Assembly (NCBI GenBank): GCA_963729625.1
Contig: CAVSOU010000005.1
Location: 1 to 64,000 of the forward strand
Direction of reading: 5' to 3'
DNA: 64,000 nt
DNA from: an uncultured bacterium
GTDB lineage: Bacteria; Chloroflexota; UBA5177; JANWHV01
This document shows, piece after piece, positions 1-64,000 of this stretch. The notes under the pieces were generated by a model that had not been told where the DNA came from, did not search any database, and saw nothing but the letters and a program-made list of their open reading frames with translations. A program made the position numbers and the translations under genes. Within the stretch, counting starts at the first letter, position 1; every line of letters begins with the position of its first letter.

Positions 1-46
1 GGTTCGGCATGTGAGTTAACTTAACTTGTCTTGTCTTGAGCCGGCC

Positions 47-1582
47 TTACCAGCTATAGCGCACACGATAATGCACGAGGCCGTGGCCATCCGCGGCGAG
101 CTTCACAGGAAAGACAACCCGCCGCGCATCAAGTTTCTGCCAATCGCCGCTGGCGCTCACAATGCTCCACCCCGCCCAGCGGAACAGGCCCTCCTGGACC
201 TGCACCTGCACGGCCTCGCTCTTGTGGTTGCGCAGCTCCACCTCGATCTCCTCCTCCATCCAGTGCGCGTTGCTATCCACCGTGAAGGCCACCTGACGCC
301 GCTCGGCCACGATGTCGAAGGCCGAGCCCAGCTTCACCGTCACCGTCTCGTCGCGCGGCGTGTGATCCACGACGTCCTCGCCGATGAACTCCAGCGAACC
401 GTCGGCAGGGTCCAGGCGCGAGACGCGGATACGGCCGGCCGGAAGCGGTAGGCCGAGGCCGGAGGCCTTGTCGTTGCGGAAGCTCAGCAGGCTCTGCACC
501 TTCGCGGCCACCCCTCGGCCCATCGCCCTGTCGGTGAGCGGGCTGTCGGCGGCATAACCCTGCGGGGCCCCCGCATACACATAGAGGCGCTGGGCCGGCA
601 CGCGGCGCGCCGGGTCAAACAGCTCGATCTGCTGCGTGGCGTTGTTGGGCAGTGTCGTCGCGCGACCCAGCGTGTACAGGTGGTACTCATCGAGGGCCTG
701 CTCTGCAAAGCCCGCGCCCTCGCGGCGCGCCTTGTCCAGGGCCATCGTGCCGAACGCCTGCGGCGCGGGCTGCGCACGGTGCACGTCGCCGGCGACAAGT
801 TTCAGGCGTGCATCAACAAAGCTCGCACCGGACTGGTTGATGACACTGACCCAGGCCGTCAGATCCACCGTGCCTGCGGCGGAGCTCGCGCCAGGGGTGA
901 AGGTCAGGTTGTAGTCGGCCCACCAGGTCATTCCACCCGTCTGGTAGGTGACGCGCGCGCGCTGCTCGCCGCCCTTGGCGACGTTCAGCTCCCACACCAG
1001 CGTGGGCCGCGTGATGAGCCCGCCGGGCAGGTCCGCGAAGTGCAGCAGGGTGTAGTCACGCAGCGCCGTGATACCGCCGTCGCTTGCGCGCAGAACCAGA
1101 CCGTCCGCCGAGGACAGCAGCGTGCCGCTGACGCTTGCGCCATTGGCGCGCTCGGCCGTGACCACGTGGTCCACGTATTTCTGCAGCAGCTTGTCGGTGC
1201 TTACGAGGTCGAACTGAAAGTTCTGCGCCAGCACCCGCGTGGCCGGATCCGTCAGGGCCGTAAACGTCACCGTGGTCGGATCGATGAGCGCCGCAACGTC
1301 CGTGAAGTGCAGCGTCGAGCGTCCTGTCTCAAGCTTAAGGCTTCGTTCCTGCTGCACGACCGCGTAGCCGGGAATCGTGCCCGCACTGGCCCCGCTGCGG
1401 CCGGGCAGCGGGCGGTACAGCTCGGGGGAGATCGCACCGGGCCGGGCGGAACTGTAGATCGTGACGGCCGTCTCATCCGCAGCCCGTGCAGCGCCCGCCA
1501 CGGCCGCTAGCGCCGCCAGGACAGGGTAAATCCTGCAACGCGTCAGCCGAAATGACTTATTCAGCGCTCTGTGCATCGACAT
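47..1582 (-). CDS. DUF4139 domain-containing secreted protein
   Basis: Signal-peptide-like N-terminus (LAALAAVAGAARA). Family motifs YQTGGMTWWADY, LKLVAGDVHR, EYHLYTL, GLPLPAGRIRV, FIGEDVVDHTP, LGSAFDI. Start uncertain (ATG 1582 or 1576). Confidence 0.8.
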   Translation of the reverse strand: MSMHRALNKSFRLTRCRIYPVLAALAAVAGAARAADETAVTIYSSARPGAISPELYRPLPGRSGASAGTIPGYAVVQQERSLKLETGRSTLHFTDVAALIDPTTVTFTALTDPATRVLAQNFQFDLVSTDKLLQKYVDHVVTAERANGASVSGTLLSSADGLVLRASDGGITALRDYTLLHFADLPGGLITRPTLVWELNVAKGGEQRARVTYQTGGMTWWADYNLTFTPGASSAAGTVDLTAWVSVINQSGASFVDARLKLVAGDVHRAQPAPQAFGTMALDKARREGAGFAEQALDEYHLYTLGRATTLPNNATQQIELFDPARRVPAQRLYVYAGAPQGYAADSPLTDRAMGRGVAAKVQSLLSFRNDKASGLGLPLPAGRIRVSRLDPADGSLEFIGEDVVDHTPRDETVTVKLGSAFDIVAERRQVAFTVDSNAHWMEEEIEVELRNHKSEAVQVQVQEGLFRWAGWSIVSASGDWQKLDARRVVFPVKLAADGHGLVHYRVRYSW

Positions 1583-1738
1583 GCAAGGGTCTCCGCCGCG
1601 AAGCTGTGGGAATTGTGAGCCACTGCCCGCGCCTGTGCGGGCAGCGATGCACGATACCGCAATGGTGATGCCCCCATGAATGCCCCCAGCAATGCCCACA
1701 GGGTCACGTCATTAAGCGAGCCTGCGGAAGGCCCGCTG

Positions 1739-2434
1739 ATGGATCTGGACTTCATCGCGCGCCACCAGATCGTCGAGCGCTACCTGGCGGGCAGATTGCC
1801 GCTGCGCGGCGCGCAGGACTTCGAGCAGTTCTGCCGACGCCACCCGGAGCTGCTGGATGCGATCGGCCTGAGCAAGCAGGTCAACGCCGCGCTGCGCCTC
1901 ATGGAGGCCGGGGGCAAGCCGGAGCCCTGGGCGAAGTCCAGGCCCCGCTTCTACACCCGGCCGCTGCCGTTCTTCGTGGCCAGCGTCGCAGCCCTGCTGC
2001 TGGCGATCGCGGCGATCGCCCTGTCGATCAACCAGTCGCGCGACCAGCGGGAGCTTGCGGATCTTAAGAAACAGCTCGCCGACCAGCCGCTTCAGCCGAC
2101 CACCAGTACGCGGGAAATCCCGATCGAGCCCAACCGTACGGCGCCGTCGCGCCGCTCGATGGCAACGCTGTTCACGCGCGCCGCGGAGCTGGATGAGCTC
2201 AATGTGGATGTCTCCTGGTCGCGCTACAGTAACTTCCGCGTGCTGATCGACCGCGTGGACCAGGGCCGCTTTGCTGTGCTGGGCAACCTGCAGCGTGACT
2301 CCAACGGAGTGCTGCGCATCGCCTTCAACAGCACGGCGCTGGGACCGGGCGACTACCAGCTCACCGTCGAGGGCCTGGACTGGAAAGGCAACGCCGAGCC
2401 CCAGGGCTGGGTCACGCTGACCGTCGCACACTAG
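1739..2434 (+). CDS. Single-pass membrane hypothetical protein with anti-sigma-like N-terminus
   Basis: Clean GC3-rich ORF. N-terminal IVERYLAGRL..FEQF helix, a TM segment (FFVASVAALLLAIAAIAL), a coiled coil and a beta-rich C-terminal domain. Confidence 0.6.
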   Translation: MDLDFIARHQIVERYLAGRLPLRGAQDFEQFCRRHPELLDAIGLSKQVNAALRLMEAGGKPEPWAKSRPRFYTRPLPFFVASVAALLLAIAAIALSINQSRDQRELADLKKQLADQPLQPTTSTREIPIEPNRTAPSRRSMATLFTRAAELDELNVDVSWSRYSNFRVLIDRVDQGRFAVLGNLQRDSNGVLRIAFNSTALGPGDYQLTVEGLDWKGNAEPQGWVTLTVAH

Positions 2435-2445
2435 CGGCCACTGCC

Positions 2446-4929
2446 CTATCCCTGGCGCAGGATTCCCAGCGGCGCCTGGCGTATCGCGCTGCGTGTTGCC
2501 AGGTAGCCTGCGGCACACACCAGCCCAAGCCCGGTGCCCACGCCCTCAAGCCACAGCAGCGGATCCGGCCGGTAAGGCACGTCCAGCAGGCGCGAGGCCA
2601 CCAGGTACCCGCAGCCGGATGCGATCAGCGCCGCAATCAACCCTGAGAGCAGCCCGATCGCTGCGAACTCCACCAGCACGCCCTGCAGGACTACCGCGCC
2701 GCGCGCCCCCAGCGTGCGCAGCATCGCGCTCTCGTAGCGGCGTTCCTCGCGGCTGGCCTGCACCGCCGCGAGGAGCACCGTAAGACCCGCCAGCAGCGTG
2801 AAGACGAACACGCTCTGCACCGCCAGCACCGCCTTGTCGATGATCGAGCGGACCTGCGCGAGCAGGTCCTCCATGTCAAACACCGAGACACTGGGGAAGC
2901 GGCGCACCAGATCCGCCACGGCACTGGCCTCCCGGGGCTTGTACTGCGCGCTGGTCATGTAGGTGCCCGCGGTCGCATCCAGCAGCCCCGGCGGGAACAT
3001 CAGGAAGAAGTTCGGCTGCAGGCTGTCCCACTTCACGCTGCGAAAGCTCGCGATGCGCACTTCGTGGGTTTCCCCTGCGATGTCGAAGGTCAGACTGTCG
3101 CCCAGCTTAAGGCCCAGCGAGGTCTGGAAGTCCGTCGCCACCGACACCAGCGGCTTGCCGGCATCCGCCGCCGTGAACCAGCGCCCCGCGGTGATCGTGT
3201 TGCCCTCACCCAGCTCCGCCGACCAGCTCAGGTTCTGCTCCCGCTGCGCGAAGCCCTCCCCGCGCGGCCCCTCGAAGTGGCGCGTGAGCACACTCTGCCC
3301 GTTGATCGCGGTCAATCGCGCGCGAATCATGGGCAGCATGCGGGTGATGTGCCCGCCGTGCTGGGTAAGAAAGTCCGTAAAGGCCGCGCGCTCATCAGGC
3401 GGGATGTTGACGAAGAAGTAGTTCGGCGCGGAGAGCGGCAGGCTTGCGCGCCAGCTCGTGATCAGATCGCCGCGGATCACTGCCAGCAGCAGCAGCGCCG
3501 TCAGCCCCAGGCCAAAGGCGATGATCTGCACGACGCTCTCGATGCGCCGGCGGGCAAGGTTCGCAAGGCCGTAGCGCCAGGCGACGCCGACGCGACCCCT
3601 GAGGGCGCCCGTAAGCCGCACCAGCAGAAGTCCCGCGCCGCCCAGCACGACAATGATCATCGAGAGCGCAAGAGAAAACCACAGCGCCAGCCACACGTCG
3701 TCGGTGACCCACAGGATCAGCAGCACGATCGAGACCACTGCGGGCCCGAAGGCCAGGATCACCGCCAGCCGCGGCGGACCGGTGTCACGCCTCAAGATCC
3801 GGATCGCCGGCACCTGCGAGAGCTGCAGGATCGGCGGCAGCGCAAAGCCGATGAGCAGCAGCAACGCGGTCGCAAAGCCCACGCCCAGCGGCGCAAGACC
3901 CGGTGGCGGCAGGTCCGAAGCCAGCAGGCCCTTGAGCGCCCCCAACAGAAAATGTTGCGCCACGTAGCCCAGTACCGAGCCTGCAAGGGTCGCCAGGATC
4001 GCAATGGCCGCCAACTGCGAGAGGCTCATCACCAGAGCAAAGCCCTCCGTGGCGCCCAGCGTCTTCAGCAGCGCCACGATATCCAGATGCCGCTGCACGT
4101 AGCGCCGCGCGGTCATCGCCACCGCCACCGCGCACAGGAGCACCGCTGCAAGGCTCGCCAGCTGCAGGAATTTGGCCGCGCGGGTACTGGCATTGCCGAC
4201 CTCCGGACTGGCCTCGTGAAGGTCCCGCAGCCGCTCGCCGGCCTGCTTGTGCTCGGTAAGCCACTGCGCAAAGCTCACGCTCTGGGCAGCCGCCCCGGCA
4301 AACAGCGCTGCGTAGCTGACCCGGCTGCCGGGCTGGATCAGCTGCGTTCCCGGCAGGTCCGCCTCGTTCATCAGCAGCGACGGCGCGAGGTCCACGAAAC
4401 CGGAACCCTGGTCCGGGCGCGCGGCGAGCACGCGGGTGACCCTCACCTGCAGCGCGCCGATCGTGATCTCATCCCCCACGCGTGCACCCAGTGCCGCCAG
4501 CAGCCGCGAGTCCGGCCACGCCTCGCCGCGCGCGGGGATGCCCTGAATGGGCTGCGGCGTACCGAACGGGGCGTCCGTGACCGTGACCCGGCCACGCAGC
4601 GGATAGCCCTCGGCCACGGCGTAGAGGTTCGCCAGCTGCGTGGCATCGCCGTGCAAGACCACCGACAGCAGCGCGCTCGCGCGCGCTCGCCTAAGACCCC
4701 GCGCCGCGGCCTCCTGCGCGTAACGCTCCGGCAGCGGACGCGGCGGACTGCAGGCGGAGATCGGCGCCCAGAACCTCGCTGGCCTGAAGCGCATCGCGCG
4801 GTTGACCCGGTCGACGAGGAAGCCGACCCCGGTCAGCGCCGAGACGGCCACCACCAGCGCCAGCAGCAGCACCCCAAGCTCCCCGGATCGCCACTCACGG
4901 CGCGAGGATGCGAAGCCCCAGTGCGAGCG

Positions 4930-4936
<7 letters not shown>
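2446..4936 (-). CDS. ybbP: ABC transporter permease, FtsX-like (YbbP type), with small indels near the 5' end
   Basis: REWRSGEL start motif, [29 protein letters not shown], two FtsX-type TM blocks. Follows the ATPase gene. Confidence 0.85.
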
Positions 4937-5602
<666 letters not shown>

Positions 5603-5603
5603 A

Positions 5604-6240
5604 ATGTTGCGATCTCATCTGGATCCTGGTCCTTGGACTCTTGCTGCGCGTGTTCCGCGCGCCCTCGCTGCCGGGCTGCGCGCCCGCGCCCATCTCTCGT
5701 GTTCGGGGACAGCCTCAGCGCAGGCTATGGACTGCAGGCCGGCCAGGGCTGGGTCAGCCTGCTTGAGGAGACTGAAAGAGGAAGGTTACGGGTAGCGCGT
5801 GGTGAACGCCAGCGTCAGCGGCGAGACCACCGCCGGTGGCGCGGGCCGCCTCCCGCGCGCCCTGGCGCAGCACCACCCTGACATCCTGATCCTGGAGCTG
5901 GGCGCCAATGACGGCCTGCGCGGCCTGCCGCTTGGCAGCGCACGCGGCAACCTCTCCGCCATGATCGCGGCATCCCAGAAAACCAGGGCAAGTGTCCTGC
6001 TGGTGGGCGTCAGCTGCCGCCCAACTACGGCCCGACCTATACACAGGGTTTTCGTGAACTTTTCGGGCAGCTCGCCCGCGACCACGGGACCGCGCTCGTG
6101 CCGTTCCTGATGGAGGGCGTGGCGCTCAGGGATCATCGCTGATGCAGGCCGATGGCCTGCATCCCAACGCGGCGGGTCAACCGCTGCTGCTCGACAACGT
6201 CTGGCGCGCACTGAAGCCATTGCTCTCGGCAGTGAGGCGA
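5604..6240 (+). CDS. tesA: Arylesterase / acyl-CoA thioesterase I (SGNH), frameshifted
   Basis: VFGDSLSAGYG, VVNASVSGETT, LELGANDGLRG, MQADGLHPN blocks. Conserved ybbA-tesA arrangement. End approximate. Confidence 0.85.
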
Positions 6241-6262
6241 GCTGCCAGCCCGGGGAACGCGC

Positions 6263-7926
6263 ATGGATAAGATCTGGCTCAAGGAATATCCGCCGGGAAT
6301 GCCCGCCGAGATCGACCCCGATCAGTATTCCTCGCTCAAGGCGCTGGCCGAGGACTGCATGTCCCGTAACGCCACGCGCAATGCCTACGTGCAGATGGGC
6401 ACGTCGATCACCTACGGGGAGCTGGACGAGCCTCTCGGCGCGCTTTGGGGCCTGGCTGCAGCAACAGGGGCTTGAGAAGGGCGAGCGGCTCGCGATCATG
6501 CTGCCGAACCTGCTGCAGTACCCGATCGCCATGTTCGGCGCGCTGCGCGCTGGGCTTGTGGTGGTCAACACCAACCCGCTCTATACCGCGGACGAGCTAC
6601 GCCACCAGCTCATCGACTCCGGCGCCACAGCGATCGTCGATCCTGGAGAACTTCTGCACACGTGTCTGGCGACGTGGTCGATGACAACGGTCAAGCACGT
6701 CATCGTGACCGGCGTTGGGGACATGCTGGGCTTCCCGAAGAGCCTGCTGGTCAACTGCGTACTCCGCTACATCGCAACCAGGTGCCCCGCTGGCGCATCC
6801 CCGGCGCCGTGTCCCTGCGCTCGATCCTCGCGGACGGCGCAGCCGCGCCGCTCACGGAAATCGAGCTCGAGGGTGAGGACCTGGCGTTCCTGCAATACAC
6901 CGGCGGCACCACCGGCATCTCCAAGGGCGCGATGCTCAGCCATCGCAACATGGTCGCCAACGTGCTGCAGTGCCGCGCCTGGCAGAGCAGGTAAGGATCG
7001 AGCATGCCACCTACATCATCGCGCTGCCGCTGTATCACATCTTCTCGCTCACGGCGAACTGCCTGCTGTACATGCTCGGTTGGCGGCTACGGCGTTCTGA
7101 TACCGAACCCGCGCGACTTCCCCGCCTTCGTCAAAGAGCTCATCCGCCATCCACCCAATACCCTCGAACGGCGTCAACACGCTATTCAACGCTCTCATGA
7201 ACGCCCGGGTTTTGACAAGATCGATTTCAGCCACCTGGTGGCCACGGTCGGCGGCGGCATGGCGGTAAAGGCCAGTGTCGCCGAGCGCTGGAAAGCTCAC
7301 CGGCTACCCGCTCACGCAGGGCTGGGGGCTCACCGAAACGTCCCCTGTGGCCGCCGTTGAGAAACTCAACGTCGCGGAGTGCTCAGGTGCCATCGGCCTT
7401 CCGCTGCCCTCCACCGAGATATCCATCCGCGGCGATGACGGGGCAGACCTTGGCATCGACAGCCTCAGGAGAAATCTGCGTGCGCGGACCTCAGGTCATG
7501 CGCGGGTACTGGCGACGCGACGATGAGACCGCCAAGGTCATGCTACCGGACGGCTGGCTGCGAACCGGTGACATCGGCCGCATGGATAGCCGCGGCTACG
7601 TGTTCCTGGAAGATCGCAAGAAGGACATGATCAGCGTGTCCGGCTTCAAGGTCTATCCGAACGAGGTCGAGAGCGTGGCGGTCCGCTGCCCCGGCGTGTT
7701 CGAGGCAGCGGCAGTGGGCGAGCCCAACGAGCACTCCGGCGAAGTCGTCACCCTGTATGTCGTAAGGAAGGATCCGTCCGTCACCGCGGAGGCGATCATC
7801 GCGTTCATGCGTCAATCGCTCACCTCTTACAAGGTCCCCCGCAAGATCTACTTCCGCACGGAACTCCCAAAGACCAACGTTGGCAAGATACTCAGGCGGG
7901 CTTTGCGAGACGGCGACGTTTCCTAG
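6263..7926 (+). CDS. fadD: Long-chain-fatty-acid--CoA ligase, frameshifted
   Basis: [67 protein letters not shown]. Confidence 0.85.
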
Positions 7927-8821
7927 CGACATTTAGCTCGCGGAATGCGTCCCGTGACGCGTAGCCTCCCTTCTGGCGGCGCTCCTTCAACGGTGGGGAG
8001 ATCGGCGCAAATATGTACGCGCCAACCCCGACGTGCACCGCCTTTGCACGTCGTTGAGGATTAACAGCATGCGCAGCCACCCACTCATCGACGGTCGAAA
8101 GTAGGGCCGCGGCGCGTTCCCTAAACTCCTTCAAGAATAACGGAAGAAGCGTTGGGTCTAGGGATACCACGTCTGCGCCCGTGTATAGAGCGGCCTTCCC
8201 GCTCAGCGTGGATTCGTGCACGCTATTCCCAAATTCGGCGATTTGTCGACTAAACGCGCGCAACGCGCGCTCGCGTGAGCCGGCGTCGAGATTGCGACTG
8301 GATAACAGCTTGTACCTGCCGTCCCTAGTTTTCGAGATTGCGCCCATGCGAAGCAATTCCCGCGCTATGGCGGTCGGCGTGATATCCGCTGCGCATTCAT
8401 GCACGAGTGCGGAAAATGAATCGTCGGCTCCATCCAATGGAAGATCCCTTGGAAGACCGTTGCGTTTCCTAAATCTAGCATCTTGACGCCAAGCCGAAAT
8501 TACGCGAAAGGTGGGCTGTTGTTTGGCGTCGCGCGAATATTTCTTCTTTTTTTCGACTTTGCCCGTCAGTACGCTTGCCAAATCCTTGCGACTTAGACCG
8601 GTTGCTGCAGCAATGCGGGAAAGCGTGGGACGATTCCCCTCCAAAGATATTGCGCTCGCGGCAGCCCGTGCGAACTCCGTTTTAGCAAGGAGCAGGAACT
8701 GCTCCACTCCGACTCCACTGTGGAATACTGACCTGGCGACGGGTGACAGCGCTATTGCGCAATCGGTTGAAAACTTGGCTGACAGATCTTCGCTAGCCCG
8801 TGACGAAACTCTATTTTTCAT
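7892..8821 (-). CDS. DUF6502-like protein (paralogue 1, HTH-like motif present)
   Basis: [37 protein letters not shown]...PRDLP, SFSALV, C-terminal VDEW...VGVGAYIF. Overlaps the fadD stop convergently. Confidence 0.75.
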
Positions 8822-8842
8822 TGGCTAGTGCGACTCGACTGT

Positions 8843-9592
8843 CTACATCTCGTCATTAGTGGAACATATTGAGAAAAACCCAGCTCCCGCACGAATCCCT
8901 TTCTCCTTCTTCTTGCCATTGGGTGCCCTGGCCTGCAACCAGTCGTCAACTTCCTTCAAGTGAACAAGACTTCGAGCCCGAAGGAACTCCAAGAAAGGAT
9001 CCACCTCACTCGCGGGCAAATTTCGTCTCTCTGCTATTCTCCAAAATTGGACTGTGGGCGAGCCGTCCAATTGCACCTTGCTGATAATTGAATTGATAGT
9101 AGAAGAGGCGTCCGCCAGAAATCTTAAACTGGGCTCAAACGCGAGCGTCGTTGAGGTACCAACGTGCAGGAATTTCTTCAGGAGCTTTATCCTATTCCCC
9201 GGAAGGCGGCGCACGTTTCCGTATTTCCGGAGTTGATCTGCAACGTCAGCGTAATCCAGATGTGAATCCACGCTCGCGACAAGCGATGCGAATGATCTTT
9301 TCCCACTGATAGGCAGCACTCGCGGATTACCTTCATCGTCGAGATAGTCAGGGTACTTCGTCCAGTTCGCGACTATTTCGCTCAGTGCCTGTGTCGCGCT
9401 AAGAGCCGTGATCTTTACTCGCAAGTCTGCCGTGGCCGCATCCGCCCACTCTGCCGTAAGAATGCTTTTTGCCGTGCGTTCATCAACGCCTGAGGCCGCC
9501 AGAAACTTCGCTATTGGCGCTAACAAACTGCGCGCAAGCTCCGTCTTCGTTGCGGGAGGTATTAGGCGGGTCCTGGATTTGGTACTTGCCAT
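8843..9592 (-). CDS. DUF6502-like protein (paralogue 2, lacks the HTH-like segment)
   Basis: ATG 9592 with AAAGG upstream. LLAPIAKFLAASGV, IVANWTKYPDYLDDEGNPRVLP, SFASLV, VDDWL...AGAGFF align by eye with the other two paralogues. Confidence 0.7.
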   Translation of the reverse strand: MASTKSRTRLIPPATKTELARSLLAPIAKFLAASGVDERTAKSILTAEWADAATADLRVKITALSATQALSEIVANWTKYPDYLDDEGNPRVLPISGKRSFASLVASVDSHLDYADVADQLRKYGNVRRLPGNRIKLLKKFLHVGTSTTLAFEPSLRFLADASSTINSIISKVQLDGSPTVQFWRIAERRNLPASEVDPFLEFLRARSLVHLKEVDDWLQARAPNGKKKEKGIRAGAGFFSICSTNDEM

Positions 9593-9726
9593 GCGTTTCC
9601 GACCTTTCTGTTGGTGCGGCCTCGGAAGGCTAGATTGAAGCTCTGTGGGAGGAATAGAGCAAACGGACAAATTTGGCTGAATCTGATGGAAAGCCAGCTA
9701 GGTATTTGAGTATCAACTGCCCAATA

Positions 9727-9754
9727 GAAAACGGCCGCTCAAGGCGGCCGTTCT
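9727..9754 (-). terminator. Intrinsic terminator after the repeat-protein gene
   Basis: Stem AACGGCCGC/GCGGCCGTT (9730-9738 and 9744-9752), 5-nt loop, followed by TTCTATT on the minus strand. Confidence 0.7.
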
Positions 9755-9796
9755 AAGGTCTGGTCGAAGTACGGTGACTTCGATCCGCTATTGATG

Positions 9797-10279
9797 CTAC
9801 CGAGCCTTAAGGCCCGTTCCTATGCTGCCGGCGGCATGCACACCCGTGCCGATGCTGCCCTGCGCTTTGATTCCGGTGCCGATACTGCCAGCGGCGTGCA
9901 CACCCGTGCCGATACTGCCCTGCGCTTTGATTCCGGTACCGATACTGCCAGCGGCATGCACACCCGTGCCGATACTGCCCTGCGCTTTGATTCCGGTGCC
10001 GATACTGCCAGCGGCATGCACACCCGTGCCGATACTGCCCTGTGCTTTGATTCCGGTGCCGATACTGCCGGCCGCCTTGGACCCAGTCCCAATGCTGCCT
10101 TGCGCCTTAGCGCCAGTTCCGATACTCCCGGCAATTACCGCGTCATGAACGGAAGTTGCACCCGAGACGATGTCTGTGGTCTGGAGATCCGTGCTGTTCT
10201 TAGCATAAGCGGTTGCGGAGATCGCAACTGTCGCAAGCAAGCCGATGGTCAAGTGTTTGAAAACAAAAGCATTCTTCAT
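9797..10279 (-). CDS. Secreted GSIGTG tandem-repeat protein (160 aa; signal peptide + 11 x 10-aa repeats)
   Basis: RBS AGGGGAG before ATG 10279. Sec signal MKNAFVFKHLTIGLLATVAISATAYA. Repeat-unit substitutions are synonymous in this frame. Terminator downstream. Confidence 0.85.
   Translation of the reverse strand: MKNAFVFKHLTIGLLATVAISATAYAKNSTDLQTTDIVSGATSVHDAVIAGSIGTGAKAQGSIGTGSKAAGSIGTGIKAQGSIGTGVHAAGSIGTGIKAQGSIGTGVHAAGSIGTGIKAQGSIGTGVHAAGSIGTGIKAQGSIGTGVHAAGSIGTGLKAR
9800..10129. repeat. Coding tandem repeat: 11 x 30 bp with a higher-order 60-bp unit
   Basis: The 60-nt lines starting at 9841, 9901, 9961 and 10021 are near-identical. Confidence 0.95.
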
Positions 10280-10339
10280 CTCGCTCCCCTTGACGCTAGT
10301 CGAGACATGCACCCTTTTTGGGTCTGCATGCCGGCACGA

Positions 10340-10388
10340 ATATGTTCAAGACATATGTAATGTACCAACGCGGGGATGAATAAGTCAA
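10340..10388 (-). promoter_or_regulatory. Putative sigma70 promoter with overlapping palindromic operator
   Basis: Minus strand TTGACT (10388-10383), N18, TACATT (10364-10359) with a TGn extension. ATATGT-N5-ACATAT at 10340-10356 spans the predicted +1. Confidence 0.5.
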
Positions 10389-10437
10389 AGCCCAAACACC
10401 TCATCGGCTTCGAGCCACGCAGCTAAGGGGGGGGGGA

Positions 10438-10458
10438 TGGTCGTCGGCGCAACGACCA
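10438..10458. other. Short inverted repeat right after the stop of DUF6502 paralogue 3
   Basis: TGGTCGT-N7-ACGACCA next to a G10 run (10427-10436). No U tract. Confidence 0.35.
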
Positions 10459-10460
10459 GT

Positions 10461-11411
10461 TCAGTCCGTCAGGTCCTTCAGCGGCTTATGCTGCTCCGCA
10501 GCATTGACGTAATGAAAGATTCCAATGCCTGTGGCCAAGACTGCTGGGCTCTTCGGATCTAACGGACAACGTTTCGCCAGCCAGTCGTCGATATCCGCGA
10601 TCAAATGCCGCACGCGCTCTCGTGCATAGCGATCAAATTCCGCAACCTGCGCCGGGTCCAATCCATTGTCTGCAAAGACCGCACGTTCAAGGCGTTTGGA
10701 GACTCCTGATTCTATCGGCGCCCCAGCTGCCGGCATTCCAGTTGTTTCGGCCGCCGCTGTTGGTGTGGCGCCGGCTAATGCTCTAAGAACCTGTGCAGCC
10801 TCTAGCGCCCCGGTGTTACTGAGATTGTATTCCAGGGTATTTGCCAGGTTCGCCAGGGTGTTGCCGAAGTACTCAAGACTTACAGGAGACATTGGTTCGG
10901 GTGTGACGTAAGTACGCGACGTCACTTTTAGGAATTTCTCCCCAGACTGAACCACTACACCAGCCCTAGTTAGGTCTTCTAGCAGTAGCACGGGGTTTAC
11001 GCTCGGATCTGCACGCCTTACCAAATCAGTGAAGCACCTGCCGGATGTTGCATCGTAGTCGATCTCTAACGGCACACCATAGGGCCCTAGATACCGAGGA
11101 TCCGTATTCCAGAGGTGCAATACTTCGGCCAATGCATGCGCATGAGTAGGCGGCGGCGGGGTAAGCAGATCCTCATTATCGACATATCGGTCGACATCAC
11201 GGCGCGGCACGCCGGTCGCAAGGGACACGCGGCTTCGGGTCAGCGGCCCGGGCCGAGCAATGCCATCACGAATGGCGCTCTCGACGTAGACACCCTTGAT
11301 GACCTCGACAAACTCATCGTGCCGTACGCCGGCGCGAATGAGGATCTTCACCAAGGGTCTCAGCACCTTGCGGAAGGCGTGGATCAGGTGGCTGCGCGGA
11401 TCTTCGCTCAT
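10461..11411 (-). CDS. DUF6502-like protein (paralogue 3, HTH-like motif present)
   Basis: LRPLVKILIRAGVRHDEFVEVIKGVYVE, TRSRVSLATGVPRRDV, WNTDPRYL, RLERAVF, IDDWL...GIGIFHY. Starts 9 bp after the dgt stop. Confidence 0.8.
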   Translation of the reverse strand: MSEDPRSHLIHAFRKVLRPLVKILIRAGVRHDEFVEVIKGVYVESAIRDGIARPGPLTRSRVSLATGVPRRDVDRYVDNEDLLTPPPPTHAHALAEVLHLWNTDPRYLGPYGVPLEIDYDATSGRCFTDLVRRADPSVNPVLLLEDLTRAGVVVQSGEKFLKVTSRTYVTPEPMSPVSLEYFGNTLANLANTLEYNLSNTGALEAAQVLRALAGATPTAAAETTGMPAAGAPIESGVSKRLERAVFADNGLDPAQVAEFDRYARERVRHLIADIDDWLAKRCPLDPKSPAVLATGIGIFHYVNAAEQHKPLKDLTD

Positions 11412-11420
11412 GGATAGTCC

Positions 11421-12589
11421 TCAGCTTCGCTCGCCGGGCACGAACATGCGCTCGTGCTCCCGGATAGCGTAACGATCTGTCATGCCGGCCACGTAGTCCG
11501 CCACCGCGCGGGCCCGTCCAGCCTCGCCCTCCCGCTCCTGCAGCACCAATGCTGCGGCATGGTGCTCCTCGGGCATGAGATTCACGTCATCAAAGAAAGC
11601 CTGAAAAAGCGCCTGCACAACGCGGCGTGCCTTCAGCGTCATGCGCTGCACACGGTAGTGCCGGTAGAGGTTCTCGCGCAGGAACTGCTTGAGCTCAAGG
11701 TGCTGGGCTCGGGTCTGCTCGCTCATGCCCACGAGGTGGCCGGGCTGTGCGCGCACGTCGTCAATGGACTTCGGATCCGCATCGTCAATACGCGCCGTGG
11801 TGGAGCGCACGACATCCACGACCAGGTGGTTGATCATGCGCCGCACCGTCTCGTGCACGAGGCGCCGGCCCTGCAGCGCGGGATATTTCTCCTGCACCAC
11901 TTCCAGCTGCATGCGCACCAGCGAGAGCTCGCGCAGCTGCTCCAGCGTCAGCAGGCCGGCCCGCAGGCCGTCATCCACGTCGTGGTTGTTGTAGGCGATC
12001 TCGTCGGCAAGGTTAGCAAGCTGTGCCTCAAGGCTGGGCTGGCGACGCTCGATGAAGCGAAGGCCGACGTCCCCGAGCTTGCGGGCGCTGTTGAGCGAGC
12101 AGTGTTTGAGGATCCCCTCGCGGCACTCGAACGTAAGGTTCAGGCCGTTGAACTCCGCGTACCGCTCCTCCAGCTCATCGACGATGCGCAAGGACTGCAG
12201 GTTGTGCTCAAACCCACCATAGTCGCGCAGGCACTCATTCAGCGCGTCCTGTCCGGCGTGCCCGAACGGCGTATGCCCCAGGTCGTGCGCCAGGCAGATC
12301 GCCTCGGTCAGTGCCTCGTTGAGGTTCAGCGCCCGGGCGATCGAGCGGGCGATCTGCGCGACCTCCATCGAGTGCGTCAGGCGCGTGCGATACAGGTCGC
12401 CCTCGTGGTTGACGAACACCTGCGTCTTGTAGACCAGGCGCCGGAAGGCGTTGGAGTGCACGATGCGGTCGCGGTCGCGCTGGAACTCATCGCGGTACTG
12501 CGGCGGCGGCTCCGGATGGCGGCGACCGCGGGAGAGTTCACTCCGGGCGGCGTACGGCGCGAGGTTTGCGCTGTCGGTAGCCGCGTCAT
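11421..12589 (-). CDS. dgt: Deoxyguanosinetriphosphate triphosphohydrolase
   Basis: [58 protein letters not shown]. Indel near the start. Confidence 0.93.
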
Positions 12590-12592
12590 GGC

Positions 12593-13669
12593 CTACCCGA
12601 AGTGCGCAGCAAGTGTGGCGGCCAGTACGTCGTCAGGATAGTCCGCGGTAAAGCGGGCCCGGCCGAGCGCCTCAAGCAGCACGAGCCTGATCCGGCCACC
12701 CTTCACCTTCTTGTCCACACTCATGTACTGGCGGGCGCGCTCGGCGCCGATCCGCGGCGGCGGCGTCGCAAGCCCCGCACGATCCAGTAGCTCCGCCACC
12801 CGTTTGACGTCTGCGGCCGCGATCAGACCCAGGCGCGCCGACATGTCGGCAGCGATGACCATGCCGGCCGCGACCGCCTCGCCGTGGAGCCACTGCGTAT
12901 AGCCGGTGGCGGCTTCTATCGCGTGGCCGAAGGTATGGCCGAAGTTCAGCAGTGCCCGCTCGCCCTGCTCGTGCTCATCACGCAGCACGACCTGGGCCTT
13001 GAGCTCGCAGGAGCGGTGGATCGCATGGGCGAGCGCCGCGCGCATCCAGGCGCAGCAGCGCATCCAGGTTCTGCTCCAGCCACGCCAGGAAGTCCGCATC
13101 CAGACACGAGCCGTACTTGATGACCTCGGCAAGGCCCGCCCGCAGTTCGCGGATCGGCAGGGTCGCCAGGGTCGAGTGTCGGAGATCACCGCACGGGGCT
13201 GGTGGAAGGCGCCGATGAGATTCTTGCCGCCCGGGTGGTTGACGCCGGTCTTGCCGCCGACCGAGGAGTCCACCTGCGCCAGAAGCGTGGTGGGAACCTG
13301 CGCAAAGCCGACGCCGCGCTGGTAGCAGGCGGCGGAGAAGCCCGCGAGGTCTCCAACCACGCCGCCTCCCAGGGCCAGCACGATGCTGTCGCGCCCGAAG
13401 CGGTTGGCCACCAGCACGTCGAGGACGCGCGAGACATTGTCCAGCGTCTTGTACTGCTCGCCATCGGGCAAACGCAGGTCAACGATGCGGCGGTCCTTGA
13501 GCGAGGCGGTCACCTGATCGGCGTACAGCGGACCCACGGTCGTGTTGGTAACCAGCAGGATGTCCTGTGCGCTCACGTAGGCAGGCACCGCGTGGCCTTC
13601 GGCCAGCAGCGATTGCCCGATCAGGATCGGATAGGCGCGTTCACCCAGGGCGACATCCAGCTTCAGCAC
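12593..13669 (-). CDS. aroB: 3-dehydroquinate synthase
   Basis: [53 protein letters not shown]. Compensating indels mid-gene. Confidence 0.95.
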
Positions 13670-13747
13670 GGTGATCAGACTGCCTCTTAAGCCTTAAGCC
13701 ACGAACAGGGCCCCAAGTATACGGCCGGACCGCGCGATCGCGGGGAC

Positions 13748-14302
13748 TCAGGTCTCCTCGAACTCGGGGATCGGACCCTCGTGGCCGCGGACTTCCCGCA
13801 GAATGTGTTCGGCCACCTTCTGCACGCGGCGGTGATCGGTGGGCACGATGTAGTCGGCCATCTGCCGGTAGAACGGCTCGCGGTCAATCCTAAGCTTGCG
13901 CAGCCGCTCCCCCAGGTCCCCGTCACGCAGCAGGGGCCGCCCGCGGCCGCTGCCCACGCGCTGCATCTGCTGTCCCAGGGAGGTCTCAAGGTAGATGACC
14001 GTACCGTGCTGGGTCAGCTGTTCCCGGTTCGCCGCCATGAGAATGGCCCCGCCGCCGGTGGCCATGACGATCGGCTCCAGCAGCACCAGCGCCTCGATCG
14101 CCTCGCGCTCGCGCCGCCTGAAGCCCGCCTCCCCCTCACGCTCGAAGATCAGCGGGATGTCGACGCCCGTACGGCGCTCCACCTCTGCGTCACTGTCGTA
14201 GAAGGGCACCTCCAGCAGACGTGCAAGCTGGCGTCCCACGGCGGTCTTGCCCGAGCCCATGGGTCCAATGAGGTAGATGTTGCGCTTGCCGATCATGCTC
14301 AT
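13748..14302 (-). CDS. aroK: Shikimate kinase
   Basis: IGPMGSGKTAVG, EGEAGFRRRE, ATGGG, RPLL. Upstream of aroB. Confidence 0.95.
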   Translation of the reverse strand: MSMIGKRNIYLIGPMGSGKTAVGRQLARLLEVPFYDSDAEVERRTGVDIPLIFEREGEAGFRRREREAIEALVLLEPIVMATGGGAILMAANREQLTQHGTVIYLETSLGQQMQRVGSGRGRPLLRDGDLGERLRKLRIDREPFYRQMADYIVPTDHRRVQKVAEHILREVRGHEGPIPEFEET

Positions 14303-14309
14303 GAGGAAC

Positions 14310-14339
14310 GAAAACGGCCGCCCTTTCGGCGGCCGTTCT
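14310..14339 (-). terminator. Hairpin / probable terminator after the Ig-repeat lipoprotein gene
   Basis: Stem AACGGCCGCC/GGCGGCCGTT, loop CTTTC, short T tail on the minus strand. Confidence 0.6.
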
Positions 14340-14364
14340 CAGTCTAACCCGTTCTGCTGCGGTT

Positions 14365-16596
14365 TTAGTTCAGGTCGGTGCAGAGCACATCCTGTCCGTA
14401 GGGGCTGAACTCGCCCGGCAGCGCCGAGGTGGTCGTCGTGATGTAAGTGGCGAGCTGCGGCAGGTAGAAGGTTGCCGTAACCGTCGACACCGAGCCCGCC
14501 ACCTGCGTCGTGGCCGTCAGCAGCACCTCCGACCAGATGGCGTGGTCTTCCGGATACACGACGTTGAAGGTCGCGGCGCCGGTGCTGTCGGTCGTTACCG
14601 TGCCGGGGCTTACGACCGCTACATTGGGTACCGTCACCGCACCGCCCAGGCCCTCGAAGCAGGTGGCGGTGACATCGGGTGGAAGTGGGGCTGGAGGGTC
14701 AATTGACCAGACCTGGCTGCCGCCAACGTTCTGGATAGTCCATTGGCCCTTGCGGAAGCCAATGGTCTGGACGTTCAGCGTCACGACGGCGCCGGCGACC
14801 GGGTTACCGGCGGCGTCCACCGCGAGCACCGAATACGGCAGCAGGAACTGCGTCTGGGGGGCGTTTTCAGCCAGCTTGATGCCCGTTCCCAGCGACAGGT
14901 TCACCGACTGTCCACCGACGGTGAACTGCAGCGAACTGCTGAGTGCGGTGCCACGCACCGTGGCAGCGACCATGACGCCCAGATAGGTGCTGCTGGTGCC
15001 CGTCGCGGTGTAGACGGTCTGCGCCACGCCCTGCGCATTGGTCACCGCCGAGGCGGCCGAGAGGCTGCCACCGGTGCTGTCCGTCAGCTGGAAGTCCACC
15101 GTCTGGTTGGCCACCAGGTTGTTCTGGGCGTCGGTCACGACAGCACTGATCGTGGTGGTGCCTTGCGTCTGCACAGTCGCCGGCGCCGCCTGCAGGACCA
15201 GCTTGGTCGGGTTGGTCGCAACGAAATTCAAGGGCAGCTGCGCGGAAACCGGCGAGCCGCCGGAGGTCGCGCTGGCGATAATGGTGCCGGGTCCTGCGGT
15301 CGTCGCATACACGTACACCGTGGCCATACCGGTTCCGTCCGTGGTCGCCGTCGCCGACGAGGAGAACGTATAGGGATTGGTAACCGCGGACACGGAGCCG
15401 CGCGTCGTCGTGAAGGTCACGGGCGTGTTGGCAACCGGGCCGCTCGTGGTGGTCCAGAGCACGGACACCGCGGTAAGTCCGGTAGTCGAGGGCGCCACAG
15501 GCGCCGCCGTCACGATCGGCAGCGGCGTGGCCGCCGTGGTGGTCGACGCCGCGGTAAACCCGAAACTCTGATTGCTGACGGCAACCGTCTGCTTGGCGCT
15601 GGCCCCAAGACCGGCGACCGTGATCGTGTCGGAGCTCGCGGCGTTCACGGCCTTCAGCGTGAAGGTCCCCTGGCCACCGGCGTTGGTCGTAACCGTCGCG
15701 GGCGTGATCGTGTTGCCTGCAGAAGACGTGACGGTGACTACGCCCGCCGAGATCGGCGTGCCGCCGGAATCCACCAGCGCGATGTTGTAGGTGCCGGCAG
15801 CGCCGGCCTGGATGAGGCTGGAGGGGCCACTGAGCGTGATGGCCGTGCCCGCCACATTGACGTTGATGTTCGCGGTGCTGCTGCCGGAGGTAGCCGTCAC
15901 CGTGATCGCACGGTTGGTCGGGTCTCCGGCCGTGTTCAACACGATGGTCGCGGTGCCATTGGCGCCGGTGACGGTCGGATTCGAGCCCTGCAGGCCACCG
16001 GAGGTCGCCGTGAACGTGACCGGCACGCCGGAGAGGAGCTGGTTGGTGGCGCTGCGCACGTAGGCCGTGATCGTCACCGGCGAGGAACCGTTGGAGGCGG
16101 TCTGCGGGGAGCTGGTGGAAATCGTGACCGTCTGGCCGGCGCTGACCACCGATACCTGTGTGGTGCCCTTCACCGCACCGATCGCGGCGGTGACGGTAAT
16201 CGTGCTGCCTGCCGCTGCGCCGTTAGAGACCAGGGTCGCGGTTGCGACGCCGCTGGCACTGGTGGTCCCGGAGGTCACCGTCAGGGCACCGCCCGTGGTG
16301 GACGTGAAGGTCACGGTCGCGCCCGATACCGCAACGTTGCTGGCGCTCAGCGCCGTGGCCGTGATGGTCACCTTGCCGGAACCGTCGGCCGGGAGCGAGG
16401 TTGCGCTGGTAGTGACCGACACGGTGGCTACCGTTGAACTCGCCGCGCTCGACGCGCTCGTGTTGGAGAAGGAGCCGTTGGAACCGCCGCCGCAGGCGCT
16501 AAGCAGCGTGCCCGCCAGGAAAGCGGCCACCAACCAGGACGTGACCGACCGCAGTCGCGCGCTCAAGGCCACATTCCATGTAGATATACGCATCAT
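14365..16596 (-). CDS. Bacterial Ig-like (Big_1 / invasin-type) repeat lipoprotein
   Basis: Lipobox LLSACGGG. Repeated ADG..TITA...VSGATVTF...T...G.A motifs. Very Thr/Ser/Ala/Val rich. AGGTG RBS. Confidence 0.8.
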   Translation of the reverse strand: MMRISTWNVALSARLRSVTSWLVAAFLAGTLLSACGGGSNGSFSNTSASSAASSTVATVSVTTSATSLPADGSGKVTITATALSASNVAVSGATVTFTSTTGGALTVTSGTTSASGVATATLVSNGAAAGSTITVTAAIGAVKGTTQVSVVSAGQTVTISTSSPQTASNGSSPVTITAYVRSATNQLLSGVPVTFTATSGGLQGSNPTVTGANGTATIVLNTAGDPTNRAITVTATSGSSTANINVNVAGTAITLSGPSSLIQAGAAGTYNIALVDSGGTPISAGVVTVTSSAGNTITPATVTTNAGGQGTFTLKAVNAASSDTITVAGLGASAKQTVAVSNQSFGFTAASTTTAATPLPIVTAAPVAPSTTGLTAVSVLWTTTSGPVANTPVTFTTTRGSVSAVTNPYTFSSSATATTDGTGMATVYVYATTAGPGTIIASATSGGSPVSAQLPLNFVATNPTKLVLQAAPATVQTQGTTTISAVVTDAQNNLVANQTVDFQLTDSTGGSLSAASAVTNAQGVAQTVYTATGTSSTYLGVMVAATVRGTALSSSLQFTVGGQSVNLSLGTGIKLAENAPQTQFLLPYSVLAVDAAGNPVAGAVVTLNVQTIGFRKGQWTIQNVGGSQVWSIDPPAPLPPDVTATCFEGLGGAVTVPNVAVVSPGTVTTDSTGAATFNVVYPEDHAIWSEVLLTATTQVAGSVSTVTATFYLPQLATYITTTTSALPGEFSPYGQDVLCTDLN

Positions 16597-16674
16597 ATAA
16601 GTCACCTAAAAAACCTTAGTGCCAACGTTCGGGTCACCAGTGGGGTCATCCGTCTTCGCGCCGTCCGGGCGCGT

Positions 16675-18888
16675 CTAGTAAACGTTCACGCCTTCACGCA
16701 GGATCTTCGGCGTGATGAAGATCAGCAGCTCGGTCTTGTTGTTGATCTTGGTCGTTGTCTTGAACAGGTTGCCGAGCACCGGGATATCGCCGAGCAGCGG
16801 CACCTTGTTCGAGTTGTCGGTACGCGTGGTCTCGAGGATGCCGCCGAGCACCACGGTCTGGCCGTCGCTGACCAGCACCTGGTGGTGATCTCGCGGGTGT
16901 CGATCGACGGCACGTTCACGCCGCCGGAGGTCACGACCGACCGTGCCGACGCTGTCCTTCTTCACGTCGAGGTCCAGGATCACGCGGTTATCCGGCGTGA
17001 TCAGCGGCGTCACCTTGCAGCGACAGCACGGCCTTCTTGAACTGCATCGTCGTGGCGCCGCTGGAGGCCGACTGCCTGGTACGGGATTTCGATGCCCTGC
17101 ATGATGGTCGCCTGCTTCTGGTTCGCGGTGATGACGCGCGGCGAGGAGATGACCTCGCCGCGGCCTTCCGTCTGCGCGGCCGAGAGTTCCAGGTCGACGA
17201 TGTAGCTCCGACCCAGCAGCGATCAGCGCGAGGCTGCCGGCGGGGTTCGGCCACGGGCAGGTTCACCTTGTAGCGGTTGGCCGCGCTCGCGCCGGTGGCC
17301 ACGCTCACCGGGTAGGGCGACCGTTGGATGTCGAGGTTGTTCAGCGCCGAGCTCAGGATCGTGTCGGTGCCCGCCGCCGGTGCCGGAGATGGAGAGCAGG
17401 CCGTTGTTGCCGTTGGTCTGCGTCGCCGGTGATGCCGGCGCGCGCGCCGAGATCGCGCTCGAAGGTGTCGCTGACGATGACGATGCGCGCCTCGATCAGC
17501 ACCTGGCGCACCGGCACGTCCAGCGTCGCACGAGCCGGCGGACGTTGCCGAGCTGTCGGCGGTGTCCTGGACCAGCAGCGTGTTGGTGCGTTCGTCGATC
17601 GACACGCTGCCGCGCGAGCGACAGCATCGAGTCCTTGCCGCCCCACTGCCGCCGCCTGCCCGCCAGCCTTGACTGAGCTATCAGCGAGGCGAGTCGGTGA
17701 CCTTGGCGTAGTTGACCTGCAGGAACTCGGTGCGCAGCGGCGACAGCTCCTGGATGTCCTTGCGGGCGGCCAGGTCCGCCTTCTCGCGCGTGCCGCCAGC
17801 TCCTCGGTCGGCGCCGATGATGATCACGTTGTCCTGGCGCCGCTTGTCGAGGCCCTTGGTGCGCAGCACGATGTCGAGCGCCTGGTCCCAGGGCACGTTC
17901 TGCAGGCGCAGCGTGAGGTTGCCGGTGACCGAGTCGCTGACGACGATGTTCTGGCCGCTGGTGTCGGCCAGCAGCTGCAGCACGGCGCGCGACGTCGATG
18001 TCCTGGAAGTTCAGCGTCAGGCGCTCGCCCGTGTATTCCGTCTTGTCCGCCTCGGCCTGACGCCTTGCGGCGCGCGGCTTGATCTCGACGGTGTACTGGT
18101 TGTCGGACTGGTAGGCGAGCTGCTCGAAATCGCCCTGCGCGCTGATCACCAGGCGCGAGCTGCCCTCGACGCGCAGCGCATCGACAGGTCTGCACCGGCG
18201 TCGCGAAGTCCATGACGTCGTAGCGGCGCATGCAGGTTCTTCGGCAGTCGCGTGCCGGCGAAATCGACGACGACCTGGTTGCCCTCCTGGCGCACGTTGA
18301 CCGGCGTGCGCGGATCGGTGAGCTGCACGATCACGCGGCCGGTGCCGTCGGAGCCGCGGCGGAAGTCGATGGTGCGGATCGCCGCGCTCGCGGTCGCGGC
18401 CGCACGGCGCCGGCGCAGCGGCGCAGCCGCGGCGGCCGCCGGCGCAGCGCCCGCGGCGCTTCGCCGAGCGTGACGATGATGTTGTTGCCGTCGACCCGGG
18501 TCTTGTAGGGCAGCAGCGTGGTCGACGTTCACCACCAGGCGGGTGCGGCCGTTGGCCTCGGCGGCGAGCACCGTGTCGACGCCGCCGTTGCGCACGTCGA
18601 TGCGGCGGGAGGCCAGCGCCAGCGCCGTGTTCGGCAGGTCGAGCGCGATGCGCGCCGGCTTGTCGATCGTGAACGGCAGCGGCTGGGGCGCCGGGCCGCT
18701 TAAGCTGCAGCTGCAGCTCAGACTGCTGACCCGGCAGGGTCTGCACGTCGATGGCTTCCAGCTTGTTGGCAGGGGCATCCGCCGCGCGGGCCGTCTGGAC
18801 CGCGACCAATCCACCGAGAGGCGGCCGTGGCCACGAGGACCAGCGCCTGGAGGAATTTGTTAACGGCGATATAAGGCTTCATTCGCAT
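16675..18888 (-). CDS. pilQ: Type IV pilus secretin, heavily frameshifted
   Basis: AMIN-like PARIALDL, YTGERLTLNFQDIDV, VPWDQALDIVL, DERTNTLLV, QVLIEARIV, KVPLLGDIPVLGNLF, ELLIFITP. Confidence 0.93.
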
Positions 18889-18902
18889 TGTCTCCCTGCC
18901 GA

Positions 18903-19427
18903 TCATTCGTTCAGAGCCAACGAGGCGGGTCGCTCGATGTAGCCGCCGAGACCGTCCGGGACGATTTCGATGAGATTGATTTTGCTGGCCGTGATCGCGA
19001 GCACGTTGCCGTCGTTCTGTCCCAGGTAATTGCCCGGCTGCACCTGGTGCACGCAGGCCGTCCCTCGACTGCACCAGACCGTAGATCTGGCCTCCCAGAC
19101 TTGAGCGTGCCGACCATCTTCAGCGTGTCCAGCGAAAACTGCTCGAGGAACTCGCGGTTGCGGTGCGAGTCCGGGCGCAGGCTACCGGTTCGCCGCCGGA
19201 CCCGCGCCGCCCGGCAGGAACGGCGAACGCAGTCGACTGATCCGCGTAGATGAAGGTCTCGTAGGGCTTGACCTCGGGCAGCGGCTCGACGCGCCGGCCT
19301 GTTCCTTCTTGGTCTGCTTGATGCACTTCTCCAGATCCTGGCTCGCGGCTGGAGCAGCCGGCGAGCGTCGCGGCGGCCAGCACCGCTGCGAGCAGGCAGC
19401 AGCGCTTGCGTGTTCTGGTAGCGTCAT
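18903..19427 (-). CDS. pilP: Type IV pilus assembly lipoprotein, frameshifted
   Basis: Lipobox LAGC, VEPLPEVKPYETF, EFLEQF..DTLKMVGTL, GNYLGQNDG. Confidence 0.88.
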
Positions 19428-20082
19428 GGCGCACCCGGTCGCTTGTGCTTCTCGCTCTTGTCGCCGCTCGGCCTCGGCGCCTGGCAGCTCTTCCTCGTCG
19501 AGGTAGCGATAGGTCTTGGCGGTCACGTCCAGCTGCAGCTGGTCGTAGGCCGGCCTTGCCGCGACCGGCTTGATCTCGATGTCGTGCAGCGTGACGATGC
19601 GCGGCAGCGCCGCGATGCCGCTGACGAAGTCGCCGAACTGGTGGTAGCTGCCGGCCAGCCGGATCTTGATCGGCAGCTCCGCGTAGAAGTCGCTGCTCTG
19701 CTCGTGGCCGGCTGGAACAGCTTCTCCTGCAGGCCCGCGGCGAGGCCGGTCTGCGAGATGTCGACCAGCAGGTTCGGCACCTCGGTCTTGCCGGGCAGCT
19801 GGCGCAGCATCGCGCCGAAGGAGCGCTCGATGTCCGCCAGCTGCTGCTTGTAGAGCTCCAGATTCACGGCCTTGCTGCTTGTCCTCGAACTCGCTGCGCA
19901 GCTCCTGCTCTTCGGCCTGGCGGCGGTCGAGCTCCGGCCGCTGGTTCGCTCCACACGAAGAAATAGCCGCAGCGCGGCAAACACCACGAAAACCAGGCGC
20001 CGAGGCGCCCAGCGCGCACGGGCAGCGGCCAGCGGCCCGGATCGCGCGGATCCAGAGATCTTCAGTTCATCGAGAGGTTCAT
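19424..20082 (-). CDS. pilO: Type IV pilus assembly protein, frameshifted
   Basis: NLELYKQQL, MLRQLPGKTEVPNLLVDIS, LPRIVTLHD, TAKTYRYLDEEE. Confidence 0.9.
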
Positions 20083-20688
20083 GGCTTGGCCCCCTTCTTG
20101 ACCGCGGCCTTGCCGCTGTCTTCGCGGCTCTCGCCTCGTCATCGGTGAGCGTCGTCGCCTGATCCGCGTAGAGCGTGAAGTCGCTGCCGACGGCGTTGTC
20201 CTTGCTTGCTCTCGACCACCTGCAGCTCCGGGTTCTCCATCCACTGGGAGGCGTCGATGTTGCGCATGAAGGTCGAGACGCGGTTGCTGGACTGCGCGAC
20301 GCCGTGCGAGCTTGACGCTTGTTGGTCTGCTTGATCGCCGTGAGATACGCGCCGTCGGGCATGGTCTTCACGAGCTCGTCGAACAGGTGCACGATCTCCG
20401 GGCGCGTGCGCTGCAGCTTCTCGATGATCTCCATGCGCGCGATGAACCGCTGCTTTGCGTTCTCCAGATCGTTGATCTCCTCGATCTGCGCGTCGAGCTT
20501 GACGATCTCGTTCCGCAGCAGCTCGTTGCGCTGCTGCTGCGTCGTCGATCGAGCTCGAACATCAGGTATGCCGCGAAGGCGAGCCACCAGCGGCGGCCAG
20601 CGTCGCGCCACCGAGGGCGACGATGAAGCGCGAGCCTGCGATCTTTGCGCTGTTGCTCGCGCCAGGGAAGTAGGTTTATGCGTGGCAT
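20079..20688 (-). CDS. pilN: Type IV pilus assembly protein, frameshifted
   Basis: MPRINLLPWRE, ARMEIIEKLQRTRPEIVHLFDELV, SNRVSTFMRNI. Confidence 0.9.
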
Positions 20689-20689
20689 G

Positions 20690-21760
20690 TCAGTCGAAGC
20701 TTCGCAGCGCAAGGCCGCAGGCGGTGAGCAGGGCCGTGGCGTCGCGCTGCACCGCCTGGGCCTTGGCGCGGGAGGAGAGCTTCATCTGGCCGAGCGGATC
20801 GCCCTTCTCGGCGGCGACGCCGACGCGGCTGGAGATCACGTCGGCGACGCCCGGAATGTTGGCGCAGCCGCCGCAGATCAGGATCTTCTCGGGCTGCGTC
20901 GCGGCCGGCTGCCGGAGGCCAGGTAGAACTGCAGCGAGCGGCTGACCTGCTGGGTCATGTCGTCGATGAACGGGTCGAGCACTTCGGACTGGTAGTTGCC
21001 CGGCAGGCCGCCTTCCTTCTTGGCGCGCCCGGCTTCCTCCATCGACAGGCCGTAGGTGCGCATGATTTCTTCGGTCAGCTGCTGGCCGCCGAAGGCGAAG
21101 TCGCGCGTGTAGACGACCTTCAGGTTGCGCAGCACGCTGAAGGTGGTGCTGCTGGCGCCGAAGTCGACGACCGCGATCGGTGCGGTCGATGCCGCCGTCG
21201 GGCATCTGGTGGCGTCATCAGGCGCAGGCGTTCTCGAGCGCGAAGGCCTCGACGTCGACGATGCTGCGCGGTCAGGCCCGGCGGCGTGCACCGCGGCCTG
21301 GCGCTGCTCGACGTTCTCGGTGCGGGTCGCGACCAGCAGCACGTCCTTGGTCTCGGGATCCTTCTCGGACGGCCCCAGGACCTCGAAGTCGTAGCTGACC
21401 TCGTCCATCGGGAACGGGATGTACTGGTCGGCCTGCATTTCGACCTGGGCCTCGAGCTCGCTCTCGCGCAGGCTCGCGCGGCATCTGGATGACTTTGGTG
21501 ATGGCGGCGTCGCCGCTGATCGCGATGGCGGCCTCGCGGCTCTTGGCGCCGGAGCGCTTGACCGCACGGCTGATCGCCTCGCCGACGGCTTCGGCATCGA
21601 CGATGGCCTTCTCGTTGATCGCGTTCTGCGGCGTGGGCTCGGCCGCATAGGACTCGACGCGGTATTGCCCGCCCGACATCGACAGCTCGATCAGCTTCAC
21701 CGAGGAGGTGGTGATGTCAAGACCCAGCAAGGGGCGGTACTTACGCGGAAATAGAAACAT
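20690..21760 (-). CDS. pilM: Type IV pilus assembly protein (FtsA-like), frameshifted
   Basis: LGLDITTSSVKLIELS, YIPFPMDEV, FGGQQLTEEI, ACGLALRSFD. Confidence 0.93.
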
Positions 21761-22066
21761 TGTTTTTCCTTTCCGTGTTCAGCTGACGTCCGGCGCCGTA
21801 AATCGCTGGTTCCACTATATACATAAGTTACGCAGAATATAGCTCAGGCAACGACGTTAAATTGAAAGTGAGCATTCAAATGCCTTCGGCGTGACACTTG
21901 CGCCACATGTCGCGCCAACATTTCGGTCCTATGGTCCATCAGCTCTGGGTGGCACCCATGGCACACTGCTGCCCGCCTCGACCACCATCGCTGGCCATGG
22001 CCGGATCGAGCGCGCAACGCACTTGTCAGTCAAATCCGTAGACCGGAAGCTTTCGTCCACCTTTCA

Positions 22067-24649
22067 GTGAGTTTGCTAAGTCGCAGTACTGCTCGCTGCT
22101 GATCAGCGGATGCCGTTGGCGCTGTTCCCTGTGCTGGGCGTCTTCGCCAATTCTGCCTGCGCCTAGTGCTATACATCTGGCCCGTCGCTGCCCAGTGCCG
22201 TTGATCGCATGCGCAACGTGGAGATGCAGGTGCCCCTGCGCGTCTACACCCGCGACGGCGGCCTGATCGCCCAGATCGGCGAGCAGCGGCGCATCCCGGT
22301 GACCTTCGACAGATCCCCGCCGCTGGTCCAGCACGCCTTCCTGGCGGCCGAGGACGACCGCTTCTTCCAGCACCACGGCATCGACTGACCGGGCGTGCTG
22401 CGCGCCATGGCGGTGGACCTGATCTCCGGCGACCGCGCCCAGGGCGCCAGCACCATCACCATGCAGGCCGCGCGCAACATGTTCCTCACGCTCGACAAGA
22501 CCTGACGCCGCAAGCTCCAGGAAGTCTTCGTCACCTACCGCATGGAAAGCGAGTTCACCAAGCAGGAGATCCTGGCGACCTACCTGAACGTGATCTTCTT
22601 CGGGCAGCGCGCCTACGGCGTCGCGGCAGCCGCCGAGACCTACTTCGGCAAGAGCCCTCGACCAGCTGACGGTGTCGGAGGCCGCGACCCTCGCCGGCAT
22701 CATCCAGGCGCCCTCGCGCTACAACCCCATCGATCAACCCCCAGCTGGCCAATGCCCGCCGCACCTACGTGCTGCGGCGCATGCTGGAGCTGGGCTACAT
22801 CGACGCCGAGGCCGCACGGCGGCCAACGCCGAGCCGATCGACGCCCGCGGCTACGCCCCCCTGTTCGACGTGGAGGCCCCGTACGTGGCGGAAATGGCCC
22901 GCCAGGAGCTGGTGCGCCGGCGTATGGCCCCGACGGCCGTGAACTGCCGGCTACAAGGTCTACACGACCATCGACGGGCGCCTGCAGACCGCCGCCAACC
23001 GCGCGCTGCGATCGGCCTGATCGAATACGACCGCCGCCACGGCTATCGCGGGGCGAGTCGAGCACGCGACCCTGCCACCGAATCTCGAGCCGGCTCGCCC
23101 TGGACCAGCTGCTCTCCAAGCACGAGCCGGTCGGGCATCCTGCAGCCGGCCGTGGTCGCTCTCGGTGGCACCGACCGTCCGCGCGGGTCTACATCCGCGG
23201 CATCGGGCACCGCCCAGATCGACTGGGACGGCATGGCCTGGGCCCGCACCGCTGGTCAACGGGCGCCTGGGCGGCTGCCGAAGAAGGCCGGTGACGTGCT
23301 CGCCCGCGGCGACGTCGTCTACGTGGTCACCGACCGGCACGGCAATGCCCAGCTTGCCCAGATCCCGGAGGCGCAGGTCGGCGCTGGTGGCGATGGACCC
23401 CGACGACGGCGCCGTGGTCGCCCTGGTCGGCGGCTTCGACTACTACAGCAACCAGTTCAACCGCGTGACGCAGGCCAAACGCCAGCCGGGCTCCGGCTTC
23501 AAGCCCTTCCTGTACTCCGCGGCGCTCGACAACGGCTTCACACCCGCCTCGATCATCCTGGACACGCCGATCGTGATCGAAGGCAACGGGATCGAGGGCG
23601 CCTGGCGCCCGCAGGACTTCGAACGGGAATTCGGCGGCCCGACCCGGATGCGCGAGGCGCTGGTGGAGTCGCTGAACCTGGTGTCGATCCGCATCCTGCG
23701 CGACCTGGGCACCGCGACCGCGATCGACTACATGACGCGCTTTGGCTTTGAGAAGGCGGCACTGCCCGACAACCTGACGCTGGCCCTCGGCACGACGCAG
23801 GCGACGCCGCTGCAGATGGTTACCGGCTACGCGACCTTCGCCAACGGTGGCTACAAGGTCGACGCCCTACCTGATCGAGCGGATCGAGAACTCCGCCGGC
23901 AAGGTGCTCTTCCAGGCCGCACCCGCCGTGGTCTGCCGCGAGTGCGAGAGCGCCGCAAGCTCCGCTGCGGTGCTGGAGGCCGCAGCGGCCCCTGCAACCG
24001 ACCGGGGGAGGCCGCGCCGCTCACGCTGCCGCCGCTGCCGCCGACCCCCTCGCCTGAGCTCATCGCCGCGCGCAACGCCGATGCTCCGGCGGGACTTCAG
24101 GCCCTGGCGGCACGCTCTGCGTCGGCATCGCTCCTCAGGCCTGAGCGCATCGCGCCGCGGGTGATCACGCCGCAGAACGACTATCTCATGGTCGACATGA
24201 TGGCCGACGTGATTCGCCGCGGTACCGGCCACGGCGCCATGGTGCTGGGACGCAAGGATCTGGCCGGCAAGACCGGCACGACAAACCAGGTTCGCGACAC
24301 CTGGTTCAATGGCTTCAACACCAGCCTCGTCAGCACCGTGTGGGTCGGCTATGACATCGAGCAGCCGCTGGGTGAGACCGAGCAGGGCGCGCGTACGGCG
24401 CTGCCGATCTGGGTACACTTCATGCGCGAGGCCTTGAAGGGCGTGCCCGAGAAGGTGCGACCGATGCCGCCGGGCATCGTGCAGCTGCACGTCTCCTCCC
24501 GCACCGGGGCGATTGCCAACGCCAGTGACCCCGACGCGATCACTGAAGTCTTCATGATCACGCATCTGCCTGCAGGGGTCCGTGCCGGATCGGCAGATTC
24601 GCCCACGCCGCCCCCGCCGCAGCAAGGCACGGGCGAGGGCATCTTCTAG
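22067..24649 (+). CDS. mrcA: Penicillin-binding protein 1A, frameshifted
   Basis: AEDDRFFQHHG, QGASTITMQ, RKLQE, RQPGSGFKPF, SLN, AGKTGTTN. Divergent from pilM. Start approximate. Confidence 0.92.
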
Positions 24650-24660
24650 AGACCAGAGAC

Positions 24661-25294
24661 ATGGGCAAGAAGCCTCCGACGCGCGCGGGACCATCTGCGC
24701 GCCGCCATCGCGCAGGAGTCCGCGCGGCTCATGGCCGAGCACGGTATCCGCGACTTCGGCGTGGCCAAGCGCAAGGCCGCCGAGCGTTTCGGCGTTACCG
24801 ACGGCCCGCTGCTGCCCCGTAACACCGAGATCGAGGCGGCGCTGCAGTCCTACCAACGTCTGTTTGGCCGGGGTAGCCACGGGCAGAACCTGGAACGCCT
24901 GCGCCGCGCCGCGATCAAGGCGATGAAGCTGCTCGCAGCCTTCGAGCCGCGACTCGTGGGCCCGGTCCTGTCCGGTACCGCGACCGAGCATACGGACGTG
25001 CAGCTGCACCTGTTCTCCGACAGCCCGGAAGCCGTCTACATCAGCCTCATGGACCGCCAGCTGCCGCACGAGGTGATCGACCGGCGCGTGAAGATGCAGG
25101 CCGACCGGCAGATCACCGTGCCGGGCCTGCGATTCGCGCTCGGCGACGCGACGGTGGAGGCCCTGGTGTTCCCGAGCGACGGCATCCGCCAGGCCCCCAT
25201 CAGCCCGGTGGATGGGAAACCGATGCGCCGCGCCAGCGCCGCTGAAATCGACGCCTTGCTGGATAGGGCGGGTGATGTGAATTACGCCTCATGA
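24661..25294 (+). CDS. Conserved hypothetical protein (nucleotidyltransferase-like)
   Basis: AKRKAAERFG, LPRNTEIE, FEPRLVGPVLSGTA, DVQLHLF. Indel near ATG 24661. Confidence 0.7.
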
Positions 25295-25452
25295 CGCCCC
25301 CAAATGGACCGAAGCCCGCACGGGGTAGTGGCGGCTGCGCGTTTGTTCACATTTTGCGCGGCAGCATAGGGGGTTAGGCAGGTCATTGAAGTACCATATT
25401 TGCAGCGGTCGCTGACCTGCCTGTCGCATCTTAATTTGGCCTGGGTCCTCCA

Positions 25453-28400
25453 ATGATTTCGAAAGAACAACGCGGCGTGGTAGTGGATCTTTGGAAAGAG
25501 ATTCTCAGTCTCACCGAGATTGATCTGGACCATGCATTCGCGGATCTAGGGGGTACCTCCCCTGGCGGCCAATCAGTTCGTTGCCCAGTTGGCGAGCCGC
25601 ACTGGGATCACCATTCCGGTCATCCGGGTCTTCGAATACCCAACGCTACGATCACTGCTGCACTACCTCAGCGAGGGTGCGACCGCAGCAACGGCCACAC
25701 CCACACCACGTCGCCGTCACAAGACTTCTCCCGCGGGAGAGGTTCGCACGGATCACGACATCGCGATCGTCGGCATGGCCTGTCGGTTTCCCGGCGCGCA
25801 GAACCTCACCGAATTCTGGCAAAACCTTCTCGAAGGCCGCGACACCATCCGCGCTCTGTCGGACCAGGAACTCAGTCCCGAAGTGCCCCAGGAAGTGCGC
25901 AACGACCCGCGCTACGTGCGCGCCGCCGGACTGATCGACCAACCGTATGCGATGGATGCCGCCTTCTTCGACATCAAGCCGATGGAGGCGCGGCTGACCG
26001 ACCCGCAGCAGCGCGTGCTGCTTGAGACAAGCTGGGACGCGCTCGAAAACGCCGGGCACGGGCCAGGCAGCTACGCCGGTCGCACCGCCGTCTTCGCAGG
26101 TACCGAAGACAATACCTATTACAAGACTGAAATCAGCCCCTTTCCAGAAGCCGAAGCACGCGCCGGCCGTTTTTCGGTTATGACCGGCAACGAGAAGGAC
26201 TTCTCGGCGATGCGCGTTGCGCACAAGCTCGACCTTCGCGGTCCAGCGGTGAGCGTCAACACGGCGTGTTCGACTTCGCTCGTAGCGGTCGTCATGGCCT
26301 GCAAGAGCCTGCGCAGCGGCGAGTGCGACCTTGCCCTGGCCGGAGGGGCCGCTGTCCACTTTCCAACCCCCGAGGGTTACTACTTCCAGGAAGGCGGGGT
26401 GTTCAGTTCCGACGGCCACTGCCGACCGTTTGACCAGGACGCACAGGGAACTGTCTTCACCGACGGCGTGGGCGTTGTCGTGCTCAAGCGCGTCGAGGAC
26501 GCAATTCGCGACCGCAACACGATCTTTGCGGTGATTCGTGGCGGAGCCGTCAATAGCGATGGCGCCAACAGGGCCTCGTTTTCGGCCCCGAGTGTGAGCG
26601 GGCAGGCCAGTTGCATCGCTGAGGCCCTGCGTGATGCAGGCGTCGATCCGGCGACGATCGGCTACGTGGAAGCACACGGCACGGCAACGCCGGTGGGCGA
26701 CCCCATCGAGCTCGAAGGGTTACGGCAAGCCTTTGGCAAGCAGTCCGGGCGACGGCAGTACTGCGGGCTGGGTTCGGTCAAGAGCAATATCGGTCACACC
26801 ACGACGGCAGCTGGCGTCGCCGGCTTGATCAAAGCCGCCCTGGCATTGAAGAACGGCGTGATTCCGCCCTCGCTGCACTACCGACGCCCCAATCCGGCGC
26901 TCGATATCGAGAATTCGCCGTTTTACGTTGTCGATCGCAAAACCGATTGGCCTCCCGGGCCAGCGCCGCGCCGCGCCGGCGTCAGTTCCTTTGGTATCGG
27001 TGGAACCAACTCGCACGTCGTGCTTCAGGAGCCGCCGGCGATGTCGCCAGCACCCAGCCCGGCCATCGATCGGCCGTTTGAGATCCTGCCGGTTTCCGCG
27101 CGCACCGCCACGCAGCGTGACGCGCTGCTACAGTCGCTCTCGAGCCGAGATCCAACTCCTTGCGCGGGATCTGGCCTACACATTGCAGCATGGTCGCTCA
27201 CGTTTCCCGCGCCGGGGTGCGGCGATCCGCCTGCCGCGATGGCCCGGCGTTGACACGCAAATTAAGGCGACCCAGGCCGCACTGGACGAACCCAGCCTCG
27301 TTCTTCTGTTCCCTGGCCAAGGATCGCAATACATCAAGATGGGACACAGCCTGTATGGCGAGTTTCCCGAATTCCGTCAGACATTCGACCCATGCTGCGA
27401 CTGCTGAGTCAGGAGACTTGGTTTTGACTTCAAGGCCTTTATTTTCGACGAGGCGAACAAGGAAACGCTCGAAAACACGCGCTATACGCAGCCGGCGCTG
27501 TTCGCGATCGAAATTTCGATCGGCCGCATGCTGCTCGACTGGGGCTTGCGGCCGCAATTGATGGTTGGCCACAGCATCGGCGAATTCGCCGCGGCGCACC
27601 TGGCCGGCGTCTTCTGCGCTGGAGGACGGGATCAAGATGATCGCGGCGCGCGGCAGACTGATGGCCGATTGCCGCAAGGACGCATGCTTTCGGCGCGAGG
27701 CCCCCAGGACACCATGCTCGCCGCGGCCGGCGAGACGGTAGACGTTGCGTCGGTAAACGGTCCGGTCCACAGCGTGCTTGCCGGTGCCGACGAGCTGATC
27801 GCGCGGGTGCAAGAGCGCCTGGAGTCCGCGGGCATCTCGTGTCGGCCGCTGCATACCTCGCATGCGTTTCACTCGGCGATGATGACGCCGGTCATCGAGC
27901 CTTTCCTCGAAATTGTGCGCAGCGTGGAACTGCACGCACCGGACCGGACCATCGTGTCCACGGTTACCGGCGAGGTGCTCACGGCAGCCAACGCCACGGA
28001 TCCGATGTACTGGGCCAATCACCTGCGGTCGACCGTGAACTTCAGCGGCGCCGTGTTCAAGGCCCTGGACCTGGGCGGTAACATCTTCCTGGAATGCGGC
28101 CCGCGCACAACCCTAACGACGCTCGCCGTACAGCACTTTGCCAAGTCCCAGAACGCATCGGCGTCGCACGTTGCCATTTCCATGCTCGGCGACAATCCCG
28201 AGATGCAGACGGAACTGGGCGGCATTGGCAGTGCCTTGGCACGACTGTGGTGTGCCGGCGTGGTGCTGCAGTGGGACAGAATCTGGTCGCCGGGCCGCAA
28301 GGTTCCGCTGGTTACCGGCTACCCTTTCAATCGCAAGAACTTCCTATTCTCGGAAGGCAGGCAGCCGGAGCTGCGCTCTGCCCCAATACCGCATAACGCC

Positions 28401-29519
28401 CCTGCTCATGCACCGAGCCTGCAACGGATGGCCACCGCGCCAGCTGCCACCGGAACGGCGGAGGCAGCCCTGTCTGCCGCGCCTGTCATGGAACAGCGCG
28501 CGCTATTGCTTGCGCAGCTTGAGGCGCTGTTTAGCGGGTACGCTGGCGTTTCGGTATCCGCCAGCCAGGCGACCTTCGTTGAGCTGGGATTCGACTCACT
28601 GGTGTTGGTGCAGATCGGCGTGGAGATCAGCAAGACTTTCGGTGTTTCCATCGCGTTGCGCGACCTGATGGAACGCCTGAATACGCTACCGCTACTCGCA
28701 GGCCACCTCCTTGAAACGTCTTCGCCCGACAGGCTGCCGCGGGAGCTGCGCGCCCCTTCCGCCCCGATTGCTCCTGCTTACCAGCCGTCTCCCGCGCCAC
28801 ATTCGCCGGCCTACGGTGCTGCGCCGGTGCCCATTACTGCCGAGCCCGTGCCCGGCACCGCCACCCAGGTTCGCGAGCTACTCCTTGCCGGCCTGGAAAG
28901 GCTTTTTGCCGCGCACTCCGGACTTGATATCCAGGCCAGTCCGTCAACATTTCTGGAGCTCGGACTCGATTCCCTGGTCTTGGTGCAGATTGGCGTGGAG
29001 ATCAGCAAGACTTTCGGTGTTTCCATTGCCTTGCGTGACTTGATGGCGCGTCTCAACAGCCTGCCGGCCCTGGCGGACCACATCCTCTCCTCTGCGCCAC
29101 CTGACCGACTGCCACGCGTGGCCCGGCCGATGCCGATATCCGCAATGGCGCCGCCCTCTCCTGTTCCTGCAATGCCTGCATCCATTGCCGCGGCACCGAC
29201 CCTTAGCTCGCAGGCGGTGGCTGCGGCACTGGCGGCGGCGCCCGCCGATGCTTTGCAGGTCATGCAGCAGCAACTTCGGGCCATGCAGGCTTCCATTGCC
29301 GAGCAGCTGACGCAGCTTGAAAAGATGACTCCCCTGTTGCAGGACGCCGCCCGAGCAGCCCGGAAGCCCGATGCGCCTGCCCCGTCAGCGCCCGCGCTGA
29401 TTCGTGCACGGCATGCACAGCCTCCACAGGAGGGAGCCTTCAGGGCGGCAGACAACGCGGGTGACAAGTGGGTCGCCTATGACGTGAATCGTCGCCGCTA
29501 CGAACTGATCACACGGTAG
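25453..29519 (+). CDS. Type I PKS, ACP-KS-AT-ACP-ACP (about four frameshifts)
   Basis: N-terminal ACP DLGGTS(L). KS motifs DIAIVGMACRFPGA, TACSTS, EAHGTAT, KSNIGH. AT motifs GQGSQ, GHSIGE, HAFHS (malonyl-type). Two ACPs, LGFDSL and LGLDSL. Confidence 0.9.
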
Positions 29520-29529
29520 CGCAACCATC

Positions 29530-32500
29530 GTGCCAGATGAGTCCCGTGCGAATGCGGCCGAAGGTATGGATTTAGCGGCGAAACACTTCGGCGCAGAGAT
29601 CCGTGTCGCATCCTCAGCCGCGCAGCGAGAGATATTCAGTGCATCCTGCTGCAGCCCCGATGCCTCGCTCGCCTACAACCAGTCCATCTCGCTGTTCTTC
29701 AGCGATCGGCCGGATCCGGATGCCCTGTATTCAGCGCTGCTGAATCTGCTGCATCGCCATGAAGCGTTGCGGGGCCACTTCAGCACCGACGGCATGTCAT
29801 TCATCATCCGCGAACGCATAGCGTTCGAGTTGCCGCTGATCGAGCTGGCGGGCGAAACGGCGCTGGAGCGCAAGGCCAGCTACGACCGAGCCGTGCAGGA
29901 TGAGCTGGGACATGTATTCAACCTGACAGAAGGTCCGCTGTTTCGCGCCCTTCTCTTCAGTCGCGCCCCCCAGGGATGGGTTCTGCTCTTCAACTGCCAT
30001 CATGCCGTGGTCGACGGCTGGTCGTTGAACATCATCCTGCGCGAGCTGCCGGCGCTGTACAGCGACCTTGTGAGCGATCGTAGCGTTGCCAGCCTCCCTT
30101 CGCCGGACTCCTTCGCGGCACATCTGGCCTATGCCGTAGCGCAGGAACGCAAGCTTGGCCCGGCCGCATACCGCTATTGGCGGCAGACCTTTGCGGATGG
30201 GGTTCCGGTACTGGATTTGCCACTGGATCGAATTCGGCCCAACACACGCACCTACCAGTCGAGGCGGGAAGACTACAAAGTTGAGCGCTCGGTTTACGAG
30301 AACCTCAAGCGCGCCGGTGCCAAGGGGGGAACCACTCAATTCGGCACCTTGATGGCCGTATACGCGCTGTATCTGGCGCGGATCTCCGGTCAGCAGGACT
30401 TTGTCATCGGGGTACCTGCGTTCGGACAGGTCACCGCCGGCAAGGGAAATCTCCTGGGACACGACGCGCGGCTTATCCCTGTTCGCTGCGTGATCGAGGA
30501 ACAGGACAACTTCACGGATTTTGCGGCGCGGTTGCGGCGGCGCTTTCTGGAGGCCTACGACCATCAGTGGGTGAGCATACCTGGCCTGATCCGAGAACTC
30601 GGCGTGGATGTAGATCGTGCCCGCGCGCCCCTGGTATCGGCGATCTTCGGCTTCGACCCCGGTATGGAGACGCCATTTCGGTTTGGCGATCTGACCGCCA
30701 GGCACCATTACAACGAGCGGCTTGGCGAGACCTTTGAGATTCAGCTCAACGCCGTCGTGGAAGATGGTGAGTTGATTCTGGAGTGGAGTTATAACGCCGC
30801 GCTGTTCGACCGTGAGCAAATGCATGCGCGCCTCATGCAGTTTGAACATCTCATGCGCGCCATCGCTGAGCAGCCCGATTGCAAGGTGCTCAGTCTGCCG
30901 CTGCTGCCTGGACCTCAAGTCCGGGAAATGGAGATGCTGCTCAATCAGACCGCCTTTCCTTTCGAACGGGAGTTGTGTGTCGACCAATTGGTTGAGCGCA
31001 GCGTCGACGCGCATCCGCAGGCCATTGCTGTGGAGTTCGGGGACCAGCGGCTCAGTTACCGGCAGCTGTGGGACAGATCAGGCCAGGTCGCCAATGCGCT
31101 GGCCTCCGCAGGTGCGGGTGCCCGTTCGCTGGTTGGCGTGATGCTGGAGCGATCCGCGGATCTAGTAGCCGTTCTTCTGGGCGTGTGGCGCGCTGGCGCG
31201 GCCTTTGTTCCGCTGGATCCGGCCTATCCCGCGGATCGCCTGGACTACATGGTCGAGCATTCCGGAATGCGCGTGCTTCTCACCGAACGTGCGCTGGAAC
31301 GCCCCGAGGATGCCCAGCGGCTTAAGTGCATCTACGCCAGTGAGATTGCGCCTGAGACCCCGTCGACCTTCCCGTGGCGCGCCGGACGCAACTCGGAAGA
31401 TCGCGCCTACGTAATCTACACCTCAGGATCCACGGGGAAGCCGAAGGGTGTACAGGTACCGCATCGCTCGCTCAACAACTTCCTGACTTCCATGCGTACT
31501 CGGGAGCCTGGATTTGCGCCCGCAGGACGCCTGTTGGCGGTTACAACACTCTCGTTCGATATTGCGGAGCTTGAGCTGTGGCTGCCGCTGGTGTCTGGGG
31601 GTACGACAGTCATCGCTGACCGCGCCACTGCCTTTGACGGCGCGGCTCTGATTCGATTGCTCAGTTCGGCGCGAATCACCGTACTGCAAGCCACGCCCGC
31701 AACCTGGCGTCTGCTCCTCTATTCAGGCTGGGCAGGCGATCGTGATCTAACCGCACTGTGCGGGGGCGAAGCGCTTCCGCGCGACCTTGCTGACGCGTTG
31801 CTTGAGCGCGTAGGCATACTTTGGAACGTCTACGGACCTACGGAAACAACCGTGTGGTCCACCATTGATCGCGTCGGACCTGGGGCCATCGCCGTTGGGA
31901 AGCCCATTGGCAACACGCAGACGTACATTCTCAACGGCAACAATGAGTGGGTGCCGCGGGGAAGCGTCGGTGAACTGTGGATCGGCGGGGACGGCGTTAC
32001 CGCAGGCTACCTCGGGCGCGAGGATTTGACGCGTGAGCGCTTCCTGCCCAATGTGTTTACCGGCCACGGCCTGATGTACCGAACTGGCGATTTGGTGCGG
32101 TTGCGTCTTGACGGCCGGTTGGAATACATCGGCCGAAATGACTTCCAGGTGAAGGTCCGTGGTTACCGGATCGAGCTCGGCGAGGTCCAACACACCCTCG
32201 CGCGCCTACCAAAGATCAGACAGTGCATAGTCGTGGTAAAGGAACGTGAGCCTGGCGACAGCCATCTTGTCGCCTACTACACGCTGCACAGCGGCCGACA
32301 GACTGACGCCACAGAGCTGAAGGATGAACTGCGCCAGAGCCTGCCGGACTACATGATCCCTGGCTGGTTCGTAGAGCTTGAGAGCCTTCCCCTTACGGAT
32401 AATGGCAAGATCAACGTCAAGGCTTTACCGGATCCGTTCGCATCGGCCCCAGATAACTCAGCCGAATCTGACAAAGGGCTTCACCTCGTCGAGGACATTC

Positions 32501-33003
32501 TTAGGGGAACCCCCACAATCACCGAATGTGCGCTACTAGCCAGCTCTCCAAACGAGCCTGATCGTCGGCCAGTGGCCTTCCTCGTGCGGCACGGACCCCA
32601 TCAGCCGACAGTCATAGCTGTTCGCAAAATGCTGGTCGGCAAAGTTCCCGAGGCATTGATTCCAGATACCGTAATCTCGCTGGCGGAACTTCCACTTAGC
32701 AAGTCACGGCAGGTGGATCGCTCTCGCCTGGGTCGGCTTATCCCGAGCCAAGGCATCGAACCCACTACGGACACGGAAAGACTGCTCATGTCGACGTGGC
32801 GGACGCTTCTAAACATCAAGGCAGTCCATCGGGACGACAGGTTTTTTGACCTGGGCGGTGACTCCTTGCTGGCTGTCCAACTAGTTCAAAGAATTTTGGA
32901 GATCACAGGTTTCGGTCTGGAGCCTCGCGACATCGCCACCGAGAGTCTGTGGAAGTTGGCGCAGAACATTTTGCCTACCCGTGCGGTCGGGGAAGGACAA
33001 TGA
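29530..33003 (+). CDS. NRPS module C-A-(degenerate second Asub)-T, predicted Gly-activating
   Basis: HHAVVDG, YTSGSTGKPKG, YGPTE, YRTGD, NGK, LGGDSL. Manually extracted specificity code DILQLGVVWK resembles the Gly code. No TE. Confidence 0.9.
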   Translation: MPDESRANAAEGMDLAAKHFGAEIRVASSAAQREIFSASCCSPDASLAYNQSISLFFSDRPDPDALYSALLNLLHRHEALRGHFSTDGMSFIIRERIAFELPLIELAGETALERKASYDRAVQDELGHVFNLTEGPLFRALLFSRAPQGWVLLFNCHHAVVDGWSLNIILRELPALYSDLVSDRSVASLPSPDSFAAHLAYAVAQERKLGPAAYRYWRQTFADGVPVLDLPLDRIRPNTRTYQSRREDYKVERSVYENLKRAGAKGGTTQFGTLMAVYALYLARISGQQDFVIGVPAFGQVTAGKGNLLGHDARLIPVRCVIEEQDNFTDFAARLRRRFLEAYDHQWVSIPGLIRELGVDVDRARAPLVSAIFGFDPGMETPFRFGDLTARHHYNERLGETFEIQLNAVVEDGELILEWSYNAALFDREQMHARLMQFEHLMRAIAEQPDCKVLSLPLLPGPQVREMEMLLNQTAFPFERELCVDQLVERSVDAHPQAIAVEFGDQRLSYRQLWDRSGQVANALASAGAGARSLVGVMLERSADLVAVLLGVWRAGAAFVPLDPAYPADRLDYMVEHSGMRVLLTERALERPEDAQRLKCIYASEIAPETPSTFPWRAGRNSEDRAYVIYTSGSTGKPKGVQVPHRSLNNFLTSMRTREPGFAPAGRLLAVTTLSFDIAELELWLPLVSGGTTVIADRATAFDGAALIRLLSSARITVLQATPATWRLLLYSGWAGDRDLTALCGGEALPRDLADALLERVGILWNVYGPTETTVWSTIDRVGPGAIAVGKPIGNTQTYILNGNNEWVPRGSVGELWIGGDGVTAGYLGREDLTRERFLPNVFTGHGLMYRTGDLVRLRLDGRLEYIGRNDFQVKVRGYRIELGEVQHTLARLPKIRQCIVVVKEREPGDSHLVAYYTLHSGRQTDATELKDELRQSLPDYMIPGWFVELESLPLTDNGKINVKALPDPFASAPDNSAESDKGLHLVEDILRGTPTITECALLASSPNEPDRRPVAFLVRHGPHQPTVIAVRKMLVGKVPEALIPDTVISLAELPLSKSRQVDRSRLGRLIPSQGIEPTTDTERLLMSTWRTLLNIKAVHRDDRFFDLGGDSLLAVQLVQRILEITGFGLEPRDIATESLWKLAQNILPTRAVGEGQ

Positions 33004-33779
33004 CCCCTTTCTTCTTTGGTGCTCGCGCAAATCCCCTATACGGCGTCTATCACGCCCCCAGAGCTTCCGTCGCCAAGAACTCTGCTGTACTTCTATGCGC
33101 CCCGGTTGGCATGGATTACATGTGCTGTCATCGCAGCCTTGTGTCGCTCGCATCGTCACTATCGGCTCTCGGCCATCATGTTTTGCGATTCGACTATCAG
33201 GGCACCGGAAATTCCGCTGGCACGATTTCTTCTGGACAATTCCTGCGCTGGATGCGCGACATAGACAGTGCCATCCTGGAATTGTTGGACCTGTCCGGCC
33301 CGGCGCGTATATCGGCTGTTGGCCTGGGTCTCGGCGCGCTTTTGGCAACTACCGCCTTGGCGACAGGTACTGCCTCCGTCGATCATCTCGTGTTGTGGAA
33401 TCCCGCGGTGTCTGGCGCAGCGTACCTGGCCGAGATTTCGGCACAAGACAGGGAGTTCTTTGGCCGGTCGAGGGATTCTCGCGCTCATCACGACGACCTG
33501 ATTGGCTTCCCGTTTCCCTCCGACCTGCGTCACAGCCTAGAACTGCTGGACTTGCGCCGAAACCTCCTTCCGCAACCCCCGACTGCAATCTCACTGGTCG
33601 CGTCGGAGAGAACTTCGGACTATCTGGAATTGGAGGCCGCGCTTTTTGCCAGATCGCCGCCTTCAACCATCGAGTTTGCTGCAGATCCAGCAGCTGCCGC
33701 CGCCGCAGAAGGGTTGAGCATTGAGAGCCTCGCAGATGCGGCTTTCGCCGCCGTGGTTTCCGTGGTGGACAGACAATGA
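33000..33779 (+). CDS. Alpha/beta hydrolase-fold protein (exosortase-associated hydrolase-2-like)
   Basis: ATGA overlap with the NRPS. LYGVYH, LRFDYQGTGNS, GLGLGA elbow, LVLWNPAVSGAAYL. Confidence 0.75.
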   Translation: MTPFFFGARANPLYGVYHAPRASVAKNSAVLLCAPVGMDYMCCHRSLVSLASSLSALGHHVLRFDYQGTGNSAGTISSGQFLRWMRDIDSAILELLDLSGPARISAVGLGLGALLATTALATGTASVDHLVLWNPAVSGAAYLAEISAQDREFFGRSRDSRAHHDDLIGFPFPSDLRHSLELLDLRRNLLPQPPTAISLVASERTSDYLELEAALFARSPPSTIEFAADPAAAAAAEGLSIESLADAAFAAVVSVVDRQ

Positions 33780-34627
33780 GCGAAGTGGTCATTCGCTTCG
33801 GCAGAAGTCTTCATCTTTCTGGAATTCTCACGGAACCAGAAGGGGCCGATCAATCACTGCCGACCGTGGTTATTGTCAGTTGCGGGCGCACGCACCACGT
33901 GGGTCCGTACCGCCTGTATGTGAACCTGTCGCGTGCGCTTGCCGAGCGGGGGATACGAACGCTGCGTTTTGACGTGGGGAACACTGGAGACAGCCAGTGC
34001 GCATTGCCAGCCGAGCCGGATTCAGGCGGCCTCGGATACGACATCCAGGACGCCTTGGACCACTTGAGTCGAGGTGCACCTGAAGCCCGGTACATTCTTT
34101 TCGGTCTACTTTCGGCCGCGGATCTGGCCTTTGCCGCTGCCACGCGCGACAAGCGCGTCATTGGCGCGATCCTGGTGGACCCGAGCGGATACAGGACTTT
34201 CGGATACCACCTGCGTCGCAGCCTGCAGTGGGCGGTCGCGGCATCTTTCTTACGCCCAATCTTAACTCGGAAACCGAAGTCGACCTGGCAGCGCACCCAC
34301 ATTGGCAGCCTGGATTCACAAAGGCCGGTACCGCACGAGCGCGACGCGACACAACGACAGATTCAAGAACTCATTAAACGCGGCGTTCGCCTCCTATATG
34401 TGTATGCCGGCCAGGGCCCTGAGGCAACGGTAAATCACGCCAGCCAGTTCTGGCGGATGTATCCGCAATTGCCGCGCGTTGGCGCCATCACTGTTTCCTG
34501 TTTTCCACGAGCTGACAACGGTTTCTCTAATAGAGAGGATAGAACCCAATTGAGTTTGCTGTGCGAACACTGGGTGCTGGTGACATTCGATAGTTATCGC
34601 GCTCATGTAATTCGCCCATCTGCCTAG
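33776..34627 (+). CDS. Alpha/beta hydrolase-fold protein (exosortase-associated hydrolase-1-like)
   Basis: LSGILTEP, HHVGPYRLYVNLSRALA, LRFDVGNTGDS, FGLLSAAD elbow. Confidence 0.75.
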   Translation: MSEVVIRFGRSLHLSGILTEPEGADQSLPTVVIVSCGRTHHVGPYRLYVNLSRALAERGIRTLRFDVGNTGDSQCALPAEPDSGGLGYDIQDALDHLSRGAPEARYILFGLLSAADLAFAAATRDKRVIGAILVDPSGYRTFGYHLRRSLQWAVAASFLRPILTRKPKSTWQRTHIGSLDSQRPVPHERDATQRQIQELIKRGVRLLYVYAGQGPEATVNHASQFWRMYPQLPRVGAITVSCFPRADNGFSNREDRTQLSLLCEHWVLVTFDSYRAHVIRPSA

Positions 34628-34693
34628 ATGCTCGAATAGATTTCTTGCCTTGCGCTTAGCGTCTTTAAGCCAAATGGTGTATTTAGCCAAATC

Positions 34694-35679
34694 ATGAATT
34701 CAGGTTTTCGGCCATCCCGCCTATCAGATCTGCTGCAGATCAAGTTGCTTGGCATCAACGCGTTCAATGCGAGCGGAAACTCGCCGTTTATCGGCGATGA
34801 TGCGCTGCAATGGAAATATTGGCAGCATCGAGCTGATTTCGAGGCGCCCAGGAGTTTTGTAATTGAGCACCGGGGCCGCGTGGTCGCACATGCCGGCGTA
34901 TGGCCAATAACTCTCAACGGCGAGCGCGGCGCACACATCATCGACTGGATGGCGGCGATAGATGCCCCGGCGCCGGCGTCTCTTTGCATCAGGCCATACA
35001 GAGCCGTTTTGATTTTCTGTATTCCATCGGCGGCGCTCAAGAGGCTCTTGATATTTTGCCGGCGCTTGGCTTTTCCGCCGTCGGCACCGCCTATACATGG
35101 GCCCGTCCATTGCGTCCGCTCCGGCAAATGTTCCACCACCAACGGCGCAATTGGCGACTTGCACCCAGATATCTTCGCAATCTCTGGCTTGCGAATATTC
35201 CTCCCAGAGCGGCTGTCACAAACTGGTCGACATCGCTTGCGACTGAATACGCGACCCCTCAACGGGAAGCTGGCTTCTTTGCTTACCTTGGTGTTTGCAG
35301 TGAAGCCAAGGTTCTTACCTTTAGGATTCTAAACAAGGGTCGTGACGAAGGCTGCATCACCTTGGCCACAGCGTCACTTCAAGCAAGGATTGCCGGAATT
35401 TGGCTTAGGGACCCATCGGTTCAAAATTGGAGCGTAGCTCTGGCTCTGGCAGAGACAATGGCAGTCGAGCACACGAACGCCTGCGAGATACTTTTTCGAG
35501 GTTCGTGCGAGAACAGTGTACTGGCGGCAAAGTCAGCGGGGATGCTTCTGGTCCGGAAAGAAGAAGTTGCCGTTCGCCGAAGCAACGGCTCTGTGCATCC
35601 AGTTCCAATTAGTGATCAGCTGTGGGACAACGACGCGTTCTTCCTGTCAGCAGGAAGGCGGCCGGAATTTGCCACTTAA
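34694..35679 (+). CDS. GNAT-family acyltransferase-like protein (one frameshift near 34970)
   Basis: LQWKYW, RVVAHAG, IIDWMA..PGAGVSL, ILPALGF. Two overlapping ORFs join into one protein. Confidence 0.55.
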
Positions 35680-35759
35680 TGCGCCACCCCTTTTGCCAGA
35701 AAAGGGATTACGGCCGCCGGAAATCCCCGCGAAATTCCAGACCAGTCATTAAGCCGCAG

Positions 35760-36550
35760 TCAGAGTCTTACCCATAAGCAGCTCGGCGCCAAACTGGTGT
35801 GGGTCACAATGCCATTCTGCGATTCCGATTCGTCGAATCTCGTATCGATCGTGTCATTGGTATTTGTGCCTCCGTGGCAGGACGCACAACACACAAAGCC
35901 GGCCTCGCGAACCAGCTGTCGGGAGACGGCATTGATGTTTCTTCGCCCCCCAAACGGATACGCAAACAGATCTATCGGCTTACCCACGACTCTCTCAAGA
36001 ACCTCTCGCGAGGACTTAAGCTCCGCCTGAATGAGCTCTGGGGATGCCACGCCCATATCGAGATGTGAAGCTGTGTGACAGCCGATTTCAAAGCCCTGCC
36101 GGGACAGTTCCTGCACTTGATTCCAAGTCATCCAACTCTGCGGCTTCAGTAGCCCTCGATCCCAAGGAGGAACAACTGCCCCCCCAACGAAACCCGTCGT
36201 AAGAAAAAAGGTAGCGGGCGGACCGTGCTGCGAAGAATTGGAGCAGCCACCTCGAAATTATCCAGGTAGCCGTCATCAAACGTAATTGAAAGCGTACCCC
36301 CCATGTCCTGGCCGTCTCGTAGTCCTCTCACCTGCTCCGAGAAAGGCAGAACGCGGAAGTGCTTACGAAAAAACAGGCAGAACGCATCGAACTTTTCAGA
36401 CGAACACGTCAGACCATCTTCCGGAATGGAATCGTTGACTCGGTGGAAAGCCGTAACGGTCACGAGCGACCCGAAGCCACGCTCATACAGGCCGGTGACC
36501 GAAGCCACCTTTCCCACTGCCGTCTTTATGCTTTTGTTGAACTTCAACAT
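35760..36550 (-). CDS. Polysaccharide deacetylase (NodB/CE4), frameshifted
   Basis: FHRV, ITFDDGYLDN, MTWNQV..GFEIGCHTASH, FAYPFG. Confidence 0.85.
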
Positions 36551-37719
36551 CTCTGAGCAATGCCCGGGAGACAAAGGATGAGTCTACAGGATGAACTCCG
36601 AAAGCCCAGCGCAAATACCGCCCGCTAACGACCCAATTGGGGCTAATGCCTCGCAAATTTCATCATTTTAGGTCGGCGAGAACCGACGGCACGCAGGCAA
36701 TACCCTACCGGCCGATGACGACAATGTCCATATGCGAGCTCTGGTGGTGCTTTGGCCCACCATTCACATGGTCTTCTATGAAAGGACTTGAGGCAAGAGA
36801 CAGTATATGTCCAGCGCCAATCGAGTCCAGCTTGTGATCCGTCCACGGAGGTTACTACCCACAATCGATAGGTGCCGTCCCTACTGCCTAGACCATTCAA
36901 CTTAAACGGGGGCTCGACGCCCAAGCACCCACCCACATTTACCGGTGCCCCAAAGTCTGTCCGTACAGCTCGGTGACCCCGGAATATGAAATGCCCGAAA
37001 TCGTTGTATCTTGTAATTAATGCAACGTTACCCGATACACCACACATTGGGTCCGTCCACAGCCCAAACCATGAACGCTGTCCTTCCAAACCGGACGGAC
37101 GACCACTTCCGACATAATCTTGCTGCCAGATACCAGGGCTCTTGAGGTCTTCGAACCATTGCCCACGCAGCCCCTTTTTTCGATTGCATATAGCGATACC
37201 AGCAGGGTACATGACGCTTTTGATGCGTGCACAGCTGCGCACTTAATGGTGTTGGGCCGAAGCCGATCTTTGCGGCGCCGCATTGCCTCTTTCCCGACGT
37301 GTAGCTTGCCTTGCGTGCGACCCTCCACGACTGAAATCCAATGACTAAATCCGCAGCGCGCTCCCGCACGGGCCAACTCAAGACATTTCGTTGCAAGCAG
37401 AGCATTCGACCTGAAGTCATCGCGCCAGATGCTGCGTGGCTAGCGCCTTTCCCACCCAGGCCACTTGGGGCCACCAATAGCTCCTCAGCCTGATCGAGAT
37501 ATCGCTATCACCAGTGCCCTCAAACAGAGAACTGGCACGGGTAACGTCAGGAATCCCATCCTCCACAATGAGGCGCCATATTGCGAACACGCACGAGTCC
37601 GCATCGATGTGACGCGGGCCGCCGCGCGACCGCGAGAGGCGACTTGCGTGCCGCTATGAAATGACCAAATGTATATACTCCATGGTTCCCATCTGTAATG
37701 GAACTCTTTGAGTTTCGCC

Positions 37720-38875
37720 ATGCAAAGCTCTCCACGCCCCCGTCTCCTAGAAGTGCTTTACTCTTTCAATGTCGGTGGTTCCGAGCTTCTCGGCTTAGAG
37801 CTGGCCAGCCAGCTTCAAGAGAGCGGAATTGATGTTCTCTGCACGGCGCTGCAGGGCATTTCCGGCCCGCTTGCTCATAGGTGCATCGCTCGCGGCATCG
37901 AAATCGTTGACCTAGGACTACCAAAACACGGGTTGTTCACTCGCAATGGGCTTAGTTTAGATTTAATTCGGCGCCTGAGAGAGCTGGAATTGGATGCCAT
38001 CCACCTGCAGCACTTCCTCGGCCTCAACAAGATGGGACTTGCAGCAAACATTGCCGGAATACCTCGAGTTGTTGTTACGGAGCATTCATTGCTCGACGTG
38101 AGCCAGTCATTCGCGGGGAAGCTTCGCATTCGCCTAAACTGGCGTTTGGCTGACACGATAACGACCATTCACCCGCAGATAACCGACTATCTAATATCCA
38201 AGCTAGGCGTGAAGTCCGAGCGGGTGATCACCGTGCCGGTCGGCATAGAAGTGCAACGGTGGCACCGTACAGACCGGGCAGAACGACGTTTGGACTTCGG
38301 TTATGGCGCCGAGGACTTTGTATTTGCGTTCGTCGGCCGATTCGCTGCTGTAAAGAATGTCCCCGGCCTCGTCGAGGCATTTCTGAATATCAGTCGCGTA
38401 CTCCGTTGCCGTCTCGTCTCGTGCTGGTTGGCGACGGCGCCGACATGCAACCTGTTTTAGAATTGCGGACCGTCATCCAGCAGGTTCACGCATACGATTT
38501 GCCGGTGAGCTTGACGATGCGCGTCCGGTGTTGGCTGCCGCAGATGCATTCGTGATGAATTCAATTCCGGAAGGCACGCCCCGCTCGTTATTGGAGGCCA
38601 TGGCCATGGGTCTGCCCTGCGTCTGCCCCGCGGTCGGCGGCATCCCTTCAATACTGGCGTCTCGCGGCTGGTTATTTCCGAGCCAAGATTCTGTAGCGTT
38701 AATCGATGCCCTCTTGGCAGTTTCGCGAAATCCAGCCGAGTCGCGTCTAATCCGGGGAACGTGGCCGTGATTTCGTTGTAGATAACTCGACTCCCGGAGG
38801 ATTTGTGATCAATATCGTTCGCTGCTCTTCCCCGGTATCTCTAATGATTTTGCACAACGACGTGGGGATGTCTAA
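37720..38875 (+). CDS. Glycosyltransferase family 4, frameshifted
   Basis: VGGSE, FVGRFAAVKN, VLVGDG, EGTPRSLLEAMAMGLP. Confidence 0.85.
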
Positions 38876-40018
38876 ATGGTATCGAGCGACCTAAAAACCT
38901 GCCTCCATATCATTAGCACTGGCGGCTTCTACGGCGCGGAGCGCGCCGTGATAGAGATTTCCGCGTACATGGCCGAGCACGGGTGGCGGCCACACATCGT
39001 GGCGCTTGAGGGTAGAGGCGCCTCGGTGCTCGTCGAGCGCGCGCACGCAATGGGTCTGTTGGCAGACTCGTTTGGCGCGGATCGCATTGGGCTTTTCGAA
39101 ATGCGTCGGCGACTCGCTGCCATCGCCGGACGCTATTCTGAGCGGGATCATTCATTCACACGGCTACAAACCGGACATTCTCTTAGCACTCTCGTCCTTC
39201 TCACGTCAGTGGGTCCGATTTTCCACTTGTCACACCTGGTATAGCGATACTTGGCGCATGGAACTTTGGGATACATCGACAAACGTGTGCTTCGAACGTT
39301 TGATTGTGTGGTGCCCGTCTCGGGTTTCTTGGAGCGGGAGTTGCTTGAGAGTGGCGTTTCTGCGGACCGAATTGTCCGCATTGATAATGGCATTGATGCT
39401 CCGCCCAGGAGCCCGGCCGATGGCATTGCCATACGTCAGGAGCTCGGACTGTCGGCGGACGATGCCCTAATTGTCCAGATTGGGCGGCTCGCCAAGTCTA
39501 AACGAAATGATCTATTGATTGAGGCGCTCACCCATCTGCCCAATTTTCCACGCCTTCATATCGCGCTCGTAGGAGACGGGGAGCAACGTGGACTTCACAA
39601 ATGGTTCATCACGAACGTCTCGATGGTCGCGTGCACTTTATGGGTTATCCGCCGCATGCCAATAGGTTTTTGAGTGCTGCCGATATATTGGCGATCACGT
39701 CAGATCACGAAGGACTTCCGATTGTTCTACTCGAAGCTATGGCAGCCCATTGTCCGGTAGTTTCGACCGATGTTGGTGCGATCGGTGATGTGCTTAAGAA
39801 CGGGGAAAGCGCTTGGCTAGTACCGCCCAACAACGTTGAAAGCCTGGCGGCGTCACTTTCTGAGGCACTAGCAAGTCCCGCAGAGGCGATACGTCGCGCA
39901 ACGCGGGCTCGAGCAGTGTTCGAGCTCAAGAACTCACGAACGTCCATGGGTTCTCACGTATCTTTCTCTATATGAGCAGGCTTGGAATCTTCGCTATAAA
40001 GATGCGGGGAAGCACTAA
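38876..40018 (+). CDS. Glycosyltransferase family 4, frameshifted
   Basis: GFYGAER, HSHGYK, IGRLAKSK, EGLPIVLLEAMAA. End approximate. Confidence 0.85.
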
Positions 40019-41050
40019 CGGGCTCTCGCTTCGCGCGCCTTCGCGAACCAAACGTTCCTCCTGTCAATTCAATGTTGAATACACCAGTTTTCGCGATTGG
40101 TGGAGGGCGAGCCTTGCAGATCAATAAATTCTTATCGGTTTGCGGTCGTGAACAACCGATGGATCAATAACGGAGCAATCCGCCAACTAGAGCAGGTCAA
40201 TTGTAAACGCTCGATCTTGTTTCCCCGACTTCCTTGGGCCAAGACGGCCCAGAATTTCGAGGCGTTTCCACCTAGGAACATGAAGGCAGCCCCGTCGACT
40301 GCGCATCGCAATTGGCAGGGACACCAGGGCCCCAGCGCTGCGACTGACCTAGGATTCTCATGGCGAACGCCTTGATTGACCCTTAACCAACCCCTGACAC
40401 CGGCCGATCTAGTCCCGATATGCCCAGCCTCGCCCAGATGCTGGCCCAGCACTCTGCCAGCATCGCCGACGATCGTCCCGTCAACACAGACGAGCAGCAG
40501 ACTGCCCGCTGTCGCTGCCACCTAGGCCATCGGCGCTGCACCGGCCCTGTCATGTCCTATCGCGCCAGCGATTCCGCAGACACATCCGTTGGTACTGCTA
40601 TGTATGCGATGGGCGCGGTCTCATCCGCGGGTGGAACAGGACGCTCCAGGACGGCTACGCGCCAACCAGGCAGATCGCTTAACACTGCGTAAATCACGCG
40701 GTTACCCTGATTACCGACCTATCGGCTGCGGGTAACCGCGGCGTGCAGCACGTGATGACCGATAACCGCGTCCCGCACCGTTCCAAGGCGTTCAAATGCC
40801 TCCTTCGCGGACCGCGACATCCGCGCCCTGCGAGCCGCCGTACACGCCCAATACCACGGCGATGCCGGGCGCTCTCCGGACCTACCTGATGAGTGGGCCA
40901 GTACCGCGGCCTACCGGCGCTCAGAGCGGCGGAGCCAGGCACAGAAGGCCTGGACCCGACACTGCAACCGCGACCGTCCGCACTCCACGCTAGCCCCAGC
41001 CACCCGCCGTAAAATTCGGTCTGGATGGGAAAACCTACTAAACATCACAA

Positions 41051-42612
41051 CTAGGTCACCTGCAACAGGGCGGGCGGCAGAGGCGCCACAGACGCAAAAT
41101 TGCAGCCAATCCGCGTTGGCGGAGAAGCACCGCCCCATGCGCCCATGTCGCAAGCAGCGCCGCTGCTCACGCCGCCAACTCTCCCAGGACTGGAACTAGT
41201 TGCGCTACCTGCCGTACCTGCTACCAATGCGTAGCCAGCGGGATTAAGCGACGTGGCACTCAATGTGGGCTTCACGAAAGTTGGTTCGAGGGCCACTGAA
41301 TGCGTGTCAAACCCGAGTGCGCTCTGGGCTTGAGATAGCGTGTAGGAGCTAGACGGTGTGCCAATATTGCTGGTCGGCGCCAGGGTCAAGTACTTGCCGT
41401 TTGCCGCAACCACACCGTAGAGGTTGTAGTCCGATTGCAGGATGGAATTCGCCACCAACCCCAAGATACCCTGATACCCCAGCGACCCACTGCTTAGGTG
41501 ATATACATTGTTGTAGTTCGTGACCATCGCGCCGGGCGAGGTCACGTACCTGCGGCAGGATAGTAGATTCCTTGACCACCAGGACCGAAAACGAATGTGT
41601 TGTTGTAGAAGACGAGATTCTGCGACGAGAGCGTGTTCGACAAACTCCCATCCCATCCATTCGCGTTGGGGCAGAGCATGACGTTATTGTGGACGGTCAG
41701 CGTATCGCCCGCCATCTTGCCACCAGAAGCCCCGTGGACTGCGTTCTGCGGATACAAACCCGCTGACTCGATATAGTTATATCGCCAAGTGTGGTTTCCG
41801 TTCGGATAGTACTTGTCGAAGATCCCATTATTGCAATCGTAGATCGTATTGTATTCATATACATTCGAACGGCAATAATATGAAAAGATGCCCGCGACAT
41901 CATCCGGGTTCTGGCCATTAGTCGGTGGCTGAACGCCATGAAACCTGTTGTTGTGAATCCAGGCACCGGTGTAGCCCTGCATGAAGATAGCGGCCACGTT
42001 GTCATTGTCGGTGCCGCCGATGTCGTAGACCTCGCAGTTACGTACTTCAAGTCCCGTCGCGCCGCCTTCGACCCCCGCGCCACCACTCACCCCGCTTGGG
42101 CCAGCGAGATAGAACGCGAAGCCGTACTGATAGGCTCGGGTTATATATAGCCCATCGATAATGACGTTCCCCAAGTTAGGTGGACTTTTCGTATATTGCC
42201 CCTGCCCAATGATTCCACACTCGGTCGTTGGATACCCTCCTCCCGAAGGATTCGCAGCGGTCAAAATGGCGGCACGCGGAGTCGTAGATTGGATGAGTGT
42301 GGGGGAGGCCGATGTCCCGCCATTAACCGACAACGCAGGCTGATTAAATGAACCCGCTTGGCACAACGAATAAACGTTGTATGTGCCCGGAAGAATGCCT
42401 ACCGCCTTCCCGGCATATGTGCTCCACTTTGAGTTTATCGCCGTGATCGACCAGGGACTAGCAAGCGTTCCCGGGTTGGAATCCGAACCTGTAGGCGAAA
42501 TATAGAAATCGTAGCTCGTAGACTGAGCAGAAGCTGTACGAATAAGTCCTGGTACTGCCGTGGCCAGAATGGCGCAACCGCCTTGTTTCAGCAGCGTTCG
42601 TCGTGTGAACAT
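41051..42612 (-). CDS. Tat-exported parallel beta-helix (pectin-lyase-like) protein, one frameshift near 41570
   Basis: TRRTLLK signal, YISPTGSDSNPGTLASPW, Asn-ladder repeats (IHNNRFH, YEYNTIYD, WRYNYIE, VHNNV, FYNNTF), DMGAW near the C-terminus. Confidence 0.75.
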
Positions 42613-43306
42613 GCGTGTAATTCCTCGCTAGAGCAAGTGCCCGTGTCCGGCAAATTCGTCCCGGGCGGTGGGGCCTGTGATTGAAGACAGCGTACCCTAT
42701 GGACCATGATTGTCACCCGATGGCAAGATTCAGCTCCATTGCGCCGTCGGGATGGTTCGTTCCTGGCGTCTCGTGGACGCCGAGGAGTGATTGCCTAATG
42801 TACCGTCGGTACGAGTGGATTGGGAGTCGCCCCGGTCGGTCCCGAGCATCAGCCCGGGCGAGCTGGCGAGCGTGATTCACCACCAACTGTGCGCCACAAT
42901 TACGTCGCATACCAACGCCTGGAAAACGATAAGCGCGGCCCCACCAGGGCGCAAGCTGTCTCCCGATCACGACAGCGATTACCTTGTACGCGCTAAACAC
43001 GGCGTGGAATGGCCGGATTGTGTTGCCGCGCATCGTCGACCGATAGCGAATGTCATAAGTGAAATTGGGACGCGTTTCTCGTCTGCCCGGCTACGAGAAG
43101 CCCCTATGGGCGATTCGCTCGGAGTTTACGGCATGTGGCGCTTCCGCCGGCCAACTGGACTCCTTGTCCTGGTTGCTTTTGGAGGGCCGCTAGCGCCGCG
43201 GTCGCTGCAGGCGATCCGGCGTCAATGCAGTCAGACGTCCCAACGCCCTCCGCTACGGTGTTCTTTGGAGGCTGGGCTCGTCTGGCTGGCCTTCGGCAGG
43301 ACCGGG

Positions 43307-44487
43307 CTAGGCCTTGCGGGTAGTTTTCCATGTGAACGCAGTCGTCATGGCGTAATTGAATACGGCGCCGACCACTACACCGGCGACGGCCGAGGGAATC
43401 CACCCAAATCTCGTCTGGAATAAGTACGATGCAATGCCGACGTTTGCTAGAGCGCCGACACTGCACGCCAGCGCAAAGGTCACGAGGCCTCGCATCCATT
43501 TCCACCCTCGCAAACGCATGTCGCGATAAGTGAGGACGTTATTAACGGCGAAGTTGAACGTCATCGCCACAAGAGCGGCGACGGCCTGCGCTTCAATGAA
43601 GGAGGTCCCGAGGACCTCAAACAACAGCGTCAGCACCAAGAAATGCACGGCGACACCCGCACCGCCGACGATAGAGAAGGCAACAAATCGTGCGGGTACG
43701 ATGTGCCCAAACCGCTTATCCAGTAGCAGCATGACGTATTCCCAAGCGGCGGCTGGTCGAGCTTGCTCTCACCGGCATGCCGTGTTCTGAACTCGTAGGG
43801 CAACTCAGCGAAACGCAGGGTACGCGGGGACGACGCGAACACATCCAACAAGATCTTGAATCCGATCCCCGATAGCTTGCGTACACTCGCGTTCAGTACT
43901 TCCCGCCGCAACATGAAGAAGCCACTCATCGGGTCTGTGAGCTCTGCAGGAACGACCGCGCGGCTCAATCGGGTTGCCAGTCTGCTAATAGACGCACGTG
44001 AAGAATCCCAATTGCCGATTCCACCGCCACTCACGTAGCGACTACCGACCACGATATCCGCCTTGTCATCGCGCAACAGCTGCAGCATCCGTGGCAACAG
44101 CGTCTCGTCGTGCTGCAGATCGGCGTCGATCACCGCGAGGTATGGGGCGGAGCTTGCGAGCATGCCCTCCACGCATGCGGAGGAGAGCCCACGGCGCCCA
44201 ATCCTTTGAATGCATCGCACGCGCGTGTCAACGCAGGCGACGGCTCGCACAGCATCTGCCGTCGTATCGGGAGAATCGTCGTCCACGAATATAATTTCCC
44301 ACGCGTACCCCGCGAGGGATTGCCTTAACCTTTCGATCAGCTCCAGAACGTTTTCACATTCATTAAACGTTGGCGCGATGATCGATAGTTCCGGCCCCAC
44401 ACGTGACTGCATCTCGCGCCCCTTGACGCTCGACTCGCGGGTGAGCGGCTCGAGGATCGCACCGGGTACTGGAGAAGCTTCTGTCAT
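43307..44487 (-). CDS. Polyprenol-phosphate glycosyltransferase (GT2, DPM1-like) fused to a GtrA domain, frameshift near 43750
   Basis: PTFNE, VDDDSPD, DADLQHD, DPMSGFF, GFKILLD, then four TM helices with NFAVNN..T. Start uncertain. Confidence 0.85.
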
Positions 44488-44533
44488 GTGTTCTGTCTTC
44501 AAAGTCGCCGCCGTGTCTGCGCCGACGGGCCCA

Positions 44534-45976
44534 CTATGCCTTTGGCCTACATTGTGTTGGGAGCGGCGGGGAGCTGAGATAGACCTCTACCTTAAACTCC
44601 GCCTCATCGAATCGCCGGCCGCCGACCGAGAGCTTGTGGACCGCGCAATCGAATAGCCAGCGCTGTGTCAGCGGCTCAAGACCCCAGCGGGTATTCTCCA
44701 GAACAATCCAAAGCCGCCCGCTCTCTGCGCCGAGGCGCTCAAGCTGGGGAACTGCGGTTGTGCTCAGCGGGATCTGCGGCTCGCAGCAGCCACGACTGTA
44801 GAATCGAAATAATCCAATCGCATAACCAGTCACGCGGTCGCCGGGCGACCAGTGCTCGCGTACATAAGCCGCCGCGCTACGCTCATCCCGGCGGGAACCG
44901 TCGACATAGTGGCTAGCGAGACCTGGCAGATTCGCCAGACAGATCAAGCCAACCCAGGCCCACGCTGCCACCACGCTCCGAGTGACCAGCAGCTCGTAGA
45001 TGACCGAGATCGCATAGCCGGCGACCACGATGCCGCCAAGCACCAGAGGGAACACGTATTCATCATGGTAGACGACTACGAGTGGCAGCATCAGGCTGGC
45101 ACCGCCCCACCCCAGACAACAAGTCAGCCAGTACCAGTTCTGCGCCGTGCGGTCCCGCAGCATTAGCGCCAAGCCGACCAACGCCAGCAATGCAATCGGC
45201 CAACCGATCATTGCAATCGAGCCGACAAGCGCATGAAGGGGCGAGTAACCCCAGGTTTCGCCCTGGTTCCAGCCATGCACCAGCGGCCTAACGTACAGCG
45301 CCAAGAATGCGGCCGCTACCGCCGTGGCTATAAGGAAGGGAAGCCAAATGGCACGCAGAATCGGTCGCTTCTCCGCGTAGGCGCCGGCGCACACGGCCAC
45401 GAAGACGAGCGGGAGCAGGATGACCAGCAACGTATGGGTGAGAACCGCTACCAAGGCGAGGCAACACGCCAGTGTCGCGAACAAGTTGCTTCGACGATTC
45501 CAGAGGATTCGGGCCCCGACGAGAAGACAAGCAAAGGAGAAGAACGCCGCCACCATGTAGAAGCGGGTCTCCTGGCTGTGCGCCACATGCTGCGGCATGA
45601 GCGCGACGAGCAGCGCCGATGCGATTGCTGCCGGACGCGGCATCGGTCCGTCCAACAGCACAAACACCAGCACTGCGCTTAAGGTGCCAAGCGCCGCGAT
45701 CAATACACGCGTGCCCCACTCGTCGAGTCCAAAAATAGTATGACTGATGTGCAGCACAAGATAGCTGGCGGGAATCAAATGCGGCAGACGATATGCCTGG
45801 CTATCGTGAGAAACATCTTGCCCGTGAAAGAGCACGCGCTCTTCCTCAAGCGACGCCGGTTCATCGCCGGAAAACGGCCATGCGCCTAGACTATGGAAGC
45901 GCAATGCGGCAGCGAGAATCGTCAGGCCGAGCACGATGGCGACGGTAATGAGCCGAATGTTTCTTTCTTTTGCCAA
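44534..45976 (-). CDS. GT-C membrane glycosyltransferase (ArnT/PMT-like)
   Basis: ALRFHSLG..PFSGDE loop motif, EWGTR, SQETRFY, about 11 TM segments and a periplasmic tail. Confidence 0.7.
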   Translation of the reverse strand: MAKERNIRLITVAIVLGLTILAAALRFHSLGAWPFSGDEPASLEEERVLFHGQDVSHDSQAYRLPHLIPASYLVLHISHTIFGLDEWGTRVLIAALGTLSAVLVFVLLDGPMPRPAAIASALLVALMPQHVAHSQETRFYMVAAFFSFACLLVGARILWNRRSNLFATLACCLALVAVLTHTLLVILLPLVFVAVCAGAYAEKRPILRAIWLPFLIATAVAAAFLALYVRPLVHGWNQGETWGYSPLHALVGSIAMIGWPIALLALVGLALMLRDRTAQNWYWLTCCLGWGGASLMLPLVVVYHDEYVFPLVLGGIVVAGYAISVIYELLVTRSVVAAWAWVGLICLANLPGLASHYVDGSRRDERSAAAYVREHWSPGDRVTGYAIGLFRFYSRGCCEPQIPLSTTAVPQLERLGAESGRLWIVLENTRWGLEPLTQRWLFDCAVHKLSVGGRRFDEAEFKVEVYLSSPPLPTQCRPKA

Positions 45977-46289
45977 AAAGGGGCCGCCTTATTCGAGCCT
46001 GTCTACCGCCAGACCCATAGTGCATCACACTGTTGTCGCAGGCAAGTCGACTGCGTGTCCTGCGTAATTTCAGCTGGAATCTCTGCGATGTCCGACATTG
46101 GTCGGAATACCTCGCTTTAGGTGTTTTACCTGATGTCGAAGATGCGTTCTCTATTTGGTCTCGATTTGTACGTGGGGCGGGCACGCGTACCGTGACCGTG
46201 GTTACCGCCGGTGGGTCGATGCATTATGACCAACCAACCTGAACCGGCCTGCGATTGCATTCGTTCCAGCTGCCCCAGAGCCATGCCTG

Positions 46290-46477
46290 TTCCAGCGCCC
46301 TATTCTTGGGAATTGAGAAGTGGACGTTACGCCGCCGTGGCCAGTCTCTGTTTGGGTTGTATACCGCCCAAGGTCATGTTTGGGCGTTCGCAAGTATAGG
46401 TCCAGAGCCACTTCTTGGCGCATTCCTGGACTTCACTCAAGCTGTCGAACGAAGTCTGGTCCAACCAGTCATAGAGC
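46290..46477 (-). mobile_element. IS3-family transposase 3' remnant
   Basis: YDWLDQTSFDSLSEVQECAKKWLWTYTCERPNMTLGG, cut at 46477 by the next IS. Confidence 0.7.
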
Positions 46478-47835
46478 TGGCTTTGGATTTCCGGACAGGG
46501 GTGTAAGTGGATTTCTGCCGGGGCAATATAGCAACCGGAGGGCAGAGATTCATGAGGAAGCCAAGACGTAACCACTCAGCGGCATTCAAGGCGCGGGTGG
46601 CCCTGGAGGCGATCCGGGGTGAGAAGACGGTGGCGCGAGATTGCGGCCCACCACGAGGTCCATGCGACCCAGGTGAGCGGCCTGGAAGACGGAGCTGCTG
46701 GAGAACGCTGGCGGCGGTCTTTGGCGGGGATGTGCTGGCTGCGGACGGCAAGGAGCGGATCCGGGAGCTGCAGGCGAAGATCGGGCAGCTGACGATGGAG
46801 AATGATTTTTTAGAAAGCGCGCTCGGGAAATTCCCCGGCCTGAGCGGCAAGCGATGATTGAGCGGGACGGTGAGGTCCCGGTGAAGCGCCAGGCACAGAT
46901 GCTGGATCTGAGCCGCTCGAGCGTTTACTACGTGGCGCGGGGCTTGCCGGAGCGGGATCTGAAGCTGATGCGGATCCTGGACGAGCTGCATCTGAAGTGG
47001 CCCTTCTACGGGTCTCGCAAGCTGACCCGAGAGCTGCAGAACCAGGGGCACGAGGTCGGCCGCCGGCATGTGACACGCTGATGCGGCGCATGGGCATGGA
47101 GACGATCTACCGCAAGCCGCGCACGAGCATCCCGGCGCCATTATCGGCGATCTACCCCTACCTGCTCGCGGGCCTGAAGATCGAGCGGCCTAATCACGTC
47201 TGGGCGGCCGACCTGACGTACCTGCCGATGGCGCATGGGTTCCAGTACCTGGTGGCCATCATCGACGTGGGCAGCCGCAAGACGCTGTCCTGGAGGGTGT
47301 CGAACACGATGACGCCGGACTTCTGCGTCGAGGCGCTGCAGGAGGCACTGGAGAAATACGGGAAGCCGGAGATCTTCAACACGGACCAGGGATCTCAGTT
47401 CACCAGCGAGGAATGGATCGAAACGCTCAAGGCGGCGGGCGTCCAGATCAGCATGGACGGCAAGGGACGATGGATCGACAACGTGTTCATCGAGCGACTG
47501 TGGCGCAGCGTCAAGTACGAGAACATTTACCTGCGCGCCTACGAGAACGGAACGCAGCTACGGCAGGGGCTGACCGAGTACTTCGCCTTTTACAACGCCA
47601 CGCGCCCGCACCAGGCGTTGGACTACCGGACCCGGAGGAGGTCTACTACGGTCGTGCAGAGCTCAGGCTTGCGGCATGATGAACGTAACGGAACACGGGA
47701 TTCGAGAGCTTCTGACGCTGCGCGTCAGACTGCGTGTGTTGGGAAGCGTTGAGAAGAGACCGAGAGAAGAGACCATCAAAAAGGTCGGCAGATCCACTTA
47801 TCCCAGTAAGAAATCTGTCCTAAGAACCGAAGCCA
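46478..47835 (+). mobile_element. IS3-family element (orfA about 46552-46857, orfB to about 47679)
   Basis: TG...CA ends. IRs TGGCTTTGGATTTCCGGACAG and TGGCTTCGGTTCTTAGGACAG (16/21). DDE motifs WAADLTY, NTDQGSQF, DNVFIERLWRSVKYE. No target duplication seen. Confidence 0.9.
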
Positions 47836-48571
47836 CCCGTGTCATCGGGCACTGTAGCCGCGTTCGCCATCTGCGTATTATATCGCAACGATACGCACGA
47901 AGTACCGTAAATACCGGCACTTCGTCACGCGACCACGTGTGGCGCATCGGTTGCTCTCTTGGGCGCTCGCCAGTCGATCCCCTCCAGCAGCATCGAGAGC
48001 TGTGCAGCGGAGAGTGCGACGCTACCGTGCGTGGCCTGCGGCCAAACGAAGCGCCCGCGCTCTAGCCGCTTGGCGAAGAGGCACATCCCATCGCCGCTCC
48101 ACCAGAGGATCTTCACCCGGTCCCCGGCCCGCCCCCGGAACACGAACCGCTACGCCACCCGGAAACTCGACGACAACATGGCCGGCAGGATCAGGATGCG
48201 TGATGCGTGTCCGCGGTGCCGGGCGACTGGCCGGATCGGGAAGAACCGTTGCCATCGTGACCTTCACCGGCAGCAGCGGCGCCGGCGCCGTGCTCTTCTC
48301 CAGCAGCCCCGCCCTGCGCAGGCGAAGCCAGCCAAACACCAGGTTGGCGTTCACCCCGTGCTTGCGGGCTACCGCTGCAATGGAGACACCGGGCGCCGTC
48401 GCGTCGGCGAGGATCTGCTGCTTCTCCTGCGCCGTTTAATGCCGACGCTTAACAGTCGTATGAGTGGACGTGTCCATCCGCGCTCCAGGCGCACACATAC
48501 ATTTTGCCACCACAACACCGATAATCAGGTCAACTCAATGCGCAAGCTAGGGTGCCCAGACCGGACGCCTG
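47836..48571 (-). mobile_element. IS66-family remnant (tnpA with a stop, 5'-deleted tnpB, first codons of tnpC)
   Basis: SIAAVARKHGVNANLVFGW; FRGRAGDRVKILWWSGDGMCLFAKRLERGRF..LSMLLEGIDW; MANAATVPDD truncated by the IS3. Confidence 0.8.
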
Positions 48572-48819
48572 CGTGGAAGTCGGGCAAGTACGAAGAGCTC
48601 TGCCTGCACGCCCACGAGAGCGTCCGGGCCGCTCAGGCGAGCATTTGCCGATACTTGGTGCTGTACAACGCTGCCGATCCCGCACGCCCTTGACCACCAA
48701 ACGCCGATCACGTCTATTTCACATCGGGCGCACCGCTGTCCCTCGCCGCGACGGCCTAAGAGTTGCTGGCTACCACATATCCAGACCGCGTTAACTGCCC
48801 AAGCCAGGCAGTCCGCTCA
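48572..48819 (+). mobile_element. Degenerate IS3-family transposase 3' remnant
   Basis: WKSGKYEELCLHAHESV..ASICRYL.LYN resembles WRSVKYEEVYL. Confidence 0.65.
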
Positions 48820-49165
48820 TTCTTCTTTATGGCGAGCGCATGTCTCCCACACACTCAACGCCCGTCTCTGAAATGCGACGGTGTACTACAATTAATGTTG
48901 AGACTCAGCGGCCAGAGTGCCCCCGCGATATTGCAAGCGTGAGTTCCTCCCTTGACGTATTGGTTGAGCCAGCGAAGACCAATTCCGTGAGATGCCGGCT
49001 CGCCCGTTCATACCGCAAAAATATTCCTGTTAGCACCGTTGGCGGGTCCACCATGCCGCACGGGTAAGTGACGTAAGTTATTGGATCATCGGGAAAATCA
49101 TGCTAAAAGCATAGCGCGCGATCGGTCTGGAACACTTCGAACGATCACGACAAAATCGAGGATAA

Positions 49166-50328
49166 GTGACGGACACAATGACATCGACCATTAGGCAAGA
49201 TCTACAGCGGCCCTATCTAGTGCTTCTAAAGGAAGGACCATCCCACTTCCTGGACGACATACAGCCGCACTGTGCTGTATTGGCTCAGCGCTTTAGGGGT
49301 GAGCTATGGACGTACGGAGGATATAACGCTGACCTCTCCATAGGAGACATGCAGCTGCACGTCGTTGGGCCACCGTCCAGAAACAAGTTTCTTCAATATT
49401 TCGCATTGTGGCGTACGTTAATGAGGCGAGCAAAGACCATTAAGCGAGATGCGCAGGGCCCGATAATTGTGGTGTCGTATGATCCATTCAAAACCGGCTT
49501 ATTGGCCCAGCATTTTGCCCGAGCGGTCGGCGGGCTCTTTGTCTCTGAAGTGAATGGTGCATACGGGGACCCCGATACGTTTGCAGACATCAAGTCCAAG
49601 CTCTGGAGGAGTGCGAGGCTTCTGCAGATGCGAATGCTTGGAACATATGTCCTTCGTCGTGCGGATGGCATAAAGCTACTTTTTGACGAACAACTTGAGC
49701 AGTTTGTCACGCCGCCCAAGTCTGCGCTGATCCGTCGTTTCTATGATATTGCGTACGTTGATCGCTTCCACGTTGGGGCAGAGCAACCCATTATTCTCTT
49801 GGCGGGGTACCCCTTTCGTCGCAAGGGTGCGGATATGCTTTTTGAGGCATTCGTCGCAATTGCCCCTCGGCACCCAAAGTGGAGGCTGGTCATGATTGGC
49901 CACCAGCTAAAGGAGAATTTTGACGCGGCTGGATTGCGGCATCCACAGGTCGAGATCTACGCGGGCATGCCACAAACCGCACTAGTAGAATGGGTGGCTC
50001 GCTCGAGCATTGTCGCGCAGCCATCCCGCTCGGAAGCGATGGGCCGGATCTTAATGGAGGCCGCCGCGGCCGGGAAATGCCGCGTCGGAAGCTCAGTCAA
50101 CGGCATACCCACCGTAATTGCCAACAATGTAGACGGCATACTTGTTCCGAAGAACGATGTCCAAGCGCTCGCCGTAATTCTTGAGAAACTCATTACTGAC
50201 CCTGCACTTCGTGCACGCCTAGCAACCGAAGCCAAGGCCAGAGCGGCACGTGAGTTCACTGCCGAAGCCTGATGCTTGATCACTACTCCGAGTTCTTCGA
50301 AGCGTTATGTCGGTCTCCGCCGACCTAG
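49166..50328 (+). CDS. Glycosyltransferase family 4
   Basis: RKGADML, PSRSEAMGRILMEAAAAG, VNGIP. ORF stops at 50272, probably an indel; likely true end 50328. Confidence 0.85.
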
Positions 50329-50440
50329 ACCAGAAGATTGCGGCAGGTCTAGGCAGAAGGTACCAAACTTCATCCCGCTAGTGCCCGACTGAAGTAGCAT
50401 CAGGTGTCCTGGCAATCACCTACAAGAGGATAAGTATTCC

Positions 50441-51705
50441 GTGCAGCGTTTACGATTGCTCTGGGTCTCTCATCTAGTTCCTTATCCCCCGAAGTCTGGG
50501 GTTCATTTGCGGGCCTTTAATCTCTTGAAGGCCACTGCCGAGAGTCAGGATGTCGACTTGGTGGCATTCATCCAACCGCAATGGATGAAGATGTTCTTCG
50601 CAGACGTAGAGACAGGCCTGCAGGAGTGCCATGAGCAATTGATGAAGTATTGCAAGAGCGTAGCATTTCTGCCAATTGAGTCGCAGGACAGATCATACGG
50701 CAAACTGCGCACTGCGATTGAAAGCCTTCTGCCCGGGCCTTGCTACTCTGTTCGATGGCTGCAGGGGCGCAAAGCCGCGGCAATAATCAGCTCAATCTAC
50801 CAGCGCGAGGAACATGACCTTGCCCACTTCGACACCATCGGACTTGCGCCATATAGAGCGCTGATGCCACGCGCGCCAGCTACCCTCGGTCACCACAACA
50901 TCGAATCCCACATGCTCCTGCGCCGCGCTGGAAATGAATCAAATCTCCTTAAGAAAGCCTACTTCCTTCAAGAGGGATACCGACTGAGGGAATTCGAACG
51001 GAAGGTGGCCGACCAGTTCACGCGCCATATAACATGTTCGGATCTCGATTCCCAGAGACTGCGAATGATAGCGCCAGCGTGTCACGCCGTGACGGTGCCA
51101 AACGGCGTGGACACCAAATACTTCCAAGCCTCCGGCGCGGCAGTTGTTGAAAACTCCGCGATATTTGTCGGTAGCTTTAATTGGTACCCGAACGCAGCTG
51201 CTGCTGAATATTTGCTCACCGCCATATGGCCGCTTGTTCTGGCTGCCGCACCGGAAGCGCGACTGGATCTCGTGGGTTCGGGACCTAGCGAACGCCTTCG
51301 CGCACTCGCCGGCGGTTTGCGGGGCGTTAAAGTGCACGGCTTTGTTGACGACGTGCGTCCATTTATCGATGCAGCCGCCGTTTACGTGTGTCCGATACGA
51401 GACGGTGGTGGACTAAGCTAAAGATCCTGGACGCATTCTCTATGGGGAAATGCGTTGTAGCCGATCCGATTGCCTGCGAGGGAATAGACGTGGTCGCCAA
51501 TCGCAACGTCATTCTGGCCTCGACGCCGGAAGAGTTTGCCGGTGCCATCAGCCAGGCAATGGCCGACCCCTCAAAGCGGTCAAGCATCGGTGCGGCGGCT
51601 CGCGAATTGGTTACCGAGAGGTATACTTTTGAATCAATTGGCAAGGCATTACAAGACGTATTCCATGCATGTGTTAACTCTCGGTTGAGCTCAGAGGGCG
51701 AATGA
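50441..51705 (+). CDS. Glycosyltransferase family 4 (PEP-CTERM sugar-transferase-like), frameshift near 51410
   Basis: VPYPPKSG, HHNIES, VPNGVD, FVGSFNWYPN, PIRDGGG/TKLKILDA. Confidence 0.85.
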
Positions 51706-53028
51706 TAAGGCGAAAACTTTCGCAGTCCGCAACTAGCGGCGAATCGTCTACCAAGGTCGGCGGTGGCCAAGCAACACCGATATCGAAGATCATGTCGCTC
51801 TATATTGTTGTAGCTGCAGGGCGCGTGGGAGAGCTATTTCCTTTTCTAAAGGGCGTCCCGCTAGCAAAGCTTCTTATCGCAATGGCGATAATGTCACTCT
51901 TTCTTTATCCGAAGAAAGTTGCGTCAACGCGTCTTTGGTCTGTCGGACTTGCGCGGGCGTCCATCCTCTTCTTCGCGCTAATAGTAATTAGCTTGAGCTT
52001 CTCATTCCTGCGCAGCATGACATACGAAGTGATAGTGGGCAGTGCCGCCGCCTCGCTCGTTGCATTGGTGCTCATATTTAAGGGCGCAAGTAATTGGCCA
52101 TCCGTGCGCGTGATGCTGGCGGGTTGTGCTCTGTCTACCGCCGTTCTGGTCATACATACGGTGTCTGGTTATGCTGGACGGCCTACAGATGTCGGGGGGT
52201 ACGATCCCAACGATCTGGCATTTGTGCTAGTGGCACTGCTTCCAGTCACGATAGTATTCGCGATAGTTAGCTCGGGCTGGCGGCGTTTATTTTTTGCAGT
52301 TCTGTCGATGTCCTCACTGCTCGTTGTGCTCCTAACGGAATCACGGGGAGGATTGCTGGGGCTCTTGTTGGTACTCTTCGCCTTCGCGCTAAGATACCCC
52401 GCGTCCAGCGATGGCAAGCTCAGGAGCGTGACCCGGATTGGACTGAAGACTAGGCTTGCGGCCCTAACTGTCTTATTTGTTGTCGCTTGGGTTTCCGTCC
52501 CGCAGACGGCGCGAGACCGTCTCTCGACGCTGCTCTCCCCCCACATCGGACTACAACATCACCTCTAAAGAAGAGGGGCGGTTCCTGATTTGGGGACGAA
52601 ATCTGCCGCTTGTTCTCAAGCGACCTTGGGGCTATGGGGCCGGCTCGTCAGAAGCGGTGGATGGAATATTGGCTGGTGGGCGTTACCGCGTGCTCCACAA
52701 TATGTATCTACAGGTGCTCGTCGAGCTAGGTGTGTTGGGTTTGACCCTATTCCTGACGACGTTTGTGCTGGCGTGGCGAACCTTGCTAGATAGGAAGCCG
52801 TTGGAAACCAAGACAGCTCCTCCGGAGTCGGCATCGCGGGAAGTTGTTCTATTTTCCTGGGCACTAGCCGTTGGCTTGGCCGCCGCAGCCGTGTCTGGGT
52901 TCTTTCTTTCACTATGTTACTCAAACGCCCTTTGGATCCTGTTCTCACTGGCGTGCGTAACGGCTCCGGCGGCAAATGCTAGGCTCTGGATGACACGCGA
53001 GGCCATAGCGACTTCAAATCGTAAATAG
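51702..53028 (+). CDS. O-antigen ligase / Wzy polymerase family protein, frameshift near 52540
   Basis: YDPNDLA, LTESRGGLLG, GRFLIW, PWGYGAG, HNMYLQVLVELGVLG. Confidence 0.85.
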
Positions 53029-53041
53029 CGCGGCACCAACG

Positions 53042-54184
53042 TCACCTCACAGGTTTCCAGGTCACCATTCGTTCGCCCCGAACATAACGCACTGTGGCGA
53101 GCAACGATGCCAAGTTGGTCAGAACGAAATAGTATGGCTTTCCCAATAGCTTCGCGCGCCCACCGCTGCGCTGAGCGCGAAATCCGGCGGCACCAAGTGC
53201 TAGGAATAACAACTGGCCGGCGAAGAATACCTGGTATAGCCACGTTTCTAAAATGAAGAGATTTGCGCAGAGCATCACTAGCCAAATGAAAGGGGAAGCG
53301 TAGCGCAGCGCCTTGTGCGACCAGAGTTCCCATGCAAACACACGGAAGCGGAGAGGGTTCAGGAATCGCCGCTCTGTTACCAGTGCATTGATGCTTCGTA
53401 TGCCAACACGGACCCGCATAGCCAATTCACTTCCCGGGCGCTCCAGCGTATCTTCAAAACATACTGCTTTGGGCTCAAGGACTGTACGAAGGCCGATTTC
53501 CCGCATGTGAAGGGCGATAACGAAATCACTTATGAGTTCTGGAGGTATTGGTCGGTACGCACGCCGCCTTACCGCGTAGAGACAACCACTTACGCCAACT
53601 AAGGAGCCCATCGCACTTTCTGCACGTCTAAGTCCGAGTTCATATTGCCAATACTGTGTTCCTCCCTCACCCGTGAGGCTGTCGCCACGTGCCTCGTAAA
53701 CCAGAGCCCCGGCGACACAACCTATGGCCTCATCCGCAAAATTCTCTACGAGCGCAATCAATGCATCGTGTGCTAACCGAGTGGTCGCATCCGTAAAGAT
53801 GACGACTTCGCCCGTCGCCGCTCGGACCGCCTCATTTTGGCAGGCAGTCTTACCCCGCCTTCCTTCCACGCGAAGCAGTCGCACTTGTTCCTGTCCATAA
53901 CCAGAAACTATGGCATCAGTCCCATCGATGGAGCCGTCGGACGCAACGATAATTTCAAGTAGAGATTTTGGGTATTCGAGACTCGTGATGTTATCCAGCT
54001 TGGATCGAATCCCGACTTCCTCATTGTAGGCAGTGATTACCACCGAGATACGCGGGCGTATCGGCGCCTTTCGTACGGGTATGTTCTTTAGGCTTGCTAC
54101 GCAGCGCGCCAAAAGTGGGTACCCCACGTAGACGTAAACCAAGAGAAACCCAGACAACCAAAATGTAATAGTCGGCATCATCAT
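53042..54184 (-). CDS. Glycosyltransferase family 2
   Basis: YVGYP, AYNEE, ASDGSIDGT, FTDA, SDF, LWSHKALR. The protein reads on the MINUS strand (TCA at 53042), although the supplied track labels it +. Confidence 0.9.
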   Translation of the reverse strand: MMMPTITFWLSGFLLVYVYVGYPLLARCVASLKNIPVRKAPIRPRISVVITAYNEEVGIRSKLDNITSLEYPKSLLEIIVASDGSIDGTDAIVSGYGQEQVRLLRVEGRRGKTACQNEAVRAATGEVVIFTDATTRLAHDALIALVENFADEAIGCVAGALVYEARGDSLTGEGGTQYWQYELGLRRAESAMGSLVGVSGCLYAVRRRAYRPIPPELISDFVIALHMREIGLRTVLEPKAVCFEDTLERPGSELAMRVRVGIRSINALVTERRFLNPLRFRVFAWELWSHKALRYASPFIWLVMLCANLFILETWLYQVFFAGQLLFLALGAAGFRAQRSGGRAKLLGKPYYFVLTNLASLLATVRYVRGERMVTWKPVR

Positions 54185-54249
54185 TCCGTACAATTTTCAC
54201 CAATCCGGAAAGCATCTAGGGGGCACGGCCAAAACCTATGGCAGCCCAA

Positions 54250-55050
54250 TCAGGCAGCCTTGCGAGCAACCAATAGCACAACGTGCTTGCCAGCCAGCGG
54301 CGCCTCCGGAGATGACAGCCGCGTTATCGTCTGTATGACAAGGAACCCGGCTCTTTTTAGGCAGTCCTGAGCACTAGCTATTGTATAGCTCCGTCTCATC
54401 GGCTGGCGAATGGGCTTGTGGATCTTCTTCCAAGCCCATCTTGCGAACGCAACGGGCCTGAATTTTGGGAAGAAATACTCTCGTAGCTTTAGTTGCAAAC
54501 GGTCGGCTAGCCCCATGTCAGTGTGTATAAGCGCCACGTAAGCACCGCCCTTCTTTAGGACACGAAAGATCTCACGTGTCGCCAGATCAGGATCGGAAAA
54601 GTGCTCCATGACACCAACGGACGTGACGGCAGCAAAATATCCATCAGCGAAGGGCAGAAATTCCGCTTGGGCAGCGGCACACTGAGCGCCCGACAATTGG
54701 CGAGCCCGCTGAAGGGCTTGAATCGAGGGGTCAACACCGAACCGCTCATCGCTACTCATGGCGGCCAACAACAACCCCTCGCCGCAGCCAACTTCCAGCA
54801 GGCGGCCGGGAGCGAGTGCACCTACTAGGGCTGAAAAATATTTCCGGAAGCCTTCCTCCCGGCCCTGATCTTCCCAGACATTTGAATGTTCCGTGTAGAT
54901 GGCGTCATAAACTGCACCAACTGCAGACTTCGCGCCCGTCCCCTTTGGGGTCAAGAAGTAGGGAACCTCCCCAAACACTTCGTACTCGACGTTGCACGAT
55001 CGACATGCAAATGAATCCAACGTTCCCTTACACCGCGGGCAGACATACAT
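54250..55050 (-). CDS. Class I SAM-dependent methyltransferase with N-terminal CxxC..CxxC
   Basis: CPRC..CRSC, LLEVGCGEG, AEFLPFADGYF, GVMEHF, RVLKKGG. Confidence 0.85.
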   Translation of the reverse strand: MYVCPRCKGTLDSFACRSCNVEYEVFGEVPYFLTPKGTGAKSAVGAVYDAIYTEHSNVWEDQGREEGFRKYFSALVGALAPGRLLEVGCGEGLLLAAMSSDERFGVDPSIQALQRARQLSGAQCAAAQAEFLPFADGYFAAVTSVGVMEHFSDPDLATREIFRVLKKGGAYVALIHTDMGLADRLQLKLREYFFPKFRPVAFARWAWKKIHKPIRQPMRRSYTIASAQDCLKRAGFLVIQTITRLSSPEAPLAGKHVVLLVARKAA

Positions 55051-55702
55051 AGCTCACCTATTCAACATGCCAATTGGTACTCAGAGATAACAGCTCCCGC
55101 CCCAAGGGACGGACTGATTGACACAATCGTCGCGTTCCGCGACGAGCACCCGTTCTAGAGTGGCAACCTACAAGGCTAAGAATACACCGGACGATCAAGA
55201 ACTTGCGAGAATCCCTGCTCAGTTAGGATCCGTCCGGTAAGGCGGAACTCCTTTCTCCCCCAGCCACGGGCTGGATTGCCCCGCGATGGACGAGGTACAT
55301 ATGGCATGTGCAATAGCAATCCTCGCAGCGATGCCTAGCGAATCGCAACGACCCCCAACACCGGCCAAGTATTGCCTTCCAGGAGCGAGCTCAGTTGTGC
55401 ACGCTAAACGAACATGGCGTTAAGCAACCATAATATCCACGCTTATCTCATGCGCTTTCGTGAAGTTGATTGAGCAACTCGGCGTGTTATGAATAATTTA
55501 GACAAGATCTCTGATCACAGACGGACGTCTTGCGCCGCGGCTCCGGCAGCCCGAGAGCAGGCCCCCGTCGAATGCAACCATGAACTTGCTGTACTGGGCG
55601 GCAGGATTCTATGCCGATAACCGGACCACCAACGCTGCCGCCCGCGGACGTGGAAATTGATACGAGCCACGACGCCCGCAATATCAACTGCCCCGCAAGA
55701 CG

Positions 55703-57178
55703 TTAAGCCAGACCTAGCACTCTTGCCGCAATCCCGATAAGCATAAGCAGACGGGCTCGGCAGAACAGCCACAAACCAGCAATGTAGACGACCCCGCCAA
55801 GCAATACTTCTAAAGGTGCCAGCACCAGCAGCGGCAGGCGACCCTCACACGCAGACGCAAATCCATTGATTAGAAGCCACATCGCGGCAGCGACTAACGC
55901 AGGCACCGCCGGGGGACCTAGGATATCCAGCCAGCCAATTTGTAATTTTCTTGCTATACGCCAGGTGGACGCGAGGTACACCAGCGGGAAACCAACTGCC
56001 CAAGCGCCCGCCATAGCGACAACGCTTATCTGTGATGCGATATAGAGCAGTGGACCTACAACTAGCGCCCACACGAGCACATTTCCGAAGGACAAGCCGG
56101 TGTAGCCGCTACCCACGAGGACCGCATCGCTGATCGAGTAGCTGACACGCAACGGCATAATTAGGCAAAAGAGCGAGAATGGTATTGCCGCATTCGCCCA
56201 GCGCTGACCTAGAAGCAGCGGGAGGATAGTCGGACCTATCGCCGCGAGCCCCCAGAACACCGGGAAGGTAACGCACGCAGCAAGCGCCAGCATCTGCTTG
56301 AATCCGCTGAGCCATGCGCCACGGTCTGCGACCTTTGCAGAAAACGTAGGCATTGAAACCTGATTCACTATCTCAGCAATTCGATCCAAGAGCGTATGCG
56401 AGAGTGTCTTCGCAGTCGAGTAAACGCCAAGCGGCGCGGCTCCCAGGGTCCGTCCAATCAGAAATGTGTCGAACTCCTGTATCGCAAACCACGTTATCTT
56501 TTGTGGAATCAAGTGGCGGGATGTCGCCATGTAGGGTCGTAGCAGAGAGTACGAAGTACACATCGCCATCGGCGGCCTAGCGTACCAGTGCAACAGCGCA
56601 GCGCGACCAACAAGACCAAGCAAGGTCGACACGACCAGCGCCCAGTAGCCGAAGCCCTGCCACGCCATGACCACCGTAACCAGCCCCTGAGTAATACCAA
56701 TAGATGCTTGAGTGATCGCGAGCTCCCGGAAGCGCAGCCCCATAAGAAGCATTGCGTTCGGCACGATGCACAAGGCCGTTAATGGCAGCTGCAAAGATGA
56801 TGCCCGCAGCACCTCGGTCAGTCTCGGCTGGTGAAAGAAGTGAGCCATAGTCGGCGCGATAAAACATAGCCCCACTGCAGTAACCGAAGATGCGATCAGC
56901 AGAAAGGTTGCTACCGTTGCCAACACTTCCCGTGAGTCCGGCCTTTTGTGCACGAGCGCCGCGGTCATACCGCCTTCGAGAATTAGCGTAGTAAGCACTG
57001 TCACCAATCCCGAAAGCGCGACAAGGCCATAGTCGGCAGGCAGGAGAAATCTCACCGACAGGATTGTTAGCAGCCACGTGGAAGCTTGGAGAACAATCCG
57101 AGATAGCCCAATCCAGCGCAAGCCCAGCACGGCTTGGTGCAGGTGGCCCGACTTGGGTGAAGTTTCCTTTGATGTCAA
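55703..57178 (-). CDS. wzx: Polysaccharide flippase (WzxC/PST type)
   Basis: RFLLPADYGLVA, LIGRTLGAAPLGVYS, FPVFWGLAA, LLGQRW, 12 or more TM segments. Confidence 0.88.
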   Translation of the reverse strand: MTSKETSPKSGHLHQAVLGLRWIGLSRIVLQASTWLLTILSVRFLLPADYGLVALSGLVTVLTTLILEGGMTAALVHKRPDSREVLATVATFLLIASSVTAVGLCFIAPTMAHFFHQPRLTEVLRASSLQLPLTALCIVPNAMLLMGLRFRELAITQASIGITQGLVTVVMAWQGFGYWALVVSTLLGLVGRAALLHWYARPPMAMCTSYSLLRPYMATSRHLIPQKITWFAIQEFDTFLIGRTLGAAPLGVYSTAKTLSHTLLDRIAEIVNQVSMPTFSAKVADRGAWLSGFKQMLALAACVTFPVFWGLAAIGPTILPLLLGQRWANAAIPFSLFCLIMPLRVSYSISDAVLVGSGYTGLSFGNVLVWALVVGPLLYIASQISVVAMAGAWAVGFPLVYLASTWRIARKLQIGWLDILGPPAVPALVAAAMWLLINGFASACEGRLPLLVLAPLEVLLGGVVYIAGLWLFCRARLLMLIGIAARVLGLA

Positions 57179-57289
57179 TTCAACTGATTCCTAGTGGTCG
57201 CCCGCGCCGGGCACCGCAACGATTACGCCCTTCCAGCGGTTCTTGTGTCTTTACTGAGCCATCTTTCGATAACGTTCCTGAAGCGACTC

Positions 57290-58270
57290 TCAAGACATCA
57301 GGCGCGGAAATAGGCCAAGGCGTTTGGCATCAAAGATAGCGATGCCTGCCCGCGGCCACTGCGTAAGTTCATGCAGAACTCGATATACGGCCTTACCGAT
57401 CATATTGTGGAACCGATATAGCAAACTTTTCAGCGCACCCAACCGGTACAGTATGATGCAGTACGGCAACTGATTGGGGCGCAGTCCTGTGGCCAGCAAT
57501 ATCGCATAGAACCAAATAGCAATGCCCGCGACTACCAGAGACTCTGCTACCTGGGGGCATTCGTGAACCGGAGGCGGCCCGGCATGGCGACGAATATTAA
57601 CGCTACTAGGCAGGCAAACAGCATCGCAGCACGTGACCAAATACATCCCCGAGCCCGTCCCAGATAGCAGGCGCCACTCCAACAAAGAATAGATCATGTG
57701 GCATGAGAGCGAGCGACTTCAGGATTGGTGAGGTTGAGCAGGCAACCGCCGCCAGCAGAGGTAATAGCCAACTCACAAGAACTGCTCGGCATTTCGCATC
57801 CGCTCAACAAGGATTGTGACAAACACGGGCAGGCAGAACTTCATTTCCATGGCTAGTGTCCAAAATACGCTGTCGACGTTGCCACACCGAGGTACGCCCG
57901 CACCAGTGTCTAGTTTGCCAATAACGTGCTTGCGTACGGCAAAGCATTACCCTGAAAAGACGGGATTGTCGTTGCAAACGCGCACGTCACGCCTATCCCA
58001 TGCATTGGGTATTGCCGAAGGAATCTATATGATACGAACGCGCGTCCCGCACGCTCTTCAGCGCTCCACAAAATGACAAATCCGCTAACAGGGAAGACCA
58101 GGCGCATGCTCAAGTGGTCGTATCAGGGCGCCTCCTGTAGGTCCCTGTACGCCCAAACTTGTGGGCGGCGTCCGGCCGTCGCTGAGCGGCAGGTAAGCGG
58201 TACAGGACAACGCGGGTGGCTGCTACAAACCTCAGTAGATCCAATACGGGAACTCGCTCATGTTTGTCGC
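57290..58270 (-). pseudogene. Decayed acyltransferase-3 (O-acetyltransferase) gene
   Basis: Fragments in different frames: RVPVLDLLRFVAA..VVLY, SGFVILWSA..RFLRQYP, VDSVFWTLAMEMKF, HNMIGK. Conserved residues are also substituted. Confidence 0.65.
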
Positions 58271-58385
58271 GGGCAACGCTCCCCACCCGCACCCCCAGTT
58301 CCGCCGGAACTTTTTTAAGTCACACCATGGCGCATGGCAACAGCAGGCCATGCCACAGAACCTCCGGCACCGTGCTATCTAGCGT

Positions 58386-59689
58386 TTATTGCTTGGGGGT
58401 GGTGGAGCCATCGTAGCGAAGCTTCGCCCAAATTCGGGTCTCGCTCATGCTCGTAGCCGATATCGGCGTCGCGTAGCTGTAGTGTGCCGCCGAAATATCT
58501 GCAAAGAGATGCCTTCCAAGTCGCCAGGAAACGCCTGCCTCGAGGTCCCTTTCCTTACTATCATTCAATGACAGGTCGTAGTCAGCGCGTGTATAGGAAT
58601 AAGAAGCCCGGGCACGGAGGAGTTCCGTAAATGATCGTTCGAGCCTTATCGAGCCTATGTATCGCTTGCGATCATTGGTCGTGCTGACCTTGTAGGTCTC
58701 GTCGTACCACCCAGCGCCAATCGCCAGCAGGGTGCGCCGTCCAGTTATTGTCCAGTCAAGCCGGGCGTATTGGCTGAGAAATGCGTCGGTGGTTTGCGTT
58801 AGGCTTTGAATATCATGCGCCGCCACCGGCAGCGGTTCGCCACCGCTCCAACCCATGGCAACTTCGCTGGATCGGCACAATTGTGTCCCGCTCGCAGACT
58901 AATCGTAGAGAGGTCACCGATCTTGCGGCTGATCTCGAGCCTCAGGAGGGGGCTAGACTCGGCGACGGCGGAGCCCGTAATTCGATTCACGCCGATATCG
59001 AGACTGCCCTTCGTGTGAGCGCCGTCGAGCGCGTACTCCAGATGTGCTTCCTGTCGGTCGTAGGCACTGAATAGCGACTCGCTTTGCGGCTCCACTCGCT
59101 CCGTCCTACGCCTAGCGAGACTCTGCTCGTGTTCGACAGGTTTCGCTCCAGAGCCAGTTCTCCACTGTAGCGCTGGCTGTCCAGCGGACTCCACCTGATA
59201 GTCGACACGACCATACCGTGCATTCGCCAGAATGCGCATTTGGCTATCGAGTTCAAATCGAAAATCAGGTCCGGTAGACAGGGAATTAATGTTCTCGCGA
59301 TTTAGGGGCGAATCTACGGTAAACAGATCGCGCCGGGTCTGGCCAAAGCTATCGTCCAGAGACCAATGTATCCGGTCCTGCCAGAGTTCCAACTTCAGAG
59401 CCGCGCCAGCGTTGCCAAGCAATTCGGAACCGTAGGTGCTATTCGCGTAGTTCAGATACGCCAGATCACCACGCACGTCGGTTGAGAGTAGACGGGACTG
59501 GTCGATATACAAGAAGCTTGCGCCCAGCTCACTTATCGTGTCGCGTTGCTCGTTCGTTGCCGTTCGCCCAATATTATTCGACGTTCCTACACCTGCATCG
59601 CCAGACAACGAAAAGTCCGCGGCGTTCACCAATGGACTGGCCAACAGTGACAGACCAAGAATGGTTGTTTTAGTTATTTTGATTCGCAC
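58386..59689 (-). CDS. EPS-associated outer-membrane beta-barrel protein, frameshifted
   Basis: Signal peptide, alternating amphipathic strands, GPDFRF, C-terminal WAKLRY. Lies downstream of wza/wzc. Confidence 0.7.
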
Positions 59690-60606
59690 TTACGTCACCA
59701 TTACCCGAGGAGTAATCGCCATATGCCCCATAGCCGTAGGGCCCTTCGGCCAATCCTAACGCCCTTGGTTCAGAACCAAGCCAATAGACTTGCCATTACC
59801 CAGGCTCGTGATGGAATCGAGCACAGCCTGACGTGGCGTCCTGCCCGCCCTCACGACCAGCACTACCTGTCCGACCACGGCCGCAAGGGCCCTGGACTCG
59901 CTGGAAGCCAGCAGGGGCGATGAGTCGAACAACGCGATACGCGAGCGGTCGCGCGAGATTATGCGGGTTACAATTTCCGTCATTCGCCCGCTAGACATGA
60001 GCTCCGTGGCATTTTCGTTTGGCCTGCCCGATAACAGTATTGACAGGCCGCGGACGTCCGTTGGCAAAATCAGCGATTCCACGTCGATCGTGGAATCGCC
60101 AGCGCCTCTAAGCAACCCCATTTCCTTATCTACGCCGAAGATTCGGCTGATGTGCGGCTCTGTGATGCTGGCGTCGATCAACAACCGAGGTATCGCGCTC
60201 GCGCGCCATACTGAGTGCCAGGTTAATGCTCGTAAACGTCTTTCCGTCACCCGGCAACGCACTCGCCATCATAATTAGACGAGGATTAGCAGCCAGCGCC
60301 GCACCAGATGGTCTCGCCGAGTATGCAGCAGCAATTAGCGGTCGCTTAATTTGACGGTACTGATCTGCAAATCGCCGGTCTTGCTGTGTTTCCGGCAAGT
60401 AGCCCGCGGCGCGCAGCGCAGCTCTGTCGATGAGTACACGTTGAGCATTTGTGGGTACCGCAGTGCCTGAGGCCCCGACTTCTTCCGATTTATAGGGTGC
60501 AAGTGCTCCAATATTTTCAGGGGGCGCTACGCCCCCCGTGGGTGACGCAGGAGCGATGGCACCGGCACTGCGGCGCAGCTTGTCAATGGTTCGTTACGAC
60601 ACTCAT
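59670..60606 (-). CDS. BY-kinase / polysaccharide biosynthesis tyrosine autokinase, frameshifted
   Basis: QYRQIKRPL, SALPGDGKTFTSINLALS, FDSSPLL, GLVLN, C-terminal tyrosine cluster YGYGAYGDY. Confidence 0.88.
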
Positions 60607-60615
60607 GGGTCACCC

Positions 60616-62232
60616 TTAGCCTGCACTTGATATTGGTAAGGCAATCCGCAGGTTTGCCCAGTTGAGAACAAGCACGGCCAAGAAGATACCCGCGAGGCCC
60701 GCTGCCGCCATGATTAAGCGCGTCAACTCCCCTTTTGCTGCGGCCTCCTGCTCTTGTGGGAAGGCAGGACTCACAACGCCCAATACGGGCAAGTCGGTTA
60801 ATTCGCTCAAGCTTCTAACCGACGACACGACCGGCGCAAGTAGATTCAGCAGGTACGTCAGGCCAGCACCTGCGGCCAGCGCGACAAGCAATACGGCTGA
60901 CAGGAGCACAAGTCGTCGGGGAAAGACCGGAGCGTAGGGCGCAGTCGTCGGTTGGATTACCTCGAAGCGCACTGAGCCGGCATTGTCAGCCTGCTCTCCT
61001 AGCCTAGCCTTCTCATAGTTCCCGAGCAGCGCGGTGTACTGCGCCTTGTTGGTATCGTAGTCGCGGTTTAACTGCGCAAATTCGGCCTCGACCTTCGGAG
61101 CAGTGTCCAGGCGCTGCCTTAATTCTGCTGCCTTGCCGCGGTGCTGCGATAACTCGCCCCGAAGGGACGCTATGTCTACGTCAGCCTGGTTTAGCTGTAA
61201 CTGGATACTTTGGTACACGGGGTTGCTGCTAACGCCGCTTGCTGCGACTGCTCCCACGTCACCACGACGAAGACTTTCAATCTCCGCTTCACGTCGGACC
61301 TTTAGTTCCGCGAGCGTTGCACGCGCCGCCATGACGTCGGGATGCTTGTCCGTATAGCGCAGGAGCAACTCGTCCAGACGGGCCTGGGTTTCCTTAATGC
61401 GGGACAGCGTGTCGCCTCCTCCAGCCGCAGCTCCCCTAATAGCCACGGTGCCTGTTGATGCTGACACTACCGATTCGCCATGCAACTGACGTGCCAACTC
61501 CGCGCGTCTCGAGACCGCAACATTCAGGTCATTCTCGGTCTTCTTCGCCGCATCTATTTCAGTCTGAAGCTGTGAAAAATAGCCGCCCTGCTCGGTTGGC
61601 ATCAAACCAATATTGTTCTTCTTGAAGTCGGCCAGCCGACTCTCCGCGTCCTTTAGGCGCCGCTCATAGAGGCTGATCTCGGTCTCAAGAAATTTCTGAG
61701 CGCTCTGGGAGCCGGCCCGCTTTCCCCCGAGCGTCTGCTCTACGAACGCATTGAGCACAGTATCGGTAACTTTCAGGCTTCGTGCGCGATTCCTGTCTTG
61801 GTAGGTAAAGGTATAGACGCTTCCGCCTGTGTCGCGGTCGCTGTCATGACCGCTGGCGCGACGCACAGCGATATTGAGGCGTTCAGCTAGGGCGCTAAGA
61901 ATTTCCGCCTTCCGGCGCGGGTCCTGTAGTGGTCGGCTTTAGAATGCCGCTTTCGATTGCAAGCTTCTCGAGCTGATCACCCGATAAGAGAGACTGGCGC
62001 ACATAGTTGAGCTGGACACTGACGTCCTGCTCCATGGTCAGCCCCGAAGCACGGGTTTGAGCGCTGTGCGTGTGTCGACAAATATACTCGCGGTCGCCTC
62101 ATACCGGTCCGGCAGGGCAAAGACCACGACCCAACCAACGATTGCCAGCGCAGCCGCGGCCGCCATACCAAGCCAGCGGAAGCGCCAGCAACTCCTGACT
62201 TCATCTATCACTTGACTGAGGATTTGGTGCAT
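60616..62232 (-). CDS. Polysaccharide chain-length determinant (Wzc N-terminal part, XrtA-system type), frameshifted
   Basis: WRFRW, LPDRYEATASIFVDT, RYTDKHPDV, LNRDY, FEVIQP, LPVLGVV. Confidence 0.88.
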
Positions 62233-62236
62233 CGGA

Positions 62237-62822
62237 TCAGAACCTTGACTCGGGTATGAGCAGCACGTCGCCTGGCAAGAGTGGGATGTTTTGACTCATG
62301 TCGCCATCGTCCAGAAGCCTACTGATCTTCAGATGAATCTCGGTCTGCTTGCCATTGATGTTGCGTATGACTTTTGCTCGGTTGGCTGCCGCATACTGGG
62401 CAAGACCGCCTGTTGCCAATACGGCGTCGAGGACGGTCATGCCATCCCGGGACGCCAGGGCCTGAGGCCTTAAGAACCTGCCCCATCACTTTCGACTTGA
62501 TTTATGGCGCCAATAGGTTGTGTAACAATGACATTGACCTGTGGTGACTTTACGTACTCGCTCAGGACGCGCTCGATATCGCGCGCTAGGGCCGTTGGGT
62601 TCTTTCCACGGCCACCATGTCTTCAACGAGTGGCGTGGAGATCTTGCCATCCGGGCGGACCGGCACGGTGCTTGTCAGCTCCGGGTTCCTCCATACGAAC
62701 ACCTGCAGAATGTCGCCCGGCCCTATGATGTAGTCGGGTGACACGGATGGCGCAGCGGGCTCCGCTGCGGAACCTAGCGTTACCATTCCGAGGCCAAGCA
62801 AACACAGAATAAGTCGCTTCAT
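62237..62822 (-). CDS. wza: Polysaccharide export protein (Wza/OPX, XrtA/PEP-CTERM type), frameshifted
   Basis: YIIGPGDILQVFVWRNPEL, VRPDGKISTPLV, MTVLDA..GGL, PGDVLLIPESRF. Confidence 0.88.
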
Positions 62823-64000
62823 AGGCTGGCTATCTATTTACGGGCTGGCCGTTCAGTGTAACAGAGGGGGCTTTCAGTTCGCCGCCGAGGTGCTCGGCGC
62901 ATATGGGGTTGCCAAGGGGAGTCTGGGCCGGGGTCGGTTTCGTCACCTGCTGTAATACCTGCAGGAGGTCGCCGGGTCGCAACCAAGACAGCAACCAGAT
63001 GAGCACGCGACCTGATAGCCGCAGGCTCGACCTGGCCGGTGGTCCTGAGCGTGGGCAGCGACGGCACTGTCGAGCTGCCCTCAGCAAGGGGCCAACCGTA
63101 CGGGATGGAATGGGTGCCGACCTGGGTACTCTGTGACGAGCTTGCTTGGCCGCTATGGGCACCGGCGTTGCCGGTGCGGCTCGCATTTCCACGCGGGGTC
63201 GTCCGTTGCGGCGCGCCCGTACGTGAGAATTTCGCTGCCTTTTTGATCTCTGCGGCGTCGAGCCGTCCCAACAACCCGCCGATTTGAGGAGTGTCGCGAT
63301 TTTTCGGTGTGCGAGCGCCGCACACGTGCCTTCGGCCTCTGACACATCGCCCTGCCGCAAAGCACCAAGATCCCCCCAGCGCGGTCGCCCTGAACTGCTT
63401 TTCCGGCAGTTGCCGCCACGATATGGCCGCGTCGCGATAAAGCCCCGGCGCCATCAGGACCGCGGCGATCGGGGCCAGAACCACCGAGTTCGGCGCACGG
63501 CAAGACTCAGAAATTCCAAGGGACGTTTCGACACAGCCTGACTCATAACCCACCCTGTGAATGCTCGCACGCGAGGTTTACGTTCAGGCGCGCGGCGGGA
63601 GCAGGACCCGGCAGTGCGCCGGGGCCCACGTTACGTTCGCAGACTAGCGCCCATTGATATTTTAAGGCGCTAGCCGGAGGAGCTCTGTGCACTGGCGCTC
63701 AGTTGGGCCACTTGCTGGCCTTTCCGGACCCTTGGTCGGGACTTCCGCGTTCACCACCAAAGCACCTTGAACGAGGACGCATCCACAGCCTCGTCGCTCC
63801 TTCCCGTGTCCTGCCGGGCGTACAGGCCCTCGCACAACCGCGCCACTGCTCCGTCGCCGCCCGATACAGCGGCAGTTGTACTGCGCCCCTTCGCATCGAA
63901 TGGCATTCATCAGTCTGGCTAGGGTTGAGCAGGATGCGCTGGACACCACCAGTGCCAATTGCGCGCATCGGGCAGGCATTGAAGGGGAAAGTAATGGATC

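Follow-up and report, generated by a model that had tools for sequence, protein, structure and literature searches.

A low-GC island of DUF6502 paralogues and an exported decapeptide-repeat protein as a lineage-specific expansion of a widespread two-gene module

Layout of the locus

The window, a 64,000-nucleotide stretch of DNA from an uncultured bacterium of the Chloroflexota, carries an island of four open reading frames, all on the minus strand (7892-8821, 8843-9670, 9797-10312 and 10461-11411). In 400-nt windows, GC content is 0.487-0.603 within 7800-11399 as against 0.61-0.745 in the flanks, whose genes encode an AMP-binding enzyme (fadD-like, split over several frames), an HD plus HD_assoc protein (dgt-like), a DHQ synthase and a shikimate kinase. 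The open reading frames, the GC windows and the families of the flanking genes thus confirm what an earlier note on this DNA had described, namely four co-oriented low-GC genes between fadD-like and dgt-like genes, and the observation of an island of regulators and a repeat gene stands. None of the four genes encodes an enzyme, peptidase, importer, export channel, nucleator or envelope target. The features of the island are as follows.

7892..8821, minus strand: DUF6502 paralogue A, 309 aa; Pfam 87.7 bits; convergent with the fadD-like gene
8843..9670, minus strand: DUF6502 paralogue B, 275 aa from TTG 9670; Pfam 37.9 bits
9726..9752, minus strand: intrinsic terminator of the repeat gene; 9-bp GC-rich stem, 5-nt loop, TTTTCT
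9797..10279, minus strand: exported repeat protein, 160 aa; start ATG 10279 within the open reading frame 9797-10312, stop 9797-9799
9800-10129, minus strand: 11 decapeptides, GSIGTG invariant
10130-10201, minus strand: spacer of the repeat protein, 24 aa
10202-10279, minus strand: signal peptide, 26 aa, ending AYA
10284..10290, minus strand: ribosome-binding site AGGGGAG, read from the sequence, 4 nt before ATG 10279
10359..10388, minus strand: candidate sigma-70-like promoter of the repeat gene; TTGACT, 18 nt, TACATT with TG; 9/12 consensus matches
10427..10436, minus strand: C10 homopolymer in the spacer between paralogue C and the repeat gene; one base shorter in two runs
10461..11411, minus strand: DUF6502 paralogue C, 316 aa; Pfam PF20112 77.7 bits; directly upstream of the repeat gene

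All three paralogues score above the Pfam cut-off of 27 bits, so that the membership proposed for them in DUF6502 holds, and the motifs that had been noticed as common to them correspond to invariant columns of their alignment (P27, W111, G122, P124, F136, L139, V140, D245, W247, G265 and G267). Paralogue C, at 41-45% identity to the family representatives P0002, P0003, P0006, P0007 and P0009, is the island copy nearest the canonical members; its start lies 9 nt past the stop codon of the dgt-like gene, which is overlapped by GAGGA. Paralogue A is 54% identical to representative P0001. Paralogue B is very diverged, with best BLAST matches of 22-26% identity and a Pfam match covering profile positions 90-255 only, and gaps in the paralogue alignment show its N-terminal helix-turn-helix part to be shortened. 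Its real start is more likely ATG 9592, with AAAGG upstream, giving 249 aa.

The translation of the fourth gene reads as the earlier note had it: a Sec signal, a 24-aa spacer and 11 decapeptides in which a GSIGTG core is joined by alternating IKAQ/VHAA linkers, the full linker order being AKAQ, SKAA, four IKAQ/VHAA pairs and finally LKAR. The signal peptide was called from its n/h/c regions and from AYA by the -3/-1 rule; as the protein has no Cys, it is not a lipoprotein. Its only Pfam match is a sub-threshold one to Pentapeptide_2 (14.6 bits, cut-off 26.4). At the DNA level, Tandem Repeats Finder reports a period of 60 with 4.1 copies and 96% matches, and a degenerate pattern of three units gives 9 matches as against 0 in 100 shuffles. 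Within the 18-nt hexapeptide part six columns vary, all of them third codon positions and every change silent, whereas nine columns of the 12-nt linker part vary, first and second codon positions included. This difference indicates that the repeat frame is translated and that the hexapeptide is under selection.

That the gene has its own ribosome-binding site and terminator was likewise borne out. The terminator hairpin (fold -21.2 kcal/mol, z -2.89) is absent from the list produced by the consensus scan; equivalent hairpins lie 3' of the repeat genes in metagenome loci L135, L145 and L169. A sub-threshold Rfam match at 9721-9754 coincides with this hairpin. The promoter candidate is the only promoter-like site that the consensus scan gave in 7700-11700 and is weak on its own, since shuffles average 1.8 sites. 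Contigs from RNA libraries (metatranscriptomes) of three studies cover parts of all four genes, although such contigs may contain DNA, so that coverage is no proof of transcription. Record 14 of X2 spans 11233-11463 in paralogue C, and the repeat gene is covered by X3 records 22 (10082-10705) and 21 (9816-9966) and by X2 record 12 (10198-10768). The letter at 10427 is omitted in the X2 (RNA library) and X1 (DNA) contigs and kept in X3.

The canonical module and the array loci

Elsewhere, DUF6502 genes have a characteristic exported partner. From 80 genome loci, 4 were dropped for lack of DNA; among the 76 with at least 200 nt downstream, the next open reading frame carries a strict GGIGGTG-type motif in 69, an FGS[IV]xVN hallmark in 68 and one or the other in 73. 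The three plasmid loci inspected all have the same pair of DUF6502 and motif-bearing partner, with a 4-nt overlap. The link between DUF6502 and GIGGTG-like proteins, which the earlier note had offered, therefore holds. All 44 aligned partners are DUF5666 (PF18914); the usual partner is a lipoprotein, with the motif near-invariant just past the lipid anchor. A structural model of the canonical partner (pLDDT 85.9; S1/Unr-like) shows a large folded chain of OB beads, its motif reaching into the first strand (E34-41). In L055 and L059 a DUF6502 gene stands beside a motif-less partner, so that the regulator can do without the motif. An inverted repeat, TGGGA-N6-TCCCA, is present in 57/79 DUF6502 upstream regions, where it wraps the -10 box, which makes DNA binding by the family plausible. 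No paper was found on the DUF6502 family or on its two-gene module with DUF5666.

The hexapeptide of the island array is the signature motif of this usual partner, GGIGGTG there and GSIGTG here, and a graded series of loci joins the two forms. The partner has a single motif at most loci, two in L071, L078 and the plasmids, and three with a 10-aa period ahead of the OB domains in G405 C11; in L063 it is a 59-aa protein with the motif only. L128 combines two DUF5666-type domains (hhalign 96.3%) with 17 or more motifs, and motif arrays stand alone in the window, L102 and L121. When 78 metagenome loci were retrieved by the repeat pattern alone, seven had one or two DUF6502 genes beside 3 to 17 or more tandem decapeptides, so that the association with repeat genes in other genomes, on which the earlier note had made its proposal depend, is seen. 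The order of regulator(s), repeat gene, terminator and two more regulators recurs in L128, L135, L145 and L169, and L128, L135 and L169 share the aroB-dgt/fadD locus with the window; the arrays of L102 and L121 lie at another locus, downstream of a BolA-like gene (called from its translation).

Over the eight array loci the hexapeptide takes the forms GSIGTG, GSMGTG, GIVGTG and GIIGTG, while the linkers differ (IKAQ/VHAA, AAAS, VTTQ, ASSN, AHSD, GERN, xEGE and VHSN). Within the L128 protein the linkers are 2 or 4 residues long, giving units of 8 and 10 residues, and the L135 and L169 proteins end exactly past the last hexapeptide. The repeat protein is no stand-alone invention but a reduced DUF5666 partner, as the array protein of the syntenic relative L128 keeps two DUF5666-type domains.

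In island and module alike, a DUF6502 gene immediately precedes, in the same orientation, the gene of an exported protein whose G-x-x-G-[TS]-G motif follows the signal peptide. They differ in that the island has three paralogues where the module has one, and in that its partner lacks the DUF5666 domain and the lipobox Cys and has the motif amplified to 11 copies. Where stop and start overlap in the module, the island has a 181-nt spacer with its own candidate promoter; its first regulator is attached to the tail of a housekeeping operon, and it lacks the TTTGGGA-N6-TCCCAAA operator. In the window, no site matches that operator with two or fewer of 14 mismatches, and two sites match with three, both inside coding DNA; the seven array loci have none at three or fewer.

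Likeness to peptide-controlled regulators

The earlier note had taken the RRNPP/Phr systems of Firmicutes as the closest analogue. In these systems (Phr, PapR, NprX) a regulator gene is followed by one for an exported pro-peptide, which is cut and re-imported; the receptors belong to the TPR proteins, and each pro-peptide is charged and present in a single copy. The island has the same gene order of regulator and exported product but lies in a diderm host, and the Pfam search found no TPR domain in its proteins. HetR and PatX are closer.

The DUF6502 model combines a helix-turn-helix and a winged helix with a C-terminal part made of helices. When the AlphaFold2 model of paralogue A (pLDDT 85.3, pTM 0.74) was searched, HetR of filamentous cyanobacteria (PDB 4YRV, 4IZZ, 4HRI, 4J00), whose RG[ST]GR inhibitors are PatX, PatS and HetN, was the only full-length structural match. 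HetR chains hold Foldseek ranks 1-6 (probability 0.92-1.00, TM 0.36-0.43), with E-values of 5e-3 and above, short of 1e-3. The top 4 of 996 chains in VIA-align are all HetR (4yrv_B, Z 8.9, 222 aligned, rmsd 5.7; 4izz_A, Z 8.0), where by the program's own note a Z below about 8-9 can reflect a common arrangement. Sequence homology was not detectable: among the 25 Pfam families listed (E up to 10), HetR is matched by 0/107 DUF6502 members, and it is absent among the matches listed in the PDB profile search.

An inverted repeat is the binding site of HetR, according to PDB entry titles, and the putative one of DUF6502. According to PMC12756182, the PatX precursor is exported by Sec and cleaved in the periplasm by the peptidase PatP. 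Its RG[ST]GR peptides switch HetR off, the peptide HRGTGR binding at 88 nM and blocking DNA binding; the controlling peptide is short and has a G-[ST]-G core. Such a Sec-exported precursor in a diderm provides a Gram-negative precedent. In contrast, the island motif is uncharged (GSIGTG as against HRGTGR), DUF6502 mostly has a large lipoprotein as its partner, and its hosts lie outside the cyanobacteria.

Alternative roles for the array

By analogy with HetR and PatX, the polyprotein could be exported by Sec and cut in the periplasm to G-x-x-G-T-G peptides that re-enter the same or adjacent cells and bind at least one of the DUF6502 paralogues in its C-terminal part, altering its DNA binding. 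We give this somewhat less weight than the reading preferred below. In addition to the HetR fold and the shared G-[ST]-G core, it draws on the retention of the hexapeptide while linkers vary, on motif-only partners (L063 and the window), on proteins that end at the last hexapeptide, and on the crowding of 9/24 invariant or near-invariant partner columns into the first 50 residues. DUF5666 proteins not adjoining DUF6502 genes lack the motif (4/4), but this may reflect only descent. Against it, the two families are joined by no sequence profile, the Foldseek E-values fall short, the island has no peptidase or importer gene, no cleavage site is conserved between loci, an uncharged Gly-rich hexapeptide makes an unlikely high-affinity ligand, and most partners are lipoproteins of 300-520 aa where a beta strand begins with half of the motif. 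A multi-core RiPP precursor with modifying enzymes encoded elsewhere, suggested by identical repeated cores with an invariant Thr, is scarcely credible: an island devoid of enzyme genes lends no support to this alternative of the earlier note, and bacterial RiPP precursors do not usually carry a Sec signal peptide.

The decapeptides might instead build a beta-roll, solenoid or amyloid-like envelope fibre with turns at GTG and linker positions 1 and 3 inward, DUF6502 only regulating; this seems improbable. RTX nonapeptide beta-rolls and curli/Fap-type amyloid repeats are likewise exported proteins of short Gly-rich tandem units with turns at Gly. The linkers follow an in-out pattern, with A, V, I, L, S or G at position 1, one of A, S, T, G and R at position 3, and polar, variable residues at 2 and 4; in the window the Ala at position 3 is invariant despite silent changes, and the 20-aa super-repeat would match two half-turns. 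Yet the unit lengths within L128 would be poorly tolerated by a regular solenoid, the linkers of other loci are Ser/Gly/Asp/Glu-rich as in disordered spacers, the array has no Asp for Ca2+ and no family match beyond the sub-threshold Pentapeptide_2, and no dedicated secretion genes, channel or nucleator lie in the island. It is very improbable, too, that deletion and slippage have reduced a DUF5666 partner to a functionless leftover. The OB domains of syntenic L128 are indeed missing and the 60-nt units, 96% alike, point to recent slippage, but frame, signal peptide, ribosome-binding site and terminator are all intact, the 11 hexapeptides show silent changes only, OB-less arrays occur at a second locus (L102, L121), and RNA-library contigs cover the gene.

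A proposed role for the array at full length

The reading we tentatively prefer, at somewhat less than even confidence, has the array exported and active at full length, under the control of the regulators. Paralogue C would be made from the aroK-aroB-dgt transcript and, probably with A and B, would bind island DNA and set the transcription of the repeat gene at its own promoter. Its protein would be exported, cut after Ala26 and remain full length in the periplasm or outside, presenting 11 copies of the element by which canonical partners may act on some envelope component; the array would thus be multivalent and probably flexible, and would not give rise to signalling peptides. That the exported protein itself has a role fits the canonical partner, a large folded chain of OB beads with the motif entering its first strand. 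The graded series of partners, the motif-less partners of L055 and L059, the recurring gene order of the array loci and the silent changes in the hexapeptide also speak for this reading. The shortened DNA-binding part of paralogue B and the missing canonical operator count against it, as does the lack of an envelope target encoded in the island. It also leaves unexplained why array-type loci have 3-4 regulator paralogues, why nothing but the 6-residue motif persists in all forms of the partner, and why the nearest fold is that of a peptide-controlled regulator.

Whatever the array does, the widespread module of DUF6502 and exported partner has in this island a lineage-specific, expanded form. 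For a two-gene module that no paper was found to describe, the repeat gene and its DUF6502 copies represent a stripped-down, amplified variant.

The Four-Gene Island

Four open reading frames lie on the minus strand between an AMP-binding (fadD-like) gene and an HD/HD_assoc (dgt-like) gene, which is followed by aroB and aroK:

7892-8821, minus strand: paralogue A, DUF6502
8843-9670, minus strand: paralogue B, DUF6502
9797-10279, minus strand: repeat gene, start ATG at 10279 with the ribosome-binding site AGGGGAG just upstream
10461-11411, minus strand: paralogue C, DUF6502

Their GC content (0.49-0.60 across 7800-11399, against 0.61-0.75 outside) agrees with an earlier note on this DNA, which had described an AT-richer four-gene island between fadD and dgt. 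That note's assignment of the three paralogues to DUF6502 (Pfam PF20112) is likewise confirmed by whole-protein HMM scores of 87.7 (A), 37.9 (B) and 77.7 (C) bits, all over the gathering cut-off of 27 bits that defines membership here, with B aligning to profile positions 90-255 only; the motifs it had listed are invariant columns in an alignment of the three. The fourth product follows in the sequence the plan that the note had described, here a Sec-type signal peptide (26 aa, ending in AYA), a spacer of 24 aa and 11 decapeptides in which GSIGTG is invariant, encoded by a gene with its own ribosome-binding site and closed by a strong hairpin terminator, which is also the single match, sub-threshold, that Rfam returns in the island.

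The array is well beyond chance, with a three-unit pattern matching 9 times against 0 in 100 shuffles and Tandem Repeats Finder reporting a period of 60 at 96% identity. Within the 18-nt part encoding the hexapeptide, all six variable columns are silent third positions, whereas the linker varies at first and second positions too, so the frame is translated and the hexapeptide constrained. The repeat protein matches Pentapeptide_2 at 14.6 bits, below the cut-off of 26.4, and no other Pentapeptide or RTX-type family in Pfam; searches of NCBIfam, PADLOC and PHROGs with the four island proteins give nothing below E 0.01. The island's four genes, three of them DUF6502, include no maturation enzyme beside the repeat gene, which speaks against the RiPP-type precursor that the earlier note had offered as an alternative.

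Two features upstream of the repeat gene may be recorded here. A 14-nt stretch of its 5' leader at 10320-10333 is 93% complementary to 9832-9845, 9952-9965 and 10012-10025, which encode TGVHAA; judged from the nucleotides, it could base-pair with the repeat coding region in the mRNA or be the relic of an inverted unit. A run of ten C (10427-10436) follows the stop of C and precedes the -35 box of the candidate promoter (10359-10388) from which the repeat gene would be read; it is one base shorter in contigs of a DNA run (X1) and an RNA-library run (X2), either through homopolymer error or because the tract is variable in length.

The Canonical Module

Elsewhere, the typical neighbor of DUF6502 is a DUF5666 OB-fold lipoprotein encoded directly downstream. 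On three plasmids (Azospirillum, Methylocystis and Rhizobium etli), the DUF6502 gene shares a 4-nt overlap with a gene annotated "DUF5666 domain-containing protein," whose product combines a signal peptide with two D-x-G-[IL]-G-G-[TS]-G motifs; on the Methylocystis plasmid (L015), an "outer membrane beta-barrel protein" gene (8282-8965) follows the pair, and the island has none. In species-representative genomes, a scan with a five-sequence alignment gave 532 confirmed relatives and 80 loci, a biased sample confined to a single branch of the family, with the plasmid loci belonging to a different one. Four of the 80 were left out as too short downstream. In the remaining 76, the ORF after DUF6502 carries GG[ILVTM][GSADI]G[TS]G in 69, the hallmark FGS[IV]xVN in 68 and one or the other in 73. 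Together with the plasmid pairs, these counts substantiate the statement in the earlier note that DUF6502 lies beside proteins with GIGGTG-like motifs. The three exceptions are L041, where a transposase-like ORF (5188-5661) is inserted between the DUF6502 gene and its displaced partner, and L055 and L059, where a different lipoprotein of 255-283 aa follows, with neither DUF5666 nor the motif.

All 44 aligned partners carry DUF5666, and in their alignment the lipobox cysteine (C19) and one glycine of the motif never vary; the first 50 residues hold 9 of the 24 columns that are invariant or nearly so. As modeled by AlphaFold2 (pLDDT 85.9), a canonical partner consists of OB beads strung together in the manner of ribosomal protein S1; a disordered tether (residues 19-32) leads to the motif (30-36), and the motif continues into the first strand. 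The motif is absent from all four DUF5666 proteins examined that do not adjoin a DUF6502 gene (two in the source genome, two in genome G403), a difference that, at n = 4, may reflect descent alone.

From Single Motif to Array

Most partners have one copy of the motif, and those of L071, L078 and the plasmids have two. In a Burkholderiales MAG (L224:958-2910, contig C11 of G405), the DUF5666 partner, which adjoins a second, weaker DUF6502 copy (111 bits), has three decapeptides at a 10-residue period before its first OB domain, GGIGGTGVEP, GGTGGTGIDP and GGIGGTGQSA. In a Methylococcaceae MAG (L063:3191-3424), the ORF after DUF6502 encodes no more than 59 aa, in which GGIAGTG follows a lipoprotein signal and precedes a short tail rich in Cys and Lys.

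A scan of metagenomes for G-x-[IVM]-G-T-G occurring three times at 10-residue spacing yielded at least 121 stretches in at least 78 loci. Among the matches listed, the majority of loci are unrelated pentapeptide-period G-x-V-G-T runs, and 71 of 78 have no DUF6502 gene within the contig DNA examined; in 7 of 78, the family HMM finds a total of 11 DUF6502 ORFs beside arrays. An association of DUF6502 with repeat ORFs in other genomes, on which the earlier note had let its proposal depend, thus exists in those seven among the matches listed.

Repeat units of array loci from metagenomes

L102: GSMGTGAAAS
L121: GIVGTGVTTQ
L128: GIIGTGASSx, at least 17 units
L135: GIIGTGAHSD
L138: GIIGTGGERN
L145: GIVGTGxEGE, 16 units
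L169: GIIGTGVHSN

In the array protein of L128, an N-terminal part of 144 aa escapes Pfam yet aligns with the profile of the DUF5666 partners (hhalign 96.3%, E 1.5e-9). Because L128 keeps this DUF5666-type part, the island's repeat protein is best read as a partner reduced to a signal peptide and an amplified motif. Its GSIGTG, present 11 times, is one residue shorter than the strict 7-mer, and the two are bridged by GGIIGTG (L043), GGIAGTG (L063) and the GIIGTG arrays; common descent of hexapeptide and canonical motif, judged on six residues, is likely. As in the canonical module, a gene of exported type lies directly downstream of a DUF6502 gene (C) on the same strand. The differences are equally clear: canonical genes overlap or nearly touch, whereas C and the repeat gene are 181 nt apart, and canonical partners have DUF5666 and the lipobox C19, whereas the repeat protein gives no DUF5666 match in Pfam at E up to 1 and contains no cysteine in its 160 residues, hence no lipobox Cys.

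Operator and Expression

Of 79 canonical regions upstream of DUF6502 genes, 57 contain TGGGA-N6-TCCCA placed around a TATAAT-like -10 box, itself about 12 nt downstream of TTGACA. This is the core of the palindrome TTTGGGA-N6-TCCCAAA, and its presence indirectly supports DNA binding by DUF6502. The start codon often stands directly after the palindrome; at many loci between L017 and L096, the ATG is 3-5 nt after the operator and the palindrome centre 9-16 nt before the start, an arrangement in which transcripts would be leaderless or nearly so. Two tandem operator copies precede the DUF6502 gene of L063, and two adjacent palindromes those of L055 and L059.

The best sites in the window have 3 of 14 mismatches and lie within coding DNA, and the seven array loci have no canonical operator at three or fewer mismatches. 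Nor is a shared palindrome visible by eye in the spacer that precedes the repeat gene in the window, L102, L121 and L128. The first regulator gene of the window, like that of L128, directly adjoins the stop codon of dgt, so that it is probably read as part of the housekeeping transcript. Contigs of three metatranscriptome runs from three studies (X2, X3 and X5) cover parts of all four genes at an identity of at least 99%, two of them running from the last part of C into the beginning of the repeat gene; the gaps (for example, 9392-9759) count neither way. As such contigs give no strand or level and may include DNA carry-over, they are a hint of expression rather than proof.

Origin and Spread

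A whole-genome search finds DUF6502 in the source genome in the island's three copies only. There is none in 40 relatives, and none over the cut-off in 400 further genomes sampled from the phylum, where one match reaches 25.9 bits. A profile of the paralogues recovers at least 5001 cluster representatives at E up to 1e-3 and 278 at 1e-30, and DUF6502 was met in records labelled Pseudomonadota, Desulfobacterota and Nitrospirota. A word-index protein search links paralogue A to one relative (P0001) and the repeat protein to none; against the 40 relatives, the repeat protein has four weak matches (E 6e-6 to 3.5e-4, 26-35% identity).

The island's locus recurs in metagenome contigs. L128 has aroB, dgt, two DUF6502 genes and a repeat gene, and L135 and L169 have a repeat gene, two DUF6502 genes and a convergent fadD; these contigs place the locus in uncultured relatives as well, so that the source genome is not the island's sole carrier. 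In L102 and L121, the DUF6502 and repeat-gene pair is downstream of a BolA-like gene, named from its translation alone. No direct repeats flank the island as a mark of insertion. Four genomes labelled "same genus" (G001-G004, loci L009-L012) have a dgt-like gene 44-47% identical to that of the window, with neither fadD nor aroB within 1.5 kb of it. This means either that the genus is very deep or that the contig is atypical of its bin, whose estimated contamination is 5.2%.

The neighboring genes also show irregularities. The fadD-like gene (6263-7926) is broken over several reading frames, and, compared with contigs of other runs, both DNA and RNA-library, the window shows single-base indels at 7077, 7165, 7205, 7291-7292 and 7461; the breaks are thus probably assembly errors of this genome rather than signs of a pseudogene. 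The middle part of aroB (12593-13669) is odd and of low complexity.

The Predicted DUF6502 Fold and How the Motif May Act

The AlphaFold2 model of paralogue A (pLDDT 85.3, pTM 0.74) has a helix-turn-helix at about 37-90, a winged helix at 101-178 and long C-terminal helices. Chains of HetR are its only full-length structural matches. They fill the first six rows of a Foldseek search (about 300 columns, probability 0.92-1.00, TM 0.36-0.43, E of 5e-3 or more) and, with four entries, the top of a second comparison (Z 8.9, 8.0, 7.5 and 7.5; 217-229 residues, rmsd 5.6-5.7); in an independent all-against-all structure alignment, HetR (Z 7.5, 217 residues) is level with local winged-helix matches. 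PF03574 (Peptidase_S48) and PF18460 (HetR_C), presumably the Pfam families of HetR, give no match at E up to 1 in any of the window's three DUF6502 proteins and are not among the 25 families listed for 107 DUF6502 members at E up to 10, and a sequence-profile search of the PDB returns designed repeat proteins over a 21-residue stretch and no HetR. With a match in predicted structure and no sequence-profile link, HetR would be the nearest known fold rather than a demonstrated homologue. The comparison with RRNPP/Phr signaling made in the earlier note does not hold up, as RRNPP regulators join a TPR peptide-binding domain to their helix-turn-helix and no TPR family matches any of the three paralogues in Pfam at E up to 1.

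Two readings fit the island, one in which the exported protein is displayed at full length and one in which it is a peptide precursor. Our tentative preference is for the former, in which the DUF6502 regulators would control an exported array that functions uncut, presenting the family motif multivalently. The precursor reading is modeled on PatX, which acts on HetR by way of Sec export, cutting by PatP and binding of an HRGTGR peptide at 88 nM (PMC12756182). By analogy, motif peptides cut from the array would return to the DUF6502 regulators, and the structural match to HetR, the G-[ST]-G core common to both motifs, partners consisting of the motif alone, variable linkers and additional regulator paralogues are all consistent with this. 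That such feedback nonetheless appears doubtful reflects the lack of sequence homology to HetR, an island that encodes neither peptidase nor importer, an uncharged motif, canonical partners that are large and folded, and DUF6502 genes whose partners have no motif. Co-folding of C (90-row alignment) with residues 77-110 of the repeat protein scored 0.00, a value that carries no weight for or against binding.

In its fullest form, the analogy would make DUF6502 the non-cyanobacterial counterpart of HetR and G-x-x-G-[TS]-G that of the PatX/PatS RG[ST]GR, joined in a loop of export, cutting and re-uptake of which the island, with 11 ligand copies and 3 receptor paralogues, would be the most amplified form; this we consider unlikely. 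A regular beta-roll or amyloid array, with which the in-out pattern of the linkers agrees, is quite improbable given the mixture of 8- and 10-residue units in L128.

Significance

Full-text search found no paper on DUF6502, PF20112, the GIGGTG/GGIGGTG motif or a HetR-like reading, and the papers among the matches listed mention DUF5666 in passing only. New here are the array-only partner, a conserved arrangement of three to four paralogues, loss of the canonical operator and the forms that bridge the arrays and GGIGGTG. The island reduces the module to its apparent essentials, regulators, a signal peptide and the motif, and is therefore a simple setting in which to study the motif's function. 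Should the regulators read the motif, peptide control of the HetR/PatX type would be ancient and widespread among bacteria, not peculiar to cyanobacteria; should the motif instead be read in the envelope, it would stand as a new short linear motif among exported proteins. Either outcome would provide a first function for two DUF families.
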